The notes under the pieces were generated by a model. That model did no database searches. It was given only the letters and a program-made list of their open reading frames with translations, and was not told the origin of the DNA. Positions 1 through 64,000 of a DNA stretch of 64,000 bases are shown one piece after another. Source of the DNA: a virus; IMG/VR virus record IMGVR_UViG_3300005747_000012, positions 1-64,000 of that record; one strand, 5' to 3'. Position numbers and translations under genes: made by a program. How positions within the stretch are numbered: position 1 is the first letter of the stretch; each line of letters begins with the position of its first letter.

Positions 1-22
1 TTTAATTCTTTATCGTATTTAT

Positions 23-235
23 TCATTTTTGTATTCCTCTTTCATCCAAAGCCGATTTCACAAATAGGTCAATCTTTTTAAGGCCATCTAATCCTCTTGT
101 TTTCATCAATAATTGTGGTGATATACCTCCAAAATTATAATTGGGACATCGAAACCACAACTTAGTTTTATCATGCTCATTAAAAAAAGTAAAGACTTTT
201 TTGTAAACTTTTTTTAATTCATAAAACTCCTTCAT
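23..235 (-). CDS. Stand-alone antitoxin Xre/MbcA/ParS C-terminal (DUF2384-like) domain protein
   Basis: 70 aa; KTKLWFRCPNYNFGGISPQLLM...G matches the W-x3-PN-x2-(L/F)GG-x2-P-x2-LL pattern of this family. Confidence 0.6.
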   Translation of the reverse strand: MKEFYELKKVYKKVFTFFNEHDKTKLWFRCPNYNFGGISPQLLMKTRGLDGLKKIDLFVKSALDERGIQK

Positions 236-247
236 ACTATCACTTCC

Positions 248-472
248 TTAATTTATGCAAATTGCATTTGGTTTTCGGTTTTCAAGCTCGGAAGTAAATT
301 CCCTATCCTGATAATATCCTACTATTGGAGTAAAATATACAGGCTGATATTCGTTTCCCTCATCATCTTTAGAATAGACTACTTCAAAATCATTACCTTC
401 TTTAATCAGCTCATTAAGCCCGTCTATAACTTCATTCATTTTTTCAATATATTCTGATAATTTCATTTCCAC
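248..472 (-). CDS. Hypothetical phage protein
   Basis: 74 aa ORF with AAGGAG RBS; SKDDEGNEY resembles a common small phage protein motif. Confidence 0.6.
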   Translation of the reverse strand: MEMKLSEYIEKMNEVIDGLNELIKEGNDFEVVYSKDDEGNEYQPVYFTPIVGYYQDREFTSELENRKPNAICIN

Positions 473-515
473 ATCTCCTTAAAAATGCCCCTCCATTCAG
501 AGGGGCGATCTCCTT

Positions 516-1490
516 TTATGACACCAACTTAGTGATAATCCCCAATGCTCTTTGATTGAGATTAGCCCCATCACCAAACCATAGTTTATCTAGCCTAGAA
601 TCCTCATCGTTTCCACGTTCATACTGTAGGTATTCATTTACGGCATTGTAAGCTGCCCAAGCGGTTCCTTTAATAGAAGCCATGTCGTTTCCTCGTCCTT
701 TTTCAAAAAGAGGAATAATGTTTTCTAGGATACGTTGAGCTGGTTTCAATCCAAGTTTTTCCATTTCCACATATTTCTCACCAACAAACACAAGTTTAAC
801 ATAACGATCAAGGTCAGCTTGGCTTACAGTCCTATTTGCTAGGAATTTGTATTGCTCGGCTGTTGCCTCAAATTGTGCGTTAGCAAGGTTCATAATTTCA
901 GCTACTTTATCAAGGTTTTCTTGAAGGTTTTTAGTATGCTTCAATCTGATTAGTTGAGAAGCGTCATTGTTAGTCGCCATACTAAGTGTATTTTGACATA
1001 CAACTCTAATTGGAGTAAATCCAGCTCTCACAGAAACAAGCCCATCATGACCATTAGAAAGTAGGATATATTTTTCTACCGTGTCACCTTTAGCAATTTC
1101 AAGAGGGTCTTTGTTAATTTTGGCTAGTACCCAAATTCTCTTACCTTCTCTAAGTGAACCTGCTGTTTCAAACATTGCCTCACCCGATTCAATGAATGGG
1201 TCAAAAAATTTGAAAGCTTCTTTATTTTGAAGCGGTTGATATTTTTGGGAAACTACCCCAAGAATAGCTTCGGTGTCATCTCTGACAACAGCATTACTAG
1301 GTGCCTGAATACCGTTTTCAAGAAATAGCGGTCGTGTACTTACGTTCCAATCCAATCCGGCGGCGACAATAGCATCTTCAGTAGTTAGAGCTTCGTTAGG
1401 TTCAATAAAACGCCCGAGATTGTGCCAAGGTGCTTTTCCACGGTAAAACATTTGAGCTTCACCATTAATTAATTCTAATCCGTGTGCCAT
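516..1490 (-). CDS. DUF932/DUF945 (TIGR03299-type) phage/plasmid protein
   Basis: PWHNLG, AGLDWNV, YQPLQN, ETAGSLREGKRIW, LSNGHDG, TPIRVVCQNTL and GTAWAAYNAV motifs. Confidence 0.9.
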   Translation of the reverse strand: MAHGLELINGEAQMFYRGKAPWHNLGRFIEPNEALTTEDAIVAAGLDWNVSTRPLFLENGIQAPSNAVVRDDTEAILGVVSQKYQPLQNKEAFKFFDPFIESGEAMFETAGSLREGKRIWVLAKINKDPLEIAKGDTVEKYILLSNGHDGLVSVRAGFTPIRVVCQNTLSMATNNDASQLIRLKHTKNLQENLDKVAEIMNLANAQFEATAEQYKFLANRTVSQADLDRYVKLVFVGEKYVEMEKLGLKPAQRILENIIPLFEKGRGNDMASIKGTAWAAYNAVNEYLQYERGNDEDSRLDKLWFGDGANLNQRALGIITKLVS

Positions 1491-1673
1491 AAAGAAATCC
1501 TTTTTTGTTTTAGGCTTTATTGCCTTTTGTTGTATTTATATTACTAAAATCTAATTAAGATGTCAACATATTTTTTAAAAAAATAATTAAAAAAATGTCA
1601 ATCCCCAAACCTATTGAAATTGCTAGGGGTGGATTGGACTTACCCCAATTTGTCATCATTAACAATGTTGCCA

Positions 1674-2084
1674 TTATGCTACCTCACTAATCACTTTGTA
1701 AACCGGATTAACCGCAAACATAGTAGGAATGCGCTTAACCACACCATCTTTCTCAATCGCTACGGTTCTCATTAGTACCATTTCAGCACCTTTAAGCGGT
1801 CTAAAACTATCTACTGTGACAAAAGAATCATATTTTTTAGGGTTATATGTTACTTGTACCATATTAGCAGTGTCAACGTCAGAAAAAACTCCTAGTTCGC
1901 CCTTAACTCCAGCGTGTACGTTCTTAACACCTTCTATCAACACTCGCTGTCTGCCAGCCTCAGACACCTTAAAAACTGCATTTTTAACTATTACCATTTC
2001 TCTGTGGTCTCCGGCAACTAGACCTGTCTTAACATCTTTAACTGAAAATACATTTTTGTGTAAGTTAAAGTAAATAAATTTCAT
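1674..2084 (-). CDS. Conserved phage protein of unknown function
   Basis: YFNLHK..FSV, VSEAGRQRVL..KNVHA.V.G and VTYNP motifs recognisable from a widespread phage family. Confidence 0.7.
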   Translation of the reverse strand: MKFIYFNLHKNVFSVKDVKTGLVAGDHREMVIVKNAVFKVSEAGRQRVLIEGVKNVHAGVKGELGVFSDVDTANMVQVTYNPKKYDSFVTVDSFRPLKGAEMVLMRTVAIEKDGVVKRIPTMFAVNPVYKVISEVA

Positions 2085-2533
2085 AATTCAATCCTCGTAA
2101 TATTAAATTGATGTTGAGTTTTTTCACCTTTTTCTATGGGGTTTGAAAACCTTCTTTTAACATAATTTACACTGCAATTTAATTTTTCAGCTAATTCTTC
2201 AAAATTATAAGCTTTTTCAATAATTTTTCCATTCAAATCTTTAGCAAAATATTTAAATCTAATAAAACCGTCAATGCAATAGTTTTCAATATTTAAAAAA
2301 TTATTTTCACCAAAATCATGCGTAGATTCATAAATTAAATTCCAATCCACATCATAAAATTTTAAATTTCTTACAAATAAGCTTGCATTAAACATATTTT
2401 TACGCTCTACAATATCACCTATTTCCACATACTTGCCACAAGACCTACCTAAAGTAGTTTGAGGAAATATTTTGTTAAATGAATCAATGGTTCCATCACT
2501 ATTATCAAATTCATTTATTTTTTGTCCAAACAT
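2081..2533 (-). CDS. Hypothetical protein with possible C-terminal NUMOD1-like HTH
   Basis: DLNGKIIEKAYNFEELAEKLNCSVNYV; ATGA overlap with the downstream gene. Confidence 0.5.
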   Translation of the reverse strand: MFGQKINEFDNSDGTIDSFNKIFPQTTLGRSCGKYVEIGDIVERKNMFNASLFVRNLKFYDVDWNLIYESTHDFGENNFLNIENYCIDGFIRFKYFAKDLNGKIIEKAYNFEELAEKLNCSVNYVKRRFSNPIEKGEKTQHQFNITRIEL

Positions 2534-2563
2534 ATTGCCATCCTTTATTTCAGTGTTATTTTA

Positions 2564-2884
2564 TTATTTATTTTTTTTATTGTCAAGTATTTTTTTGTGA
2601 TAAAACTCATCCATTTCTTTATAAACTTTTTCTAAATCCACATTTTTAGAAACTAACAAATCTGTTGTTTTAAAATTTTCTTTATTTTCTAAATATTTCC
2701 TACATCTTTCACTAATTTTTGCTATATCAATATTGGTTGTCATAGCTACATCAGCCGGAATTTGACTTCCATATTCAGCTTGCATTTTTTCTATTTCATC
2801 AAGGTGATGATGAATAAGATAGATGTCTTCTGGCTCTAATACTAATTTATTTAAAATTTTATTTAGTTGTTCATCACTTAACAT
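2564..2884 (-). CDS. Hypothetical protein
   Basis: 106 aa ORF with GAGGA RBS, co-directional with its neighbours. Confidence 0.6.
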   Translation of the reverse strand: MLSDEQLNKILNKLVLEPEDIYLIHHHLDEIEKMQAEYGSQIPADVAMTTNIDIAKISERCRKYLENKENFKTTDLLVSKNVDLEKVYKEMDEFYHKKILDNKKNK

Positions 2885-3329
2885 TTTAAATCCTCGTAGT
2901 TATAATTATTAAAACTATTAATAAAATAATATTTTTGAGCATTGGTGACATTTTTAATCCTCCTTCATAAGCGTGGAATTTTCTTTAGATATTTCACCAA
3001 AATAAACTCTTGCTTCAATTAAAGCGGTTCTCATGTCAAAATTTTTCATCAAATGTTTCAGAATCTTTTCGGTATGCTCTAGTCTGTTTTCTAACTCTTG
3101 TTTTGTCATCAAATCCTCCTACACCAAAAACATTGGGTTTGTGTCGTTTTTATTTTCCAATTCTAAAACTCATTTTTTCGCCTCCTAAAGCGTTTTCCTG
3201 TTAGTTGTTCATATTCTTGTTTAAGTAATTTAATATCAGCAGGGTTTCCACATATAATCCTACGCAATTCTTTTTCTTCTTCCTCATAGCTTTTACACCA
3301 TGAGATAAATTGTGGTTTATAATCCTCTT

Positions 3330-3599
3330 TCATTCTTCTACCTCTTCAATCCCCGTAATAGATACATAATTATGGTCATATTCAGGGTCAAATCCATATT
3401 CAGCAATCATTGGAATATCAAAAACTTTTAATCCAAAGCTTTCTATTTCAAACAATACATCACTTCTTTGTTCGTGGTCAATATCATTGTCCACATCCAA
3501 TTCTAAATCATCAATTACTTGTTTGTCAAGCACTTTTGTAAAATGGCATTTATAATTTGCCCCATCACGATAAAATAAATTTACTTTAACTTTTTTCAT
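3330..3599 (-). CDS. Hypothetical acidic protein
   Basis: Start moved to the ATG at 3599 (GAGGT RBS); YRDGANYK motif. Confidence 0.6.
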   Translation of the reverse strand: MKKVKVNLFYRDGANYKCHFTKVLDKQVIDDLELDVDNDIDHEQRSDVLFEIESFGLKVFDIPMIAEYGFDPEYDHNYVSITGIEEVEE

Positions 3600-3871
3600 A
3601 ACACCTCTAGTCTGTTCCATCCTAATTTCATATCTGCATGGAAACGATAGGTTTCCACATCACCATTTTTTTCTATCCATCTATCAATGCCACGTTTAGC
3701 ATTTTCAATAGTTTCACAGTAAAATTCCACATCGGGCGCATAGACAATAAATTCTGGTTCATTATCCACACCTAAAAGGTCTTGATATTCACCTTCCCCA
3801 TACTTCCAAGGATTGCGGTCAATATAAATCCCCTTATATTCTACCACGCTTCGCCCCTTGTGTCTACCCAT
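3596..3871 (-). CDS. Hypothetical protein
   Basis: ORF overlapping both neighbours in an operon; true start may be a GTG near 3844. Confidence 0.55.
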   Translation of the reverse strand: MGRHKGRSVVEYKGIYIDRNPWKYGEGEYQDLLGVDNEPEFIVYAPDVEFYCETIENAKRGIDRWIEKNGDVETYRFHADMKLGWNRLEVL

Positions 3872-4350
3872 ATTTTTGCTTGAAGTTGATGTGCTAACAC
3901 ACCGATTTTTTGTGCCATTTCTTTAATTTTTTGAGCAACTTCTCGGTAGCGTTTTGGTGTTAGACTACCCTCAATTTTTGCCCATCGAATCATCCAAAGG
4001 TCAATGGTAACTTCTTCACTTGTATGCGGTCTATAAATATTATCGAAGAAAGCTTTAGTTTTTAAACTGCTATCTTTCTTTGCGCCAAGAATTGTCTTGA
4101 CTTCTTTTACAGTAATATTATCATTTGCATTTAATATTGCCAAAGCTTTTTTCTTTTGACTGTCAAAAGTTGTTACCTTACAATTTCCTTTGTGTTTTAG
4201 GAATTTCTCTAAACTAATACAATTCATTCTAACTGTATTGTTTGGGGATAATGCCGACATAATACCAGCTACCTTTATAAGAGGCACATTGTAAACCTCT
4301 GATAATGTTTTGCAATAATCGTGAATGTCAAAATACCAATTGTGTGCCAT
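3841..4350 (-). CDS. Conserved phage protein, probably HhH-GPD/DNA glycosylase-like fold
   Basis: WY, AGIMSALSP, KTKAFFDNI, VTIDLWM and LQAKIW motifs; AGGAGG RBS. Confidence 0.6.
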   Translation of the reverse strand: MAHNWYFDIHDYCKTLSEVYNVPLIKVAGIMSALSPNNTVRMNCISLEKFLKHKGNCKVTTFDSQKKKALAILNANDNITVKEVKTILGAKKDSSLKTKAFFDNIYRPHTSEEVTIDLWMIRWAKIEGSLTPKRYREVAQKIKEMAQKIGVLAHQLQAKIWVDTRGEAW

Positions 4351-4545
4351 GTCTGCACCTCCTTTCTAAAGTCATATTAATTGATCTTAGCTAAAAAGTC
4401 AACATCAAAAACAAACTAAAAAAATATTTTTTTAATTAAAATAATTGTTGACAGGGTAGGTAGGGTGTAGTAATATTTCATTGAGCATAACTAACAAAGG
4501 AAAAATTATGCTAACAATATTACATATTTCACAGGAGGTAAATTA

Positions 4546-4755
4546 ATGACTAGGAATGAATTGGAAAATGAAGTAGTAGAACAGTGCAACAGTATTATTA
4601 ATGAAATTGAATGTCGTGATGGACAACCGTTTGATGGCGAGCTATTTGATGCGTTATGTTATCTTGACAGTGTAAAAGATGCTCTTGAAATGTTAAATAA
4701 TGATGATTATGAGGATTACACAAAGATTTTTAAAAACGAGAATGAATATGAATAA
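4546..4755 (+). CDS. Hypothetical acidic protein
   Basis: AGGAGG RBS; downstream of TTGACA-N17-TAATAT at about 4448. Confidence 0.65.
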   Translation: MTRNELENEVVEQCNSIINEIECRDGQPFDGELFDALCYLDSVKDALEMLNNDDYEDYTKIFKNENEYE

Positions 4756-4930
4756 TTTAAAAACTATTGATTTTGGTGACGGTAATGACGGTACTACAGG
4801 ACTTGAAAACATATCAATAAAACCTGTTGTCAATGGCTATGTCGTGACCTATTCAAGCGATGAAGGTGACGAGGAATTTGTTTATACAAATAAAAAAGAA
4901 ATGATGCTTGACATTAGTAAAAGCTTGTAG
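4748..4930 (+). CDS. Hypothetical protein
   Basis: Overlaps the stop of the previous gene; start reassigned to the ATG at 4748. Confidence 0.55.
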   Translation: MNNLKTIDFGDGNDGTTGLENISIKPVVNGYVVTYSSDEGDEEFVYTNKKEMMLDISKSL

Positions 4931-4953
4931 TAATGTGTTTTTAGGAGGTATTT

Positions 4954-5391
4954 ATGATATTTGAATTATTTTTTGGCGGTATAACACATCATTATATTGC
5001 ATCACAATTAAATTATTGTAATGTCATAAACAAATCAGTAGGCACAATAAAACATGGCTATGGTGCAATATTGATAGGAAACGAAAAAAATAGAGGTGGT
5101 ATAATTGTTGGAAAAGACTCAGCTTGCGGTAATATTTACGGTGGTTTAGGTTCATTTTCTTCTTTTAAAAAAAATTTAAACTTGATAGTGGGCGCATATA
5201 ATGTCAATAGAAAAGAGTTTTATGACAGAAAAATTACACCGTTTTCAGTTTTTGGGGTTACACCAATAGTAGGGTTAAATTATAAATTACCATTGTATAA
5301 AAAAACATACAAAAAGAGAAATTTAAAAATATCATTTGACACCATAGTATCTTTAGGTATAATAACCCATGGGCTATCAGTCACTTTTTAA
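4954..5391 (+). CDS. Hypothetical beta-rich protein, possibly outer-membrane beta-barrel-like
   Basis: AGGAGG RBS; Gly/aromatic beta-strand pattern and C-terminal GLSVTF. Confidence 0.5.
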   Translation: MIFELFFGGITHHYIASQLNYCNVINKSVGTIKHGYGAILIGNEKNRGGIIVGKDSACGNIYGGLGSFSSFKKNLNLIVGAYNVNRKEFYDRKITPFSVFGVTPIVGLNYKLPLYKKTYKKRNLKISFDTIVSLGIITHGLSVTF

Positions 5392-5401
5392 AAGGGAAAA
5401 A

Positions 5402-5794
5402 ATGGGCAGAAATAGGTTTGACATAAGTAAAGAAGAATTAAATAAAAAATTAAATAAAAATAATTTTAACAAAACTAGAACGGCAAAAGATGTTGGCTGT
5501 AGTTTAACCACCTTAAAATCATTGTTAAAACACCATGATATTATTTTTATTGGTAAATCGGGAAATCCTGATATAAAATCAACTATATATTTTAATGAAA
5601 AAAAAATAAAAGAAATGTTTCAAAATGGTGAGAAAATTAAAAATATTGCAAAACATTTTGGGTGTAAAGAATATTTAGTTAGAAAAAGGTTAATTAAAGA
5701 ATTTGGAAGAAAAAAATATGGTTTTTTGAAAAACATTTATAAATGGCACAAAAAAAACAAAAAAAAATTGCCATTTGAATATAAAATAATATAG
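5402..5794 (+). CDS. Tandem helix-turn-helix DNA-binding protein with Fis/NtrC-type first HTH
   Basis: LNKNNFNKTRTAKDVGCSLTTLKSLLKHHDI resembles HTH_8; second HTH IKNIAKHFGCKEYLVRKRL. Confidence 0.65.
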   Translation: MGRNRFDISKEELNKKLNKNNFNKTRTAKDVGCSLTTLKSLLKHHDIIFIGKSGNPDIKSTIYFNEKKIKEMFQNGEKIKNIAKHFGCKEYLVRKRLIKEFGRKKYGFLKNIYKWHKKNKKKLPFEYKII

Positions 5795-6013
5795 GTGAAA
5801 CATGGAAAAAATTAAAAACAAAGAAGAATTTAAAGAAAAAGTTGAAATATACAATATTTTAATTAAAATAGAACGTGCTATCGAAAATAAAGATGATTTA
5901 AGTCTTTCAGTGCTTTTAACTATATTAAAAAATAAAAATATTGAAATAATTCAAGAAAATAATTGACATAACATACTATTTGGTTTAATATGTTTTTAAC
6001 TTAGGAGGTTATC

Positions 6014-6205
6014 ATGTTAAAAATGATAAAAGTATTTATAACTAGTGGCGACATTAAATTGCTAGAAGAAACATTAAATTTATTACTTGATTACGAGGTA
6101 GAACAATTTGACGATGACGCTAGGAATACGGTCATAAGCTTGTCACGACTTATTAATGATTTTAAAGAAGAAATAAAACAAAACACAATAACATTTGACA
6201 GATAG
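6014..6205 (+). CDS. Hypothetical protein
   Basis: Own TTGACA..TAATAT promoter and AGGAGG RBS. Confidence 0.6.
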   Translation: MLKMIKVFITSGDIKLLEETLNLLLDYEVEQFDDDARNTVISLSRLINDFKEEIKQNTITFDR

Positions 6206-6252
6206 TTAAGCTTATGTTAACATGGTTTCAGAGATAACGCATGGAGGTAACG

Positions 6253-6831
6253 ATGCAAAAAATTAGTAAAAAAACACTGGAATTAGTATTAAAAAGTTTT
6301 GAGGCGGTTTCTAAGGATGAAGTAAGGACTAACCTTAACGCAGTAAGATTAGGTAGTGATGATAATGGTTTAATTGTCGAGTCATGTGACGGACATATAT
6401 TATCACGACATTTTGTTGACGAACCAGAATTGACCATTGACGAGGATATTTTGATTCATAGAGATTCTAAGCCTAAATTAAAAAGCTTTATGACTACTAA
6501 CAAACATGACCATTCATTTTTGATTGATACCAATGTAGAGGAAAATAGGAATTTGAGAATATTTACATCTGATAATAGAGATGGAGTAATTTTGTCGGTA
6601 GTTTTTAGAGAATATGCCAAAACTGACTCTATTATTCCAAAAGTCAATCACGATGATTATTTAGAGATTAATTTTAACCCTGACTTATTAGCAAAATTAT
6701 ATAAAAGCCTCAATGGGGAAAAAAGAAACCCTAAAGTAAAATTATTGGTTAAAAAAGACAGTCCAATGTCTCCAATAGTTGTAGAAAGCGGTCGGGATAA
6801 TATTGGTTTACTAATGCCATTAAAAGTTTAA
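6253..6831 (+). CDS. DNA polymerase III beta-clamp-like protein (two domains only)
   Basis: AVSKDEVRTNLNAV, ESCDGHIL, INFNPDLL and C-terminal LLMPLKV parallel DnaN domains 2-3 (AAS.DETR..L.GV, ATDGHRL, IGFN..YL, LIMP.R); GGAGG RBS. Confidence 0.75.
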   Translation: MQKISKKTLELVLKSFEAVSKDEVRTNLNAVRLGSDDNGLIVESCDGHILSRHFVDEPELTIDEDILIHRDSKPKLKSFMTTNKHDHSFLIDTNVEENRNLRIFTSDNRDGVILSVVFREYAKTDSIIPKVNHDDYLEINFNPDLLAKLYKSLNGEKRNPKVKLLVKKDSPMSPIVVESGRDNIGLLMPLKV

Positions 6832-6884
6832 AAAAGCGTTGACAGGTTGTGCTTAGTGTAGTAATATTCTTGTAGGAGGTAGCG

Positions 6885-7076
6885 ATGAACTACATAAAAC
6901 GATTAGAACATGAATTGCAGGAAGCACAGCTTGACAAGCAAAAAGCCGATGAGATTGTAAATGAACTTTTTAAATATCTCAATAGCTCCAAATTTCAATG
7001 CGGTGACGAATTAGACAATTATGTCAATATTAAAGATATAATGACATATCTTGACAGAATTAGGAGTGTACTATGA
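6885..7076 (+). CDS. Hypothetical protein
   Basis: TTGACA-N17-TAATAT promoter and AGGAGG RBS. Confidence 0.65.
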   Translation: MNYIKRLEHELQEAQLDKQKADEIVNELFKYLNSSKFQCGDELDNYVNIKDIMTYLDRIRSVL

Positions 7077-7375
7077 ATATTGACCCGTTTACATTAATCC
7101 AAAAAGGTGACATTGTTCAACTAAACGACATGGGTTTAAGTTATTTTGAACCAGAACGATATGCAAATGTTGACCTTGAAGTTATTAATACTCGAATTGA
7201 CCACTATGAAAAAGGAGAGTGTACTAAAGATAATGATGGCATTGAAAGACCAAATTGCACTTGTTATAGGTTTTTTGACCTACGACAAATTGGCACCGAT
7301 ATTGTTCTTAAAGATGCTATGTTTAATGAGTTAACTTTAAAAGAAATTAAAAAAAGCGTTGACAGTGACAGGTAA
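7073..7375 (+). CDS. Hypothetical protein
   Basis: ATGA overlap with the previous gene. Confidence 0.6.
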   Translation: MNIDPFTLIQKGDIVQLNDMGLSYFEPERYANVDLEVINTRIDHYEKGECTKDNDGIERPNCTCYRFFDLRQIGTDIVLKDAMFNELTLKEIKKSVDSDR

Positions 7376-7509
7376 TTGTAGTAATATAATTATAGAAACA
7401 AAGCACAAAGGTAACGATGGATGCTAACGAAATGGTTGTAAATATAATATTAACTATTCTTTGCCTAACGGCTTTTGGATTATTGTGGGCTTTTTGGAGT
7501 GACATATGA

Positions 7510-7581
7510 AATCCACATACCTAACACGAAATTCACATACATATAATAGAAATCCATATAGGGGGGCTAGAAATCCACATA
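7510..7581. repeat. Four phased AATCCACATA-like direct repeats
   Basis: Copies start at 7510, 7530, 7551 and 7572 (20-21 bp period). Confidence 0.75.
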
Positions 7582-8550
7582 CACCTATCCTCATAGACGC
7601 TTTTAACGCTCCTATAACGGTAGGCATTGAATATCACCCAGAATGGAATGAAATACAAGAGAAGGCAAATATGCAAGTCTCAGCGTGTATAAATGAGGTA
7701 ATCTTTAACATAAGACAGGATGATAATGTACCTGTGGAATAAGGCAAATAACTTTTGCCAATCCACACACCTGCTAAGTCATTAAAAATGTGTGTCAAAA
7801 AGGTATAACCTACCGAAATCACATATGTCATAACAATTAACAAAGGATATTGTGTTCTAGTATTGCCGTAAAATTGTGTCAAAATCTCGTTTTTTGACCC
7901 ACGCACACCACGACACCGACTCAAGACAGAGCCTCCCAACCACGGTTCTAAATTTTTTTTATCTGACGAACCCTGCCGACATTATAATATCACACACTTA
8001 TCGACACACCCCTGCAAAAGCCGTGCCAGAACAGCCCTGCCGAAAATGGCATCGGAATTGTATATGCAAAGACCGTGCCAAAACACTTGGCATGAATCTT
8101 GCATAAAAATGTAAGTTATTGATTTTGCGTAAAAATATATAACCTCCTGTTTTTATTGATGCGCCCAGAATCTTTGGCACTTTCTAATAGTTACCATGAT
8201 TTTAAATTTCAGTCAAGCCATTTTTTTCATATGCAAAAGTCGTGCCAAAAAATAGTTGTTGACAAAATTATTTTTTATCTATATACTTCCGAAAATAAAT
8301 TATTTTTTTTGTTGACAATGTTGGTTTTGTCATGTATACTTCGCCCGTGCGCCCATGCAAGAAGTGTGCCAAAAATCGGCCATTTTTTTTTGCCTCAACT
8401 TACAGTATACAGAAAGAAAGTGCTCCCGTCAACCCCTTTTTTTAATTAAAAATAAAATTAATTCTTTAAAATTTTTATTGAATTAATAGTTGACACAACT
8501 TCCCACTTGCGTTAATATGTAGATGGGACTAAAAAACAGGAGGATAACCC

Positions 8551-8961
8551 ATGAATATTTCACAACAAGTAGTAATTTTGAGTGCTGAAAATACTAAACT
8601 CACACCGGAACAAAACTGTCAGCGCACAAAAATTTTAAAGCATTGTCTGGAGGATTGTAACCTGCTTTTCGGAGAATCTTTAGGGATGTATAAGGGAGAA
8701 CCCGAAACATCATTTGTAGTCATTATCAATAATTCTCATGACTTGCAAGCACTGAAGGACTTTGCTTTTAAAAATTTTAATCAGGAATCAATTCTGTACC
8801 AAGATGCTAATCAGGAAGCACATCTTATTTTTAACAATGGTGCAGAGGAACGACTCGGACGACTAGAAGAAGTAACCGAAGAAGAAGCTCGTAAACAAGA
8901 TGCGTTTACATTGTTTAGTGGGCGTTATTACGTTACAAAACAAAGGCAACTAGGACATTAA
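8551..8961 (+). CDS. S-adenosylmethionine lyase (T3 SAMase-like), anti-restriction protein
   Basis: ILSAEN..L..EQN..R, G.YKGEPETSF, FNQESILY, ERLG.LEEV and DAFT..GRYYV follow the T3 gp0.3 SAMase motif order; first gene of the early module. Confidence 0.8.
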   Translation: MNISQQVVILSAENTKLTPEQNCQRTKILKHCLEDCNLLFGESLGMYKGEPETSFVVIINNSHDLQALKDFAFKNFNQESILYQDANQEAHLIFNNGAEERLGRLEEVTEEEARKQDAFTLFSGRYYVTKQRQLGH

Positions 8962-9015
8962 TGCAAGATTCATGCCAAGTTTTCTCATTTCCTTGGCTTG
9001 AATTATTCCTCCATG

Positions 9016-9043
9016 AAAGCAGGGTGAAAACCCTGCTTTTTTT
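9016..9043 (+). terminator. Rho-independent terminator
   Basis: AAAGCAGGGT-GAAA-ACCCTGCTTT followed by a T-run. Confidence 0.85.
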
Positions 9044-9224
9044 ATATTATAGTATACACGACAAAAATAAACTAGTCAAGGGGTTGACAAGAAAGTTTTT
9101 ATCATGTATACTTCTCCAAAAACTGGCACGATTCTTGCAAGAAAAAAAGTGCGAAATAATCAAAATAGTGCTTGTAATTGCAAGCACATTGCTTTACAAT
9201 GAATACACTAGCAAGGAGGAAACA

Positions 9225-9776
9225 ATGCTAATACAAGAAATTAAATTAAACAACGGTGAAAAACTAGAAATTTACCACGACGAAGGTTGTTTTGACCCTA
9301 GAAAGGAATTTGATAATGTGACTGAAATGATTTTCTTTCACAATAGAATGAACGTGGGCGACAACCATGACATTGACCCTGACAATTATTCTAGCTTTGC
9401 AGGCATGATGAATGAAAATGTAAAAGACGGTGACTTGGCAATGCCAGTATTCTGTTACTCTAAACGATGTTTTGAGTTGTCTTTAACTCCTTTTTCATGC
9501 CCGTGGGATAGTGGGACTCTTGGCTTTATTGTAGTCAGGAAAGCTACGATTGACTATGAATTCGATGGAGATAGAGAAAAAGCATTGAGAAATCTAAAGG
9601 CAGAGCTAAACACTTACAACGACTATCTAAACGGACGCACTTATGGCGGCATTATGTACGATGCTGAAGGACATGAGATTGACGCTTGTTGGGGCTTCTA
9701 TGGCAATGACTTTGAAGAGAATGGTATCTATGACAATTTTGGTATAAACAAAAATAATATAGTGGAGGTAGCATGA
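9225..9776 (+). CDS. Conserved acidic phage protein (PWDSG motif)
   Basis: Start reassigned from 8961 to 9225 (AGGAGG RBS, own promoter); CPWDSG.LGFI, YNDYLNG.TYG and CWGFYG motifs. Confidence 0.75.
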   Translation: MLIQEIKLNNGEKLEIYHDEGCFDPRKEFDNVTEMIFFHNRMNVGDNHDIDPDNYSSFAGMMNENVKDGDLAMPVFCYSKRCFELSLTPFSCPWDSGTLGFIVVRKATIDYEFDGDREKALRNLKAELNTYNDYLNGRTYGGIMYDAEGHEIDACWGFYGNDFEENGIYDNFGINKNNIVEVA

Positions 9777-9939
9777 AATAGGCACGGTGCAAAAACCGTG
9801 CCAAATCCACATACCTTATTCCACATAGTATACACGAATAATTCCACATACACAAGAGGAAAAATAAATTAAAAAAACTTGTTGACATATTGGGTTAATT
9901 GATTTAATATAATATTAACAAAGCATTAAGGAGGAAACA

Positions 9940-10257
9940 ATGCGAAACACACAAAACCTAGCAGACTTCGGCTATAGAGAAAGAGAAGAAGCGGCAAAGC
10001 TATTGTCATCACTTGGAACGTCAAAGGATAAAACTAAATATTTTGGCGACAGAGGTGTAGCGGTGGAATTTAACCCATATAGCACTTACGTTTTTTTAGT
10101 TGATGAGGATTACAATGTTGCTATGCTAAATGTTGACGATGAACTAGAGGACTTTCACACTTGCCCTAATTGTGGCGGTGAGGGACTAGCCTCAGACTTT
10201 AGGGAAGACAACACGGACGAATGTTGTCATGAATATGCAGACGAATTAAATATTTAG
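9940..10257 (+). CDS. Hypothetical early protein with CxxC
   Basis: Promoter, AGGAGG RBS and downstream hairpin. Confidence 0.75.
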   Translation: MRNTQNLADFGYREREEAAKLLSSLGTSKDKTKYFGDRGVAVEFNPYSTYVFLVDEDYNVAMLNVDDELEDFHTCPNCGGEGLASDFREDNTDECCHEYADELNI

Positions 10258-10622
10258 GGGAGTTGTTAACCCCTAAACTCCTTGGTTAGTATTGGTTGGG
10301 TTGGCACGGATATTGCATCTGTGCCAACTTTTTCTGGCATCTAAGAGTTACCATAAATCACACACTTTGTCAACATAAAAAATAAATTATTTTTTTATTT
10401 GACAGTGTAAGTTTTGTCATGTATACTCGGGCCTTTCCCCTGCAAAAACTGTGCCAACATTTTCTCAGCATCACCTTATAGTATATAGTACAAAACAAAC
10501 ATACACAAGAAAAATCGTAAAAAAATCTTTTTTTATTTTTACTCTCTTTTCAAGCACTTAGGGATTTGACAATATTCTCAAAAAATGCAATAATGACTTA
10601 ACACTTAACAAGGAGAAAACAA

Positions 10623-10838
10623 ATGAACACAAACGAAAAATTGGAAATCTTCAGAAAACTTTACTGCCTTGGTCTTTCAGACATTGAAAAGGTGTTTGAG
10701 GGTTCAGGGTTGGAGGAACACCTCTCTAGCACTTACATGAGAAGTCGTGACGAACATGGCTTTTATGGCAACTTTCACTTTCTCTTTCAGCTTGACTTAG
10801 AAAACGCTGAAAAACTCCTGAAGAGGATAGGGCTGTAA
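10623..10838 (+). CDS. Hypothetical early protein
   Basis: Promoter, AAGGAG RBS and terminator hairpin. Confidence 0.75.
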   Translation: MNTNEKLEIFRKLYCLGLSDIEKVFEGSGLEEHLSSTYMRSRDEHGFYGNFHFLFQLDLENAEKLLKRIGL

Positions 10839-11015
10839 AGCCCTACCTCAAAAACCATGCCAAGAAATGTCTCCCTCTTGGCATGGTTTTAACAGCATAT
10901 AAGTATACATTAAAAAACATAAAAGCACAATCCCAAAAATAAATTAATTATTTTCTTGCGTTATTAGTTGAGATATGCAATAATTTTATATAATCCAATC
11001 AAACGGAGGAAAAAA

Positions 11016-11201
11016 ATGCAAAGATTAAGAATAAAAATTGAAAAAGAAAACGGTGAATTTTTAGATGAAATTATGGTTTATGATGAAACTACTTTGACAG
11101 AAGATGAAGCCGAAAATTTAGACTTTGACCCTGATGCTGTTGAAATTTCAGAAGTCGATTACTGGATTAAAAAAGCGTTTAAAATAATGGAGGAACTTTA
11201 A
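11016..11201 (+). CDS. Highly acidic small early protein (possible DNA mimic)
   Basis: Start reassigned to 11016 (GGAGG RBS); strongly D/E-rich. Confidence 0.7.
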   Translation: MQRLRIKIEKENGEFLDEIMVYDETTLTEDEAENLDFDPDAVEISEVDYWIKKAFKIMEEL

Positions 11202-11202
11202 A

Positions 11203-11427
11203 ATGCACTTAAAACTACACTATGACGGTACTAAACTGTATTCTTATGAATGGTCTAGGGTGATACCTCTTTATAGATTGCATTATTATGTCAGAGAAGA
11301 GGGATATACTTTTGAAGTGGTAAACAAAAAAGGTAAAGACTTAACTAAAAAATATTTATGCAAACTTGCCTCAATGCAATTAGAAAATTATTCTTCAGAT
11401 GATCTTTATTTTATGATAAAAAAATAA
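11203..11427 (+). CDS. Hypothetical early protein
   Basis: GGAGG RBS; KLYSY...YVREEG.TFEVVNKKGKDLT faintly recalls PhaR N-terminal DNA-binding domains. Confidence 0.6.
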   Translation: MHLKLHYDGTKLYSYEWSRVIPLYRLHYYVREEGYTFEVVNKKGKDLTKKYLCKLASMQLENYSSDDLYFMIKK

Positions 11428-11573
11428 GGGGAATTTTTCCCTACATTTTAGTATACAGCATAAAACACTAAAGCACAAGAAGAAAAAAAAGTTTTTTTAT
11501 ATGTCGATTTTTCTTGTGTTTTATTGCGTTATGCTTTAAAATAGTATTAACAGATTAACCAACGGAGGATAAA

Positions 11574-11819
11574 ATGAGACAAATGAAAAACAAATCTTAC
11601 GGAACTGTTGTAAACGTGAAAGAGCTGGCCATCACTAGAAATTTTTGGGAATACTTCATTACAGATGAGGCTTTCACCGATGATATCGTGTGTGCGGTAG
11701 TTTCAGGCTTTGAATGTGAGATGGGCGATATCAGCCTCTCAGAAATTAAGCCTCACGTTATCACAAGGACAAGCGACCTAATGGAAGCTATGCCTGCACC
11801 CGGATGGGAATGGGTGTAA
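11574..11819 (+). CDS. DUF2958-like protein
   Basis: YFITD...VVSGFECEMGDISLSEI pattern; GGAGG RBS. Confidence 0.65.
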   Translation: MRQMKNKSYGTVVNVKELAITRNFWEYFITDEAFTDDIVCAVVSGFECEMGDISLSEIKPHVITRTSDLMEAMPAPGWEWV

Positions 11820-11959
11820 CCCAAGGGCCGAAAGGCCCTATCTTATAGTATACACAAAGAAAAACACGCCGTCAACCATTTTATTAATTTATTTTTTGTT
11901 GTTGACAGAATTTTATCTTTCGTATTATAATATCATTAACACTAACCATAGGAGGAAAT

Positions 11960-12619
11960 ATGGAAAAGATATTAGGTCAAGAACAATACGGTGCTATCAT
12001 TATGGCAGAGATGAAAGGCAATAAAATAGAATCTATCTCATCTGGCTATATTGAACACTCAGACAACACTTATGACGGTAACACTTACTTATCGAAAAGC
12101 TCATGGGGCGGTACTTACACCGACTTTCAAGGGAACAAGTTTGAAAGAGGCATGGAACTCCCTGAAGACTTCACGCCTGCCTTCCAAGACGAGGGAGCAG
12201 AACAGATTATGCTCGAAGAAGACTATTATCACGCTGAAGGTCATCACTGTGAAAAGTGCGGTACTTTTCACGACACAGAACAATATTATGACGTATCATT
12301 CGTAATTACAGAACACGGTGGTTTCTACTGTAAAACTTGTGTGCCTGCTGAAGAGCTTCTAGTTGAGGTCACTGAAAGTGAGGATATTTTTAGAAGTAAA
12401 GACATGGTGGGAACTGAAGTCCCAGAGAACTTTGAAGAGGTCGAAACACTTTTCTGTGATTCATCGGGGTTTGGCAGCACAACAGAAAGAGCATTGACCA
12501 AAGAGCAAGCAATAAGACGCACGGAAGAGCTTATAGACGAGCATGGAACGCTTTATTCAGGACTGACAGGGATAGGTCAGTTTCAAGTGTATGTGACACT
12601 TTACAGGGAAGTAGAGTAA
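11960..12619 (+). CDS. Acidic early protein with two CxxC-type Zn pairs
   Basis: HCEKC and YCKTC; promoter, RBS and terminator at 12626-12649. Confidence 0.75.
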   Translation: MEKILGQEQYGAIIMAEMKGNKIESISSGYIEHSDNTYDGNTYLSKSSWGGTYTDFQGNKFERGMELPEDFTPAFQDEGAEQIMLEEDYYHAEGHHCEKCGTFHDTEQYYDVSFVITEHGGFYCKTCVPAEELLVEVTESEDIFRSKDMVGTEVPENFEEVETLFCDSSGFGSTTERALTKEQAIRRTEELIDEHGTLYSGLTGIGQFQVYVTLYREVE

Positions 12620-12625
12620 AACAAT

Positions 12626-12649
12626 AGGGGCGAAAGCCCCTTTTTTTTT
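12626..12649 (+). terminator. Rho-independent terminator
   Basis: AGGGGC-GAAA-GCCCCT followed by a long T-run. Confidence 0.9.
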
Positions 12650-12776
12650 ATTGACAATAAAAAATCCACATGATATACTCACCAAGTCCACATACATTGG
12701 CACGAACTTTGCATACAAAATAGTTGTTGACAATATAATCCACATATTATATTATAATATTAACAACGGAGGATAT

Positions 12777-13055
12777 ATGATTTATTTAATGCAAATCATG
12801 AATATGTTAAACAAAAAAGAAAGGACGGACTTAATCCACATACTAGAAGACTTATCTTTTGAACTAGAAGAAATGGGTTGGAACAGCGATCCAGAAGGAT
12901 TAATTAGCGATATTTTATTTAACCATTTTGGGTTTGAAATGGAAGACCCTAAACAATTGACTTGGTTGACTGATTGGGTGTTAGAAAAACAGAACTCTCC
13001 TCAATCTTTTAAAGCATTACTCACAACAGTCAACCTACAAAAAGGAGAGGCGTAA
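12777..13055 (+). CDS. Hypothetical early protein
   Basis: Start reassigned to 12777 (GGAGG RBS); the longer ORF runs through promoters. Confidence 0.7.
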   Translation: MIYLMQIMNMLNKKERTDLIHILEDLSFELEEMGWNSDPEGLISDILFNHFGFEMEDPKQLTWLTDWVLEKQNSPQSFKALLTTVNLQKGEA

Positions 13056-13131
13056 GCCTCTTTTTTTATTTTTTTTAAAAAAACTGTGCTATACTCATGG
13101 GCAAAAAGAAAGGGGCGATTGCCCCCTTGGT

Positions 13132-13344
13132 TTAGCGGTATTCGGCGTTGAGTACAACTCTATCGCCTACTAGGGTGAACACAGCAGGTCGCTGATTGGT
13201 TGGTTGGGAAAACTCAGCAAGAATTTTATAGGTTTGTGACCTAGACTTGCCAATGGCTTGCACCACTTCTTTTTTGTGAAGTATCTGATGCGGTGTATTT
13301 CTAAGTAATACAATAATGTTCAAAATAGTATCAGTTTTTGTCAT
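13132..13344 (-). CDS. Small winged-HTH DNA-binding protein
   Basis: ILNIIVLL...KKEVVQAIGKSRSQTYKILAEF; own TTGACT promoter near 13385, AGGAGG RBS and hairpin at 13110-13127. Confidence 0.7.
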   Translation of the reverse strand: MTKTDTILNIIVLLRNTPHQILHKKEVVQAIGKSRSQTYKILAEFSQPTNQRPAVFTLVGDRVVLNAEYR

Positions 13345-13566
13345 GTTACCTCCTAATAAAATTATCTCATATCTTGAGAATTAAGTCAACAACAATCGAC
13401 ACACAAAAAAACTTTTTTTTAATATTGTGCTTTCTATTTTTGTATGATATACTCGCAGAGTGTGGTAAAAACTTGGCATGAATCTTGCATAAAAAAGTTT
13501 AAATAAGGAATTGACAGTTATCGTCAAAAATGCAATAATGGGGTAACACTAACAAACGAGGATAAT

Positions 13567-13758
13567 GTGTCAATTTTTACAAATAAACAAAATTTTGCCG
13601 ATAGACCCGAAATTATGAGAATTTTAGAGGCATTAGAAGTAGCTCATGCTAAACAAGATGAATTGAGCGCATCTATCCTATTAACTAGACTTTCTCAATA
13701 TAATATCAAATTAGAGGCAGAAAGTTCTTGTAATAAAGTTGAAAATGCACTACAATAA
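13567..13758 (+). CDS. Hypothetical early protein
   Basis: Promoter at 13511, GAGG RBS, GTG start. Confidence 0.65.
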   Translation: MSIFTNKQNFADRPEIMRILEALEVAHAKQDELSASILLTRLSQYNIKLEAESSCNKVENALQ

Positions 13759-13774
13759 TAAAAACGGAGGAAAA

Positions 13775-13984
13775 ATGGAAAAGAGAGAAAAGCTAGAAAT
13801 TAACAACCAAACTGAAGTATTTTTTGAGGCAGTATTTGAACGTGATGGTTATGCTGATAAAATTGTCATTGAGGACAGCATTGGTAAGCTACAAATTGCG
13901 GTCAATGTGTGGACAAAATGCGGTCAATGGAAACTAAAATCAGCCGATAAGGTTGAGAGAACAATAGCTAGATTAATAGCTTAA
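13775..13984 (+). CDS. Hypothetical early protein
   Basis: GGAGG RBS; start reassigned to 13775. Confidence 0.65.
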   Translation: MEKREKLEINNQTEVFFEAVFERDGYADKIVIEDSIGKLQIAVNVWTKCGQWKLKSADKVERTIARLIA

Positions 13985-13995
13985 ATGGAGGAAAT

Positions 13996-14172
13996 ATGGA
14001 CGTATACGAAAAAAATGGATATGATAACAGAAAACATTATCTCAATTGTTTAGCCGAGGATTTTGGAATAGAAAAATCAGTGGTTTACGAAATGGCATCT
14101 ATTCTAGGTCAAAATGAGGATTTTGACGGGCTAGTAACGACAGTTGAGGATTATGTAGACGGTTATCTATAA
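13996..14172 (+). CDS. 58-aa acidic conserved phage protein (not in the ORF track)
   Basis: MDVYEKNGYDNRKHYLNCLAEDFGIEKSVVYEMASILGQNEDFDGLVTTVEDYVDGYL; GGAGG RBS. Confidence 0.75.
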   Translation: MDVYEKNGYDNRKHYLNCLAEDFGIEKSVVYEMASILGQNEDFDGLVTTVEDYVDGYL

Positions 14173-14344
14173 TCCTTGGTTAGTGTGTTGCAAGAACCGT
14201 GCCAACTTGGTGCGGTTCTTCTTTTTGAGAGAAGTATACGCCACAAATCCATATAGCACAACCATTATTTTAATTTATTTTTTGTTGTTGACAGCTATCG
14301 CCAAAAATGCAATAATGACTTAACACTAACATATTGGAGGAAAT

Positions 14345-14689
14345 ATGAATTTAGTAAACAGACCATCAGTAGGTGAAACAAACGGACTCTTAGACGGTCA
14401 CAAATACCACAGTGAGTTCACAGCAAATATACAGCGTCAAGTACCTTGGACAGCCGAGGGACTAAAAATAACACGCCTGAGACTACTCTCAGACCACGGC
14501 TTTCCATTTTGGGAGGTTAGTTATTGTCATGGCGTATTAAATGGCGAACCTGTAGAGGTTATTTTGCCTTTTAGTGAGTTACCAAAGAAAAATAGAAATA
14601 GAGCTATCGTAAAATATGCCATTAAAGATGGCATATTTGCGAAGGGGCTAGGGATTCTCTCCCCCCTAGTCCAAAGTACCCTCTGTTAG
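14345..14689 (+). CDS. Hypothetical early protein
   Basis: Promoter at 14288, GGAGG RBS and terminator at 14697-14733. Confidence 0.75.
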   Translation: MNLVNRPSVGETNGLLDGHKYHSEFTANIQRQVPWTAEGLKITRLRLLSDHGFPFWEVSYCHGVLNGEPVEVILPFSELPKKNRNRAIVKYAIKDGIFAKGLGILSPLVQSTLC

Positions 14690-14787
14690 TGTGTTCGAGG
14701 GGCAGTAAAAAAAATGCTGCCCCTCATTTTTTTATTTGACACGACAGCCGACCCGTGCAATAATGGTATTAACGAAACGGAGGAAAT

Positions 14788-14940
14788 ATGGAAACACTAA
14801 TCGAAAAAATCAACGAACTAGAAATTAAAGCAAAGGTCTACTCTGACAACTATGGCCCTAATTCTGACGAGGTAAAGGCAATTGACCAACAAATTGCTAA
14901 AATTAACCTAGAAATACTTGACATCATGTGTCCCGAATAA
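14788..14940 (+). CDS. 50-aa coiled-coil early protein (not in the ORF track)
   Basis: METLIEKINELEIKAKVY...; promoter at 14736, GGAGG RBS and terminator. Confidence 0.7.
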   Translation: METLIEKINELEIKAKVYSDNYGPNSDEVKAIDQQIAKINLEILDIMCPE

Positions 14941-15138
14941 GGGACACTTTTTTTCTTGTGTTTTTTGCTTTTGTCGTGTATACTCTCCCAATGTGGAGAG
15001 TTGACAGGGGAGCGTAAGCTCTTGTTTTAAGTAGTATATCACACAAAACGTGCAAGCACCAGAGGAAAAATAAAATAAAAAAACCTATTGACAGCGTTGC
15101 CACTATATGAGACAGTGGTAACAGCTAATGGAGGAAAT

Positions 15139-15291
15139 ATGAATAAAATGGAAAAGCGATTTTTAATTAATTTGATCAACCACGAAATAGGAAAATTAAG
15201 ACTAAAAATACCATATTGCGACAAGCTTAAACCAATACAAGAGCGTTTGTATTGGCTTGAAAAAGTTAAGAGAAAAATTAAAAAGGTGTAA
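15139..15291 (+). CDS. Small basic early protein
   Basis: Start reassigned to 15139 (GGAGG RBS). Confidence 0.6.
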   Translation: MNKMEKRFLINLINHEIGKLRLKIPYCDKLKPIQERLYWLEKVKRKIKKV

Positions 15292-15293
15292 CA

Positions 15294-15515
15294 ATGAGTA
15301 ATATAGCAATTGTGCAAACAGAAAGATTTTACTATGAATTAAAAACAAGAGATCAGGCTTGGGATTATGGTATAGATTTCAAAGATGAATATGATCAAAA
15401 ATATAATATGATTGATATTCCTGCGGATATAATTAACCAATATTTTAAGAACAAAAGAGAGTTCGACAAGTTACAAGAATATCTTAGTCAAATGTTTGAT
15501 AAACTTCCTAGATAA
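15294..15515 (+). CDS. Hypothetical early protein
   Basis: Follows the previous gene directly; AAGGT RBS. Confidence 0.65.
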   Translation: MSNIAIVQTERFYYELKTRDQAWDYGIDFKDEYDQKYNMIDIPADIINQYFKNKREFDKLQEYLSQMFDKLPR

Positions 15516-15543
15516 TGTTACTATATAAACTAATGGAGGAAAT

Positions 15544-15843
15544 ATGAAGACATTTTTAGTTGTAGCACAATATGAAGAAAATTACGGGGCACATTCTTGG
15601 GGTGGTCAAGGCGAATGCCCTCAGTATTGGAAGATGAAGGGCAGTGATGATTTTATCGTGACCGCCAAGGACAAATATGTTGCGGTTGAAATGGTCAAGC
15701 CGCACCTGTATGACAGCGATTATGCCAAGTCTTATATCGTTCACATGGAAGAGGTAGGGTCAGGCTACCAGACAGAATTTGAACGCTCACAGCTTAAATA
15801 TGAGGGCGAGATAACCTATCCAGCAAAACGACTTGGGGTGTAA
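15544..15843 (+). CDS. Conserved phage protein (ENYGAH..G.GECPQYWK.KG family)
   Basis: Recognisable motif QYEENYGAHSWGGQGECPQYWKMKG; GGAGG RBS. Confidence 0.75.
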   Translation: MKTFLVVAQYEENYGAHSWGGQGECPQYWKMKGSDDFIVTAKDKYVAVEMVKPHLYDSDYAKSYIVHMEEVGSGYQTEFERSQLKYEGEITYPAKRLGV

Positions 15844-16056
15844 AAACCCCTTGTGCTTTTTGCTTTTGTCGTGTATACTACTCAACCCTGACACAATATC
15901 AGATAGTTGGCACAACTATCTTCCCTAGTATACACCAAAAACCTTACGCCTTAAAGAAAATAATGAAAAAACTTTTTTAACTAAAGTGCATTATTTTGTT
16001 GACTCAAAATTCGAGATGCTTTATAATTTCATTAACACTAACACGGAGATAAAAAA

Positions 16057-16347
16057 ATGCTAACAGTAAACGGACACACTTTGAACATTGAGAGACATTT
16101 TTACATGGACGAACTTGAAGAGACTTACTTCGAGGTTAAAAAACCTTGTGGCAACTATTGTCACATGGATTGGTCAGGTTGGGGCGCACAGCCGACTTCT
16201 GAGGACTTTGCACTATGGATTGAACTTGGATATCCAGACAGGCATCACGCTGCCTTAGAAGCTAAAAGAGAGGCTACAGGCATCAAGGTTTACTCGCCGC
16301 TTGATAGCAAAGATTTACAAACAATTAAAGAGTACGAGGGGCGATAA
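16057..16347 (+). CDS. Hypothetical early protein
   Basis: Promoter at 15999, GGAG RBS and terminator hairpin. Confidence 0.7.
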   Translation: MLTVNGHTLNIERHFYMDELEETYFEVKKPCGNYCHMDWSGWGAQPTSEDFALWIELGYPDRHHAALEAKREATGIKVYSPLDSKDLQTIKEYEGR

Positions 16348-16454
16348 GCCCCTGATATCAGGGCAAAAACGAAGATAGTTTAAAATAACTATTGTAATCC
16401 ACTGGCAGTGTGTTATTATAATATTACAGAAACACACAAACAAAGGGAAACAAA

Positions 16455-16631
16455 ATGAATGAGAGAACAGAAAAATTAATCGCTGAAAACGTACAAATGG
16501 AAGTCGCTTTAAAAATTATCAACAACTATCTTAATACCGATGCAAGCGATAAAATTAAACTCAAGCTCGTAACAAAGGAACTTGAGGAGATTCAAGAAAA
16601 GATAGGAAGAAAGTTTTTAGAGAGGGCTTAA
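16455..16631 (+). CDS. 58-aa helical early protein (not in the ORF track)
   Basis: MNERTEKLIAENVQMEV...; upstream TATAAT promoter; stop codon lies in a hairpin loop. Confidence 0.65.
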   Translation: MNERTEKLIAENVQMEVALKIINNYLNTDASDKIKLKLVTKELEEIQEKIGRKFLERA

Positions 16632-17122
16632 CAGCCCCCTCTAAGGAGGTTAATAACATGGTACAACTATTTTTTAAACTTTTAATTATTCTTTACATGG
16701 TATCAATGATTCAGGAGGGTTTTCTATGAGCAAGTCAACTGCTATCTTTTTATTTACGATCGGCTATTTAATTTATATTGGTTACGTTGCCACGCAAGTA
16801 TCTGAAAGGATTAATAAAATAAAAACAATAACCATAACTAATAAACAATAACAATTATATATAATACTAATATATATAATTATATATAGGCGTAGGAACT
16901 GGCTCACCGCCCCACCGTTCAGCACCACTGGACATCGTAGCAAAAAAATACCGCCAACAATTCTTGTCAGTTCCTATGCCTCATATTGTTGGCACTCACT
17001 CCTGCCACAAAAAGTTGGCACTTTTTCTACTGACCATTCTTTAGACAGGTGTATAATTTTTTGACAGTATTTTTTTTAATTATGTTGTTGACAGTGCAGA
17101 GTTCTATCTATATACTGTAGGA

Positions 17123-17169
17123 TAAAGCCAAAACCAAAAGCCAAAACCAAAAGCCAAAACCAAAAGCCA
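17123..17169. repeat. Tandem 13-bp repeat AAAAGCCAAAACC (about 3.5 copies)
   Basis: Read directly from the sequence. Confidence 0.9.
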
Positions 17170-17349
17170 TATGGCATATATATTGCATATACAATACTGA
17201 TACCACACAGGGGGGAGGGGTATGCAAGAAACATGCCAAAACCGGGGTTTAGGAGTCCCTGATTTGAGATTGGATACCTATGCCCGAAATACAGCGAGGA
17301 TCATTTTTAACTTTTTCAAATACCCCCCACCCCTTTTTTTAAGTAGTTA

Positions 17350-17420
17350 GGGTCCCATATATAGGGGGTGGGTCCCTTTTTTATTTTTTAGGGTCCCATA
17401 TTGGGTCCCATACGGGTCCC
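17350..17420. repeat. Five GGGTCCC quasi-palindromes
   Basis: Copies at 17350, 17370, 17391, 17403 and 17414. Confidence 0.9.
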
Positions 17421-17432
17421 TTTTAGAATATT

Positions 17433-19427
17433 TTAGAAATCTATATTAGGAATTCCGGGATACAACCTACATCCCCAATATGTCATTTTATTGTGGTCAA
17501 AGTGCTTGTCATTCTTGAACTTCCAGATACACGCATCCTCAAAGCTAATACCAGAGCTAACCCCTAACTTCACCGGTTTAGTCTTTTTACCTTCGGTCTC
17601 ATTGGCACAATAGCCCTCAGCCCAAATCTCATACTCCCTGATCACATCAGCTTTTCTCAGGTGATTCTCTATAACAATTTGAGCACAGTGCAACAAATAC
17701 TCTTTCTGTTTCTTTTCCAATTTAGCCGGTGTCATAGCCCGGACAAGCTCAGATGCGATTAGCTTAATGTTCATCAAACGCCCCCAATTCTATGAGACTC
17801 TTCACTGTCATACGTTTTGCCTGTACAAGCTCCAAAATCTCTTTAGATTGTTTTTTGTCTGACATAGTGTCTAATTTCCAATTTATTGTACCCAAATCTT
17901 TTTCAAGTGTTTGAATTAACTCATCTTTATCCATTATAACCTCCAAAAATCAACAGCCATGAGAGTATCACACACAGCCCAATTAGTAAATCCATTGTCT
18001 CATCACTTTTCATATTTCACCCCTATCTTTCTTAATCCTTTCTACATAGCTTCTAGCTGACTCTGGATAAACCCATTCCTCACCGTCAGGTGTAACCATG
18101 CGAATTGTGATTGGCTTCTTTGGATTCAGTGCTTCGTGCATGAGCCTGTCATATTCGTCTTTGAAAGGTGTGCCGGGGCCAGAGTGTGGCTTACAAGTCC
18201 AACCCTTCATATGGTGTGTCGGAAGGTCGTGGCTTGTCATCACACGACTGTTTTTCACCCTGTCCCATAACTTGTCGTATTCTGTGTCGGAAATTATTTT
18301 GTACATCGCTGCCTACTTTATGCCGATAACCCAATGGTATAAGCTGTCATGATCACATTCAAAGTCACATTCATGAACTGTGCCGCAGTTTTTACACGTT
18401 TCATCATCACCAAAGCCTTCAGTGTACTCATTTTCTACTCCACAATGAAAGCAATCGTATGTATCCATTATCCATCCAGTTCTTCGTCATAGTCAAACAT
18501 ATTATTTTCAACAGCCTTCATCATATCTTTTTCACTGTTGTAACTACCCATCCATTTAGCCAATGCATGATATAACCTCTCAGCATCCTCTGGACCCATG
18601 TTAATTTTTGTCAGAAAATCACCTTTTTTTATGCTTAAGTAGCTGTTATCATGTGTTGCTTGCTCATAATAGCTAAAAATATCAGCAGTTGTCTGGTATT
18701 CCCACCAACATTCAACATCTACCATATCAAGATAGTAATCTTGCTTTGCTTTTCTTCTATAGCTTTTCCAAGTAGCCACCCTGTCTCCTTTTTTTAGACA
18801 TTTAGCGTATTTTTGTCAAAAAATTCACCCCAAAAAGTCTTGTTTCTTTTATATATCCAATTCTTCATTGTATTTTTTCTTATACAGATATTTGTACAGT
18901 TTTTTGCTTTCAAATACAATCTCAAGATGTCCCATTCTTAAGAAAATTAGTGGAATTTCGCCATCTGGACGATATGGATTGGTTTCGCAAAAATCTAGAT
19001 ACATTTCTCTTATCTTATACAAGGAAAAATGTACGTTAAAGATAGAGATATCAAAAAAAGGTATTGCAAAATCCATATTTTCCATTTTTTTTATAGATTC
19101 TTTTATTTTTTCGTCTAAATTCATGTATTTACCTTGTTTTTAACGAAAAATTCGCCTCAAAAAGTCTTTTAGATAATATTATTCTTTTATTTTACCATTT
19201 TTAACAGCTTTAACGTAGTCATTTAGAGTCAAACCATGATTTCCTGCTCTAATTTCAAGAATTCCTTGATGAGTTTTTGGGGAATATGTTGCTTTTAAAC
19301 TTTTGTGCTCTTTAAAATTCAAGAATCCAGCCTTTTCCAACTCTTCACAAATAGCATTAGCTGGCCAATTTTGGTGTTTTTCTAGAACATTTGTAATAAT
19401 TTCAATTGCTTTTTGTTTAATTTTCAT
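17433..19427 (-). CDS. Cluster of small hypothetical genes (17433-17777, 17764-17946, 18010-18306, 18468-18779, 18849-19124, 19179-19427)
   Basis: Co-directional, closely packed ORFs, several with RBS; no family recognised. Confidence 0.6.
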
Positions 19428-19569
19428 AAAAAAATCTCTTTTTCAATAAATATTATCAATTTTTTTGTGTTATGTCAACGAAAAGTCTAATATTGTCTTT
19501 ACCCGTAATCTTTAATATGTGTCCGTTTTTTATGATATTATGGATGTGAGATAATAAAAAAGGAAAAAA

Positions 19570-22029
19570 ATGCCAATAAATGATGGTTCAATTATAGTAA
19601 GTATTAAAGCAGGCGATACTTCAGATATTGAACGAAAAATCTCTGAATTACAAAGAAAACTTCGGTCTCTGCGTGAGACAGGGCCGGGTGGTACTTATTC
19701 TCAACTAGCAGATGTATATAGAAGTCGTGGTGACGAACAAAGAGCACAGCAAATTGAAAACTACAGAAGGACTCAGGAAAGAGCTGGTAAAAGAGAACTT
19801 CAAGCTGACCTTAGAAATCAAAACAAAGAACTTAAAGAAATTGAACAAAGACAAAAAAATATTCAATCTATTATTGACCGTGGAAACGCAAGCCAAGAAA
19901 GAGCCGTTAAAGCTGCTGAGAATTTGAAAAGAATTAAACAAGAGCATCTTGATATTTCAAAACAAATTGTTGACACTGAAACTCAACTGGCTCAAATACA
20001 ACAAGCCCAATATAAGCAAGATTTTAGAAATGCTTTAGGTAAGGGTGATTTTCGTGGTATGTTTGATGCTATGAAAAAAATGGGACCAGCCGCAGTTTTA
20101 AATCTTGCTGGTACTGCTGCTGCTGCTGCTGGTGGTGCGGTTGGTGGTGCCATGCAAACGTATGGTAATTTCAGATATATGCAAGCTCAACTTCCAGCAA
20201 GACAGGCTGGTCGAGAAGCTAATATTGCTCAAAGCACAACTCAATTAAGAGGAAGAGCAATTAATGAGCAAAGTGCTGAAGATATTTTATTTGCACCAGA
20301 AAGAGCAAAGGCTATTGGTGAAACAGCAGATTTTTTTCAACAAGCAAATGAAGCCAGAAAAACAAGAGCAACAGGTAAGGCTGTAGTAGCTGGAGCTGGT
20401 ATGCTTGGGGCTGGCGTAATTGGTGCTATGACAGGTTCCGCTTTAGGTCCAATTGGTACGGTTCTTGGTGGCGTTGGTGGTGCTGCTTTAGCTGGGTTAG
20501 GTTTTGGTCAGGATGAAGAAACTTATTATGGTTTAACTGGAAATACACAAGCTCTTCAACAAATGACCGCCGAAGATGCAACGAAAAAATATGAAACATT
20601 TAAAATTAAAAGTAGACTTCAAGACCCAACTAAATATTATCAAAAGAAATTCTTATCAGATAATAGAGAAAGACTTCTTGCAATACAAAGGTCTGCTGGT
20701 ATGTCTGATGAAGGTATGTTTGGCCAAGGTGGTTTCTTACAAAGAGGTGGAGACCAATTTTTAGCTTCTGAAAGAATGGGTATGCAACAACAAATTGTTG
20801 GTGCCGGTGGTGGTGGTGCTAGTTCAGCATTACTTAATGTTACTGCACTACAGGCTCAAAGGTCTTTTGGACTAACAAATTCAGGTCAGGCTATGGGTAG
20901 GCTTGCAAATTATATGAACGCTCAAGAGTCTGAGCAGGCTTTCGTAAGAGTTCTTGCTAAAGGTGTTAGTGAGGGTATGTCTGATACTGAGGTTTTAAAA
21001 GATTACCTAGACCAAGTTACAACTATTGCTCAAAGTATTGGTGGAAACGAAGATTTTGTTAGAAATATGCTAGGTGCTGGTATGGGCGATAACATGACCA
21101 GAAGAGGGCTTCAATTCTCAGCAGAAGGTTTTAAAAATTTAGCTGACAAACTTTCGGCTGGTCAAGGCCCAACAGCAGCAGCTAGAAATCGCTTAATTGG
21201 CGAAAACAAGGAAATGTTTGGAAATATTAAGGGGTTAGATAGAGTTAGGTTTCAAAATTTAGATATTAGAGATATCGACCCAGAATCAAGGGAGTTTAAA
21301 GGTTTTTATAGGCTTGCTGGAGGTAATGAAAAATTTGGTGAGGGTGGTATTGAAAAGTTTGCAGAGGAAACTAGAAAAACTTTTGCTAAAGCCATGTTTC
21401 TTCCTTATAGACATACAAAAGAGGGAAAAAGAGCAATAAAATTGCTAGAAATGGACCCTGATAAAATGAGTGAAGAAGACAAGCAGGACCTTACAAGATA
21501 TTACAACATGTTCCAACCAGAGAAAATAAGGTCTAGGGTAGGTGAGGCTGAAGCTGGTGGGTTGCAAAGTATAATCGGGGGGATTTCTGAGAAAGAAAAA
21601 CAAAGACAAGCAGAAATGGAAGGGCTTGTAAAAAGAAGAAATGCTGGAATTCCATTAACTGAAGAACAAGAAAAAATGATTGGTGGAATGGGGCGTGGTG
21701 CCGAAAGAATGGGTGAGCAAACAAAAGCAGGCATGGCAAAAACTCAAAATGAAGCTTTTCAAGATATTGGAAATACTGTAAATGAACTTGTTGAAAATAT
21801 GTCAAAGAATATACAGCAAACTATTGCAGATAAAGTTACTATGGAAGAGTTTAATAGAGTTTTAAAAGAAGGTGGTAAAGAAGCTGTCGCAATATTCATA
21901 GAAGAACTTAAAAAAGTAAATCAGACTAATCAAGAGAAAGATAATACAGATAATACTAATAAAAATGAACAGCCTAAATACCAAGATGGTAACAAAAAGA
22001 AAATTAATATAAAACCCAAAAAGAGATAA
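19570..22029 (+). CDS. Tape-measure-like tail protein
   Basis: 819 aa; N-terminal coiled coil and Gly/Ala-rich hydrophobic segments; first gene of the tail module. Confidence 0.7.
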   Translation: MPINDGSIIVSIKAGDTSDIERKISELQRKLRSLRETGPGGTYSQLADVYRSRGDEQRAQQIENYRRTQERAGKRELQADLRNQNKELKEIEQRQKNIQSIIDRGNASQERAVKAAENLKRIKQEHLDISKQIVDTETQLAQIQQAQYKQDFRNALGKGDFRGMFDAMKKMGPAAVLNLAGTAAAAAGGAVGGAMQTYGNFRYMQAQLPARQAGREANIAQSTTQLRGRAINEQSAEDILFAPERAKAIGETADFFQQANEARKTRATGKAVVAGAGMLGAGVIGAMTGSALGPIGTVLGGVGGAALAGLGFGQDEETYYGLTGNTQALQQMTAEDATKKYETFKIKSRLQDPTKYYQKKFLSDNRERLLAIQRSAGMSDEGMFGQGGFLQRGGDQFLASERMGMQQQIVGAGGGGASSALLNVTALQAQRSFGLTNSGQAMGRLANYMNAQESEQAFVRVLAKGVSEGMSDTEVLKDYLDQVTTIAQSIGGNEDFVRNMLGAGMGDNMTRRGLQFSAEGFKNLADKLSAGQGPTAAARNRLIGENKEMFGNIKGLDRVRFQNLDIRDIDPESREFKGFYRLAGGNEKFGEGGIEKFAEETRKTFAKAMFLPYRHTKEGKRAIKLLEMDPDKMSEEDKQDLTRYYNMFQPEKIRSRVGEAEAGGLQSIIGGISEKEKQRQAEMEGLVKRRNAGIPLTEEQEKMIGGMGRGAERMGEQTKAGMAKTQNEAFQDIGNTVNELVENMSKNIQQTIADKVTMEEFNRVLKEGGKEAVAIFIEELKKVNQTNQEKDNTDNTNKNEQPKYQDGNKKKINIKPKKR

Positions 22030-22037
22030 GGTAATAA

Positions 22038-23867
22038 ATGTCTGCTAAAGCATATACAAAATATATAGGCAAAAACACTGATGATTCTCATCAAATAAGC
22101 CCCCATTGGCTTGTTACATTTATTAGGTTTAACAATAGAGATACAAGTAGTTATAAAGTTGGAGTAAGGGGGCCAGAACCTACTAGGAGACCTTTGATAG
22201 TTGAAAATGACTGTATTTCTGTATCTGTATCTACTTCAAAATCAAACCCAACACCAAATGCTTTAATGCTATTAGCTTCTGGTGATATTAACTATGGAAC
22301 TACCATAGCTCCGGGTGATTTTGTTATGATAAACATGGTAAATAGTTCCAAAAAAGCCCGTGAGCTTAGAATCAGGGCTGGAAATAACCAGCCAATAAAT
22401 AGAGTCGGAGATGGGTTTAAAGGTGTTTTTAAAGTAAACAGTGTAAATAAAATTATTAATACTGACCCTGCATCTGGTATTAAAACTCTTAGATATCAAG
22501 TAACTGCATATGGTTTTACAGAATTTAACAATATTATTTATTTCAACCCTACTTTACAAAAAACAATTAATGAAGATGTTTTAACCTATGCTATTAATCA
22601 AGATTTATTGGGTATTTTAAACAGTAAGCTTTTCATTCAAGAAGTTTTAAAACGCTTACCATACGCTTTGCTAGGCGGTAATGATATTAGTGTTACAGAC
22701 CCAGATGTAGTTCTTTCTACGGTAAAGGTTCCATATGAAATACCACTATCTGTATTTACCTTAATGGGACTGACAGGTTTAAAAGGTAAAAATTTTGCTA
22801 TCAATTTGTATAGAATTATGATTGGTAAGTGGGGGAAAACAGTAACATCTAAGAACGCTAGTGAATCAATTGGTTTTAACCCTAAATATACTCAAACTGG
22901 AAGTACACAAGAAACTTTGGAAACTCTTGATGGGAGAGTTCCTGTTCAAAGCTCTCCTTTAACAAATTTGAGACTTTTTGATTTAATGAAAAGATATTCT
23001 AATGAATTAATTAATGAGATGTATTCTTGTTATAGAATAGATTTAGAAACGGGCTTGGTTTTACCAAAATTGATTATTAGACAAAAACCCTTTAATACTG
23101 AGCATGGTAGTACAAAAGATGGTCCTAAAGGCAAGGCTCATGATGGGACTAGATTTCTTACATTACCTAGATGGAAAATTTCGGCAGATTTAATTTATAG
23201 CCTAAATATATCCAAAAATGAATCGCTTAGATTTAACTTTGTACATATTATTGGGACAACAGGACACTCCCAACAGGATAACGCTATATTAGCTGATGGA
23301 AATGCAAACCAAAAAGTTATACATTATGACAAAGAAGATGTTAAAAGACATGGGCTAAGGCCTTATACTAAAATATCTAATTTTGATTGGGGTGAAGAAG
23401 GTATTAAATCTTACTCACCTCATTGGGCAGAGTTGTGTTACGATTGGGTACACGGCGGTCATTTAAAAGCTAACGGAACAATGGTTTCTGTTGGTGTAGA
23501 AGAAGATATATGTATTGGAGATAATTTAGAATTTCAAGATACAGTATATCATATTGAAAGTATTACACATTCTGGGACAATTGGACCAAATGGTATTAAA
23601 ATGTTTAGAACTAATTTGGAATTAACTCATGGTATTGACCGTAGAAGTGACATAAAAGGCCCTGTATATCCTGAAATGGATTACACAGATACTTTAACTG
23701 ATAGATTGCATGATTATGATAGTGGTTACGGTGTTTTACCCGGCTTTTCAGATACTCAGGATATTCTTGGTAGAGATTATGGGGAAGAAACTAAGGAAAC
23801 TAAAGAAGTATCTTATACACCACTTGGTTTGAAAAAACCAAATAAAATAAAAGATGAAGAGAATTAG
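22038..23867 (+). CDS. Baseplate hub-like protein
   Basis: Lies after the TMP and before the spike; VKRHGLR and ICIGDNL...YHIESITH pattern typical of gp27/gpD-type hubs. Confidence 0.65.
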   Translation: MSAKAYTKYIGKNTDDSHQISPHWLVTFIRFNNRDTSSYKVGVRGPEPTRRPLIVENDCISVSVSTSKSNPTPNALMLLASGDINYGTTIAPGDFVMINMVNSSKKARELRIRAGNNQPINRVGDGFKGVFKVNSVNKIINTDPASGIKTLRYQVTAYGFTEFNNIIYFNPTLQKTINEDVLTYAINQDLLGILNSKLFIQEVLKRLPYALLGGNDISVTDPDVVLSTVKVPYEIPLSVFTLMGLTGLKGKNFAINLYRIMIGKWGKTVTSKNASESIGFNPKYTQTGSTQETLETLDGRVPVQSSPLTNLRLFDLMKRYSNELINEMYSCYRIDLETGLVLPKLIIRQKPFNTEHGSTKDGPKGKAHDGTRFLTLPRWKISADLIYSLNISKNESLRFNFVHIIGTTGHSQQDNAILADGNANQKVIHYDKEDVKRHGLRPYTKISNFDWGEEGIKSYSPHWAELCYDWVHGGHLKANGTMVSVGVEEDICIGDNLEFQDTVYHIESITHSGTIGPNGIKMFRTNLELTHGIDRRSDIKGPVYPEMDYTDTLTDRLHDYDSGYGVLPGFSDTQDILGRDYGEETKETKEVSYTPLGLKKPNKIKDEEN

Positions 23868-23869
23868 AT

Positions 23870-24949
23870 ATGACAGATTTTTATGATGACAATGAAGATG
23901 TTGTAAACTCAAGCCTATACAGTATTGAAGATAATACTGATGAAGAGTATTACAAAAATATATTCAATGATTCCTCTTTGAAAGTAGGTATTGTTATAAA
24001 GGCTTATGAAATTGATGATAAATTAAATAAAAATAAAAAAATTCCAGAATATGATATTCTTGTTGTGGAACAAAAAGAGACATCAACTATGGAACCTTTG
24101 GTTTACAAAAACTGTATTTCAATAGACGGATTTGGTGGGGTTGCAGATTTTTTTGAATATAAACTTAGACCAGTTAAAACAGATGAAAAAGATACCAAAG
24201 CATTTATCAATACAAATTTTGAAAAACAATTTGGCAACATGGTGTTATTACTATGCCTTGATGGGGTGAGGGATAAGGGAATTATTATTAAATCAGTATC
24301 CCACAAAGGAAGAAAGACCAATTTAACAAAAGATAATGGTTTACATCTTGAAGGTCAATATAATGGTCTAAATTGGCAAATTAATAAAGATGGTGAATTA
24401 AAAATTACCTATAAATCAAAAACTGATGAAAAAGGCAAGCCTGCTGATGAAAAAGCTGGCGGTACACATTTTCAAATAGATAAAAAAGGTTCTGTTGATA
24501 TAAATACCAATCTTGAAGGTGATGATGAAACCTATATGAGAATGGATAAGGAAAATAAAGATGTTGGACTAAAAGCTGGTGCCAATATTGGACTCACAGC
24601 AAAAAAAAATATTGGGTTTAATGCTGAAGCTGATATTAAAGGTGCCGCAAAAGCCAATGTTGAATTTGCGGCTGAAGGGTCTGCAAAATTTACATCAAAA
24701 TCTTCATTTAAAATTGAATCTGACTCTGCTTTAAACATGAAAGGTGCAAGTATTAAGGCTGAATCGGATGATAATTTTTTTATAAAAGGAACTCAAGTTT
24801 TTATAGATGCACCTATGACACAAGTGGGTACAGCAGCTCTACCAGCAGTTGTTCCTACAACATTTTTTCTAGGTATTGGTAACTTAGGTGTTCCGATTTT
24901 ATCAGTAGCAGTTGGTCCATTTAGTGGTAGTGTAATGATAGGAATTTAA
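23870..24949 (+). CDS. Baseplate central spike (gpV/gp5-like)
   Basis: N-terminal OB-like region followed by short beta-helix-type repeats (GLKAGANIGLTAKKNIGFNAEADI). Confidence 0.7.
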   Translation: MTDFYDDNEDVVNSSLYSIEDNTDEEYYKNIFNDSSLKVGIVIKAYEIDDKLNKNKKIPEYDILVVEQKETSTMEPLVYKNCISIDGFGGVADFFEYKLRPVKTDEKDTKAFINTNFEKQFGNMVLLLCLDGVRDKGIIIKSVSHKGRKTNLTKDNGLHLEGQYNGLNWQINKDGELKITYKSKTDEKGKPADEKAGGTHFQIDKKGSVDINTNLEGDDETYMRMDKENKDVGLKAGANIGLTAKKNIGFNAEADIKGAAKANVEFAAEGSAKFTSKSSFKIESDSALNMKGASIKAESDDNFFIKGTQVFIDAPMTQVGTAALPAVVPTTFFLGIGNLGVPILSVAVGPFSGSVMIGI

Positions 24950-24955
24950 TGAATA

Positions 24956-25186
24956 ATGTTAAAAAAAAGACAACTTTTATTTGCAATAAAATGCAAAATA
25001 TGTAATAATGAATTTGTATATTGTTTAAAATCTGGAAAAGATTTTAGATGTTATGATTGCAAAAAAAATTCAATGACAGTTGAAGAGGTTGAAAAAGAAC
25101 TTGAGGAAATGTCAGATGAAGAATATCAATCATTTATGGACGACATAAAAGAGCACGAAGAAGAAGTTAATAAAAAAAAGTTGTGA
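24956..25186 (+). CDS. Zn-ribbon small protein
   Basis: CKIC and CYDC pairs. Confidence 0.55.
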   Translation: MLKKRQLLFAIKCKICNNEFVYCLKSGKDFRCYDCKKNSMTVEEVEKELEEMSDEEYQSFMDDIKEHEEEVNKKKL

Positions 25187-25247
25187 TATTATATATATGA
25201 GGTTAGTTTTTCCACTTTATAATTGGGCGCAACCTCTCATGCGCCCG

Positions 25248-25273
25248 AAAAACCCTCTTCGGAGGGTTTTTTT
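25248..25273 (+). terminator. Bidirectional-type terminator
   Basis: AAAAACCCTC-TTCG-GAGGGTTTTTTT. Confidence 0.9.
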
Positions 25274-25284
25274 AGAGAAATTTT

Positions 25285-25560
25285 ATGTACGAAAAATTTT
25301 TAAAATTAAAAAAAGAAAAAGCTTGGTTATTTTACCTTCTTATTATTCCATTTTTAATTGTAGCAATATTAGAATTTTACAATAAATATTTAGTAAATAG
25401 TGGGAAAGAAATTGTAAAAAAAGCCGAAGAGCAAAATGGTAATTTGGAAAAAAACCAAATGAAAGCCGAGGCCGGGGCAGATTATCACGAAGAAAAATCT
25501 AATAAGATAGAAGAAGATATTAACAAAAAAAAGGTTGATAAAAATTGGCATCTGAAATAA
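25285..25560 (+). CDS. Single-TM membrane protein with coiled coil (i-spanin-like topology)
   Basis: WLFYLLIIPFLIVAIL TM segment followed by a charged helix. Confidence 0.55.
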   Translation: MYEKFLKLKKEKAWLFYLLIIPFLIVAILEFYNKYLVNSGKEIVKKAEEQNGNLEKNQMKAEAGADYHEEKSNKIEEDINKKKVDKNWHLK

Positions 25561-26102
25561 TGGAATATTTAGAATATGCATATAGATTAATAGTTGGAAA
25601 CTTTCAGCTTATTGCTGGGATTACACTTGTTTTTATGCTTTTTAAAGATAGGGAACAGTTAAAAATTAAATGGGATAAAATGTCCGTTTTTGTTGGTTTA
25701 ATGGTTTTTGTTTCTTTAGTCAGGCTTTGTTTAATAGATTTTCAAGTGTATGAGGATGGAATTAGCAAAATCCCTCAAGGATTCAACAGGTTAAGATTGC
25801 ACAAATTTCTTTGGGTGGGACTTGAAGATGTATTTTTTGTAATGATCCCAATATATATTACAAAATTTTGCAAAACTAAAATATTAAGATTTGCAATATG
25901 GTCTTTGTTTACTGCCATGTTCGCTCTTGGACATAGTTACCAAGGAGTCAGTGCAATTTTTATTACTGGATTATACCCTTATTTTATTTCAAGATATTTT
26001 ACTTTAAAAACAAGTTTGGCAACTGTAATGGCTTGCCATTTTATATATGATTGCTTTACCTTTCTTACGGTAAAAATTAGTCGAATACTTCCGTACCTGT
26101 AA
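25545..26102 (+). CDS. CPBP/CAAX (Rce1/Abi-like) intramembrane protease
   Basis: Multiple TM segments; LEDVFF, FALGHSYQG and HFIYD motifs. Confidence 0.8.
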   Translation: MASEIMEYLEYAYRLIVGNFQLIAGITLVFMLFKDREQLKIKWDKMSVFVGLMVFVSLVRLCLIDFQVYEDGISKIPQGFNRLRLHKFLWVGLEDVFFVMIPIYITKFCKTKILRFAIWSLFTAMFALGHSYQGVSAIFITGLYPYFISRYFTLKTSLATVMACHFIYDCFTFLTVKISRILPYL

Positions 26103-26139
26103 AACGGTATTAATTTTACGCTAACAGATTTGTGATATT

Positions 26140-27767
26140 ATGTTGGCGTACTGCGTTAAAGGGATTTTTATGGCCGAATCTGTAAATCAAAGATGGTATA
26201 GATGGGATAAGTTGGCAAACGATAATAAACATGATGAAATAGTTAAAGAATTTGACGACATGCTTAGAAAAAATATTAAGGTAACAGTTGGAGATTTGAC
26301 AAGAAGAGACATGGCTTTAGAAGAAATGGGGGTCATGTCTTTAAGTAAAAACGCTTTAAAAAAGAGGGGATATGGAAAAGGAAGAAAAAACAATTTATAA
26401 TCTAAAAATGGAATTGGCAACAATTATAATGGGTTATGAAAAAGAATTGTTAAAATGTGATCGTGAGGAAATATCTGATTTTTCTCAGGGTTGTATGGAA
26501 AGATATTTTCAAATTATGAAAGAGCTTAAGTGTGAAGGTGATTTAAATGGGTAAAATATTTGAGTTAGAAAAAATTAAGTATGATAAAAAAACTAAAGAA
26601 GAAAGTTTGGCCCCATTTTCAATTTACAAAAATGATATTATATGTTTTTATAAAGACAAAAAAGGCGTTTTTATTATTACAAAACAAGGTTTTATGCATA
26701 AAATGCCCTACAGTATTGGTGAAATAAAAAAATACTTGGAGATGTGATGGGGTCAAAATTTAAATATGGCGACGAAGTAATTGTATCAGGTCATCATGGT
26801 AAAGTAAAATCAATAAGAAAAGATGGGCAAAAATACTATTGCACTGTAAAATTTGAAAACAATTATTTGATACCGCCAGAAATGGAATATGATCAAGACT
26901 ATATAAAGCTTAAAGATTCAAATAAAAATCTTTGCCCTTTTTGTAAAACAAGATGGAATGTAACTAAATTTAACATGAATGTGTGGAAAGATTGTTTAAA
27001 ATGTAACAAAACCCAAGAAGAGTTGTTGAAAATTAAACAAAATGAAAAAGAAAAAGATTATTTTTCTTTAAATTCTTCAAAAGAAGAAGAAAAAGAAAAA
27101 ATGCTTAGAGATTTTGAGAAAATGTTGGATAATAAAATTGATGATAATAACGACGATGATGACGATGATGATTTGGATTTTTTTGACTATATAGTTCCTT
27201 TTTAAAAGTGGGTTTAGTAGTGACTGTTGCTGATTACAATAAAGATTGGGAAAAATTTAGGGCTTATATTGAAAAAAAAATAAAAGGAAAATGTGAATTA
27301 AACAATAAAAATTGGTTAAAGTTAAGAGATTTTCATTTTGAAGAATTTATAAAGAAAATATCTCATCCATACGGGTTTTTATTTAAAATGATTTATATGA
27401 GCACTGTACACAAGGAAATACCCTGTATTCATAAGATATATACAAAATACAGAAAGGAAAAACAAGAGCAGTTAATATCAACATTTAGGTTAAAAAGCAA
27501 GGCATCAGCCTACAGGAAATATAGATGAAAAAAAAATACAGATCATTTTTAGGATATATTAGTTTTATTTGGATGGTTTCTATAATTATTTTTATGTTAA
27601 CATCCCTTTCCTCTTGCTCTAATTTGGAGTGTTGTAATATTCAGGGGGTTAACGTGCAACCTTGCTCCGTTATTCAAGATAAAGATGAAAAACAAAAATG
27701 CAACAAAAAAGAGATGGAATATTATCACCATACTGGTTGGAGATATGAAAAACGTAAACAAAGATAG
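26140..27767 (+). CDS. Run of small hypothetical genes (26140-26400, 26372-26554, 26547-26747, 26744-27205, 27208-27528, 27525-27767)
   Basis: Overlapping co-directional ORFs; the last has a lipobox-like LSSC. Confidence 0.6.
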
Positions 27768-27772
27768 GAATT

Positions 27773-28417
27773 ATGAAAACTATGCAAAAACACACAGAAT
27801 TTGAGACAAAATATCGTATTGAAGGCGATAAAGTATTTGAATTTAAACAACTTGTTGAATCTATTGGAGAACCGTATGAATTTGTATATGTGCAAGGACC
27901 CGATTGGTATTACACAAAACCAGATGGTTCATTCTTAAGATATAGAAAAGCTGAAAATGACAAAAGCAACAGGGCTGAACTTACAATGAAGTCAAAGCCT
28001 AAAGGTGCTGAACATAATGTAATTAGAAAAGAAGTCAATCTTAGAGTTGATAAAAATAAATTTCATACAGTAGAAGCATTTGCAACAATGCTTGGCTATC
28101 AATTTAATTTTAAAATATGGAAAATGTGCCATATATATAATTTTAATGATGCAACCCTTGTTTTTTATACTGTCAGAGATGAAAAAGGTACAATGACGCA
28201 TTTTGTTGAAATTGAACTTGATGAAGATAACATACACAAGCTTACAGAAGAAGAGGCATGGAATATTGTAAGAAAATACGAAAGAGTACTTGCTCCAATT
28301 GGAATTACTCATAGACATAGGCTTAACAAAAGTTTATTTGAAATGTACGCAAACGATATTACCAAAGAAAACGCAATATCTTTTGATAAAAAAGATATGG
28401 AGTTAGTTAATGGATAA
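27773..28417 (+). CDS. CYTH domain protein (class IV adenylyl cyclase/triphosphate tunnel metalloenzyme)
   Basis: EFETKY (ExExK), FLRYRK, ELTMK, RKEVNL and FVEIE motifs. Confidence 0.85.
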   Translation: MKTMQKHTEFETKYRIEGDKVFEFKQLVESIGEPYEFVYVQGPDWYYTKPDGSFLRYRKAENDKSNRAELTMKSKPKGAEHNVIRKEVNLRVDKNKFHTVEAFATMLGYQFNFKIWKMCHIYNFNDATLVFYTVRDEKGTMTHFVEIELDEDNIHKLTEEEAWNIVRKYERVLAPIGITHRHRLNKSLFEMYANDITKENAISFDKKDMELVNG

Positions 28418-29126
28418 TTTGTTTTGGGAAGAAGATAAAAAAATAAAAACAGTAATTGGAATTGCTGGTGTAAAAACTGCTGGAAAATCAACAGTAGCTA
28501 ATATTGTCAAAGAATTATTGGGTAATGACGCTGAAGAGTGTGCATTAGCAGATAAGTTAAAAAATACTTGTGCTAAAGTATTCAATCTTAACAGAAAATA
28601 TTTTGACCTTCAAGAGTTAAAGGAAGTTCCATTTGAAAATCCCAAGCTTTTAGATCACGAAAGAATTGAGGAAATTCTAAGGGCTTTCAATATTGAATCC
28701 TCAGAAATGTTGATGAATTATTATTATGAGTATAATGTTGAGGGAATGCTTCTTGAAAGCCCACGCCATATTGCTCAAATTGTGGGTACAGAGGTTTTAA
28801 GAGCTGCTGGCGATGAAGATATTCATTGTAAAAATATGGAAATAAAAGAAGGTAAAATTACGATTGTTTCTGATTTAAGATTTCCAAATGAATTTGAGTA
28901 TTTTGTCAATGCTAAAGACATTGTGTTTTTGCCAATTTATGTTCAACGTAATAATGCCGAAAAATTAGTGACGAAAGATTCTCATCTTTCTGAGGCCTCT
29001 GTTTTTCTGTTTTCAGAAAGGTGTTTTGAAGTCAATAATAATGGTAGTTTAGAAGATTTGAAAAAACAAATTGCCGCACTTCTAGTACAAACAAGTTTTT
29101 TAGAAGATATGCCTAAGCAAGCGTAA
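28410..29126 (+). CDS. Deoxynucleoside monophosphate kinase (T4 gp1-like)
   Basis: IGIAGVKTAGKST P-loop, ADKLK, R..AQ.VGTE..R, SDLRFPNE and HLSE motifs. Confidence 0.9.
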   Translation: MDNLFWEEDKKIKTVIGIAGVKTAGKSTVANIVKELLGNDAEECALADKLKNTCAKVFNLNRKYFDLQELKEVPFENPKLLDHERIEEILRAFNIESSEMLMNYYYEYNVEGMLLESPRHIAQIVGTEVLRAAGDEDIHCKNMEIKEGKITIVSDLRFPNEFEYFVNAKDIVFLPIYVQRNNAEKLVTKDSHLSEASVFLFSERCFEVNNNGSLEDLKKQIAALLVQTSFLEDMPKQA

Positions 29127-29147
29127 TCTTTATAAAAAAGGAAAAAA

Positions 29148-30488
29148 ATGGCTATTTTTACAAAAGAAGACAGAATTGAAATATCTAAAAAATTAACAGG
29201 TGTTGATAAAGAAATTCAAGCTGCTGACGATCAAGCTGCTAGAATTGTTGATAGTATAGAAAAAGCCGAGAAAGAAGATGCTCCAAACAAAAAATTAATG
29301 GACGATAGAACTTTGTTTATTAATCCATATCAAAATGAATTGAAATTTCTTGACGGTAATGTTAGAACAGAACTTACCGAGCAGGTTGTGATAGATTCTG
29401 CAAAAAGAACTCTTAACAATTCTTTTTTTCCCAACAACCCAGCTACACCATTACCTTCTGTTTCAGATGGTGTCTGGAAAAACTTAGTTCCTTTTGCTGG
29501 AAATCACGGTGTTGGCAAAACAAGTTTTGAAACATATGACGGCCCTGTTCAGCGTACAGAGCAGGATATTATTGATGAAATAAATGCCGCAATAGTACTG
29601 GTTGAAGCTGAATCAATTCCAGAAAGGGCCACAGGTCAACAGTGTGAAGCTGGAACACCTCCAGCTTTAGATACTTATTCACTATATGATGTAATTCAAG
29701 ATTTGTTGACAGAAATTAAAACATTAGTTCAAGAATGGGAGGACATGCTAAATGATGAGCTGATTACAATCCCATTTGGACCAAATTCTGACCCAAATAC
29801 CACTAGACAATCAGGTAATGACACTTCTGTATCTGATATCAACAATGCTGTATCTGTAATTGACACATGGCAAACCGTTCAAGATTTTGACATAACAACC
29901 TCTCTACCTTCTGATTGTGATGATTATTACATGATGGTTGAAGGTGATTTTGAACAAGCCAAATTGCAACCAACAACCCTTCAACTTTTAAAAGATGAAT
30001 TGCTTGCCAGAGCTTCATATATAGCCATTAGAGAGTCTGAGCTTGCTGGTAACGACTATCTTGGTGGTGTCAATCAAGATGTAAATAGCGGCGAAATTTC
30101 AGCGTTTAATGGCCTGTATGGTGAAAGAATGAGGTTTATTGACTTAAGGCTAAATGCATCAGGTGGAACCCTGTCTAAAAAAATTGGTTTGGAAACAGCA
30201 TCTAATTTTACTGGCGGTCAAAAAGCAAACGCAGAGAATGCTAGAGCAGCACTGTCACTGGTAATGGCAGCAACACTGGCAATAGCACCGGGTATAGATA
30301 CAAAATATTTGAATGTTAAAGATGCATCTCAGTTTAGTGCCGGAGATAGGGTTTATGTTGTGGCAAATGATCAGGAAGAGTTGTCTGGATCAATTGTTTC
30401 TGTAAATAACAATAGAATAGAGCTTACTTTTAATGTTCCTAAAAAATATACTACAGTTAACCAAACAAGACTTTATAAAATTCTTTAG
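29148..30488 (+). CDS. Putative virion structural protein
   Basis: 446 aa, acidic; preceded by the AATCTTTA late-type motif; lies within the tail module. Confidence 0.55.
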   Translation: MAIFTKEDRIEISKKLTGVDKEIQAADDQAARIVDSIEKAEKEDAPNKKLMDDRTLFINPYQNELKFLDGNVRTELTEQVVIDSAKRTLNNSFFPNNPATPLPSVSDGVWKNLVPFAGNHGVGKTSFETYDGPVQRTEQDIIDEINAAIVLVEAESIPERATGQQCEAGTPPALDTYSLYDVIQDLLTEIKTLVQEWEDMLNDELITIPFGPNSDPNTTRQSGNDTSVSDINNAVSVIDTWQTVQDFDITTSLPSDCDDYYMMVEGDFEQAKLQPTTLQLLKDELLARASYIAIRESELAGNDYLGGVNQDVNSGEISAFNGLYGERMRFIDLRLNASGGTLSKKIGLETASNFTGGQKANAENARAALSLVMAATLAIAPGIDTKYLNVKDASQFSAGDRVYVVANDQEELSGSIVSVNNNRIELTFNVPKKYTTVNQTRLYKIL

Positions 30489-31030
30489 CGTTTCCAGTTT
30501 CTCATTTCATTAAAATAATAATGCCTATGTTTTATTCGACAATTATCGCTAAAAGCGTGTGAGTGCATAATGCTTGCTGGACATCCATCTTTTAAATAAC
30601 CAAGCCTTTTGATAATGCCTAGCTGAAAACCTATTTCTTCAAAAAAATCTTCAATACTTTCTATTTTAAATTGTTTGTTGGTGTGCATTCTGCTTCTTAT
30701 GCAATGCTCAAGTTCGTGATAAATTAAAAATTCTTTAGCTAAAAAATTATGCTCGTTCCATTTCCAATAATTTATATCTATCTCAACTTCATATTCGCCA
30801 TTTAACAACCACCAACATCTACCTATTATAGAACCTTCTAAATCAGCAAAATTCATATGTAAATATTTGAATTTATTAGAGTGTTTATTTTCTCCTACAA
30901 TATATTTGTAGTTTTGTATGTAAGGCTTAAACTCCTCATTGATACCAGTTTGTTTAGCCGATATTCTGGGGGTGGCAGCGCAAGAATTTGCAGAAAAAGC
31001 TAGTAAAATCAACAATATAATTTTTTTCAT
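30485..31030 (-). CDS. Exported zinc metallopeptidase (HExxH)
   Basis: Signal/lipoprotein-like N-terminus; EFLIYHELEHC and PASIM Met-turn. Confidence 0.75.
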   Translation of the reverse strand: MKKIILLILLAFSANSCAATPRISAKQTGINEEFKPYIQNYKYIVGENKHSNKFKYLHMNFADLEGSIIGRCWWLLNGEYEVEIDINYWKWNEHNFLAKEFLIYHELEHCIRSRMHTNKQFKIESIEDFFEEIGFQLGIIKRLGYLKDGCPASIMHSHAFSDNCRIKHRHYYFNEMRNWKR

Positions 31031-31551
31031 CTTTTCACCGGGATATATTGTCTAAGTAATCCACATCTTTGACATGATGAATTTTTGTTGAAAATGTGCC
31101 CTCTGTAAAAATATTCGCAAATATAAAATTTAATTTTTTGAACCATATTTGTTCCCTTTAACTAATTTTAATTTTTTTTTCATTGCTTTTTTATGTTGAA
31201 TATTGTTAAATTTATTTTTAATTCTTTTACATCCAATATAAAAACATAAAAACGCAAAAAATATGTAAAAAATAACAAAAAATATTAAAAGTGTGTCGCT
31301 AATTGTCATCTGCTATCTTCTTTGTTTCTTGTTTGCTTTTTTGACGGTTATAATCTTTTTTAGATTTCATTGGAAAACCAGAAGGAGCCACTGGAATACG
31401 AGGCTTAATAACTTGTTTAAGCTTTTTCCTTCTTAACCTATTGATTTTACGTTTAGCTTTTCCCATATTAATCTCATATATATAATATCATACAAAACAC
31501 AATCTTTAATATGTATGATACTATACATTATAGATTATTGCAAGGAAAAAT

Positions 31552-34173
31552 ATGGCGTTAAAAAATTTTTTACAAGAAGTTGCAGGCACGGCATTTACCT
31601 CGCCAAAAAAAAAGCTTGGAGAAGGCGAGGTAAATAATTCAGAATTACCTTGGGGTACTCAAGAAGATGCTTTTTTTGAGCCTATTACTTTAAAACCTGA
31701 TAGAGTTGATGGCGTATATCCTTATAGACTTGTGGTATTTGATGTAAAAGATAAAAAAATAGTTAATACAGGAAATAGCTCAAATACTCTTTTGGGAGGA
31801 GGTGATGTAAATCAAGTAGTAAAAAATGCCTCTAATACAGGCGGTGTTACTTATAGTATTGGTGGTGTTATCAATGATTGGACATTTATTTTACCTATAA
31901 CTCCACAACAACTTCAAGTTACAGACCAGTTTGCCATTAATACTTCAGCTACTATGAGAGGTATTGTAGAAGAACATAATGGTGTAAAATTTAAAATGAT
32001 TGCTGCTTCAGGTACTACGGGTATTTGGCCTACCAGAACTAATTTTGAAGATAGTTCTTCTGGTAGAGGTAGAAGTTTATTTGGAGGAGTTTCAGAAGCT
32101 TTAGGAGCTGCTGCTAGAGATTTATCTGAGCTTATAAATGGTGGACTATTTCCTCCCAAGGCACTTAACCCATTAAATGATAACAATGGTAGAGTTACAG
32201 GCTATTTTCAAGCCATGCTATTGCAACAATTTCTTGAGCAATATGCAATGGCTAAAAAAAATCCTCAAAATAAACATTGGAGACTTGTTTTTGATTGCCC
32301 TAAAACAAACGAATCTTTTGTTGTTACACCTATTCAATATACTGTAACTAGAAGTCAAAGAAGTCCGGGTGAATTTCTTTATAATATGCAATTTAAGGCA
32401 TGGAAAAGAATTGATTTAAAAAGAGGTAGGCCGGGTGATGCTAAGTCAAATTTAAAACAACTTAAACCTAGCCTTTTTCAAAGCATTAATGAGTCATTGG
32501 ATAGAGCTAGAAGTTTAATGAGTTCTTCGTTAAATGTAATCAAAGCTATACGTGCTGACTTTAGAAAACCTTTTGATACTGCAAGAAAAGTAAGTTTATT
32601 AATTAAAGATTTTTCAGGGCTAACTTTAGCGGTATCTGATTTGCCTAACCAATTAAAAAAAGATGCTGAATCTGCTGTTAAAAGAATTGCAAAAGATTTG
32701 GCTCAATCACAAGCAAATTTTAAAGCAGCATTTGACAATCCTTTTTCTACAAATAGAGATAAAAGAGCTGGTGCTAAAGCTAAAGCAATTGTCAGTGCAA
32801 TTGTAGCTGAAGACAGCAAGAATGAAGGCGTATCTGCTGACCAAATAGAGGCTGGTGTTTTGGGTGTAGAAGCTAGAGATGCTGCCAGAGTTAGTCCAGT
32901 AAATAATATTTTTAATGAACCAGAAGCAAATTTTGATTTTTTTAATTCAATTAATGTTGATGATTTAGAGCTTACTCCTCAACAGCAAGCGGCAATTGAA
33001 GATGAAATTGAATTAAACTCTCTTATATCTATAGAAGAACTCAGAGGGTTTACTCAAGAACTTCAAGAACTTATACTTGATTTAACAAATAATTTTGGAG
33101 CTGGTGATGAATTTTTCTCTGTAGTATATGGAAGGCCAGCACCTAGAGAACGTGCTACTCCAATGTCAATTGAAGAATTTGAACTTGTTGAGGCACTTGA
33201 AGAAGTTGTTTTAAATCTAAACATTCTTACTGCTACTAGACAATTAGATGATGTTAGAACACAAAGTTCTCTTGAATATGTTGGTGGACTTGCAAATGAT
33301 TCTGGAATTACTTTTAACTCATCTTCTACTGCTAAATATCTAGCACCAGTGCCGTACAATTTAACAATTGAACAGATTTCTGCTAGATATTTGGGAGACC
33401 CTGATAGATATAATGAAATTATTACCTTAAATAATCTTAAATCTCCCTATATTGATGAAGATGGATTTTTTTATAATTTTTTATCAAATGGAGATGGTAG
33501 ACAATTCAATATTGAAAGTAATGAAAATTTATATGAAGGACAGGTAGTACAATTGTCTAGTAATACAATTCCAACTTTTACAAGAAAGATTACTGCAATT
33601 GAAAAAATTACTGATACTAATTATCTAATTACAGTTGATGGTATTGCTGATTTATACCTGTTAACTAAAAATCATCAAGCAAAAGTAAAAACATTTTTGC
33701 CGGGAACTGTTAATAGTCAAAATCAAATTTACATACCTTCTGATGAAGCTGTAACTGATGAGCCTAGAACCTACGACATCCCATATCTTGATGGGGATTC
33801 TCTTACTGGTTTTTCCAAAATTGATTGGCTTTTAGATGACAATGGTGATATTGTATTAAATTCATTTGGCGAAGTAGGTCTTGCAAATGGAACTACAAAT
33901 CTTATTCAAGCTCTTAAAATGAAAGTACAAACTCAAAAAGGTCAATTGCTTTCAGATACTACGTTTGGATTAGGGTTAAATCCCGGTGTTATGGTAAATG
34001 ATATTGCAATAGAAAATGTACTCAAAGATTTAAAAGACATGATTTTACAAGATTCCAGATTTGAAGGAATTGAAAAGATTGAAATGAATGTATTACCTCC
34101 AGATTTGTCAATTACTATTGTAGCTCGTCTTAAAAATGGAAGGGGTATTTTGCCTATTAGCTTTAGTGCTTAA
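31552..34173 (+). CDS. Multidomain baseplate protein (tube-initiator-like N-terminus, LysM-like domain, gp25/GpW-like C-terminus)
   Basis: LPITPQQLQV N-terminus; TIEQISARYLGDPDRYNEIITLNNLKSPYI (LysM-like); NLIQALKMKVQTQKG...FGL...DSRFEGI (gp25-like). Confidence 0.7.
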   Translation: MALKNFLQEVAGTAFTSPKKKLGEGEVNNSELPWGTQEDAFFEPITLKPDRVDGVYPYRLVVFDVKDKKIVNTGNSSNTLLGGGDVNQVVKNASNTGGVTYSIGGVINDWTFILPITPQQLQVTDQFAINTSATMRGIVEEHNGVKFKMIAASGTTGIWPTRTNFEDSSSGRGRSLFGGVSEALGAAARDLSELINGGLFPPKALNPLNDNNGRVTGYFQAMLLQQFLEQYAMAKKNPQNKHWRLVFDCPKTNESFVVTPIQYTVTRSQRSPGEFLYNMQFKAWKRIDLKRGRPGDAKSNLKQLKPSLFQSINESLDRARSLMSSSLNVIKAIRADFRKPFDTARKVSLLIKDFSGLTLAVSDLPNQLKKDAESAVKRIAKDLAQSQANFKAAFDNPFSTNRDKRAGAKAKAIVSAIVAEDSKNEGVSADQIEAGVLGVEARDAARVSPVNNIFNEPEANFDFFNSINVDDLELTPQQQAAIEDEIELNSLISIEELRGFTQELQELILDLTNNFGAGDEFFSVVYGRPAPRERATPMSIEEFELVEALEEVVLNLNILTATRQLDDVRTQSSLEYVGGLANDSGITFNSSSTAKYLAPVPYNLTIEQISARYLGDPDRYNEIITLNNLKSPYIDEDGFFYNFLSNGDGRQFNIESNENLYEGQVVQLSSNTIPTFTRKITAIEKITDTNYLITVDGIADLYLLTKNHQAKVKTFLPGTVNSQNQIYIPSDEAVTDEPRTYDIPYLDGDSLTGFSKIDWLLDDNGDIVLNSFGEVGLANGTTNLIQALKMKVQTQKGQLLSDTTFGLGLNPGVMVNDIAIENVLKDLKDMILQDSRFEGIEKIEMNVLPPDLSITIVARLKNGRGILPISFSA

Positions 34174-34258
34174 TGTAATTTCAATAGCTTATACCATCTT
34201 TATTTTTTAGGGAATAAAGTGCAGGGCCTTTTTTGAAGCTTTTTGCTTTTTTACCTTC

Positions 34259-34294
34259 GCACTGAATCTTTAAATTATATGATATTATATAGTT
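34259..34294 (+). promoter_or_regulatory. Putative late promoter; exact 36-bp copy of 44177-44212
   Basis: GCACTGAATCTTTAAATTATATGATATTATATAGTT upstream of the baseplate J gene. Confidence 0.7.
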
Positions 34295-34307
34295 AAAAAG
34301 GAATTGT

Positions 34308-37300
34308 ATGGCTGTCGGTTTACCCACTCCAAAATCAAGAGAGCAAATTTTATCCGAAATGCTTACGGAATATGTAGGTCTTACCGGTATCAACGACCTC
34401 AACACTGGTTCGGCTGTAACTCAATTTTTTGACGTAGTAGCTAGGTCTGTGGCACGTACTTCTGGTGATATATTTCAAATACTTAGAGATTTTTCTGTGG
34501 AAAGAGCAACTGGAGAAGCTCTAAATAGAATTGGTAGAGAAGAAAGGGTTTATAGAAATACAGCTCAAGTAGCTAGTGGTAAAATTAAAGTAACCGATAC
34601 TTCTTTTGAAAAAATATCAACTAAAATATATTCTGGTGCTCCCTCTCCTAATATTGGGTCCATTGAAATCAATGTATCAGATGCTTCTAAATTTCCAAGT
34701 TCAGGTAGGCTATATATAGGTCGTGGAACTCCAAATGTTGAAGGTCCAATTAATTATAGCTCCGTAGTTCCAGACGGGTCTTTTTGGAAAATTACTCTTG
34801 ATTCTCCAACACAAAAATTTCATAACATTTCTGAATCTATAATTTTAGGTCAAGGTGGAACTAGAAATGTACCGGTTGGTACAACTGTAATTTCACCGGG
34901 AACTGGTGCTACTGCTGACATAAATTATTCAGTTTCTTCAGCCGCCCTTCTTCTTGATGGTGAAAATGAAAATAAAAATGTTCAAGTTGTAGCACAAGAA
35001 CCCGGCACTAACGGCAACGCTCCGGCTGGTGCTATTCGTGAATTTGTAACTGCGCCATTTTCTGGTGCGGCTGTAATTAATGAAGTGCCTTTTTCAAATG
35101 GTGCTGACAATGAGTCTGACGATAATTATCGTGACAGAATTAAAAAAGAAAGACTTTCAAGAGGTCTAGGGACAGCTCTTGCTGTAAAAAATGCAGTGTT
35201 AGGCGCACAGGCCCCTGATGAAAATGCTAGAGTAACATCTAACGAAATTGACACTTCAAATCCTGAGCAAACAATTCTTTATATTGACAATGGTGAAGGG
35301 TACGAAGAAACTTCAGAAGGTGTTGGGCTTGAATCTGTCATTGAATCTGCCATTGGTGGTGAGCAAACATTTCAACTTGCTACTGGAGGGCAGCAAACTT
35401 CTGTAAGAAAAGCCTTTATTCAATCTTCAAACAGCACACCTTTTGCGATTAGTTCATTTGATAAGCTTGCAATTCTTGTAGGCGGCGTAGTTTTTGAACA
35501 TACTTTTTTAGAAGGCGATTTTCAAGCCGAAGGTGCTGCTACAGCGTATGAAATTGTTGCAAGTATTAATAATAATCCTGACTCAACATTTGAGGCAACT
35601 ACAGCCGAGGCTGGAACTAAAGTTGTAATACAGGCTAAATCTGAAGATAATGAATTTTTGCAATTAACGACTCCCAGCTCTGGAGTTGATGCTGGGCCAA
35701 TACTTGCATTCCCCACAAACGAAGTGGCAACAGTTCTTCTCTATAAAAACAAAGAGCTTTTAAACAAAAATGGTCGTTCTGCTTTTGTTATTACTAAAAA
35801 CCAATTCGATTGGTCAAACACCATAACAGATGGTGATACGTTAATTATTTCAGTTGATGGAACGGATTTTATTACATACAACTTTATTAACGAAGATTTT
35901 ATTGCAGATGGACAGCACTCAACTGTAAACAATCAAAACTCTCTTTCCTCTTGGGTAAATGTTATTAATGCCAAAATTACTGGTGTTACTGCTGAAATAA
36001 ATGGTGAAAGAATTAAACTTACATCTAACCTTGGACCATCAAATAGAGCATCAATTCAAATTGATAACTCTTCAGACCTTGTTTTAAAAGGGATGTTTTC
36101 AGAAGAACTTGGCCTTACTGCACAAGGTAATGAGGCAGATTTTGAACTGTCAAGAAATACTGGACAGATCAAGTTAAAAAAATTGCTTAAAGAGGGTGAT
36201 TCAGTCAATGTTGGCTCTGAATTTACCAGAGCTGAAATTCAAAGCTCACCAATTCTTGGGGGGCAAACTACCATATCTAGTACAGCTTATGTCTGGCTTG
36301 TTGTTGATGATACAGTGGTAAAGCCAGTAGAAATTGGTGTAACAGCCGATACATTTTTAACTGTATCGAAACCCGGCAGTGGAGTCGTAAGGTATGAAAG
36401 CACATCTTTAAGCGCATTTGGAAATGTAGAGGTTGGTGATTACGTTATAATTTGGTCTGAAGAGCTTTCTGTTAAAAATAGATTAGAAGGTCGTGTTTAC
36501 GCCAAAACAGATACGACCCTTGATATTAGGGTTACTGCTTCTGAAGAATCTTCGGCTATAGCTGAGGGGCCAATTTTATACCAAGAAGGTTTCTCTGTAA
36601 TTAGAACAGAATATGCGCCACAAAAAATTAAAGTTAGTGCTGGTATTTATACTGTAAATGATATTGCGGCTATTTTTAATAACCAACTAGAAAATGCAGT
36701 GGTTTCAGTTGAGGATGATGAGATTTTTATTTTCAGAACAAATACTGAAGATATTCATGGGGCAATGTTTTTGGCTGATTTCAACGATGGTGCTAAAGCT
36801 TTAAATTTAATTAAAAATAGTTTTTCAAAAAGTATTAACTCGCAGTTGGCTTTTTATGAAAGTGGTTTTAAAGACAGGCAATGGCCATCTTTTGTTCATG
36901 GCAAAATAACTACAGATCAATTTTCAGACCCACCCAACGGATATATAAACACAGTGGATTCAAGTGAGGATTTAAATGCGCTAGGATTTAACCCTTCAGG
37001 ATTTTTATGTTTTGCACAGCCTTTTAATGATTCTAATGATATTTCTTCAAAAGAATGTGTGGAAATTAAAAATTATACAGGGACAACTGTTAATGTAGAG
37101 GACAGTGTTTTTTATAAAAGAAGCAGGGTTAATGATAGGTTTTATCTTGTAAACGGTTATGATTTTGGACATAATGATTCTATTGTAACCGTACTTGATA
37201 ACGACCCAACTGGAAAAACATTTAATATGCCATTGTTTAGAACGGCTGTTACAAAAATTACACATCCTGCAAACGCTAATCATTTTAGGGCTTGGGATAA

Positions 37301-40300
37301 AGAAGGTGGAGGAGGTTGTAACATAGACCCTTCTAATAATACAACACAATCATCTTGTTTGTTAGCAGGAGGTACATGGACTACCCCTACTGAATTCACC
37401 AAATTTTTTGGTAATAATTTTGCTTTTGACAATTATAAAGCTTTAATGCAAGCTAAAAATGTTGTTGACCCACTTTCACTTACAAATCAAGATGCAGTTC
37501 TTTACAGGTCTGTCGAGTGGGGTAATTCAGGTGAAAAAGTCGGTATTGGTTACTTTTATCCAACAACTCCAAATGAAGACATTTCCCATATTGTATCTGT
37601 TAATAATGAAATAGAAGTTAAATTATTTTTAAAATCTGGCCCAGCTAAAACTACAACAATTAACGGAACTACAGAGTGGGATGTTACAATTATCCCAAAT
37701 CCAAACTATGATTTAGTAACATACACACATTCTGGAACGGGAACTGCTCCGGGTTTAACACCAATTCTTTCTGGAGATTATGTCTCAATTATTTCAACTG
37801 GAGAATTTTTAACTGAAAACCAAGGTAGTTACAGGGTAGATTCTGCAACAGCCACTAGTTTTACAATAAAAAGACCTCTTGGGGTTGCAATTGAGCAATT
37901 AGATGTTGCAACACTTGAAACTGGAACAATTAACTTTTTTGAAAAATCTGATACAACAGCTCAAGAAATTGTTGATTATGTAACAGATAATTTGTCTGAT
38001 TATATTACGGCAGAAATAGTAGACGACAACGGCTCAACCGGATCAGGTATTATAAACCTTTCAACTGCTGAAGATTCTGATTTTAATTATGACTTTGTAA
38101 AACTTCTTGATGGAAAAAACTATATCTTATCAAGTGATATTGATGCCATAGTGGGATTGCCTCAATTTGTTTTTAAAACTCCACTAGATTTACCCACCTT
38201 TTCCACCAATACTACTGATGCTTATAGCTTTAATAATGGTGAAAAAATTAAGCTTGTACCAATAACATCTTTACAATTAACTAAATTTTTAAATATACTT
38301 GCTGTAACTGGATATACTACGCTTGGAGACATTAAGTCTGTCGATAGGAACACAAATGTACAGTTATCAACTAACGTAGTTGGAAACAATGGTGCCGTTC
38401 AAATTGCTGGCGGTGTGGGCAATTTTGTTGCGGCAGCAGTTGAAGGTTCTGCAATTATTATTGGTGATCAAGCTAATGCTAAATCTTTAGTTAGTATAAA
38501 CACAGCTACTTCTAATGGATTTCACTCTGATCAATGGGTAAAAGTTTTTGCGTCAGAAATACAGAAAAAAGTTACGGGAATTAACGCACTTAATTCAATC
38601 AAAATTAGCTCTGCTAATCCAAGTGTTGGGTTTACAAAAATTGAGCTTTTTGATAAGGGGGTTTCTCAAAGATTATTTGGCAGAAATAGGTATCACACAC
38701 GAACCCGTGGAAGAACTTTTAAAGTAGAAAAACAGGGTGATCTTACTGCAATTATCTGGGATGAAAATGGAACTCAGCCAAATTTTTTAACTTCAAATAT
38801 AGACATTAAAGATTCTTCGCCAAGTACATTGACTGTTTTTAAAGATGGAATTAGCAGTATTGTAGACCTTAGAGTTGACACTGGAGATATGAGGTTTGAC
38901 GAGGTTGCTGTTGGAGATATTCTTACTGTAACAAACAGGTTAAACGAAAAAAACAATGGAAATTTTCTTGTTGTTGGGCGTTCTGATGATGCAAGAACTG
39001 TTAGAATTATTAACTCTAGCGGTGTATCAGAATTAGTTACTGGAAGTTTTACAATTACTGATAACGTAGCTGTTTTAGGCACTCAATTTACTGTTGGAAC
39101 AACAACCCTTACAGAAGGTGTTGATTTTGTAGCTGGAGCAAGTGTAAATGATACAGCTTCAAACCTTTCTGCTGCCATAGCTCTTATACCAAGTATTAAC
39201 TCAAATTCAGATGGGGCTATAGTGAATATTGAGTCTGAAGTTGCTGCTGTAACAATACCAATTTCTGTAACCGGTGGTGGTGCCACTGCTTCTGGAAGTG
39301 AACTTGAAGCTCCTGTAGCTAACACTGGAGATTTAGTTTTCAAAACAGAAGTTCAAGAAGGTGACTCCGTAATTATAAATAGTGATTTTAGCATTCTTAA
39401 TCAAGGAACATTTAGACTTGTTAGAAGATTTAAAGATTCTATTTATATTGACAACCCAAATTCTGTTGAGGAAGAAGTTACAATAGGAAATAATAATGTA
39501 GAACTATATAGTAACAATCCTATTCCTTTAAATTTGATTTTTACAAATGCAAGTACCACCGTTGTCTCTGTTGGTAACGTAGATTGGACAAGTATTGTAG
39601 AAGCTGGTGATTTTATCAAAGACGCTTCTAAAGGCGATAATTATTATTATAAAATTGATTCTGTTGATTCTACATTTCAAATAACCTTAGCAACTCCGTT
39701 TCAAGAATCTTCTTCAAGTGTAGATGGAATTGAAGCTGTATATACAGATTTAGATATTGACTTAACGGATTTTAATGTTGAAAAACTTGATGGAAAAGTT
39801 AGGCTTAAATGGGCCGGTGCTGGTGCAGAACCTAGCCTTGAAAACTTAAGGCCGGGCAACATAGCTACTCTTGGAGCAGATTTTGATGCTGCAAATGAAG
39901 GTGATTTTCATGTCATTGACTCCGGCGAAAAACTTCAAGAAGTTACTCAATTTAAAATGTCTAGAGAAGTTGACATTAATAATAGTGAATATGGAATCAT
40001 GTATTCTTCTGAAAATGTTAACCAGTATCACTTTTATTTTAAAGGACCAGACCCCGGAGCAACTGCCAACCCAATTTCGGTAGGGCTTGTCGGAGGTGAA
40101 AGTGCCGAACAAGTTGCTGTTGATTTTGCAGATGCTATTAACACACAAGCTAGTGCCGATTTTACTGCTGTAGCTGAGGGCGATACCGTCACTGTTACTA
40201 CAACAGGAGTTGGTGAAACTACTGATGCTTTTAATTTTAATATTAGCGGTGAGTTTGCTGTAGAAGTTAAACAACAGGGTAGAAGAAATTTTGTTGATTT

Positions 40301-41171
40301 TATTAATGTAAATGGTGTTTCTGAAGCTGGCATTTTGGTTACAGATGTTTTGGAATTCCATAAAGAAGCAATGGAATTTAAACAATATGAAGGAACAGTT
40401 CCCGGCGATAAATTTGTAATTTCTGATAGTTTTATTGGAGAAAATAATGTTGGAACTTATACAGTGGTTGATGTTTTAAGTGAAAGCGAAATTATTGTAT
40501 CTGGCAATACTGTAGATGTAGAAAAAACCTTACTTGACTCTAACTTTAACAAAGTTTATGTAGAAGAATCTACCCCTTATGTTGGGTACAAACAGGTTGA
40601 ATTTATTACTACAAACCCTGCAAATTTAAACTCTAAAAATGTTATGTTTACAACAGATAATCAATTTGAAAAAATTAGTGAGCTTGGCGGTGTTTCAATA
40701 AGTGCAATCGGAAAGTTTCAATACCCAACCAATATAATAAAAGGTGTTGATGCTTACAAATTTAATACAGGGCTAATTGGAGAAGCCAATAGAATTGTAT
40801 ATGGTGAGCCTAGAGATAGTACAACCTATCCGGGTGTAGCTGCGGCTGGTGCTGAAATTTTTATTAAAGCACCGCTTACAAGAAGAATTCAAGTTTCCAT
40901 TGATGTTAGAGTTAAGACAGGTGTACCTTTTAGTACAATTGTTGAAGAGGTTAGAAATTCTGTTGCTTCATTAATTAGAGGGAATGATGTTGGAAAACCA
41001 ATTCCAATATCAAATATTGTAAGTAATGTTGATGGAATTGTGGGGGTACAAGCTGTTGCAATTAGCTCACCTCAATATGACAGCCAAAATGATGTTATAA
41101 AAATAAATGCTGGAGAAAAAGCTTTGATTCTTGATATTATCTCTGATATTATTGTTTCAAAAATTGATTAA
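34308..41171 (+). CDS. Giant baseplate wedge J/gp6-like protein (2287 aa)
   Basis: N-terminal ATGEALNRIG, VVAQEPGTNGN and GADNESDDNYRDRI baseplate-J motifs; J-type C-terminus; long beta-rich insertion between them. Confidence 0.85.
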   Translation: MAVGLPTPKSREQILSEMLTEYVGLTGINDLNTGSAVTQFFDVVARSVARTSGDIFQILRDFSVERATGEALNRIGREERVYRNTAQVASGKIKVTDTSFEKISTKIYSGAPSPNIGSIEINVSDASKFPSSGRLYIGRGTPNVEGPINYSSVVPDGSFWKITLDSPTQKFHNISESIILGQGGTRNVPVGTTVISPGTGATADINYSVSSAALLLDGENENKNVQVVAQEPGTNGNAPAGAIREFVTAPFSGAAVINEVPFSNGADNESDDNYRDRIKKERLSRGLGTALAVKNAVLGAQAPDENARVTSNEIDTSNPEQTILYIDNGEGYEETSEGVGLESVIESAIGGEQTFQLATGGQQTSVRKAFIQSSNSTPFAISSFDKLAILVGGVVFEHTFLEGDFQAEGAATAYEIVASINNNPDSTFEATTAEAGTKVVIQAKSEDNEFLQLTTPSSGVDAGPILAFPTNEVATVLLYKNKELLNKNGRSAFVITKNQFDWSNTITDGDTLIISVDGTDFITYNFINEDFIADGQHSTVNNQNSLSSWVNVINAKITGVTAEINGERIKLTSNLGPSNRASIQIDNSSDLVLKGMFSEELGLTAQGNEADFELSRNTGQIKLKKLLKEGDSVNVGSEFTRAEIQSSPILGGQTTISSTAYVWLVVDDTVVKPVEIGVTADTFLTVSKPGSGVVRYESTSLSAFGNVEVGDYVIIWSEELSVKNRLEGRVYAKTDTTLDIRVTASEESSAIAEGPILYQEGFSVIRTEYAPQKIKVSAGIYTVNDIAAIFNNQLENAVVSVEDDEIFIFRTNTEDIHGAMFLADFNDGAKALNLIKNSFSKSINSQLAFYESGFKDRQWPSFVHGKITTDQFSDPPNGYINTVDSSEDLNALGFNPSGFLCFAQPFNDSNDISSKECVEIKNYTGTTVNVEDSVFYKRSRVNDRFYLVNGYDFGHNDSIVTVLDNDPTGKTFNMPLFRTAVTKITHPANANHFRAWDKEGGGGCNIDPSNNTTQSSCLLAGGTWTTPTEFTKFFGNNFAFDNYKALMQAKNVVDPLSLTNQDAVLYRSVEWGNSGEKVGIGYFYPTTPNEDISHIVSVNNEIEVKLFLKSGPAKTTTINGTTEWDVTIIPNPNYDLVTYTHSGTGTAPGLTPILSGDYVSIISTGEFLTENQGSYRVDSATATSFTIKRPLGVAIEQLDVATLETGTINFFEKSDTTAQEIVDYVTDNLSDYITAEIVDDNGSTGSGIINLSTAEDSDFNYDFVKLLDGKNYILSSDIDAIVGLPQFVFKTPLDLPTFSTNTTDAYSFNNGEKIKLVPITSLQLTKFLNILAVTGYTTLGDIKSVDRNTNVQLSTNVVGNNGAVQIAGGVGNFVAAAVEGSAIIIGDQANAKSLVSINTATSNGFHSDQWVKVFASEIQKKVTGINALNSIKISSANPSVGFTKIELFDKGVSQRLFGRNRYHTRTRGRTFKVEKQGDLTAIIWDENGTQPNFLTSNIDIKDSSPSTLTVFKDGISSIVDLRVDTGDMRFDEVAVGDILTVTNRLNEKNNGNFLVVGRSDDARTVRIINSSGVSELVTGSFTITDNVAVLGTQFTVGTTTLTEGVDFVAGASVNDTASNLSAAIALIPSINSNSDGAIVNIESEVAAVTIPISVTGGGATASGSELEAPVANTGDLVFKTEVQEGDSVIINSDFSILNQGTFRLVRRFKDSIYIDNPNSVEEEVTIGNNNVELYSNNPIPLNLIFTNASTTVVSVGNVDWTSIVEAGDFIKDASKGDNYYYKIDSVDSTFQITLATPFQESSSSVDGIEAVYTDLDIDLTDFNVEKLDGKVRLKWAGAGAEPSLENLRPGNIATLGADFDAANEGDFHVIDSGEKLQEVTQFKMSREVDINNSEYGIMYSSENVNQYHFYFKGPDPGATANPISVGLVGGESAEQVAVDFADAINTQASADFTAVAEGDTVTVTTTGVGETTDAFNFNISGEFAVEVKQQGRRNFVDFINVNGVSEAGILVTDVLEFHKEAMEFKQYEGTVPGDKFVISDSFIGENNVGTYTVVDVLSESEIIVSGNTVDVEKTLLDSNFNKVYVEESTPYVGYKQVEFITTNPANLNSKNVMFTTDNQFEKISELGGVSISAIGKFQYPTNIIKGVDAYKFNTGLIGEANRIVYGEPRDSTTYPGVAAAGAEIFIKAPLTRRIQVSIDVRVKTGVPFSTIVEEVRNSVASLIRGNDVGKPIPISNIVSNVDGIVGVQAVAISSPQYDSQNDVIKINAGEKALILDIISDIIVSKID

Positions 41172-41173
41172 TT

Positions 41174-43231
41174 ATGGCAGATAGAGAAAGCGAATACAAA
41201 AGATTAAGAAAATACTTAAACAAAGTTATCCGTGGCGAAAACACAGATGCAATTTTGCGATCTGTTGCCAGTGGACCTGCGCATCTTGTAAATAATGTCG
41301 AGGCTGTAAACGATTCGCTTTACATTGTCACAGCCAGCCAAAAATATTTAGATTCAAGGCTTGGCGATAAAGGTGTTGTAAGACCGCCTGAAGTTGGTCT
41401 TTCTGACGAGGTTTTTCGTGAAATTGGTATTGAAATTACTAACAGAAAACAAGTTAGAGATTTGGTTCATCAACTTCTTAGAATTTTATATGGAGAAGTG
41501 TTTACACGGGCTACTTCGGCATCTGAGGAAGTTGAAAATTTTTCTCTTGAAGATGGTGATAATTTAATAATGTCTTTCGACGATGCAGAACCCGTTGAAA
41601 TTGCTTTTAGCTCTAGCCAATTTCAAAATATTAACGATGCAACAGCGCAAGAGGTTGCTGATGCAATTACTAAAAGTATTAAAAAAGTTGGTGGGAATGG
41701 TGCTGCTTTTGCAAGGCAGGATGATGGGGTTACAAGAGTTGTATTAATTTCTTTTACCGATGGCCCTTCATCTAGTGTAAAAGTTTTAGGTGGCAAAGCT
41801 CAAAACGCTCTTAAATTTGATAAAATTAGACCTACTGCGGCTGATGCAACAACACAATGGACGCTTACACAAGAAGCTGGTGGGGCTATTAGGGCCACTT
41901 GGAGTGGTGGTGCTAACCCTTCAATTGGAAAAGTAAAAGCTGGTGATTATGTTAATATATATGGAAATAATTTTTCATCTGAAAACCGAGGTACTTTTAA
42001 TGTTACAGAAGTCAAAAGTGGTCCGGTTAACGAAGCTTACGTGGAATATGAAAACCCAGAAGGTATTGCTGAAGGAGGGTGTAGTATAAATCCTAGTGTA
42101 AATGTAACGCCAGCTCTTTGTTCGGCAGATGGAGGGGTGTGGTCTCCTCCTGTAGTTCAAGGCAGTGATGATGCCATTTTGTTTTATAACCCAATAACTA
42201 GAACTGTAATTTCTAACTTAACTTACGCTGCTGCTTTTCAAACATCACCAAGAACCCTTGAAGTGTTTATTCCAGCAACAACTAAAGTTGTTAGAAGGAA
42301 CAGGGCTGGAGCTGCTCATATATATACTCACGTTCCAGAAAAAACACAAATAACCTTTCCTTCGCTTGCAGAGTTACAGTCTGGAGATAGTTTTTTGTTA
42401 AATTCTTTTTTGAATTCAACAAAATATAGAGTTATATATAATATAGATGATTCAATTATTGATAAAAATTTTTCAGAAAAAGTATTAGAAATAAATATAA
42501 ATAGTTCGGAAGATATTACGGCTTCAGATATTGCTGCAAAAACATATAATAGGATAAATGATATTTATAATTTTTCTTGTAATAATAATCAGGACGGTTC
42601 TATTGAAATTACAAATACAACTGGTGGAAATTCTTTTGATGTAGAATCTATAAATATGCCCCCTTCATTTTTGGTAGATGTTATTGTACAAGGAACTAAT
42701 GTGGTTTCAAATGAAGGACAAGTCGGCCCTTATTCATATGACACAACTGTTGGATATACAATTGGAGAGCAAGCAGCTCTCACAACAGAAGAGCTTGATG
42801 CTAGTAGTGATAAAATTCTTTTTGTTGACAATTCAACGCAATTTCCTGATGAACAAGGTGATTTAATAATTGGATTTGGAACATCACATCAAGAAGGTCC
42901 TGTTCCCTATATTTCAAGACCTTCTAACCAAACATTAAGAATTAATCCTTCATATGAATTTAAACAAAAACACCCGATTGGAACTGATGTTACTTTAATT
43001 GCAGAAAAAAAACCAGCTAACCCAAACAAAGATGGTTCAGATTATCCTTTTTATTTAACCGATTCTGTTGCTGGTAGAATATATGCTCAAGATTTAATTC
43101 GAGAAATTACCGCAACTGGTATTGTCGTTGTTTTTTACGTTTTATATCCAAACGATATTGGCTTAGGAAATTGGGGTGACGAAGAAAACTCAGAAAAATA
43201 TTATATTTGGGGTACTGAAGAGGATTTGTAA
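41174..43231 (+). CDS. Baseplate wedge protein (gpI/gp7-like)
   Basis: Follows J; TASQKYLD..LG...RP..GLSDEVFR motif and a C-terminal ATGIVV segment. Confidence 0.7.
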   Translation: MADRESEYKRLRKYLNKVIRGENTDAILRSVASGPAHLVNNVEAVNDSLYIVTASQKYLDSRLGDKGVVRPPEVGLSDEVFREIGIEITNRKQVRDLVHQLLRILYGEVFTRATSASEEVENFSLEDGDNLIMSFDDAEPVEIAFSSSQFQNINDATAQEVADAITKSIKKVGGNGAAFARQDDGVTRVVLISFTDGPSSSVKVLGGKAQNALKFDKIRPTAADATTQWTLTQEAGGAIRATWSGGANPSIGKVKAGDYVNIYGNNFSSENRGTFNVTEVKSGPVNEAYVEYENPEGIAEGGCSINPSVNVTPALCSADGGVWSPPVVQGSDDAILFYNPITRTVISNLTYAAAFQTSPRTLEVFIPATTKVVRRNRAGAAHIYTHVPEKTQITFPSLAELQSGDSFLLNSFLNSTKYRVIYNIDDSIIDKNFSEKVLEININSSEDITASDIAAKTYNRINDIYNFSCNNNQDGSIEITNTTGGNSFDVESINMPPSFLVDVIVQGTNVVSNEGQVGPYSYDTTVGYTIGEQAALTTEELDASSDKILFVDNSTQFPDEQGDLIIGFGTSHQEGPVPYISRPSNQTLRINPSYEFKQKHPIGTDVTLIAEKKPANPNKDGSDYPFYLTDSVAGRIYAQDLIREITATGIVVVFYVLYPNDIGLGNWGDEENSEKYYIWGTEEDL

Positions 43232-43653
43232 TGGCACAAAGAACAATCGCTGGCGCACATGTTAAATTGTATATAAACGGAAAAGTTTATAACGAGGTTC
43301 AGCAATTACAATACACAATAGATTATGGGGAAGAACCAATTTACGGTATTGACTCGGTATTTCCACAAGAAATTAAAATTACCAGAGTTTCTATCCAAGG
43401 AAGTGTTTCTGGAGTCAGAACTGCTCAGTCAAATGGCCTTCAAGGGTATGATATAAGGCCTAAAATATTTGACTCAATATTTGCACCATATATTTCTATT
43501 AGAATTAGCGATAGAAGAACTGGTGAAGATATTCTTTTCGTCCCTTATGCAAGAGTAACAAATGAGCGTACAAATATAAACGCCAAAGGTGTTGTTCAAA
43601 CATCTTTTAGCTTTTCAGGTCTGCAAGGGCAGCAACCTCTTGACAGAGTTTAA
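43231..43653 (+). CDS. Tail-tube-like protein
   Basis: 140 aa, beta-rich; LYINGK...QYTIDY..EPIYGID...EI pattern of contractile tail tube folds. Confidence 0.6.
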   Translation: MAQRTIAGAHVKLYINGKVYNEVQQLQYTIDYGEEPIYGIDSVFPQEIKITRVSIQGSVSGVRTAQSNGLQGYDIRPKIFDSIFAPYISIRISDRRTGEDILFVPYARVTNERTNINAKGVVQTSFSFSGLQGQQPLDRV

Positions 43654-43664
43654 AAATTAAACAT

Positions 43665-44114
43665 TTAACAGTCGCCCAAATCAGCCCCACAGTTTTTGCA
43701 TGAGTAAAACTGCAAGTTTTTACTAATTACATTTTTGTATTTTTGAGGGTTTGAGCAGCATCCTGATTTATCAAAATCTTTTAAAATTGCAGCTTTACTT
43801 TTGCCAAAATGTTTTCCTTCAGGATTTAAAAGTCTTCTTCTCATCATTTCAAAATATGTCTCTTCATCTTTTTCCAAATGTAACGTGTAAAGAGCATGAG
43901 CTACTTCCATTGTCTTTTTAGCTAAAGAAGACTCGTCTATATCACCAATAGGATCAGCAGTGGATAATTCGTCACGCTCTGGCCAGCCACCATTATTGTA
44001 AGTAGCTGAATATACTGGTTCATTAAATCTTGATTTTGTTTTTTCCGACATGTTTTTCTCCAATTCTTGCGCTGTCATTTTTGTTTTTTTACCATTAATT
44101 TTTATATTCCACAT
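43665..44114 (-). CDS. Hypothetical protein with C-terminal Zn ribbon
   Basis: Start reassigned to 44114 (AGGAG RBS); CC...CKNCG; own sigma70-like promoter near 44140-44165. Confidence 0.6.
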   Translation of the reverse strand: MWNIKINGKKTKMTAQELEKNMSEKTKSRFNEPVYSATYNNGGWPERDELSTADPIGDIDESSLAKKTMEVAHALYTLHLEKDEETYFEMMRRRLLNPEGKHFGKSKAAILKDFDKSGCCSNPQKYKNVISKNLQFYSCKNCGADLGDC

Positions 44115-44176
44115 AATTTTAAAACTCCTTTTTAACAATAGTATCATATACACAAAAAAAGTCAATAAAAAGCTCG

Positions 44177-44212
44177 GCACTGAATCTTTAAATTATATGA
44201 TATTATATAGTT
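44177..44212 (+). promoter_or_regulatory. Putative late promoter; exact 36-bp copy of 34259-34294
   Basis: Identical sequence upstream of the 1476-aa tail protein gene. Confidence 0.7.
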
Positions 44213-44265
44213 GTAAATGATTTTTTTAATAACAACATGATTTCAATTAGTTATAAGGGTATTAA

Positions 44266-47200
44266 ATGAGTGTAAGAAGGCGGCAAAATTTTCTAGGTGG
44301 ACAAAGGATTGATGTACCATATTTGAAATCGGTTGAATCAGCAGTTTCTAATGATTTCGATGAGTTAATTAGCGGTTTAGTTATTGGTGAAAATAAAAGC
44401 TATGTAGTTCGTGGGTTTGAAATTAATATGCCCGGTGCTATTGGGTCTTCTGCCAATGGGTTACAGCTTATCGTGTCTGACACCTCTATTCTTCACGGGG
44501 CCTCTGACGAATCTGGTACGTTTTACAATATTCCTAGCGGAACTCCTGCCGAAACTTTGTCGAGTACAACAAATGATCGTGTAGACGGTGCTTTTACGCC
44601 GTCTACAGATAATTATGTTGGCGTTGAGCTTGTAAGAGAAGTTGATGACTCTACAATTGATCAATCTTACTTTTGGAACCCTACCACAAACATAGAAGTT
44701 ACAAAAACAGTACCATTGGCAATCATTTTGGATTACAAAATTGTAATTTCTACTTCATCTTTTGCGTCAAACGTATTGCCTATTGCAATTGTCCAAACTG
44801 ACGCTTCAAATAACGTAATTTCAATTACAGACCGTAGGCCAATGCTTTTAAGACTTGGTACGGCTGGTGATTTTGACCCCAACCCATTTTACATCTATCC
44901 TTGGGCTGATGGTCGTTCTGAAAATTTTTACACCTCAACCTCATCTGCTACCTCACCATTTCAGGGTGGCGATAAACAAATCAAAAATTTAAAAGAATTT
45001 TTTGATGCGTTAATGACAGAAGTAAAACTTTTAAAGGGTACACCATATTGGTATTCTGAAAATCCCGGCTCAATCAGTAATTTAAGAGCTGACCTTGCTA
45101 ATACAGCATTTACCGGAAAAGGTAATGTAGTTCACGGTAGAATTGATTTCCAAGGTCAAGTAGCTGGAATGACAGCGGATGTCCTTATTAGAACAGTTAA
45201 TACTGGTGAGATTAATAACATTACACTTATTGCAAATGGTTCTGATATAAACACTCTTGTTGCTGATTACAACGCTGCAAATCCTGAAAATGAAATTGAG
45301 TTTGTAAGCGGAGATGATTCTCAAATTCCTACAGCAGATATTGTTCTTACGTCTAAGCCGGGCCAAGTAAACTGGTCTCAAGATATTTATTTAAGATTTA
45401 TTGGTGGCAGACTAAATTATAAGATTCTTTCAAATGATACAAGTACCGAAGTATCTTTGGCTGACAACCAAGTTGCTTATATAAATTTGGTTAGAGACAA
45501 AAATATTATACCACCACTTAAATTTATTGAAAAATTAGGTGGTGGAACTGTCGCTACTTCTATAGGTGGAGCAAATTGGACAAACGATGTTAAGCCGGGT
45601 GACTTTATTAAAGATGCCTCTAAAGGCAGTGAATTCTATTATGAAATTGATACTGTTGATTCACTATCTGAGGTAACATTGAAAGTTGATTATGTTGATG
45701 TTCCAGATACCCCTGCTGGTTTTGACGCTCAATATGCTTGGGGAATTTACGAAACAAATCCTTCCCCATTAACTTCAAGACATGTTTTTATTGCAGATAG
45801 AGAAGATGTGCCTTTTGATGAAGATGTTTTTTGGCTGTTTTTTAGGTCAGATGATGGCGGTATCCCAAGAGTTTACGCTAGAATTTTAGGTGGTACTGAG
45901 CTTGAGCAGGGTGAGGCTAGAACAATTGCTGACAATACAGCCCAAACTGTTCTTGATTACATTGGCTCAACTTCCGAGTCTGACACTACACCTACTTATG
46001 ATGAAAGTGCAACCGATTCTAAAAATAATCAAACACATTATAATTCTGTAGCTGAAGAAAATCTTACCGATAGAATTTCCAGACTCACTACAATGATGGC
46101 TGACAAGGCACAAGATAAAACTGTTAAACTTGTTTCAGATCATACAGTTGTTACAAATACAACAAACACAACTTTTCAAGACATAACTTTTTCAGGTGGA
46201 AGTGGAGTAGCTAATGTCATTGTTCCAAGCTCTGCTAATAATGGGACGATAGGACTATCCGGTACACTTTCTCTTGAGGAAAACCAAGTCGCTTTCTATC
46301 AAATTGATAGGAATGCGGCTTTTACAATAGCCGATCTTTCTTTACTTACTGTTGCAGATATTGATTTAGTTCCTTTAAATGAAAAAACATTTATATTTGC
46401 ATACAGATTAACTGGCGATACAGTTTATCTATGGGATAACTCTTCTTTAGGAGAAGGTGATCTTTTAGACATATCTGTATTAAGAGAATATGTACAACAA
46501 AACAATACGTTAAAAATGGTCAAGGGAGGTACTTGGTCATGGGATTTGGCTACAAATACATTGTCAAACTCACTGTCGGCATATGTTCAGATTGCTGGCC
46601 TTTCTGATAGTGCAAATGAAATTATAGCTCAAAACATTGTATTAGATGCCGATCAAAAAGTAGCCTATGTAGAAATTAACAGAGGAATAACCCCTTCTGT
46701 TTTAACTGTTAATGTTGCGGATATTTCGACGGTTGATCTGTCTAGCGATGATGTTTTTGTCATTGCCAGAAGAACTGGCGGTGACGTATTAGTTGGAACT
46801 AATTCTTTTGCTCTTAAAGACAGAGAATTTTTAGAGCTTGATGGAGCGTTGGCAGAAATCAATAGACATCACGGGCAATTGCTTGTTAGGCCTGAAGCTA
46901 CTTTGAGTAAAAGAGTTGAAATATCCGGTGCTGATATTGCCAAATTAAGCGGCTCTCAAATTAGTCTTGAACAAAAATCATTGTTGCTTGATTTTAATGG
47001 TGCTGTAATTGATTTTTCTACAGGCGAAGTTTTTGAATCGGATGGAGGAACGCCTTTAAACGATAAAGCAAATGATTTTACTCCTGCAACAATCGGTGCT
47101 AATGAATATTTTTTCTACAGTGTAACATTGCTTCCAAATACCGTTAATGCAAATAATACAATAACAGGTCAAATATTAGTTTTGCCAGCCAGTGCCTCTA

Positions 47201-48696
47201 ATGCTGTTTTGGCAGATGCTCCGAGAGCACCATTTCCAAGTTCAGGAATTAAACTAGGAAATGTTTACGTTCAAGAAGACGGTGGCGGTAGTATATTAAA
47301 TATTGACTATGAAAACATCATATCTCTTGGAGTTGGTGGTTCTGGTTCTGGTGGAACCGGCGATGCTAATGAGCTTCTTGAGAGGCTTAAAAATAGACTA
47401 GCAAACTATGGAGCGTATGAATATATGACTCCAGTTATTTTTTCTACAGTAGAAGAAGATTTAACATTTGAAACAAATACAACAGCTAATTTTAGTGTTG
47501 TTAATTCAAACTATGAGTTTGAAACGATAGGAACAGTATTTGAGTCTGTTCAACTTTTAGATGCTGAATTTTTAGCTGAAGAAATTGAACTTGATGAAAT
47601 TGAATTAATCCATTATTGGAATTTAGACAGCCTAGACTCAGCAGCTATTTACGAAGTATCTAGAGATGGCGGCAATGAATGGCAATCTGTTTCAATGTCA
47701 AGAATAGGAAGTTCTGACACTTATAGAGGAACGCATACTTTTGCAGAAGAGGCGGCAAATAGCTTTAGTCAAACCGAAGGTACGTTTAACGGAACTTACA
47801 CTGATTTAACTGATCTAAATGAATTATCTAGAGATTTTATTTTAGCCAATACCACAACAGTCAAAAAAGTAACTGCTGAAGTTAACAAAACAGCAGCAGC
47901 TACAGGATATGTGTTTGCAGTAGCGGTTAAGGATGACGGTGGTGGATTGCCTTCAACAGACCCACTTGATGAAATTGGAAGAAGTAAATTTGTATCAATT
48001 GATGGTTTAGTAGCTGGTGCTCAAAGTGTAGATTTTGAAATTAGATTTACTGCCCCTGCTGAAACTTACCATATAGTTTTTAAAACAGATGTCATATATA
48101 AAACAGAATACACTAATAGTGCTGGTGCTAATAAAATAGCTATTGAAGATGACGGTGCTGATGTTGCATATACTTTAGAAGGACTAGAGCTTGATCTAAG
48201 AGTTAGAATTACAAGTGGAACTGATGAAGTAGCTTCTGAAGGTTTTGGCCTATTTTATAAAGATGATAATAAAGTTAGTCCAGTTGATGGAAATGTGTTT
48301 AGAAACGTGTCAACATTTGTTGGTGACGTAGATAACTTGGATACGTTTACATTAACTTTCCTACCTGACCCACGATTACTTCATGTGTACGAATGGGGAA
48401 CGGGGCAAGTTTATAGATATGGAGCATTTGTAATACAAGGCTATGATGTTATATTTGAACCTAACACTTTTAATAAGCCTGAGACTGTATCGTTAGAATT
48501 TTTACAGATTCAAGGTGGAAGTTTTGATAATAGCGATAAAAACGCCTCATTATTGGCCGCCAATCATTTAGGTAGTACAGATGCAAACATTGATTTAAGT
48601 GTGGCTGGAAGAGGTTTGTTTTTAAGACGACCCGATGGAACATTAAGAGAAATAACAATAGACGATAGTGACAATCTCGTAATTTATAGCGTATAG
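44266..48696 (+). CDS. Large baseplate/tail fibre protein (1476 aa)
   Basis: Beta-rich, acidic and internally repetitive; shares the GDFIKDASKG module with the J protein. Confidence 0.7.
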   Translation: MSVRRRQNFLGGQRIDVPYLKSVESAVSNDFDELISGLVIGENKSYVVRGFEINMPGAIGSSANGLQLIVSDTSILHGASDESGTFYNIPSGTPAETLSSTTNDRVDGAFTPSTDNYVGVELVREVDDSTIDQSYFWNPTTNIEVTKTVPLAIILDYKIVISTSSFASNVLPIAIVQTDASNNVISITDRRPMLLRLGTAGDFDPNPFYIYPWADGRSENFYTSTSSATSPFQGGDKQIKNLKEFFDALMTEVKLLKGTPYWYSENPGSISNLRADLANTAFTGKGNVVHGRIDFQGQVAGMTADVLIRTVNTGEINNITLIANGSDINTLVADYNAANPENEIEFVSGDDSQIPTADIVLTSKPGQVNWSQDIYLRFIGGRLNYKILSNDTSTEVSLADNQVAYINLVRDKNIIPPLKFIEKLGGGTVATSIGGANWTNDVKPGDFIKDASKGSEFYYEIDTVDSLSEVTLKVDYVDVPDTPAGFDAQYAWGIYETNPSPLTSRHVFIADREDVPFDEDVFWLFFRSDDGGIPRVYARILGGTELEQGEARTIADNTAQTVLDYIGSTSESDTTPTYDESATDSKNNQTHYNSVAEENLTDRISRLTTMMADKAQDKTVKLVSDHTVVTNTTNTTFQDITFSGGSGVANVIVPSSANNGTIGLSGTLSLEENQVAFYQIDRNAAFTIADLSLLTVADIDLVPLNEKTFIFAYRLTGDTVYLWDNSSLGEGDLLDISVLREYVQQNNTLKMVKGGTWSWDLATNTLSNSLSAYVQIAGLSDSANEIIAQNIVLDADQKVAYVEINRGITPSVLTVNVADISTVDLSSDDVFVIARRTGGDVLVGTNSFALKDREFLELDGALAEINRHHGQLLVRPEATLSKRVEISGADIAKLSGSQISLEQKSLLLDFNGAVIDFSTGEVFESDGGTPLNDKANDFTPATIGANEYFFYSVTLLPNTVNANNTITGQILVLPASASNAVLADAPRAPFPSSGIKLGNVYVQEDGGGSILNIDYENIISLGVGGSGSGGTGDANELLERLKNRLANYGAYEYMTPVIFSTVEEDLTFETNTTANFSVVNSNYEFETIGTVFESVQLLDAEFLAEEIELDEIELIHYWNLDSLDSAAIYEVSRDGGNEWQSVSMSRIGSSDTYRGTHTFAEEAANSFSQTEGTFNGTYTDLTDLNELSRDFILANTTTVKKVTAEVNKTAAATGYVFAVAVKDDGGGLPSTDPLDEIGRSKFVSIDGLVAGAQSVDFEIRFTAPAETYHIVFKTDVIYKTEYTNSAGANKIAIEDDGADVAYTLEGLELDLRVRITSGTDEVASEGFGLFYKDDNKVSPVDGNVFRNVSTFVGDVDNLDTFTLTFLPDPRLLHVYEWGTGQVYRYGAFVIQGYDVIFEPNTFNKPETVSLEFLQIQGGSFDNSDKNASLLAANHLGSTDANIDLSVAGRGLFLRRPDGTLREITIDDSDNLVIYSV

Positions 48697-48704
48697 GATA
48701 AGTA

Positions 48705-50039
48705 ATGACAAGAGAAATTGTAAAAATAGTTGGAACAGGTTCTTCTAAAGCTTTAGACGGTACTGTTATTGACATGTCTAAAGCTAGTCAAAGCGCATCT
48801 ATATCAAGTGATACAACTTTTACATTTGAAAATATATCTGACGGCTCAACAACAGTTTTATCTGTGTATAACTCTGACACTATAGCCCACTCAGTTTCTT
48901 TTACTGACAGTAGTGGTGTTAGTATATCTCCTACTGATGCTGCTGTTGGTGTTAATTCTGAAGTATGGACTGTGTATCAAATTGAAAAAAATACAGTTGG
49001 ATTTTTTGTTCAGGTATTAAGTGTAGACTCCTCCAATCCTTTTCTGTTAGGGCTTGACGGTGATCTGATAATTCTTAACGGACAAAATGTAGATTTAAAT
49101 GCAGGTGATATTAAAGACTATAACAATATTGATATTCAAGCAGGTGGAACTTTAACACTTCTTGACCCATCTAACACAGGTGACTTAGTTGAAATTTATG
49201 CTGCTGGAACTTTTAACATTGATGGAGAAATAATTGGACGCAACACTGAAAACAACGGTGGTTCTTATTCAGGCAACACCTTAATCGGCTCTGCTTATTC
49301 TTATACCGTGACTCAAGCAACAGGCGGTTCAGGTGGAAGTGGTGGCTCAGTCCCATTTGCTTCAGGCGGTAGCGGAGGAGCAGGAACAAATGGATATGGA
49401 GGCGGCGGCGGCGGCGGTGGCTCATATTATAACAGTGATGGAGTTTTTGCAGGGAATGGCGGTGCAGGTGGATCAAACAATGGGAATGGCGGTGCAGGAA
49501 CAGCAAGTGCTTTTAATCCTGCTAGTGGTGGCGCAGGTGGTGCAGGTAATTCAACACAAGGAAATGGAAACAATGGTACACAAGGAACAGTCACGTCTGG
49601 AGCCGTAAACGGAAGGGCCGGGGCAAGTGGCGGTGGATCAGGCGGTGGAGGTGGTGGAGCATCTTATGACGCTAACTATGGCAGCGGTTCTGTTTTGGGT
49701 TCATCTGGAGCAGGTGGTGGAGAAAAGGGTTATCATGGTGCTAATTTATTTTTATATTGCTCTAATTCAATAACAGGAAGCGGATCAATCAACCTTTCTG
49801 GTCTTGATGGATACAATGGAGGCAATGGAGTAACCGGAGCCACTATCAACTCTGCTCAATCATACGGTTCAGGCGGTGGCGGTGGCGGTGGTGCTGGCGG
49901 TTCAGGCGGTAATTTAAGATACACAACACCTTCCCTCAATCCTTCAGTAGATGTCAGCGGTGGTTCTGGTGGAACAGGGGGGACTTTTTCTGGGCAGAAT
50001 GGAACGGCAGGAAACAATGGAACCGTTCAAAATATATAG
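48705..50039 (+). CDS. Glycine-rich tail fibre/adhesin protein
   Basis: Extensive GGxG repeats in the C-terminal half. Confidence 0.75.
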   Translation: MTREIVKIVGTGSSKALDGTVIDMSKASQSASISSDTTFTFENISDGSTTVLSVYNSDTIAHSVSFTDSSGVSISPTDAAVGVNSEVWTVYQIEKNTVGFFVQVLSVDSSNPFLLGLDGDLIILNGQNVDLNAGDIKDYNNIDIQAGGTLTLLDPSNTGDLVEIYAAGTFNIDGEIIGRNTENNGGSYSGNTLIGSAYSYTVTQATGGSGGSGGSVPFASGGSGGAGTNGYGGGGGGGGSYYNSDGVFAGNGGAGGSNNGNGGAGTASAFNPASGGAGGAGNSTQGNGNNGTQGTVTSGAVNGRAGASGGGSGGGGGGASYDANYGSGSVLGSSGAGGGEKGYHGANLFLYCSNSITGSGSINLSGLDGYNGGNGVTGATINSAQSYGSGGGGGGGAGGSGGNLRYTTPSLNPSVDVSGGSGGTGGTFSGQNGTAGNNGTVQNI

Positions 50040-50047
50040 GATTTAAA

Positions 50048-50551
50048 ATGAATGTTTTAACTTTAAGAAAAAGCTTAAATAAAATTAAAATTTTTAACAA
50101 TGTAAAAGACGTTGCAAGTTTTTGCGAATCTCTTGCAGTTAACAGAAACATACCATTAGATGACCTTGTAGCTTTTGAGGTAAAAACAAAAATTCTTAAC
50201 TATCATTCAAAAGAAAATTTTGTTGTTGACGGTGAGAGTTTAATTTTTTTTGAAAAACAAAATCACGAAGTTGAAATTGATATAGAAATTACAAAATGGG
50301 CAAAACTTCTTGAGAAGCTTGGGATTGACCCAAGTGAAGATTTTAGTAAAAGATTCTCAAGTGACCCAGAAATTTTAAGAAAACAATATCCAGAGGACGT
50401 TGCAGAAGCAATTGAATATAATATTCAAAACCCTGATAACGTAAAAGAAACTCTTCCGTCACCAGTAATTTTTAAGGAACATGAAGAGCAGCAAAAAAAC
50501 GTAGAAGTCACAACTCTCCACATAGGACAACCAATTTGGGGTGAATTATAA
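50048..50551 (+). CDS. Hypothetical protein (possible fibre chaperone)
   Basis: Position between fibre genes. Confidence 0.5.
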   Translation: MNVLTLRKSLNKIKIFNNVKDVASFCESLAVNRNIPLDDLVAFEVKTKILNYHSKENFVVDGESLIFFEKQNHEVEIDIEITKWAKLLEKLGIDPSEDFSKRFSSDPEILRKQYPEDVAEAIEYNIQNPDNVKETLPSPVIFKEHEEQQKNVEVTTLHIGQPIWGEL

Positions 50552-50565
50552 ATTAGGAATATGAT

Positions 50566-51348
50566 ATGCAATTTTTTGGAATAGAAGAAGTTAAAGATTT
50601 GACAAAAGCTTCCCAAACAACTATTGAGTGGGCTTCTGGCTCTAACCTTAGAATTGGAGGTCAGGCTTATAGTGTGACTTCTGTGCTCACATTAGATACT
50701 GCCACAGATATTGACACAGGTGCAATAGCAAGTGATACTATATACTATATATATGCTGTTGTTGTAGCTGGAACAGTTAGTCTTAAATACTCACTATCAA
50801 ATTCTGTTCCAGCAGGATATAGTGCGTATAGATTAATTGGAAATTTTGCAACAGATGAAATATCTGAAATTTATGAAACAAATATTATTGCTCAACCTGT
50901 TGCTTTTTTGGAGGATGTAAAAGCCGAAGGTTCTCAAGGTGGCACATATACTACAGGGTCTTTTCAAACTAGAACGCTCAATACTCTATCAGGGGATATT
51001 GCAGCAGTCGGTGTAACTCTATCTTCTAACCAATTTACTCTTCCTACAGGAAAGTATTTAATTGAAGCTTATGGCAGGGCTTTTAGAGTTGATAACTTTG
51101 TTCACAGAATCCTCAATGTAGATGACTCTGTTGGAGTTTTATTTGGTGATATAGGGTATTCGGCAATTACATCTAATAGTAACGATATATCGCATGTTAG
51201 AGGGGTCATAACTATAACTAAAGAGACAACTTTTGCTCTCCAAATGAACGGAAGAGCTACAAGGTCTACGGATGGATTTGGTGCTGCTGCTTCAGGATTA
51301 GGTGTAGATTATAAATTTGCTCAAGTAAAAATTACTAGGATGAAGTAA
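50566..51348 (+). CDS. Tail fibre protein
   Basis: DTIYYIYAV N-terminal module; GGTYTTGSFQTRTLNT...NQFTLPTGKYLIE C-terminal module. Confidence 0.7.
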   Translation: MQFFGIEEVKDLTKASQTTIEWASGSNLRIGGQAYSVTSVLTLDTATDIDTGAIASDTIYYIYAVVVAGTVSLKYSLSNSVPAGYSAYRLIGNFATDEISEIYETNIIAQPVAFLEDVKAEGSQGGTYTTGSFQTRTLNTLSGDIAAVGVTLSSNQFTLPTGKYLIEAYGRAFRVDNFVHRILNVDDSVGVLFGDIGYSAITSNSNDISHVRGVITITKETTFALQMNGRATRSTDGFGAAASGLGVDYKFAQVKITRMK

Positions 51349-51444
51349 TAACCAACTAAATAAGGAAGCTATAAATGGCTAAAGAAATATCATTGGGAAC
51401 TATCCTAACAAATAACGCCATTATTGACGGAAAGGATATAAAAT

Positions 51445-52683
51445 ATGAGTGTACAAGGTAAAGGTAATTTATCCTACAAAAAACAAAATGTGCAAAAACA
51501 AAACGCACCGCATACAGGTGTAAAAAACATTACGTTTGCGCATTTATTCTCTAATGCTGGTGAGACAACAATACCTTTTGATGCACTTGTAACGCCTCCT
51601 GAATGGTCAACATCAGGACTTGTAAATCCTACTTCTCAATCGTTACTTTCTGCTCAATTGCAAGTATTTAAAAATAATGTAACTGTAACATCTTCAGCAA
51701 GAGGTTTGATTCAAAAATCAGAATATATAGTACATGGTAATAGAATTGAATTTAAAAATATTACCTCACTTGTAAATGAATATTTTGAGGTTGAAGTAGC
51801 TGACATACTTATTACTGGAAATCTTATTGTTGATATGCAGACAATCAGAGTTGAAGGCGAACTTCAAGATACTGAAACTGATTTTAACATGGGATATGAG
51901 TTTGATGTATTGAACGAAGAAATCATAGTATTCCGTGATGGTATTCAGATGTTTAGGTCTGATAATAATGATTCGTCAGGAACTACTGGTAACTACTATT
52001 ATGTAGATACTGATGGCGATGGCAGGTCAAGTTTGCTTAGATTTTTTGAGCCTTCTGTCGGTGTTGAGCCTGTTTTAATTGCTAGTACAGGCGGTGTTGT
52101 TGATAATGCTAATGTTAGTACGTTTCAACAAATTGAGCATTTAGCTGGACAGCTTGATGCAATTGTTCCAACAGTAGCAGCACTTGCTGGTGTGCCAGAA
52201 AGTAATTTTAGAAGTGGGCCGAATAATGTTGATTTAACTCAATTCGGTAATTTATTAATAAATCTTGACAATAAATATGACACAACTGAAAAACTAAGTG
52301 AATATACCAAAACAAAATATCAAACTAAAAGTACTAATTTTTCTGCTGATGGACTTATTTCAGCATTAACATTCAATAATTTAGAACCCGGTAAAACGTA
52401 TAGAATCTACGGAAGATTATATGTTGATGGTAATAATGTTTCTGCTAATCAAGGTGCTTTTATCAATATAGTTCATAATGGTGTTAACATACAAGGTGCC
52501 AGTATTGGAGGTGTATTTGGCACATCTCCAGATAGAAGACACAGTTTTGCTTTTAATGAAGTCTTTACAGCAACAGCAGCAACTCTTGAAGCAGTTGCAT
52601 TTAATGTTCAAAATGCAGGTAACACAATCAAGTGGACTTTAGAAGAACTACCAAACCATGAAGAGACAACAGATTTTACATAG
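51445..52683 (+). CDS. Tail fibre/receptor-binding protein
   Basis: IVFRDGIQM module, short helical linker and C-terminal beta-sandwich (LTFNNLEPGKTYRI). Confidence 0.65.
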   Translation: MSVQGKGNLSYKKQNVQKQNAPHTGVKNITFAHLFSNAGETTIPFDALVTPPEWSTSGLVNPTSQSLLSAQLQVFKNNVTVTSSARGLIQKSEYIVHGNRIEFKNITSLVNEYFEVEVADILITGNLIVDMQTIRVEGELQDTETDFNMGYEFDVLNEEIIVFRDGIQMFRSDNNDSSGTTGNYYYVDTDGDGRSSLLRFFEPSVGVEPVLIASTGGVVDNANVSTFQQIEHLAGQLDAIVPTVAALAGVPESNFRSGPNNVDLTQFGNLLINLDNKYDTTEKLSEYTKTKYQTKSTNFSADGLISALTFNNLEPGKTYRIYGRLYVDGNNVSANQGAFINIVHNGVNIQGASIGGVFGTSPDRRHSFAFNEVFTATAATLEAVAFNVQNAGNTIKWTLEELPNHEETTDFT

Positions 52684-52693
52684 GAATTAAAAT

Positions 52694-53206
52694 ATGCCAA
52701 AAACAACTTTACTTAGAAAACAAGTAACACCTACAGGGACGATACAGCCTCATGCTGGTGGAACTGCCCCTGACGGTTTTTTAGTGTGTGATGGTACTAT
52801 TGTGGACATTGCCGACTATCCTAAATTATATGCTGTAATTGGAACATCTTGGGGATATGGTAATAATGATGGTTTAACATTCCACTTACCTGATTTGAGG
52901 GGTAGGTTTTTAAGGGGTGTAGATGGTGCAGCAGGGCGTGACCCTGATTCTGGAGCTAGAACTCCTTCAAATACGGGCGGTAATTCTGGCGATGCTGTTG
53001 GAAGTGTGCAAGATGATAATTTTAAAGAACACACACACACAATAACCACTTATGACACAGCTTTTGGCGGTTCTGCAAATATTCAAGGTTACGGTGCCAG
53101 TGTTAGGGATGCTCCATCAACAAACGCAACTGGTGGTGCAGAAACCAGACCTAAAAACGTAGCAGTAAATATGTTTATAAAGATAAACAGAGAGCCTAGT
53201 AGTTAA
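52694..53206 (+). CDS. Phage tail collar domain protein
   Basis: PTGTI..HAG..APDGFLVCDG, FHLPDLRGRFLRG and ETRPKNVAV motifs. Confidence 0.92.
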   Translation: MPKTTLLRKQVTPTGTIQPHAGGTAPDGFLVCDGTIVDIADYPKLYAVIGTSWGYGNNDGLTFHLPDLRGRFLRGVDGAAGRDPDSGARTPSNTGGNSGDAVGSVQDDNFKEHTHTITTYDTAFGGSANIQGYGASVRDAPSTNATGGAETRPKNVAVNMFIKINREPSS

Positions 53207-53208
53207 AA

Positions 53209-53853
53209 ATGATTAATAAAAATTATAAAAGCGAATATGGATTAATCAATGCTAAAATTGCAGATATTAATGCAGAAAATGCTCCGCTATGGTCTGTTGA
53301 GTATTTGCTTTTAGAAAATAATCCTGCACTTTTTTATTCTCTTGAAAATTACATAAGATTATGTAAAACTGACACAAAAGGCCTTTACAATCAATTTCCC
53401 ATAAGATATCACAATAAAGATGACTACACAAGCCCTGATCAGTTAATTGCATTTGTAGCATTTTTTAAAATGTCTAATTTAAACAGTGAAATCAAAGATA
53501 TCTGGAAATATCTAATCAACCACATTGGAACTTATGATAATTTAACTGCCAAAACTAACTGGTCAAGAATTATGCAACCAGCAGCTTTGGCTTTTGTTGG
53601 GGCGTGTGCCGGAAGTAAATGGGCCAAAATAGCTCTTTCCATATCTTGCGTATATTCTTGTGCTACCAAAAAAAATGAAACATCAGGAAAACTCAAGGCT
53701 TGGGTTATGTTTAAAACCCTTAACATGAAAATTACAGAATTTTTGTGTACTTATTTTATAAAAAAAACACCATTTAAAGATTGGAAGGGAATATTTTTTG
53801 AATATTTTCAAGAAAAAGAGCATCCAATAAGAAAAATATTGGGTAAAAAATAA
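53209..53853 (+). CDS. Hypothetical protein
   Basis: 214 aa ORF translationally coupled to the clpX-like gene. Confidence 0.6.
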   Translation: MINKNYKSEYGLINAKIADINAENAPLWSVEYLLLENNPALFYSLENYIRLCKTDTKGLYNQFPIRYHNKDDYTSPDQLIAFVAFFKMSNLNSEIKDIWKYLINHIGTYDNLTAKTNWSRIMQPAALAFVGACAGSKWAKIALSISCVYSCATKKNETSGKLKAWVMFKTLNMKITEFLCTYFIKKTPFKDWKGIFFEYFQEKEHPIRKILGKK

Positions 53854-54824
53854 TGAGTAAAGAAAAAAAATATATAATAAAAACTCCAGAACAAATAAAA
53901 AATGAGCTGGATGAATATGTTATAGGCCAAGAAAGTGCTAAAAAAAACCTAGCGGTTGCCGCCTATAATCACTTAAAAAGAATAAATGGTTGTGATATAA
54001 GGAAAAATAATCTTTTAATTATAGGTCCTACAGGATGTGGGAAGACATATTTAGTGTCAAATCTTTCCAAGATTCTAAATGTAGATTTTTTAACTGTTGA
54101 CGCTACACAATTCACGGCTTCTGGTTATGAAGGAAGAGATGTTCAGGAAATTGTAATTGAATTAATGAACATATGTGAAGATAGTGAAAAAAGAGCATCA
54201 AAATCTATTGTTTATATAGATGAGGTGGATAAGATAAAAAAGAAGCAATCTGGTGGAAATGCAGATGTAAATGGTGAGGGTGTGCAGCAATCTCTTTTAA
54301 AATTAATAGAGGGTAGCGAAATTCCTTATACATCTCCAAATTCAAGAAATGGAATGCGTGACAAAAAGCTAGATACTAAGAATATTATGTTTATATGCTC
54401 AGGAGCTTTTGTTGATTTAAAAGAGGCAACTACGGAAGGTCTGGTAAAATTTGGTATGATACCAGAGTTTTTAGGAAGATTTTCTTCCGTTGCTGAGATA
54501 CATCAACTAGAATTTGATGATTACAAAAAAATATTAACTGATTCAAAAGATTCTGTTTTAAATTCATTTAAAGAATGGTTTAAAAGTGAGAATGTTAGTT
54601 TGGTTATAAAAGAAAATGCTTTAGATTTAATTGCTAAAAGAGCTGTGGATAGAGGTTTGGGTGCTAGAGGATTGCAAAATATATTGGATGAAATCTTTTT
54701 AGACGCTCAATTTCAACTACCTAGCATGAAAATAAAACCTATTTGTTTTGTTTTAGATGCTGAAGTTATAGAAAAAAACAAACCAAAATGGGTTTATAAA
54801 AATGTTTTAAGTAAAAAACAATAG
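53853..54824 (+). CDS. clpX: ClpX-like AAA+ ATPase lacking the Zn-binding domain and IGF loop
   Basis: LDEYVIGQESAKK, GPTGCGKT, IDEVDKI, GEGVQQSLLKLIEG, ICSGAF, IPEFLGR and GARGL motifs. Confidence 0.9.
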   Translation: MSKEKKYIIKTPEQIKNELDEYVIGQESAKKNLAVAAYNHLKRINGCDIRKNNLLIIGPTGCGKTYLVSNLSKILNVDFLTVDATQFTASGYEGRDVQEIVIELMNICEDSEKRASKSIVYIDEVDKIKKKQSGGNADVNGEGVQQSLLKLIEGSEIPYTSPNSRNGMRDKKLDTKNIMFICSGAFVDLKEATTEGLVKFGMIPEFLGRFSSVAEIHQLEFDDYKKILTDSKDSVLNSFKEWFKSENVSLVIKENALDLIAKRAVDRGLGARGLQNILDEIFLDAQFQLPSMKIKPICFVLDAEVIEKNKPKWVYKNVLSKKQ

Positions 54825-54906
54825 GCTTGTATGGTGGAATTGGTAGACACAGAGGGCTTCAACCCCTTGGGCTAAGGCCGTGCGGGTTCGAGTCCTGCTG
54901 CAAGCA
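54825..54906 (+). tRNA. tRNA with Leu-type body and UCA anticodon (putative opal suppressor)
   Basis: Acceptor GCTTGTA/TGCAAGC plus A73; D arm GTGGAATTGGTAGACAC; anticodon arm GAGGG-CTTCAAC-CCCTT; long variable arm; T arm GCGGG-TTCGAGT-CCTGC; no encoded CCA. Confidence 0.85.
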
Positions 54907-55197
54907 TCATTTATTTTCAAAAATCTGATCCCAAGTCTGGTACTTGTAAGAGGGATTTTTTTTCCATTCTTCTTCTCTAAATAGCACAACTGTTTTATTG
55001 CTAAGTTCAATGCAGTTTCCATCTATAAGCCTGTACATAGTTATACATGGTATCTTTGCCGATACATTTTGCAGCAAATTTTTTGAAGCCTGTCGATCAT
55101 CAGAAAAAACTACAAATTTTTGTTTTTCTTTTAGAATTCCTTTTTCTAATATTGCGTTAATTAAACTATCCATTTTACACACCTTAAAATCATCCAA
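54907..55197 (-). CDS. Hypothetical protein
   Basis: Last gene of the minus-strand operon; its stop abuts the tRNA 3' end. Confidence 0.55.
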   Translation of the reverse strand: MDDFKVCKMDSLINAILEKGILKEKQKFVVFSDDRQASKNLLQNVSAKIPCITMYRLIDGNCIELSNKTVVLFREEEWKKNPSYKYQTWDQIFENK

Positions 55198-55600
55198 TTA
55201 CATTTTTGACTACTTTAGCTAAAATAGCCCCGTCAACATTTTTTAATTCTTTTTTTATAGCACCAATTGTTTTGCCCATTTCTTTGCTAGGATTTTGTTT
55301 TAGATATTCTTCCACATATTTTTTAGTCTCTTCTTCAGACATCTGTTTCGGCAAAAGCTCTTTAATTAAACCATATTCTTTTTCTAAATCTTCGTATCTG
55401 TCGGTATTCTCAAACATTTTTAAAGTTTTAAATAATTTTTTTGCGTATTTTTCAACAACCTCTAGTTCACCAATTGGTTTTTTAGATTTTTCATTGTTTA
55501 AAAGTTCTGATTTTAATAAAACAAAAACATTAGAAGTAAATTTGTCTCCACTTTTTTTAGCATCAATTATTTTTTTATTTACTAAATCTAACATATACAA
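55190..55600 (-). CDS. GatB/YqeY domain protein
   Basis: AKKSGDK, LLKSELLN, LLPKQMSEEE, MGKTIG and VDGAILAKVVK motifs. Confidence 0.85.
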   Translation of the reverse strand: MYMLDLVNKKIIDAKKSGDKFTSNVFVLLKSELLNNEKSKKPIGELEVVEKYAKKLFKTLKMFENTDRYEDLEKEYGLIKELLPKQMSEEETKKYVEEYLKQNPSKEMGKTIGAIKKELKNVDGAILAKVVKNVIG

Positions 55601-55606
55601 ACCTTT

Positions 55607-55912
55607 TCACATAATTAATGGGCAAACTTGTTCGTAATATTCTTCGGTAGTTAAATCAAATTTAATATCTTTTTCTAACGTACCCATAGTTTCCCACCTA
55701 ATTTTTTTTTCAATTTTTCCATTTGGATATTTATAGTAATCAAAAGCAATTTCAAATTTTTCTCTATTATGAATAGGAATATATTTTTGTAAGATTTCAG
55801 AGAAATTGTAGCCCAGAATCTCTTTTAAAGGAATCTCTACAAACAAAGTTTTTACTTTAGTTACGTCAACTTTTTCACCTTCACATGTTGTTAAAAAAGT
55901 TTTGCTATTCAT
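55607..55912 (-). CDS. Hypothetical protein
   Basis: Operonic ORF. Confidence 0.55.
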   Translation of the reverse strand: MNSKTFLTTCEGEKVDVTKVKTLFVEIPLKEILGYNFSEILQKYIPIHNREKFEIAFDYYKYPNGKIEKKIRWETMGTLEKDIKFDLTTEEYYEQVCPLIM

Positions 55913-56411
55913 TATAACTCCATCTAGGTTCTTTTTTATCTAAGTCCCAACGATCATTAATGTACAGCGAATATGCGACATGTACATCTTTAATATGTTT
56001 ATAATTAACGCCTAAACTATCGTGCGCTGCACAGTTAGGAAATTCTGTCCTAGCTCCAGCAGGGATGTTTTTAGCAAAAGCCATTGCAAGTTTAATGTTA
56101 TTTCGAGCATTTGCATGACCTTTGCCCCCACGCCTATAATGTTCGTTAAGAAATTCCAGTGTACTACGGCACATATGTAAGAAATTTGACCTGTTTTTTC
56201 TTACCCATACAGTACATGGATGATTAAAATGTCCCTTAATTCCAAAAGGATTGCCGTTTATACGCTTAGGAAGCTGCTCAGGCGTTGCACCGTGAAAGCC
56301 CATAGCAACAGCAATCATTTGCTGAAATTCACTAATAAACTTATTTAAACGCACATTGTCCATAAATTTAGCGTTGCCTTTGGGTGTTGGTGTTGGCACT
56401 GGATAATTCAT
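55905..56411 (-). CDS. Pyrimidine dimer DNA glycosylase/DenV-related protein
   Basis: KFISEFQQM, HFNHPCTVWVR..RSNF, EHYRR and AYSLY..D..W pattern. Confidence 0.75.
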   Translation of the reverse strand: MNYPVPTPTPKGNAKFMDNVRLNKFISEFQQMIAVAMGFHGATPEQLPKRINGNPFGIKGHFNHPCTVWVRKNRSNFLHMCRSTLEFLNEHYRRGGKGHANARNNIKLAMAFAKNIPAGARTEFPNCAAHDSLGVNYKHIKDVHVAYSLYINDRWDLDKKEPRWSYNE

Positions 56412-57892
56412 TGTATTTTCCTTTCTTTTTCTTCTTCTTTGAAAATATTTTTTACAACAATTTCAACCTTATCATCTCTTTCTGAAATTGCTAAAAGTAT
56501 TATATCATAAAGACCGCCTAATTCCAAGAAAACAATCTCTTGTTCTGGGTCAAAATCTTGCAAGTGCTCAATAAAAGCTTTTACCTTCATATTTTCCTAC
56601 TTTTTAATATTTTATTAAAGCTTTTTTTTGCTTCACATTTTGGCTTGCACCATCTTAACCACTCTCTAAGGTCATATAAAGAATCTGTACATCTACCATA
56701 TTTATAACCGGTTTCTGCATGGTCGGCGTGACAAAAAGACAGGTCTGACATAGTTTCGGTGTATTTTATTTTCCAATTTACAACCTCATTTTTAAGCTTA
56801 GACTTCTGATATAACAACACACCTACAGACACAGAAAGCCCTAAAATAAGGGCCAAAAGAAAATAAAATGCTTTGTCTAGCATGTCCATTTTATCCCACA
56901 TTATTTTTGACCTCGCTCTAGGTCTTTACATACTTGATAAGTGTTTTTTATATCAGTGCCAAATCCATCCATAAACCTTTCAGTGCATTCAACTACTTTT
57001 TGTTTATAGGGTTTTTTGTAGTTTCTTATGACTACAGGATCAAGAGCGCATCCAGATAAAAGAAGTAAAATAATAAGCTTTTTCATTGCGGTAAATTCTC
57101 CTTAATTTTCCAAATAAAAACATCAAATTCATTTTTTTTATACCTTGACCACTCATAGTTGATTGTATCTATTGACAACAACAAAACACCATTAACAGGT
57201 GCCCCTTTTTCTTTCAAGATAAAAAGAACAAGTTGCTCACCGTTAATTCCGTTATACTTATTAGCCAAATATTCCAGTTCATGAATAGAACAATAGCCTG
57301 ATTTTAATCTTTTTTTATTTGTTATTTTTTTTTTATTTGTTATTTTTTTTCTAAATTTTCTTTTAAAAAAAATACACATATTTTTTAATGTTTTATTTTT
57401 TATCATATTTAAACTCTGTATGATAAACTGTTTTTTTAGAAATATAAAAAAATACAATCATTTGAAAAACAAAAGGTGCTGGAGCAGGAGCGTTTATTTT
57501 ATCAAATAAATAATGCGCCCAAGTTGAGCTGTACATTGCCCCTGATATAAGCGTGATTCCTACTAAAAATTTATGAAATCCTTCTTTAAATTCCTTCATT
57601 CTAAATATCCCATGTTAACACCATGAACATCTAGAATATCTGCAACATTACCTCTAATAATCTCGCAAACCCTATGTAATAATTTGGATTCAAAATCATT
57701 TAACCTATGTGGCCCATCTTTAACATTTATAATATCACCTATATCAATACCTTTTGAATATTTGGTATATTCTCTTAACATATTATCAATATCATGAAGG
57801 GCTAAAAAAGCATCGGTCGCTGCAATTGCTCTTAAGTGTGCTTTTTTATCACTAAAATCATCTAGATCAAATTCAAGTATTGCTTTTCCCAT
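56408..57892 (-). CDS. Run of small hypothetical genes (56408-56590, 56587-56901 TM protein, 56901-57086 lipoprotein, 57083-57457, 57393-57599, 57596-57892)
   Basis: Overlapping ORFs; MKKLIILLLLSGC lipobox in 56901-57086. Confidence 0.6.
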
Positions 57893-57903
57893 TTTAACGC
57901 CCT

Positions 57904-58881
57904 TTATACTCTTGTTTCCTTTATTAAATATCTTATTGCTTGATTTGTGATATCATTAGTTTGAGCCAAATTAAATCTAAGATATTTATCTTTTCCTTTG
58001 CTGTCCATTTCAACATAAGTAAAACCTAGTTTATTCAATAATTTACATGCAATAGGGTCAGCCCAAGCAGGGTAAAACATTCCGTTTTCAGGCACTTCTT
58101 GATTATCAAACAATCCCTTAATTCTATCCCACATTTCTCGGTTGTTATTTACTCGATATTTTGCAGACCTCATGAAGTTATTTAAATCCATATTGTCAAA
58201 AATGTCAAGCAAAAGTTCTTGGGAAGGAACAGAGACCGTACATAATTCGTATAAATTTTCATCTCTAAAAGCTTCATAGTCCTTCTGAAAGTTGGTAGCA
58301 ATCCAGCCTACCCTTACCCCTGTCAAGCCAAAAACCTTGCTGTAGGAGCCGCAATTGACTCTGTGATCGGGAATTACAGGTATAGTATTGACATATACAG
58401 GGTTGTGATAAACACTATCCCAAATAATATTGTTTTTATGGTCAGAGTACAGTAACAAATCGCCTGCCGGATTGGATGGGCTGTCCACAAGACCTACTGC
58501 GCTAGAAGAATTAAGCTGTTTTTCATGGTTACGATATAAGCCAATTTTATGTTTATAATTATTTTTCTCAATAATTGCAGGGTAATAAGGAAAATGATAT
58601 TTATGTGTATAACAATTTTTTTTACCTTCTTTAGCCATTACTCGCAAGGCTACGTTGATAGCTCCAGTTGTGCCGTTAGTAATCACAATATATTTATACT
58701 CAATTCCGGTAGTTTCTTTAATAAACCAACGTGTTAAATTAATCAAGTCTTCATTTCCATCGTCAAGACAATATTGTAATTCATCTATATCTACTGGTTT
58801 TGTCATTGATCTTTTATAGTAATGCTTTAAAGCTTCTCTAACACAAAATGGTTCGCCCCAGCCAAAATCAAAATTACTCAT
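57904..58881 (-). CDS. PLP-dependent aminotransferase, class I/II
   Basis: ITNGTTGAI, SPSNPAG, WDSVY and GSYSKVFGLTGVRVGW (PLP lysine) motifs. Confidence 0.9.
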   Translation of the reverse strand: MSNFDFGWGEPFCVREALKHYYKRSMTKPVDIDELQYCLDDGNEDLINLTRWFIKETTGIEYKYIVITNGTTGAINVALRVMAKEGKKNCYTHKYHFPYYPAIIEKNNYKHKIGLYRNHEKQLNSSSAVGLVDSPSNPAGDLLLYSDHKNNIIWDSVYHNPVYVNTIPVIPDHRVNCGSYSKVFGLTGVRVGWIATNFQKDYEAFRDENLYELCTVSVPSQELLLDIFDNMDLNNFMRSAKYRVNNNREMWDRIKGLFDNQEVPENGMFYPAWADPIACKLLNKLGFTYVEMDSKGKDKYLRFNLAQTNDITNQAIRYLIKETRV

Positions 58882-59401
58882 TACTTTCTTCCTCTTTTTC
58901 TTTTTCTTCTTTTTCTTCTTTTTCTTCTTTTAAAACTTCCTCTAGGCTTTTTTCTAACCATTCAACAACAAAATCTTTTTTAATACTGTAAATTTCATTT
59001 TCTAGCTGTTCTAATTCAAAATCAAATAGTCTAAATTTTTCAGCAATTTCTACTTTTCTTTTTTTTGAGTATTCTTCCAAAGCATTTTTAAACTCTTGTT
59101 CTTTTAAATGAGCATTTACAAATTCTTTTTTTACATAAGTTTGAAAACTTGACGACCAACAGCACTCTTTGCATACATGCACTTCCTGCCCCATTATTGG
59201 CATTTTTACCCATGTGTGAGGGCCTATGCATTTTTGCGCTTCCAAATTATCCCTGTTTTGTTTTATTTTTTTTACATATTTTATTTGCTGCCATAAACCT
59301 CTAACAACAAATACAAAGAAAAATGGCACTGCTAAAACAAAAACAATGTCAAACCAAGCCATTTTGGATATATAGTCAATCAGTGCTATTTTCATCTCCA
59401 T
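58874..59401 (-). CDS. Membrane-anchored hypothetical protein with Cys/His cluster
   Basis: N-terminal TM; C..PH.W...VCKEC. Confidence 0.6.
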   Translation of the reverse strand: MEMKIALIDYISKMAWFDIVFVLAVPFFFVFVVRGLWQQIKYVKKIKQNRDNLEAQKCIGPHTWVKMPIMGQEVHVCKECCWSSSFQTYVKKEFVNAHLKEQEFKNALEEYSKKRKVEIAEKFRLFDFELEQLENEIYSIKKDFVVEWLEKSLEEVLKEEKEEKEEKEKEEESNE

Positions 59402-59472
59402 TTTTATTTTCCTTATCTTCTTTTTTAGCCGGGCACCAAGAATTGCCGCAAGCTACATCGCAAAAATCGCAT

Positions 59473-60198
59473 TTACTCATCTTTAGGCCTTTCTATTTCA
59501 TCTATCAAGTTTAATTTTAAAGCCATTTCAGCATCAATAAATGTGTCAAAATTAAGCATTAACTCAAGTTTTTCTCTATTAATATCAATCATTTTTCTTT
59601 TTGAACTTGAATGCAATTTGGATATCTCTTTGTCTTTACCAATTAAGTGCAAATACTCTTCTTGAGTAATTTTATTATCTTCAATTTTTTCTAGAAATAC
59701 ATCTTCCATCAATTTATTTATTTTATCGCCTTCAAGCGCATATTTTTGAAATGTCTTTGAATGAGTATCCCCACCATCATACCCATAATGAATCATAATT
59801 CGTGAATTTGGAGTCATTACACGATAGTCAGCCGCCTGCAAAATCCAAGAACCCATGCTCATAGCGTGACCATAAACTTTTATGGTTATATGATTTTTAC
59901 AGTTTCTAATAGCATCATATATAGCAAGCCCATGGTACACCTCTCCACCCGGATTATTCATAATAATTGTAATTGGCTTGTTTCCTTTTCGTGATTCAGC
60001 ATCTTGATTATCTAAAATATGAAGAGTTTTAATCATTTGTTCAGCCATCATGTGATCTACACCACTTTCACAACCTTCATCATCAGTACTGGCACTTCCC
60101 ATATAAATAGTTCTGGTAGGAAGGTAGATGTCATTTTCCATAAATTGGTCAACATCATCTTTTTTAAACTTGTGATATGTGTCATTACTCATTATCAC
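59473..60198 (-). CDS. clpP: ClpP-family serine protease
   Basis: RTIYM, NNPGGEV..GLAIYDAI, AMSMGS (Ser), RIMIH (His) and FDTFIDAEMAL..NLIDEI (Asp). Confidence 0.9.
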   Translation of the reverse strand: MIMSNDTYHKFKKDDVDQFMENDIYLPTRTIYMGSASTDDEGCESGVDHMMAEQMIKTLHILDNQDAESRKGNKPITIIMNNPGGEVYHGLAIYDAIRNCKNHITIKVYGHAMSMGSWILQAADYRVMTPNSRIMIHYGYDGGDTHSKTFQKYALEGDKINKLMEDVFLEKIEDNKITQEEYLHLIGKDKEISKLHSSSKRKMIDINREKLELMLNFDTFIDAEMALKLNLIDEIERPKDE

Positions 60199-61081
60199 TC
60201 CTTACACTAACTTTATCGGCAAAATTCCATCCATTTGTTATTGCTTCTAACCACTCTTTTTGATTAAAATCTGGCTGTTCTTCATAATATCTACCAAGAA
60301 ATGAAATTGATTCATCAAGACCCATACCGTTAATTGCAAACTCACATCCAATTGACATCCATTTTTGATTTCTTGAACCTTCTGAATTGTGAACACCTTC
60401 TACCAAAGCTTTTTTAGCCCATTCTCCTACGCCTTTAATATTAAAACTGCCTGTATTTCTAGGTTTCATTTGCATTACTTTTGGTGCTTTATCAGGGTAT
60501 TTATTAAGCCACTTTCCAAGTTTATCAATATTAATTCTGGAACCCATTTCAACTATTCTTTGCTCTTTTCCTGTTTCTGGCCTAATGACACTTGGAAATC
60601 TTACCGAACGTGATGGGTTTTTCGTGTATGGATCGGCTTTGTCAAGAATATTTAAAATCCACTGCGCTGTATGTTTATAAATTGTTTCGCTAGGAATGTC
60701 AGATTCAAGCACTAATGCAAAGTGTAAAGATTTACTTCCAGAAAAACAACAGTATGAATATGGAAAGCCCATATCTTTTATATATTTATATTGTTCTTCC
60801 AATGACATATCATCACACTCTACTAAAAATGTACGATAGGCCGTGGCGTTTTCATCTCTTCTCCACCCATTAATTGGGTTAATTGCCACTAATCTAACAG
60901 CTTCTTCTTTTATAAATCTATTTTTTTTATCTTCTTTTGGTGAAACAAGCTTGATATCACCTTCAAATTCTTCTTGGGATATGCTGTGATAACCACCCTG
61001 ACAGTCTGATACGCAAATTGTCTCACCTTCATTAAAAAATAAATTTAAAAAATTTTTAGTTGTTTCCTTCATTTCTTCCAT
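60185..61081 (-). CDS. Primase (AEP/RepB-like with PriCT-like C-terminus)
   Basis: FLVECDD, FSGSKSLH, NPSRSVRFP and EGSRNQ motifs; adjacent to the helicase. Confidence 0.8.
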   Translation of the reverse strand: MEEMKETTKNFLNLFFNEGETICVSDCQGGYHSISQEEFEGDIKLVSPKEDKKNRFIKEEAVRLVAINPINGWRRDENATAYRTFLVECDDMSLEEQYKYIKDMGFPYSYCCFSGSKSLHFALVLESDIPSETIYKHTAQWILNILDKADPYTKNPSRSVRFPSVIRPETGKEQRIVEMGSRINIDKLGKWLNKYPDKAPKVMQMKPRNTGSFNIKGVGEWAKKALVEGVHNSEGSRNQKWMSIGCEFAINGMGLDESISFLGRYYEEQPDFNQKEWLEAITNGWNFADKVSVRSDNE

Positions 61082-62231
61082 TAAAAATATTTTTAAGTTC
61101 TTCTTTGCTTTGTTCGTTGCTTTCTCTAGTTACTTTTGAGGCGGTAACTTTGGCATCAAATTCAGGACTCCACTCAACAAATTTTTGCATTTTTTTATCA
61201 AATGGTAAATGATGTTTTCTTTGCAAATCTCCGTGGCTAAACCGAACTTTGTGCGCCCAAAAATAAGAGCAACTATTATCAAAATCTTTTACAAGCTCAA
61301 TAATATCGGTAGCATAAATAATTATACCTTTACCACCTTTCCACCTGTACATTACATGATTGTTTTCAAAATCTAACGCACCTTTATCTTCAACTTTTTT
61401 CTCACTTCTAATACCTTCACATTGAGCCATTGCAATAATAGGAAATGGCGCAGTATCTTTAAAAATATTAAGCTCAGAAGCTAACCTGTTGTTAACATGC
61501 CAAGGGTCAATATTTCCAAACTCACTCATGTTTACATTGGTATAATAATCAAGAATTACTGCGTCAAAATTACCCTTGGCTTTTTCAAGTGTTGCCATAA
61601 CACCATCAACTGTTGTTACTTTATAGGCATCAACTTCATTTTTTGGAGAAATAACAACAAGATTGCCGTTATTTGCCAAAAGTTCTCCGTCCAACAAAAC
61701 CTTTTCAATTTCTTCATGAGTACATTTGCTTGTTTTATAATCACCAAAAGATACATTGGTTCTAAGACATGAAATTCTTGCTCTAACGTCTTCCTCTTTT
61801 TCTTCATTTGACAAAATAAGAACACGCTTATTTTCATTTACCAATGCTTCAGCAAGGTGAGCTGTCATGGTGGATTTACCATTGTTTGTCATTGAAGGGA
61901 TGACCATCAAAGAGCCGGGTGCTGCAACAAAATCTTTAGACACTATTTCGTTAAAAAATGTGACGGCATTTTTACGATCTTCAAGCTCTTTTAACATAGA
62001 TTCACGATTAAATCCACGTTTAGTTAAGTCCTCTTTTTCAAGACTATCTTGAATGTTAGACATTTTTTCGTATTGTTTTTGTTGAACTTTTAGTTTTTTA
62101 TTATATATAAAAGCATTTATACGCTTATTTTCTTGAATAAGCTTTTCTGTTTCGACATTTTGCTCATACTCTTGACGTATAATTTTGTCGTACTCTTCAT
62201 GCTCTTTTTTGTTTGTGTTATTGTCAGACAT
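61056..62231 (-). CDS. DnaB-like (SF4) replicative helicase
   Basis: Walker A SMTNNGKST, ILSNEE, Walker B VILDY, AMAQ and KVRF motifs. Confidence 0.8.
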   Translation of the reverse strand: MSDNNTNKKEHEEYDKIIRQEYEQNVETEKLIQENKRINAFIYNKKLKVQQKQYEKMSNIQDSLEKEDLTKRGFNRESMLKELEDRKNAVTFFNEIVSKDFVAAPGSLMVIPSMTNNGKSTMTAHLAEALVNENKRVLILSNEEKEEDVRARISCLRTNVSFGDYKTSKCTHEEIEKVLLDGELLANNGNLVVISPKNEVDAYKVTTVDGVMATLEKAKGNFDAVILDYYTNVNMSEFGNIDPWHVNNRLASELNIFKDTAPFPIIAMAQCEGIRSEKKVEDKGALDFENNHVMYRWKGGKGIIIYATDIIELVKDFDNSCSYFWAHKVRFSHGDLQRKHHLPFDKKMQKFVEWSPEFDAKVTASKVTRESNEQSKEELKNIFNGRNEGNN

Positions 62232-62242
62232 ACTTTATAATA

Positions 62243-63028
62243 TCACGCTTTTTTATTGTAATCTTCTATTCCAATAAGAATGTCTTCAGGATTTGCATTG
62301 TAAAGGCATTTTCTTGGGTCAACATCTGTTTCTTCAATATCTTTTTTTGTTAAAAAAGAACCTTTAATGTACACAACCCTAACTATTTGATTTTGTTTAT
62401 TTAAAAAACTTAGTTTACCTTTTGCATTGTTTTCTTTTACTAACTTTTTAAAATTAGATTCTGTAATTTTTTTGTAACCATAAACTTCAGGATAACTATA
62501 TAGCTCTCTATCAGTAGGGTTTCTTCGGGGATCACCAATGTAAAATTTTTTAATTGATTTTGTACCTCTAATGTTTGTATTTTTATTTTTGCAAAATTTA
62601 GCTACTTCTTGAAGCCTTTGGTTTAAAAATTTAGATAGATTGTAACATTCTTTTAAAAACACATCTTTTTCTTTTGGCTCAGAATTTTCACTATATTTTT
62701 TCTTGTGTTGTTTTCTGAACTTTTCCATTTTGTCAGGGTTTTCATAAAGGCCGTCCATGGAAATAAAAGATACGGTGTTTACACGCCCTACATTTCTAAG
62801 GTCTTCCATTTCAAAACCTACTATTTTAAATACCTCAATATTTCTTAAATAAATTTTGTCTGAAATATTACAGATCATTTTTTCAAATTTAGCCAATCTT
62901 TTAGGTTTTGGATTGGTTGACTTTCTAAAATATCTATGTCTCATATAGATAAGTTCAAAATGGTCACTTGTATTTAACTTGATTTCATCTAGTTCTGGAT
63001 TGTCTAGCTGTCTTATTAATTTAGTCAT
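62243..63028 (-). CDS. Hypothetical basic protein, weakly sigma-factor region 2-like
   Basis: FEMEDLRNVGRV...LSKFLNQRL; similarity judged by eye only. Confidence 0.45.
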   Translation of the reverse strand: MTKLIRQLDNPELDEIKLNTSDHFELIYMRHRYFRKSTNPKPKRLAKFEKMICNISDKIYLRNIEVFKIVGFEMEDLRNVGRVNTVSFISMDGLYENPDKMEKFRKQHKKKYSENSEPKEKDVFLKECYNLSKFLNQRLQEVAKFCKNKNTNIRGTKSIKKFYIGDPRRNPTDRELYSYPEVYGYKKITESNFKKLVKENNAKGKLSFLNKQNQIVRVVYIKGSFLTKKDIEETDVDPRKCLYNANPEDILIGIEDYNKKA

Positions 63029-63047
63029 TAGTTTTTCCTTTTTTTAA

Positions 63048-63283
63048 TGGTCGTTTATCAGGGATTCAAACCCTGTCTATAAGTCACCGGCCTATTCTGA
63101 CTACATGACCATGGTGCGGCTTCGGGTTTCTCACTACCCTCCAAGCTAGGCGAATTTAAAGAGTCTAAACCCACATCCTCTTTTGGTCTCTCCCTCAACA
63201 GCTTAGAGACTTTCCTAGTGTTCAAGTTGGCACACGCTCTAAAAGCCAAGTTGGTGTTTATATAGCGTCCCGTACATAACGCT
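63048..63283 (-). ncRNA. Candidate structured ncRNA with tRNA-like 3' domain
   Basis: GC-richer intergenic block with several nested stems, ending CAGGG-TTTGAAT-CCCTG...GACCA. Confidence 0.55.
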
Positions 63284-63290
63284 TTATTGT

Positions 63291-63539
63291 TTAAGAATAT
63301 TTTATTTTTGAATATTCCAAATCAAATTCTTCAAATTTATCAAGCATACCTACAATATCATTTTTTGTATAACCTTCTTCAATAAGATTAAAAAGTGCTC
63401 TTATATGCAAATTTAAATCCATATGATCGTGAAAATCTACATTTTCTTCTTTAGTCAAAGGCTCATTTTTTTTAAGCTTTCCATCAATTTGTATTTGAGC
63501 TTTGGTTAATCTAACAAAATCATCTACAAGTTTTGACAT
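63291..63539 (-). CDS. Hypothetical protein
   Basis: AAGGAG RBS. Confidence 0.65.
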   Translation of the reverse strand: MSKLVDDFVRLTKAQIQIDGKLKKNEPLTKEENVDFHDHMDLNLHIRALFNLIEEGYTKNDIVGMLDKFEEFDLEYSKIKYS

Positions 63540-63549
63540 ATTTTTCTCC

Positions 63550-64000
63550 TTATTGATCCATCATTTTAACTTGATCTAAAATGCGCTCACCCAAGTAGGG
63601 GTCTTCTTTAATGGCTTGAGCCATTGCATTTTTACCATTATATGTCTCGCCTTCGTATGTATAAGTTCTATTATTAGGCCTATCAATTACGCCGGTATTT
63701 ACACCCAGCTCAAAAATTTCCTCATGCTGATTTATAAAACCTCTTTTGTAATCTAAAGTAACCTTGGCAGTTCGACCAGCTTGACCAACTGAATTCTGTT
63801 CCATTTTAACATAAATTTTATGTCCTGTCACGGCTTTGTTCCCTCTAGCATCCTTAATATTTCCTTCAAAAGAATTGCCAGCTAGGTCTTTTTTGTCATC
63901 AGCAGAACCAGCACGTTTTACAGATAGAAAAAACTCATGATTGTGTTCACAAGCTTTTGGAACTGCGGCCTTAGTGTCTGGCCCATACATAGCTCCAATA
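63550..64000 (-). CDS. RecA/UvsX-like recombinase, 3' part (runs off the window)
   Basis: YGPDTK, GHKIYVKMEQNSVG...RTAKVTLDYKRGF and ELGVNTGVID...YTY.G..YNGK match the RecA C-terminal layout. Confidence 0.8.
   Translation of the reverse strand, partial: IGAMYGPDTKAAVPKACEHNHEFFLSVKRAGSADDKKDLAGNSFEGNIKDARGNKAVTGHKIYVKMEQNSVGQAGRTAKVTLDYKRGFINQHEEIFELGVNTGVIDRPNNRTYTYEGETYNGKNAMAQAIKEDPYLGERILDQVKMMDQ

Follow-up and report, generated by a model that had tools for sequence, protein, structure and literature searches.

Why would a phage place many perfect copies of a bacterial sigma54 promoter element between its early genes? A preliminary description of a large uncultured water phage (IMG/VR record IMGVR_UViG_3300005747_000012) noted fifteen sigma54 (-24/-12) boxes in its early module and proposed that they titrate host sigma54 RNA polymerase, insulate strong early promoters or serve as a handle for DNA entry. 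We analysed the 64,000-nt stretch in which they were seen (the window, bases 1-64000 of the 129,267-bp record), together with the rest of the record and other viral and bacterial sequences.

Sigma54-type boxes are confined to the early module

We found exactly 15 matches to TGGCAYRNNNNTTGCA (TGGCAYR-N4-TTGCA) in the window, 6 on the + strand and 9 on the - strand, at the coordinates and strands given in the preliminary description. In 100 dinucleotide-preserving shuffles the mean number of matches was 0.06 and the maximum 1, and none of the 100 reached 15. The whole record also has 15 matches, all located between 8013 and 17238. Relaxing the pattern to TGGCA-N6-TTGC adds only two TTGCT-type hits (68214- and 122648+), both inside long ORFs. 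No site has exactly one mismatch, and the 18 sites with two mismatches equal the chance level (33 in all against 18.45 expected). Near-matches had been noted at 8047, in the 10847-10895 region and at 15908. Those at 8047, 10847 and 10879 are real, while 15908 is only a -24 half-site (TTGGCAC) in a hairpin.

Based on our gene map, all 15 boxes lie outside ORFs that have a Shine-Dalgarno site. As previously noted, the early genes have their own sigma70-type promoters, and we also found terminators (32 terminator-like sites against 6.1 expected). Nine of the 15 boxes point against the genes. No sigma54 activator (PF00158) and no sigma54 DNA-binding domain (PF04552) was found in the window or in the rest of the record, which is estimated to be 81% complete. 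No GAFTGA-like motif occurs in any of the six frames.

The consensus core is conserved in relatives

Next, we compared the boxes with those of the close relatives L155-L158. We found 0 real changes in 260 core positions, against 14 of 156 in spacer and Y/R positions (about 9 independent events) and 71 of 2181 in flanks. The two core changes counted are a gap-placement artefact, and Fisher's test of core against spacer gives p = 4e-5. The boxes are therefore under selection for the consensus core. The relatives' own cassettes bring their own boxes in the same grammar, although one box in L155/L157 lies inside a reading frame. The boxes are not copies of a longer repeat: the repeat family is only 20-22 nt long. 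The individual boxes and the features around them are listed in Table 1.

Table 1. Sigma54-type boxes and associated features of the early module, in window coordinates. Predicted start positions are inferred from standard spacings.
Position	Strand	Feature	Context and conservation
8013..8028	-	sigma54-type box TGGCACGGCTTTTGCA	in the 800-bp gene-free leader of the early module; conserved in L156/L157
8047..8062	+	decayed box (2 mismatches here; perfect TGGCATAAGAATTGCA in relatives L156/L157)	convergent with the 8065 box; their -12 ends are 2 bp apart
8065..8080	-	sigma54-type box	the only change in relatives is in the spacer
8088..8103	+	sigma54-type box TGGCATGAATCTTGCA	same 16-mer as at 8962 and 13474
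8232..8247	-	sigma54-type box	11 nt upstream of the -35 of sigma70 promoter 8259-8287
8356..8371	-	sigma54-type box	between convergent TATACT promoters 8312-8340(+) and 8404-8432(-); co-directional with the latter (gap 32 nt); its predicted start (~8346) coincides with that of the + promoter (~8347)
8962..8977	-	sigma54-type box	starts on the base after the stop codon of the SAM-lyase-family gene 8551-8961 and points back into it; terminator 9015-9040 follows
9124..9139	+	sigma54-type box	11 nt after the -10 of promoter 9084-9112 (TTGACA-17-TATACT), in the leader of gene 9225-9776
9788..9803	-	sigma54-type box	11 nt after the stop of gene 9225-9776; forms the hairpin GGCACGGT/ACCGTGCC; co-directional TTGTGT-17-TATACT promoter 23 nt upstream on the - strand (9827-9855); identical in L155-L158
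10302..10317	+	sigma54-type box	built into the terminator hairpin after gene 9940-10257 (TTGGCACGGAT...ATCTGTGCCAA + T run)
10441..10456	-	sigma54-type box	between promoter 10399-10427(+) and a co-directional - strand TTGTGT-17-TATACT promoter (10480-10508, gap 23 nt)
10847..10894	.	terminator hairpin of two inverted -24 half-sites (TTGGCATGG)	no -12 element
12698..12713	+	sigma54-type box	between promoter 12651-12679 (TATACT, gap 18 nt) and the gene-proximal promoter 12727-12755 of gene 12777-13055; two spacer changes in L156/L158 with the core intact
13474..13489	+	sigma54-type box	between promoter 13425-13453 (TTGTGC-17-TATACT, gap 20 nt) and promoter 13511-13539 of gene 13567-13758
14189..14204	-	sigma54-type box	in the stem of terminator 14192-14220 after gene 13996-14172; co-directional - strand TTGTGC-17-TATACT promoter 28 nt upstream (14233-14261)
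17172..17187	+	sigma54-type box	in the convergent strand-switch gap, 55 nt after promoter 17088-17116 and directly after four 13-nt repeats
17223..17238	-	sigma54-type box	convergent with 17172; relatives carry TGGCACGGTTTTTGCA here (three changes, none in the two core pentamers)
8259..17116	.	18 TATACT-class sigma70-type promoters	17-bp spacer; -35 TTGACA, TTGACG/T, TTGTGY or, once, TTTAAG; 9 on each strand
8551..8961	+	first gene of the module, S-adenosylmethionine lyase family (PF23780, 79.9 bits)	marks the module as an early anti-restriction/takeover module (inference)

Boxes are coupled to sigma70-type promoters and hairpins

Interestingly, 7 of the 15 boxes lie 11-32 nt downstream of a co-directional TATACT-class promoter, compared to a random expectation of 0.70, and 0 of 20,000 randomisations reached 7. 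Boxes 8356 and 10441 also face a + strand promoter of this class with overlapping predicted start sites. Each of the 18 TATACT promoters is followed within about 75 nt by a box, a hairpin or another such promoter, so that those without a box run into a hairpin or another such promoter. Moreover, three or four boxes, among them 9788, 10302 and 14189, are built into gene-end hairpins. Nonetheless, six boxes (8013, 8065, 8088, 8232, 10302 and 17223) have no TATACT promoter 11-32 nt upstream.

Tandem boxes recur in other viral contigs

Such arrays are not unique to this phage. At least 120 viral contigs with a GC content of 33-65% carry tandem boxes, while the tandem-pair pattern was found in 0 of 401 bacterial genomes. 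In 476 distinct sites from 122 viral loci, the positions left free by the search pattern follow what appears to be the extended sigma54 consensus: Y before TGG 0.86, R after TGGCAYG 0.82 and T after TTGCA 0.59. A published consensus is TGGCAC-N5-7-TTGCT (PMC12316311).

In 48 box-bearing records, 20 of which are at least 90% complete, none encodes PF00158 and none encodes PF04552. None of the 48 has a homolog of the only reverse-strand HTH-like gene of the module, and 2 have a homolog of one early protein, of 92 aa. No other early protein of the window matches the 122 loci, apart from one weak hit. Accordingly, a host factor is more likely than a phage factor to recognise the boxes.

Like the boxes studied here, those of other phages occur without an activator, in gene-free gaps and in both orientations. 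Most of them form dense arrays of 2-14 boxes within 100-400 bp, either at preferred spacings or as convergent pairs, compared to the one or two boxes per cassette border found here. Same-orientation spacings cluster at 25-29 and 35-39 bp (41 and 21 family-level counts), with 0 at 21-24 and 6 at 30-34. Two contigs, L097 (141 kb) and L061 (147 kb), show the same dispersed layout in modules of small genes. Based on approximate ORF maps, 8 of 9 boxes in L097 and 10 of 14 in L061 oppose the genes. In same-strand gene contexts of other phages, 15 arrays are anti-directional and 6 co-directional, although the ORF calls are crude. The boxes are not a fixed trait of the lineage, as the nearest cultured relative, Myxococcus phage Mx1, has none.

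Possible roles of the boxes

We favour, with a probability of roughly 0.4, the reading that the boxes are docking sites for the host sigma54 RNA polymerase (or for sigma54 itself), kept by selection in the gene-free gaps of the early, takeover-type module of a large Mx1-like phage. They would act in cis on a class of strong sigma70 promoters that fire in both directions and serve no gene of their own, with a box lying in the first 5-40 transcribed bases of such a promoter or at a gene end, often inside the terminator stem. Binding is inferred, and the host, and with it the presence of rpoN, is unknown. A mechanistic precedent exists: E. coli sigma54 polymerase is reported to repress overlapping sigma70 promoters by binding competition, with an inert closed complex as the proposed repressor, and all such repressive sites have the consensus C at -12 (Schaefer et al. 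2015, PMC4551910). All 15 boxes have this C. Convergent arrangements are also mentioned in that work, which concerns scattered single sites in a bacterial chromosome, while here a phage would have built the arrangement repeatedly (7-9 times) into its early module. Nevertheless, a protein roadblock seems redundant where intrinsic terminators are cheap and already abundant, and nothing in the literature we consulted establishes that a sigma54 closed complex stops an elongating polymerase.

Alternatively, though less likely, the boxes may be working sigma54 promoters fired by a host activator, or by an unrecognised phage activator acting from solution. The six + boxes would add input to early genes, and the nine - boxes would make antisense RNA or collide with early transcription, shutting the early genes off on schedule. 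The match to the consensus is perfect, and boxes 9124, 12698 and 13474 sit at promoter distance in front of genes and could simply be extra promoters. The - boxes at 8962, 9788 and 14189 would start exactly at the 3′ ends of early genes. In other phages, 41 of 119 arrays lie in divergent gaps, where promoters are expected. However, no activator was found in this record, estimated to be 81% complete, or in the 48 others, 20 of which are at least 90% complete. We saw no shared upstream activator site; sigma70 promoters lie upstream of the boxes at variable distance. Furthermore, convergent boxes in other phages commonly have their -12 ends 1-5 bp apart, so each would transcribe through the other's site, and the bias towards anti-directional arrays also speaks against this reading.

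The leading idea of the preliminary description, a trans-acting decoy that soaks up sigma54 or its holoenzyme to damp host regulons, is doubtful in its pure form; such a decoy might also free core polymerase for the phage's sigma70 promoters. High-affinity consensus sites in both orientations without an activator would suit a decoy, as would dense arrays in many phages. The preferred spacings, about 2.5 and 3.5 helical turns, would put bulky neighbours on opposite faces. Yet a sponge needs no particular position, while here the boxes are tied to TATACT promoters, gene ends and terminator stems and are spread over 9 kb. The orientation bias in this phage, L097 and L061 also argues for a cis role, and no host regulon that the phage would need to silence is identified, because the host is unknown.

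Equally improbable is that the motif is the operator of another DNA-binding protein and only resembles the sigma54 site. The boxes do sit where operators sit, and the reverse-strand HTH-like gene (70 aa) has a weak AlpA-type HTH match (E 0.0074, below the cut-off). Nonetheless, the motif is asymmetric and bipartite with an exact spacer, unlike dimeric HTH operators, its free positions follow what appears to be the extended sigma54 consensus, and it is arrayed in contigs that, apart from the few matches given above, share no protein with this module. Finally, a role in DNA handling (an origin-like or packaging site, or an anchor for the incoming DNA end) is the least likely, since the boxes are dispersed, contig ends, where the arrays of several other contigs lie (others being in long gene-free gaps), are not known physical ends, and nothing we tested speaks for it, even though the gap at 16860-17430 holds two boxes together with tandem 13-nt repeats and GGGTCCC repeats.

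Relation to known systems

The boxes have the same sequence and the same exact GG-N10-GC spacing as bacterial sigma54 promoters, and the flanking preferences that these appear to have, but they lack an activator gene and a recognisable upstream activator site, and many lie in the initial transcribed region of sigma70 promoters or in terminator stems. The preliminary claim that no phage system of this kind is described needs qualifying. Pseudomonas phage YuA, an unrelated siphovirus without a sigma54 of its own, is reported to depend on host sigma54 and has a single sigma54-like promoter (P015) with a mapped start (Ceyssens et al. 2008, cited in PMC5053324 and PMC10914365). No array, antisense orientation or coupling to sigma70 promoters is described there, and we found no paper on arrays in our literature searches. 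After Mx1, the portal of our phage is most similar to those of SPO1-like phages, at about 25% identity. With its run of small genes, each with a strong sigma70 promoter and a terminator, the module may resemble the early host-takeover modules of large virulent phages such as SPO1 and T5, of which sigma54 boxes and gene-less, two-way TATACT promoters do not appear to be features.

Sigma54 polymerase forms a stable closed complex that cannot start without an ATPase activator, and none was found in the record, which is estimated to be 81% complete. We therefore infer that the bound enzyme works as a protein block, which would compete with sigma70 polymerase for the TATACT promoters and stop polymerases at cassette borders. 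In this way it would act as a host-supplied repressor or insulator of early transcription, and the block would lapse when replicated phage DNA outnumbers the few sigma54 molecules, or when some activator fires the sites.

Fifteen sigma54-type boxes confined to one early module

The pattern TGGCAYRNNNNTTGCA has exactly 15 matches in the window, 6 on the + strand and 9 on the - strand, which confirms the positions and strands listed in the preliminary description. Dinucleotide-preserving shuffles give a mean of 0.06 matches and never more than 1. The window is the first 64 kb of a 129,267-bp virus record estimated to be 81% complete, and in the whole record the count is still 15. With up to two mismatches allowed, the 18 extra hits equal the chance level (33 in all against 18.45 expected) and no site has exactly one mismatch. 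Sites are therefore either perfect or absent.

The boxes fall in a run of about 22 small + strand genes which is dense in sigma70-type promoters (52 promoter-like sites against 33.8 expected) and in intrinsic terminators (32 terminator-like sites against 6.1 expected). The first gene of the run belongs to the S-adenosylmethionine lyase family, which fits an early anti-restriction or takeover module. All boxes lie outside genes that have a ribosome-binding site. Six of the 15 boxes point with the genes, 3 of these sitting before a gene start, and 9 point against the genes. No Rfam family was found in 7500-17600.

Features of the early module and other features noted in the virus record and its relatives. 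Positions are those of the window unless stated otherwise; single numbers are the positions by which sites are named. L017 and L018 are stretches of the same virus record, and L155, L157 and L158 are metagenome contigs related to it.
Position	Strand	Feature	Remarks
8013-17238	6 on +, 9 on -	15 perfect sigma54-type boxes	Whole extent of the boxes in the record
8047		Near-match to the box	Perfect box in the relatives L156/L157
8259-17116	9 on each strand	18 promoters of the TATACT class	-35 TTGACA, TTGACG/T, TTGTGY or, once, TTTAAG; 17 bp; TATACT
8356, 10441		Boxes downstream of a co-directional TATACT promoter	Also face a + strand TATACT promoter
9124		Box downstream of a co-directional TATACT promoter	
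9788, 14189		Boxes downstream of a co-directional TATACT promoter	Built into hairpins at gene ends
12698, 13474		Boxes downstream of a co-directional TATACT promoter	Sandwiched between a TATACT promoter and the gene-proximal promoter
10302		Box	Built into a hairpin at a gene end
8962		Box	Begins on the base after a stop codon
14984, 15879, 11847, 11450, 10902		TATACT promoters without a box running into a hairpin	Two of these hairpins contain -24 half-sites
8551-8961	+	First gene of the module	S-adenosylmethionine lyase family (79.9 bits)
12777-13055	+	Acidic 92-aa early protein	Directly behind the promoter-box-promoter sandwich
13132-13344	-	70-aa gene, the only reverse-strand gene inside the early module	Own promoter and terminator; weak AlpA-type HTH match (E 0.0074, below the cut-off)
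17124-17169 and 17340-17430		Four tandem copies of a 13-nt unit (AAAGCCAAAACCA) and several GGGTCCC repeats	The tandem copies abut box 17172; the GGGTCCC repeats lie in the same convergent strand-switch gap
7761, 9804, 9842, 12665, 12686, 12741		TCCACA(T) motif	Recurs next to boxes and promoters; also in the relative L158
53853-54824		ClpX/ClpB-like AAA+ ORF (AAA_2)	
54825-54906	+	tRNA with anticodon UCA (ARAGORN; labelled tRNA-SeC)	Directly after the AAA+ ORF; may be an opal suppressor
L017:7888-10497 (record 91888-94497) and L018:3687-5678 (record 107687-109678)	-	A ResIII/Helicase_C protein and an AAA protein	Each with a Hint plus LAGLIDADG homing-endonuclease insert (inteins)
L018:15150-17309 (record 119150-121309)	-	719-aa protein	N-terminal minimal CRISPR polymerase (mCpol) domain (69 bits) and DUF5661
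L157 7318-7333 = L155 2896-2911		Perfect box inside a reading frame of about 158 aa (codons ...D G T I L A P...)	In a cassette replacing window 11577-11841; the only intragenic box seen in this lineage

A large phage related to Mx1

The record encodes a DnaE-type Pol III alpha, ribonucleotide reductase, a portal and intein-bearing helicases. The portal (44-47% identity) and Pol III alpha (33%) are closest to those of Myxococcus phage Mx1, and the next-best portals are SPO1-like at about 25%. This kinship suggests, but does not show, a host outside the Firmicutes. We could not identify the host: the closest ribonucleotide reductases among genome contigs are three MAG contigs of discordant labels at 51% identity, which is uninformative, and a search of a protein atlas gave only viral portal clusters. 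Sequence words of the module occur in at least 15 DNA runs labelled freshwater, estuary, sediment or marine.

The boxes are short, stand-alone and under selection

Next, we asked whether the boxes are kept in relatives. Megablast of the module against cultured phages found nothing and single-protein scans of viral contigs found no relatives, but five metagenome contigs carry the same module, with a 219-aa protein 98% or 85% identical to that of the window. Four of them hold 8, 13, 18 and 12 boxes, and the fifth, a 1.2-kb fragment, holds none. Aligned to the boxes of the window, the ten core positions (TGGCA, TTGCA) show no real change in 260 positions. The two changes counted are a gap-placement artefact next to an A run, and the box is perfect in both relatives. 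By comparison, the spacer and Y/R positions changed in 14 of 156 positions (about nine independent events) and the flanks in 71 of 2181 (Fisher's test of core against spacer, p = 4e-5). Where relatives carry different gene cassettes, those cassettes bring their own boxes in the same layout.

Similarity among the boxes extends over only 20-22 nt, and spacers and flanks differ, so they are not copies of a longer element. We reject both chance and duplication as the origin of the boxes.

The sites resemble sigma54 promoters but no activator is found

In 15 of 15 boxes, the GG and GC dinucleotides are exactly 10 nt apart, as in sigma54 (RpoN) -24/-12 promoters (TGGCAC-N5-TTGCW). A recent survey gives the consensus as TGGCAC-N5-7-TTGCT (PMC12316311). 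The match extends beyond the search pattern: in 476 distinct sites collected from 122 viral loci, the positions left free by the pattern appear to follow the extended sigma54 consensus, with a pyrimidine before TGG (0.86), a purine after TGGCAYG (0.82), a T-rich 3' spacer and a T after TTGCA (0.59). The window's own sites behave alike.

By contrast, the 129-kb record has no sigma54 DNA-binding domain (PF04552) and no sigma54-activator AAA+ domain (PF00158) over the cut-off. The only faint hit (10.3 bits) is the P-loop of the ClpX/ClpB-like ATPase. No GAFTGA-like motif occurs in any frame, and no shared element was seen upstream of the boxes. Nonetheless, an activator supplied by the host cannot be excluded.

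Boxes are coupled to a class of predicted sigma70 promoters

The module holds 18 promoters of a special class, most of which serve no gene and run into a sigma54 box or a hairpin within about 75 nt. Seven of the 15 boxes lie 11-32 nt downstream of a co-directional promoter of this class. Placing 15 boxes at random in the 3,738 intergenic positions gives 0.70 on average and never 7 in 20,000 trials. Two more boxes follow such promoters at 55 and 73 nt. For two of the seven, which also face a + strand promoter, the sigma70 and sigma54 start sites predicted from the usual spacings fall within 1-3 nt of each other on opposite strands, so the two enzymes could not sit there together. In these seven cases the sigma54 site probably overlaps the footprint of a sigma70 promoter, although both the activity of these promoters and their start sites are predicted from spacing rules. 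Interestingly, promoters of this class without a box run into a hairpin, and three boxes are themselves built into hairpins at gene ends. A box and a hairpin thus occupy the same slot.

Box arrays recur in many viral contigs

An exact 18-mer from the window occurs in 14 viral contigs, three of which have clusters of boxes, and the same boxes occur as arrays in at least 120 viral contigs. These have GC from 0.33 to 0.65 and 2-14 boxes each. In 48 of them that are at least 25 kb long, all 48 have the pattern and none has the reversed-pattern control. Of these 48 records, 20 of which are at least 90% complete, 0 encode a sigma54 activator, 0 encode a sigma54 DNA-binding domain and 0 have a homolog of the weakly HTH-like 70-aa gene. 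Two have a homolog of the 92-aa protein (39-40% identity; contigs G011 and G025), about 0.8 kb from their arrays. No other early protein of the window matches the 122 loci, apart from one weak hit. The tandem pattern occurs in 0 of 401 genomes of one sigma54-bearing bacterial phylum.

After grouping 126 arrays into 63 sequence families, same-orientation spacings (start to start) are absent at 21-24 bp, common at 25-29 bp (41 family-level counts), rare at 30-34 bp (6) and common again at 35-39 bp (21). The preferred spacings correspond to about 2.5 and 3.5 helical turns. Convergent pairs mostly have their -12 ends 1-5 bp apart. Two large contigs, L097 and L061, show the dispersed style of the window in modules of small genes, and by approximate ORF maps 8 of 9 and 10 of 14 of their boxes, respectively, oppose the genes. 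Within the Mx1-like lineage, a complete 182-kb genome has 5 boxes and Mx1 itself has none.

Possible roles of the boxes

The motif is asymmetric and bipartite, appears to match sigma54 in its free positions and is shared by phages that have no early protein of the module in common apart from the few matches described above. It is far more likely to be read by the universal host factor, sigma54 or its holoenzyme, than by a phage protein. An operator of a phage-encoded repressor would be expected to show dyad symmetry and a cognate DNA-binding gene travelling with the sites, but the box is asymmetric and no such gene was found among the early proteins and records searched.

We tentatively favour a cis-acting block (probability about 0.4), although binding by the polymerase is inferred and the effect of the bound enzyme has not been shown. 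The boxes sit within the footprint or initial transcribed region of predicted strong sigma70 promoters and at gene ends, are interchangeable with hairpins and mostly oppose the genes. All 15 have the consensus C at -12, which work in E. coli links with repression of overlapping sigma70 promoters by binding competition (PMC4551910).

The main alternative is that the boxes are true enhancer-dependent promoters giving sense and antisense RNA. This has a precedent in phage YuA (PMC5053324, PMC10914365) but lacks an activator and fits abutting convergent boxes poorly, and we consider it doubtful. A pure decoy, the titration role raised in the preliminary description, is less likely still and does not explain the positional coupling. 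Roles in DNA handling, for which we have no test, seem the least probable.

A more speculative and, in our view, unlikely extension is that phages of many lineages borrow the inert sigma54 polymerase of the host as a ready-made DNA-bound block. In this phage, each bound enzyme would silence a two-way sigma70 promoter or seal a cassette border while there is one genome per cell. Because a cell holds few sigma54 molecules, replication would titrate the blocks away, and the box set would then work as a genome-copy-number timer that switches the early module off or over. That would be a regulatory principle not described for any virus.

The use of host sigma54 by a phage and the repression of sigma70 promoters by sigma54 polymerase have both been reported, whereas we found no description of sigma54-box arrays in phages in a literature search that did not extend to the supplementary tables of PMC4551910 and PMC12316311, which might list sites or classes relevant to repression. 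Sigma54 polymerase is the one bacterial polymerase form that binds its sites tightly and then does nothing until an ATPase fires it. A phage in which no such ATPase is found, yet which keeps 15 perfect sites under selection, placed against its own strongest predicted promoters and at its gene ends, would on our reading get something from the bound but silent enzyme. If that is repression, insulation or timing, it would be a new way for viruses to use a host protein, as well as a natural example of sigma54 acting as a repressor and a compact protein-programmable stop element for synthetic biology. Given that the arrays recur in viral contigs across a wide GC range and were not found in the bacterial genomes searched, the answer would apply widely.

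Follow-up and report, generated by a model that had tools for sequence, protein, structure and literature searches.

Predicted TATACT promoters cluster in one part of the genome

The window, the whole 64-kb stretch of viral DNA analysed here, belongs to the genome of an uncultured phage, 129,267 bp long, in which 33 of the 44 strong sigma70-like sites lie at 1.5-19.5 kb. Within this region, intergenic DNA carries terminators, gene-proximal promoters, about 15 sigma54-like boxes within 9.5 kb, several of them inside terminator stems, and a second class of predicted promoters with the hexamer TATACT (Table 1). A SAM-lyase-family protein is encoded in the first cassette; a scan of 122 proteins detected no domain of a sigma factor, an RNA polymerase or a sigma54 activator, and the contig showed neither a terminal repeat nor an overlap.

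An exact search for TTG-N20-TATACT returned 17 matches in the window, all of them within 8259-17116, against an expectation of 0.98 (sd 1.09); the maximum in 100 shuffles was 5 and none reached 17. Genome-wide, 18 of 82 TATACT hexamers have a TTG at 17-bp spacing, 17 of which fall inside one 8.9-kb stretch and one elsewhere. By itself, the hexamer shows no enrichment (47 against 40 expected). The search reproduced exactly the coordinates and strands of 17 copies listed in the original prediction, together with its description of the -35 boxes as mostly TTGACN or TTGTGY (nine and eight of the 17, respectively). Two further reverse copies on that list, at 15033 and 15927, do contain TATACT but have poor -35 boxes (TGGTGC and TTTAAG). 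With the forward copy at 13067-13095, an addition to the list, the class comprises 20 sites (17 exact and three weaker), every one intergenic, ten in forward and ten in reverse orientation.

Alignment of 26 distinct copies from the window and seven relative loci revealed an AT-rich tract at -51 to -40, TTG at -35 and S at -31, followed by a T-tract at -22 to -19, T at -14, R at -13 and the hexamer itself. TATACT is invariant in 26/26 copies, in the relatives partly by construction because those sets were collected using TATACT as a criterion, a selection that our unbiased scans offset only for sites with TTG at 17 bp. No position downstream of TATACT is conserved across the 26 copies. The sites are near-consensus (11/12), and their AT-rich tract, TTG, strict 17-bp spacer and hexamer are, as judged by sequence, the anatomy of a sigma70-family promoter, where sigma70 denotes the general consensus of primary sigma factors. 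T7 A1 and lambda PL have in common with this class a -10 box ending in ATACT.

An invariant hexamer beside diverse gene-proximal -10 boxes could also mean that TATACT is read by another form of polymerase, carrying a stationary-phase or stress sigma of the sigmaS type or altered by a phage early protein, in which case the two classes would fire at different times or host states. TATACT has been proposed as a sigmaS -10 consensus, later CTATACT and KCTAYRCTTAA (PMC5650638), and 25 of our 26 copies have K at -14; in a Staphylococcus Kayvirus, the -10 variants TAATAT and TATACT were noted to differ by genome region (PMC7698491). Measured against the sigmaS-type element as given in the available part of the first source, however, the hallmark C at -13 occurs in 0/26 copies (G in 17, A in 9), the hexamer is not followed by a conserved TTAA, and the strong TTG-type -35 at strict 17-bp spacing is typical of primary sigma promoters. 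Among the proteins scanned, neither a phage sigma nor a polymerase-binding family was detected, and we regard a different holoenzyme as quite unlikely.

TATACT sites are set apart from gene-proximal promoters

A scan of the intergenic DNA of 8200-17200 for TTGNNN-17-NANNNT, with the hexamer left unconstrained, separated two classes. Each of the 17 TATACT sites either is 98 nt or more away from the start codon that follows it or has no start codon in front of it, whereas TATACT occurs in none of the 15 promoters whose ends are 17-33 nt short of a start codon (17/17 versus 0/15; Fisher p = 1.8e-9), the -10 boxes of which are AATAAT, TAATAT, TATAAT, TACAAT, TAAAAT, TATTAT and GATAAT. Pooled with relatives, the split is 23/28 versus 2/20. 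The proposed coexistence of two promoter classes therefore holds without prior selection of the hexamer and supports the view that TATACT sites are not ordinary mRNA promoters. It had also been claimed that no ribosome-binding site or open reading frame lies directly behind them. This stands for the reverse copies, none of which has a strong Shine-Dalgarno sequence (SD) plus start codon within 260 nt and behind which only weak GAGG/GGAG hits and frames of 2-25 codons are found. Among the forward copies, seven of ten meet the SD of the next gene at 95-205 nt (the other three have their -10 boxes at 8282, 13090 and 17111), which bears out the accompanying caveat that some forward copies may be tandem promoters.

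These distances bring in an alternative in which forward copies are distal second promoters and reverse copies produce cis-antisense RNAs complementary to the 3' end of the early mRNA that lies upstream; pairing would alter early mRNA stability and help to time shut-off, with RNA, not bound polymerase, as the effector. In three of the seven forward cases (-10 boxes at 9107, 12674 and 13448), no strong terminator precedes the next SD, which favors a distal promoter there.

TATACT sites point at terminators or at each other

Reverse copies stand back-to-back with gene promoters and are aimed at the upstream terminator. The -35 to -35 gap between a reverse copy and the adjacent gene promoter is 25-26 bp in five of nine cases, and the distance to the terminator hairpin is 0-12 nt for reverse and forward copies alike. 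All ten reverse copies are directed into a hairpin or a sigma54 box, where most had been predicted to be. Four pairs lie face-to-face with their partners 34-50 bp apart and no gene behind either partner (4/4), a layout that makes little sense for distal mRNA promoters. Eight of 15 cases have a sigma54-like box in the same orientation 11-55 nt downstream of the TATACT box, and two intergenic regions, 14689-14788 and 16347-16455, are without a TATACT copy.

Table 1. Predicted TATACT promoters and associated elements in the window. Plus-signed values in brackets give the position of the sigma54-like box relative to the TATACT site.
Feature	Position	Strand	-35 box	Surroundings
TATACT promoter	8259..8287	+	TTGACA (TTGACA-17-TATACT)	First of forward tandem pair
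TATACT promoter	8312..8340	+		Faces 8404(-), 63 nt between -10 boxes
TATACT promoter	8404..8432	-	TTGACG	Sigma54-like box 32 nt downstream, same orientation
TATACT promoter	9051..9079	-	TTGACT	10 nt past terminator 9015-9040, directed back through it; divergent from 9084(+), -35 boxes 4 bp apart
TATACT promoter	9084..9112	+		Sigma54-like box at 11 nt, then gene-proximal promoter, gene 9225-9776
TATACT promoter	9827..9855	-	TTGTGT	26 bp from -35 of gene promoter 9882; directed into hairpin containing sigma54-like box (+23)
TATACT promoter	10399..10427	+		Faces 10480(-), 52 nt between -10 boxes; mosaic breakpoint 10427
TATACT promoter	10480..10508	-	TTGTGT	Sigma54-like box (+23)
TATACT promoter	10902..10930	-	TTGTGC	25 bp from gene promoter 10956; directed into 17-bp hairpin (z = -6.7)
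TATACT promoter	11450..11478	-		7 nt from bidirectional terminator 11427-11442
TATACT promoter	11847..11875	-	TTGACG	26 bp from gene promoter 11902; mosaic breakpoint 11842
TATACT promoter	12651..12679	+		Adjoins terminator 12626-12641; sigma54-like box (+18), then gene promoter
Extra TATACT copy	13067..13095	+	TATTTT, weak (TTGTTT in relatives)	Between two convergent terminators; directed at sole reverse gene (13132-13344)
TATACT promoter	13425..13453	+	TTGTGC	Sigma54-like box (+20), then gene promoter 13511
TATACT promoter	14233..14261	-		26 bp from gene promoter 14288; directed into terminator 14192-14220, stem holds sigma54-like box (+28)
TATACT promoter	14956..14984	+		Adjoins terminator 14928-14947; faces 15033(-); cassette recombination site
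TATACT copy	15033..15061	-	TGGTGC, degenerate	26 bp from TTGACA at 15088
TATACT promoter	15851..15879	+		Directly abuts terminator 15835-15850; faces 15927(-), 47 nt between -10 boxes
TATACT copy	15927..15955	-	TTTAAG, poor	Directed into hairpin 15901-15921
Last TATACT promoter	17088..17116	+		No gene ahead; directed into GCCAAAACCAAAA tandem repeat, sigma54-like box (+55)
TATACT-coupled sigma54-like boxes (TGGCAY-N5-TTGCA), seven of eight	8357..14204			8357(-), 9124(+), 9789(-), 10442(-), 12698(+), 13474(+), 14190(-)
TATACT-coupled sigma54-like box, eighth	17172	+		
Gene-proximal promoter class	8490..16027	14 +, one - (13361-13389)		From unbiased scan

With transcript starts assumed 7 nt after the -10 box, six of the 20 predicted +1..+70 RNAs fold better than shuffles at z <= -2, mostly those of reverse copies crossing terminator stems. 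There is no fold common to the 20, and an Rfam search of the predicted transcripts gave no match above E = 0.16.

A source of tiny or antisense RNAs, one of the roles first suggested, would fit the reverse copies, which begin 7-12 nt past a terminator and would read its complement and the gene's 3' end. For 11847(-), a reverse terminator-like site in the upstream gene (11768-11751) predicts an RNA of about 90 nt. In lambda, oop is one discrete RNA of 77 nt that has a terminator of its own. As with oop and other phage cis-antisense RNAs, the promoter sits just past a gene's 3' end and points back into the gene; unlike oop, there are about ten such promoters here, their predicted RNA ends are very uneven, and the sequence they would transcribe is not conserved. 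One report describes, in its available part, 20 species of phage antisense RNA with defined starts in five Pseudomonas phages (PMC10914365). Reverse-strand terminators are, however, absent or far away for 8404(-), 10480(-), 14233(-) and 15033(-), which makes the predicted antisense RNA lengths very uneven.

The hexamer and its placement are conserved

Compared with four near relatives, the hexamer has 5 mismatches at 288 sites (1.7%) and the TTG 6 at 141, against 92/816 (11.3%) in the spacer, 156/1222 (12.8%) in the first 30 nt downstream and 335/4103 (8.2%) at codon position 3, with p from 4e-10 to 7e-6. Sigma54-like boxes are kept even better than the hexamer (1 mismatch at 228 sites). This pattern indicates that the TATACT hexamers are under purifying selection and that their spacers and downstream flanks are not; on this evidence, the conserved feature of the sites is not the transcribed product. 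Conservation is lowest in the transcribed sequence, which also has no common fold; this counts against antisense RNAs as effectors, and we consider the reading that joins them to distal promoters unlikely.

A distant 52-kb contig, about 66-70% identical in nucleotide sequence to the phage in three short stretches only, carries 21 TATACT copies, all in 41.9-50.2 kb and with unrelated spacers (1+1 with a reversed-pattern control). It repeats the back-to-back, face-to-face and sigma54-coupled layouts, one facing pair having 25 nt between its -10 boxes, and its gene-proximal -10 boxes are diverse. In the relative L054, the pair 9051(-)/9084(+) is swapped in place for a non-homologous reverse-plus-forward TATACT pair.

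Such in-place replacement bears on the original suggestion of an RNA polymerase sink, in which the sites would hold host holoenzyme, plus sigma54 holoenzyme via the adjacent boxes, and draw polymerase off host promoters, especially after genome replication. Near-consensus sites with AT-rich upstream tracts would suit this role, and facing pairs as close as those seen here would trap polymerase. Comparable strong phage early-promoter cassettes are hardly clonable without promoter mutations, according to the available text of PMC2839356. A sink would not, however, need fixed placement by terminators and gene promoters, yet this placement is kept when the sequence is replaced, as in L054, and the sites are restricted to the cassette module, not spread genome-wide. 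About 20 sites per genome are also few relative to the number of polymerases in a cell. The sink leaves the fixed positions and the non-homologous replacement unexplained, and we hold it to be very unlikely indeed.

Transcription-driven genome entry of the T7 type, in which polymerase at the TATACT promoters would pull DNA in, had been raised as well, and strong host-type promoters clustered in one early region are compatible with it. For this, the promoters would have to share one direction from the entering end; of the TATACT sites, ten point each way, four pairs are face-to-face and most reverse copies meet hairpins within tens of nucleotides, so the idea is poorly supported and, in our estimate, extremely improbable. 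The T7 entry promoters A1-A3 are tandem, co-directional and at the leading end, whereas TATACT sites are bidirectional and spread across 9 kb. T7 also has minor and leftward E. coli promoters, which are host-polymerase promoters, some without an assigned gene.

Repeated promoter copies are sites of cassette exchange

Mosaic breakpoints lie at promoter edges (10427, 11842, 14988/14995, 15078 and 15850). Two relatives, L055 and L066, are without 14988-15850, which holds three genes, and the junction falls within a shared promoter copy; the copies at 14956 and 15851 are 97% identical, and exchange between them accounts for gain or loss of the three-gene cassette. Judged from these junctions, the repeated promoter copies are demonstrably places of cassette gain and loss.

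This behavior matches that of the promoter-early stem-loop (PeSL) cassettes of T4-type phages, as far as the available text of Arbiol et al. 2010 describes them (PMC2839356). In both systems, strong sigma70-like promoters with AT-rich DNA upstream and an attached terminator stem-loop occur in many copies, concentrated in a hyperplastic region of small unknown genes where recombination between copies inserts or deletes cassettes. A PeSL, in that account, drives a gene directly and ends in that gene's SD and start codon. TATACT copies, by contrast, never abut an SD, and each gene has a separate proximal promoter; half of the copies are backward, they are paired face-to-face or back-to-back, and their -10 box is invariant.

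With every mosaic breakpoint at a promoter edge, the elements could instead be recombination substrates or sites for a phage regulator, their likeness to promoters being secondary; one candidate regulator would be the 70-aa reverse-strand protein encoded at 13132-13344. Recombination needs long identity, however, and most copies have just TTG and TATACT in common, while their spacers vary freely. For a regulator site, the strict TTG-17-TANNNT geometry and the upstream AT tract would be unnecessary, and the core GTATAC palindrome is present in only 14/20 copies in the window and 7/21 in the distant contig. We judge such non-promoter roles to be very unlikely.

Discussion

From the promoter anatomy, class split, conservation, geometry and recombination at the copies, all of which are observed, we infer polymerase binding, transcript start positions and an effect of binding. 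Our preferred reading, to which we assign a probability of about 0.45, is that TATACT elements are genuine promoters for the host's RNA polymerase with its primary (sigma70/sigmaA-family) sigma and form a non-coding signal layer bounding monocistronic early-gene cassettes through interference and insulation. A reverse copy, back-to-back with the next gene's promoter and usually separated from it by a shared AT-rich stretch of about 26 bp, lies right after the previous gene's terminator, so that a polymerase there would meet the terminator head-on. Cassette read-through would be stopped at the terminator by this head-on polymerase, short antisense RNAs over the 3' end would be a by-product, and divergent firing may help to open the adjoining gene promoter. 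Forward copies lie just past a terminator, and polymerase leaving them would either meet the facing reverse copy 34-50 bp away or cross a sigma54-like box and enter the next gene, for which the copy would be a distal promoter.

Some points sit less easily with boundary promoters. Insulation leaves the exact TATACT, as opposed to TATAAT, unexplained, a hint that some factor or another holoenzyme discriminates between them. Strong terminators already stand beside some reverse copies (9015-9040 and 14192-14220), where reinforcement is not obviously needed, and the two intergenic regions that have no TATACT copy do without one. It may also be the better-conserved sigma54-like boxes that matter most for function, and the TATACT promoters would then serve these boxes.

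In coliphages 186 and P2, facing promoters each have an operon to transcribe, and the outcome depends on a repressor. There, as would be the case here, promoters converge over a few tens of base pairs and bound or elongating polymerases interfere; the TATACT pairs differ in having no gene behind either partner (4/4) and in recurring at many cassette boundaries. For these coliphages, switches built from face-to-face promoters and transcriptional interference are covered in the available parts of PMC6593788 and PMC5001618. Pseudomonas phage YuA, in the available part of its description, uses both sigma70 and sigma54 promoters (PMC10914365), and the present genome likewise combines sigma70-like and sigma54-like promoter sequences. 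Its sigma54-like boxes, unlike those described for YuA, are densely packed, eight of them directly downstream of a gene-less sigma70-type promoter.

In pointing at terminators or at each other and not at genes, the TATACT promoters probably serve to control or insulate early cassettes, not protein production.

A composite promoter motif recurs across the early region

The original prediction held that two sigma70 promoter classes coexist in this region, one leading into genes and a second, with the -10 hexamer TATACT, having no gene directly behind it. Searching for TTG-N20-TATACT, we found 17 matches in the window against 0.98 expected, all at 8259-17116, while none of 100 shuffles reached 17; every one of these exact matches coincides with a predicted site, and the gene-less class is thus real. 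Genome-wide, TTG stands at this spacing before 18 of 82 TATACT hexamers, 17 of the 18 at 8259-17116, and the hexamer by itself is not enriched in the window: the signal is the composite motif, not the hexamer. A repeat search recovered the same repeat families independently. Two of the predicted reverse copies, 15033(-) and 15927(-), do carry TATACT but have weak -35 boxes, and an additional forward copy at 13067-13095 had been missed. The predicted 17-bp spacer is present in all 20 window copies and in all 21 copies of G001, a distant 52-kb relative contig, with one 16-bp variant in L054, a near-relative locus; the -35 described as mostly TTGACN or TTGTGY applies to 17 of the 20 window copies and fails in three.

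For the anatomy of the motif we used 26 distinct copies, defined by more than four differences over the -35 hexamer and spacer (23 nt). TTG opens the -35 box in 25-26 of the 26, and information is concentrated in an AT-rich stretch at -51..-40, T-35, T-34, G-33, S at -31, a T-tract at -22..-19, T-14, R-13 and TATACT, with no conserved position downstream of the hexamer. As the copies in this set were collected by searching for TATACT, its invariance there is by construction, and unconstrained scans serve as the unbiased checks. TATACT matches TATAAT at five of six positions, and a promoter scan scores these sites at 10-11 of 12. As judged from sequence, the sites have the -35, spacer and -10 of a sigma70/sigmaA-type promoter, and their layout is that of a primary-sigma promoter with a UP-like element. 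TG lies immediately next to the hexamer (TGTATACT) in 12 of 20 window copies; the canonical extended -10, TGnTATACT, occurs in four of the 20 and in 16 of 21 copies in G001. The idea of a GTATAC palindrome or methylation site was discarded, G preceding TATACT in 14 of 20 window and 7 of 21 G001 copies.

A separate holoenzyme or temporal class is suggested by TATACT being the old sigmaS -10 consensus, according to PMC5650638, but we regard it as quite improbable: C at -13 occurs in 0 of 26 copies (G 17, A 9), and positions -6 to -3, where a TTAA-like extension would lie, are unconserved.

TATACT sites are distinct from gene-proximal promoters

In the unbiased scan, intergenic DNA of 8200-17200 was searched for TTGNNN-17-NANNNT with the -10 box left free. 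At all 17 exact TATACT sites, the next same-strand start codon is at least 98 nt away or there is none ahead. Fifteen sites stop 17-33 nt short of a start codon, with -10 boxes of AATAAT (5), TAATAT (2), TATAAT, TACAAT, TAAAAT, TATTAT, GATAAT and others, and TATACT occurs in none of them (p = 1.8e-9). When the window and seven relative loci were pooled, counting distinct sites only, TATACT was found in 23 of 28 sites lacking an SD-start within 48 nt versus 2 of 20 gene-proximal sites (p = 9e-7). The scan thus bears out the coexistence of two classes, with 17 TATACT sites far from starts and 0 of 15 gene-proximal; likewise, none of the reverse copies leads to a strong SD-start, in keeping with the expected lack of an RBS or ORF directly behind.

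Genomic setting

The window is made up of the first 64 kb of one virus record, a genome of 129,267 bp and 33% G+C that encodes a PolIII-alpha-type polymerase, ribonucleotide reductase, a chaperonin, ClpP and ClpX-like proteins, baseplate proteins and intein-bearing helicases, and a portal protein with 44% identity to that of Myxococcus phage Mx1 and ~25% to those of Bacillus phages. Defining a strong sigma70-like site as one with a -35 of at least 5/6, a 17-bp spacer and at least 10/12 overall, we found 33 of 44 such sites at 1.5-19.5 kb and, because they are almost confined there, we infer that this is the early region dependent on host polymerase. The remaining 20-129 kb is nearly devoid of them (11 of 44 sites), so middle and late genes would have to use another promoter type. 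A neighbouring early sub-module at 4400-7500 is polycistronic and has neither TATACT copies nor sigma54-like boxes; its promoters are of a third kind, TTGACA-17-TAATAT, in which GTAG often precedes the hexamer.

Individual features are listed in the table. The SAM-lyase family in the first cassette (a single early gene with its own promoter) is that of the T3 anti-restriction SAMase, and G001 carries a homologue in the corresponding position (L094 238-635). The 70-aa protein has no Pfam or PHROG match and may be a regulator acting on one of the families of repeats; a TATACT copy points at the 3' end of its gene. The tRNA is possibly a UGA-reading tRNA.

Features of the genome with their coordinates
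Feature	Position	Strand	Basis or remark
SAM-lyase-family protein, first cassette	8551-8961	+	PF23780, E = 2e-22
70-aa gene, only reverse-strand gene of the module	13132-13344	-	own TTGACT-17-GATAAT promoter
tRNA, anticodon TCA, labelled SeC, end of structural module	54825-54906	+	ARAGORN
719-aa protein, N-terminal minimal CRISPR polymerase (mCpol) domain	L049:15150-17309 = genome 119150-121309	-	PF18182, E = 5e-19
Hint/LAGLIDADG intein-type insert (helicase-type, ResIII)	L048:7888-10497		
Hint/LAGLIDADG intein-type insert	L049:3687-5678		

Near-identical DNA is present in freshwater, estuary, sediment and marine metagenome runs; five metatranscriptome runs contain 8-18% of sampled sequence words, shares too small to serve as expression evidence. 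A search for the host with ribonucleotide reductase yielded no more than three metagenome-bin contigs, which were 51% identical and inconsistently labelled. Against known phage records, neither megablast of 8000-17400 nor tblastn of a 446-aa structural protein gave a match.

Geometry and predicted transcripts of the TATACT sites

Reverse copies stand back-to-back with the promoter of the following gene, at -35 to -35 gaps of 57, 26, 57, 25, 35, 26, 26, 26 and 43 bp, and start 7-12 nt past the preceding terminator hairpin; their first transcribed bases would therefore be the complement of the terminator T-run, predicted starts assuming +1 at 7 nt after the hexamer. Forward copies begin 0-9 nt after terminator hairpins (12626-12641, 14928-14947, 15835-15850). 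Four pairs are face-to-face (8335/8404, 10422/10480, 14979/15033, 15874/15927), with 47-63 nt between -10 boxes and presumed starts 34-50 bp apart, and the pair 9051/9084 is back-to-back with 4 bp between -35 boxes. T7-type DNA entry, one of the functions originally proposed, leads one to expect co-directional inward promoters; with ten forward and ten reverse copies and the four face-to-face pairs, we find it scarcely credible.

Six of the 20 predicted +1..+70 RNAs fold better than shuffles (z <= -2), four of these being reverse copies over terminator stems. The predicted RNAs share no common fold, a search of Rfam gave one match below threshold (E = 0.16), and micro-ORFs behind reverse copies have weak SD-like matches only. 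A role in RNA-mediated antisense, together with a tandem-promoter function, we consider unlikely. An oop-like cis-antisense RNA is a defined short RNA with its own terminator that overlaps the 3' end of its target; here a reverse-strand terminator-like site lies within ~90 nt of four reverse copies (15927, 11450, 9827, 11847) and is absent near four others (8404, 10480, 14233, 15033).

Position is conserved and transcript is not

We compared the near-relative loci L053, L054, L055 and L066, which are 88-99% identical where aligned; L056 was excluded because it comes from the contig that also holds L051 and shares sequence positions with L054.

Mismatches by element in the near-relative loci
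Element	Mismatches	Rate
TATACT hexamer	5/288	1.7%
TTG	6/141	4.3%
Rest of -35	21/141	14.9%
Spacer	92/816	11.3%
First 30 nt downstream	156/1222	12.8%
Codon position 3	335/4103	8.2%
Sigma54-like box	1/228	0.4%

L054 has a non-homologous reverse and forward TATACT pair in place of 9051/9084, between the same terminator and sigma54-like box, and the loci L057 and L058, of intermediate relatedness (73% protein identity), have three copies and one copy, respectively, with new spacers. In G001, where nucleotide identity is only ~66-70% over three short stretches, all 21 copies lie in 41.9-50.2 kb of 52 kb, versus 1+1 for a reversed-pattern control, and the layouts repeat: back-to-back copies with 3-4 bp between -35 boxes, face-to-face pairs at 25-73 nt, sigma54-like boxes downstream at +18 to +28, and gene-proximal promoters whose -10 boxes vary. 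One face-to-face pair there (L098, 43811-43852) encloses three GTTAAC palindromes at 11 bp spacing, which look like an operator array. The class is absent from the more distant loci L052 and L059-L064 (~55% protein identity, at least 40% G+C). Searched against viral contigs, a 16-mer promoter core gave 46 single matches, of which only L038 is a relative, and a 219-aa protein found no relatives.

On sequence grounds, this comparison shows a promoter-shaped element under selection whose position is kept and whose transcript is not, suggesting that the binding of polymerase, or initiation as such, is the function. The proposed RNA polymerase sink, which would strip sigma70 holoenzyme from host promoters, is a reading to which we give very little credence. 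We tentatively favor boundary control of the cassettes, at a probability of roughly 0.45. Under boundary control, head-on polymerase would act at terminators, face-to-face pairs would interfere with each other, the divergent gene promoter might be helped, and short antisense RNAs would be a by-product. Boundary control nevertheless leaves the exact need for C at -8 unexplained.

Sigma54-like boxes and other repeats

The genome contains 17 matches to TGGCAY-N5-TTGC. Fifteen lie at 7.9-17.4 kb (window 8014-17238), where all extend to TTGCA and most read TGGCACG-N4-TTGCAT, six forward and nine reverse. These boxes fit the sigma54 -24/-12 consensus TGGCAC-N5-TTGCW, in which one helical turn separates GG from GC, and are the best-conserved elements of the region. 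Several lie within terminator stems (e.g. 14190-14204 and 9789-9803; also in L057). A same-orientation TATACT -10 ends 11-55 nt upstream of 8 of the 15, and a convergent copy faces only two. Among 122 phage proteins scanned with Pfam, no sigma factor, RNA polymerase or sigma54-activator (Sigma54_activat) domain was matched. As putative sigma54 promoters, the boxes would be acted upon by host sigma54 and an enhancer-binding ATPase.

These pairings raise the prospect of a coupled unit under selection, in which a gene-less TATACT promoter and a same-orientation -24/-12 box 11-55 nt downstream, often in a terminator stem, would form a holoenzyme-competition switch repeated ~10 times per genome. 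A pair could not hold both holoenzymes at once, so that a sigma54 closed complex parked on it would serve as a reversible roadblock or terminator clamp until TATACT firing cleared it; the phage would thereby read the host sigma54/activator state and toggle insulation and antisense transcription in all early cassettes at once. We keep this switch in view because the sigma54-like boxes are even better conserved than the TATACT sites, and rate it as speculative and rather doubtful.

Two unrelated viral contigs, L115 (IMGVR_UViG_3300028735_000003, 353 kb) and L127, have 12 and 7 sigma54-like boxes in ~4 kb and no TATACT-class sites; other large phages may carry such clusters. Iteron-like AAATCCACATAC repeats, which we take to resemble a DnaA box, occur at 7506-7600, 9803-9850 and 12665-12745, four of them in DNA without genes to the left of the module and others overlapping TATACT and gene promoters; the motif is also present in G001 (L094 3340-3430). 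In the gene-free right border of the module (16852-17432), ~93% conserved in relatives, a 13-bp unit, GCCAAAACCAAAA, is repeated in tandem for 3.5 copies (17124-17169); the border also has GGGTCCCATA repeats and two sigma54-like boxes that face each other.

Recombination at promoter copies

Homology between relatives breaks at 10427, 11842, 13496, 14988/14995, 15078 and 15850, mostly at promoter edges. L055 and L066 lack 14988-15850 (three genes) and join 14984 to 15880, the junction lying inside the promoter copy common to 14955-14984 and 15850-15879 (97% identical). PMC2839356 describes the same recombination behaviour for the PeSL cassettes of T4-type phages, in which a strong early promoter is joined to a stem-loop terminator within a hyperplastic region, as holds here for forward copies, and recombination between copies shuffles cassettes in both systems. 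By contrast, a PeSL, as described there, has at its 3' end the SD and start codon of the gene under its control, whereas all 17 exact TATACT copies are at least 98 nt from the nearest start codon, with a separate proximal promoter between. That the copies are recombination or regulator sites and nothing else is in our estimation very unlikely. PeSL-like cassette shuffling is seen here outside T4-type phages, in a lineage whose portal is nearest to Myxococcus phage Mx1.

Significance

Phage early regions are usually read as plain strings of promoter, gene and terminator. Here, a second conserved promoter class equals the gene promoters in number, lacks a gene to drive, and keeps a fixed geometry relative to terminators, gene promoters and sigma54-like boxes; a search of openly accessible literature found no description of this arrangement. 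The clean split between TATACT and non-TATACT sites provides a single-base experimental handle, the C at -8. If control of polymerase traffic proves to be the function, the class would lend itself well to work on transcriptional interference and competition between sigma factors, and would constitute a compact natural insulator for dense, individually tuned and probably toxic early genes.
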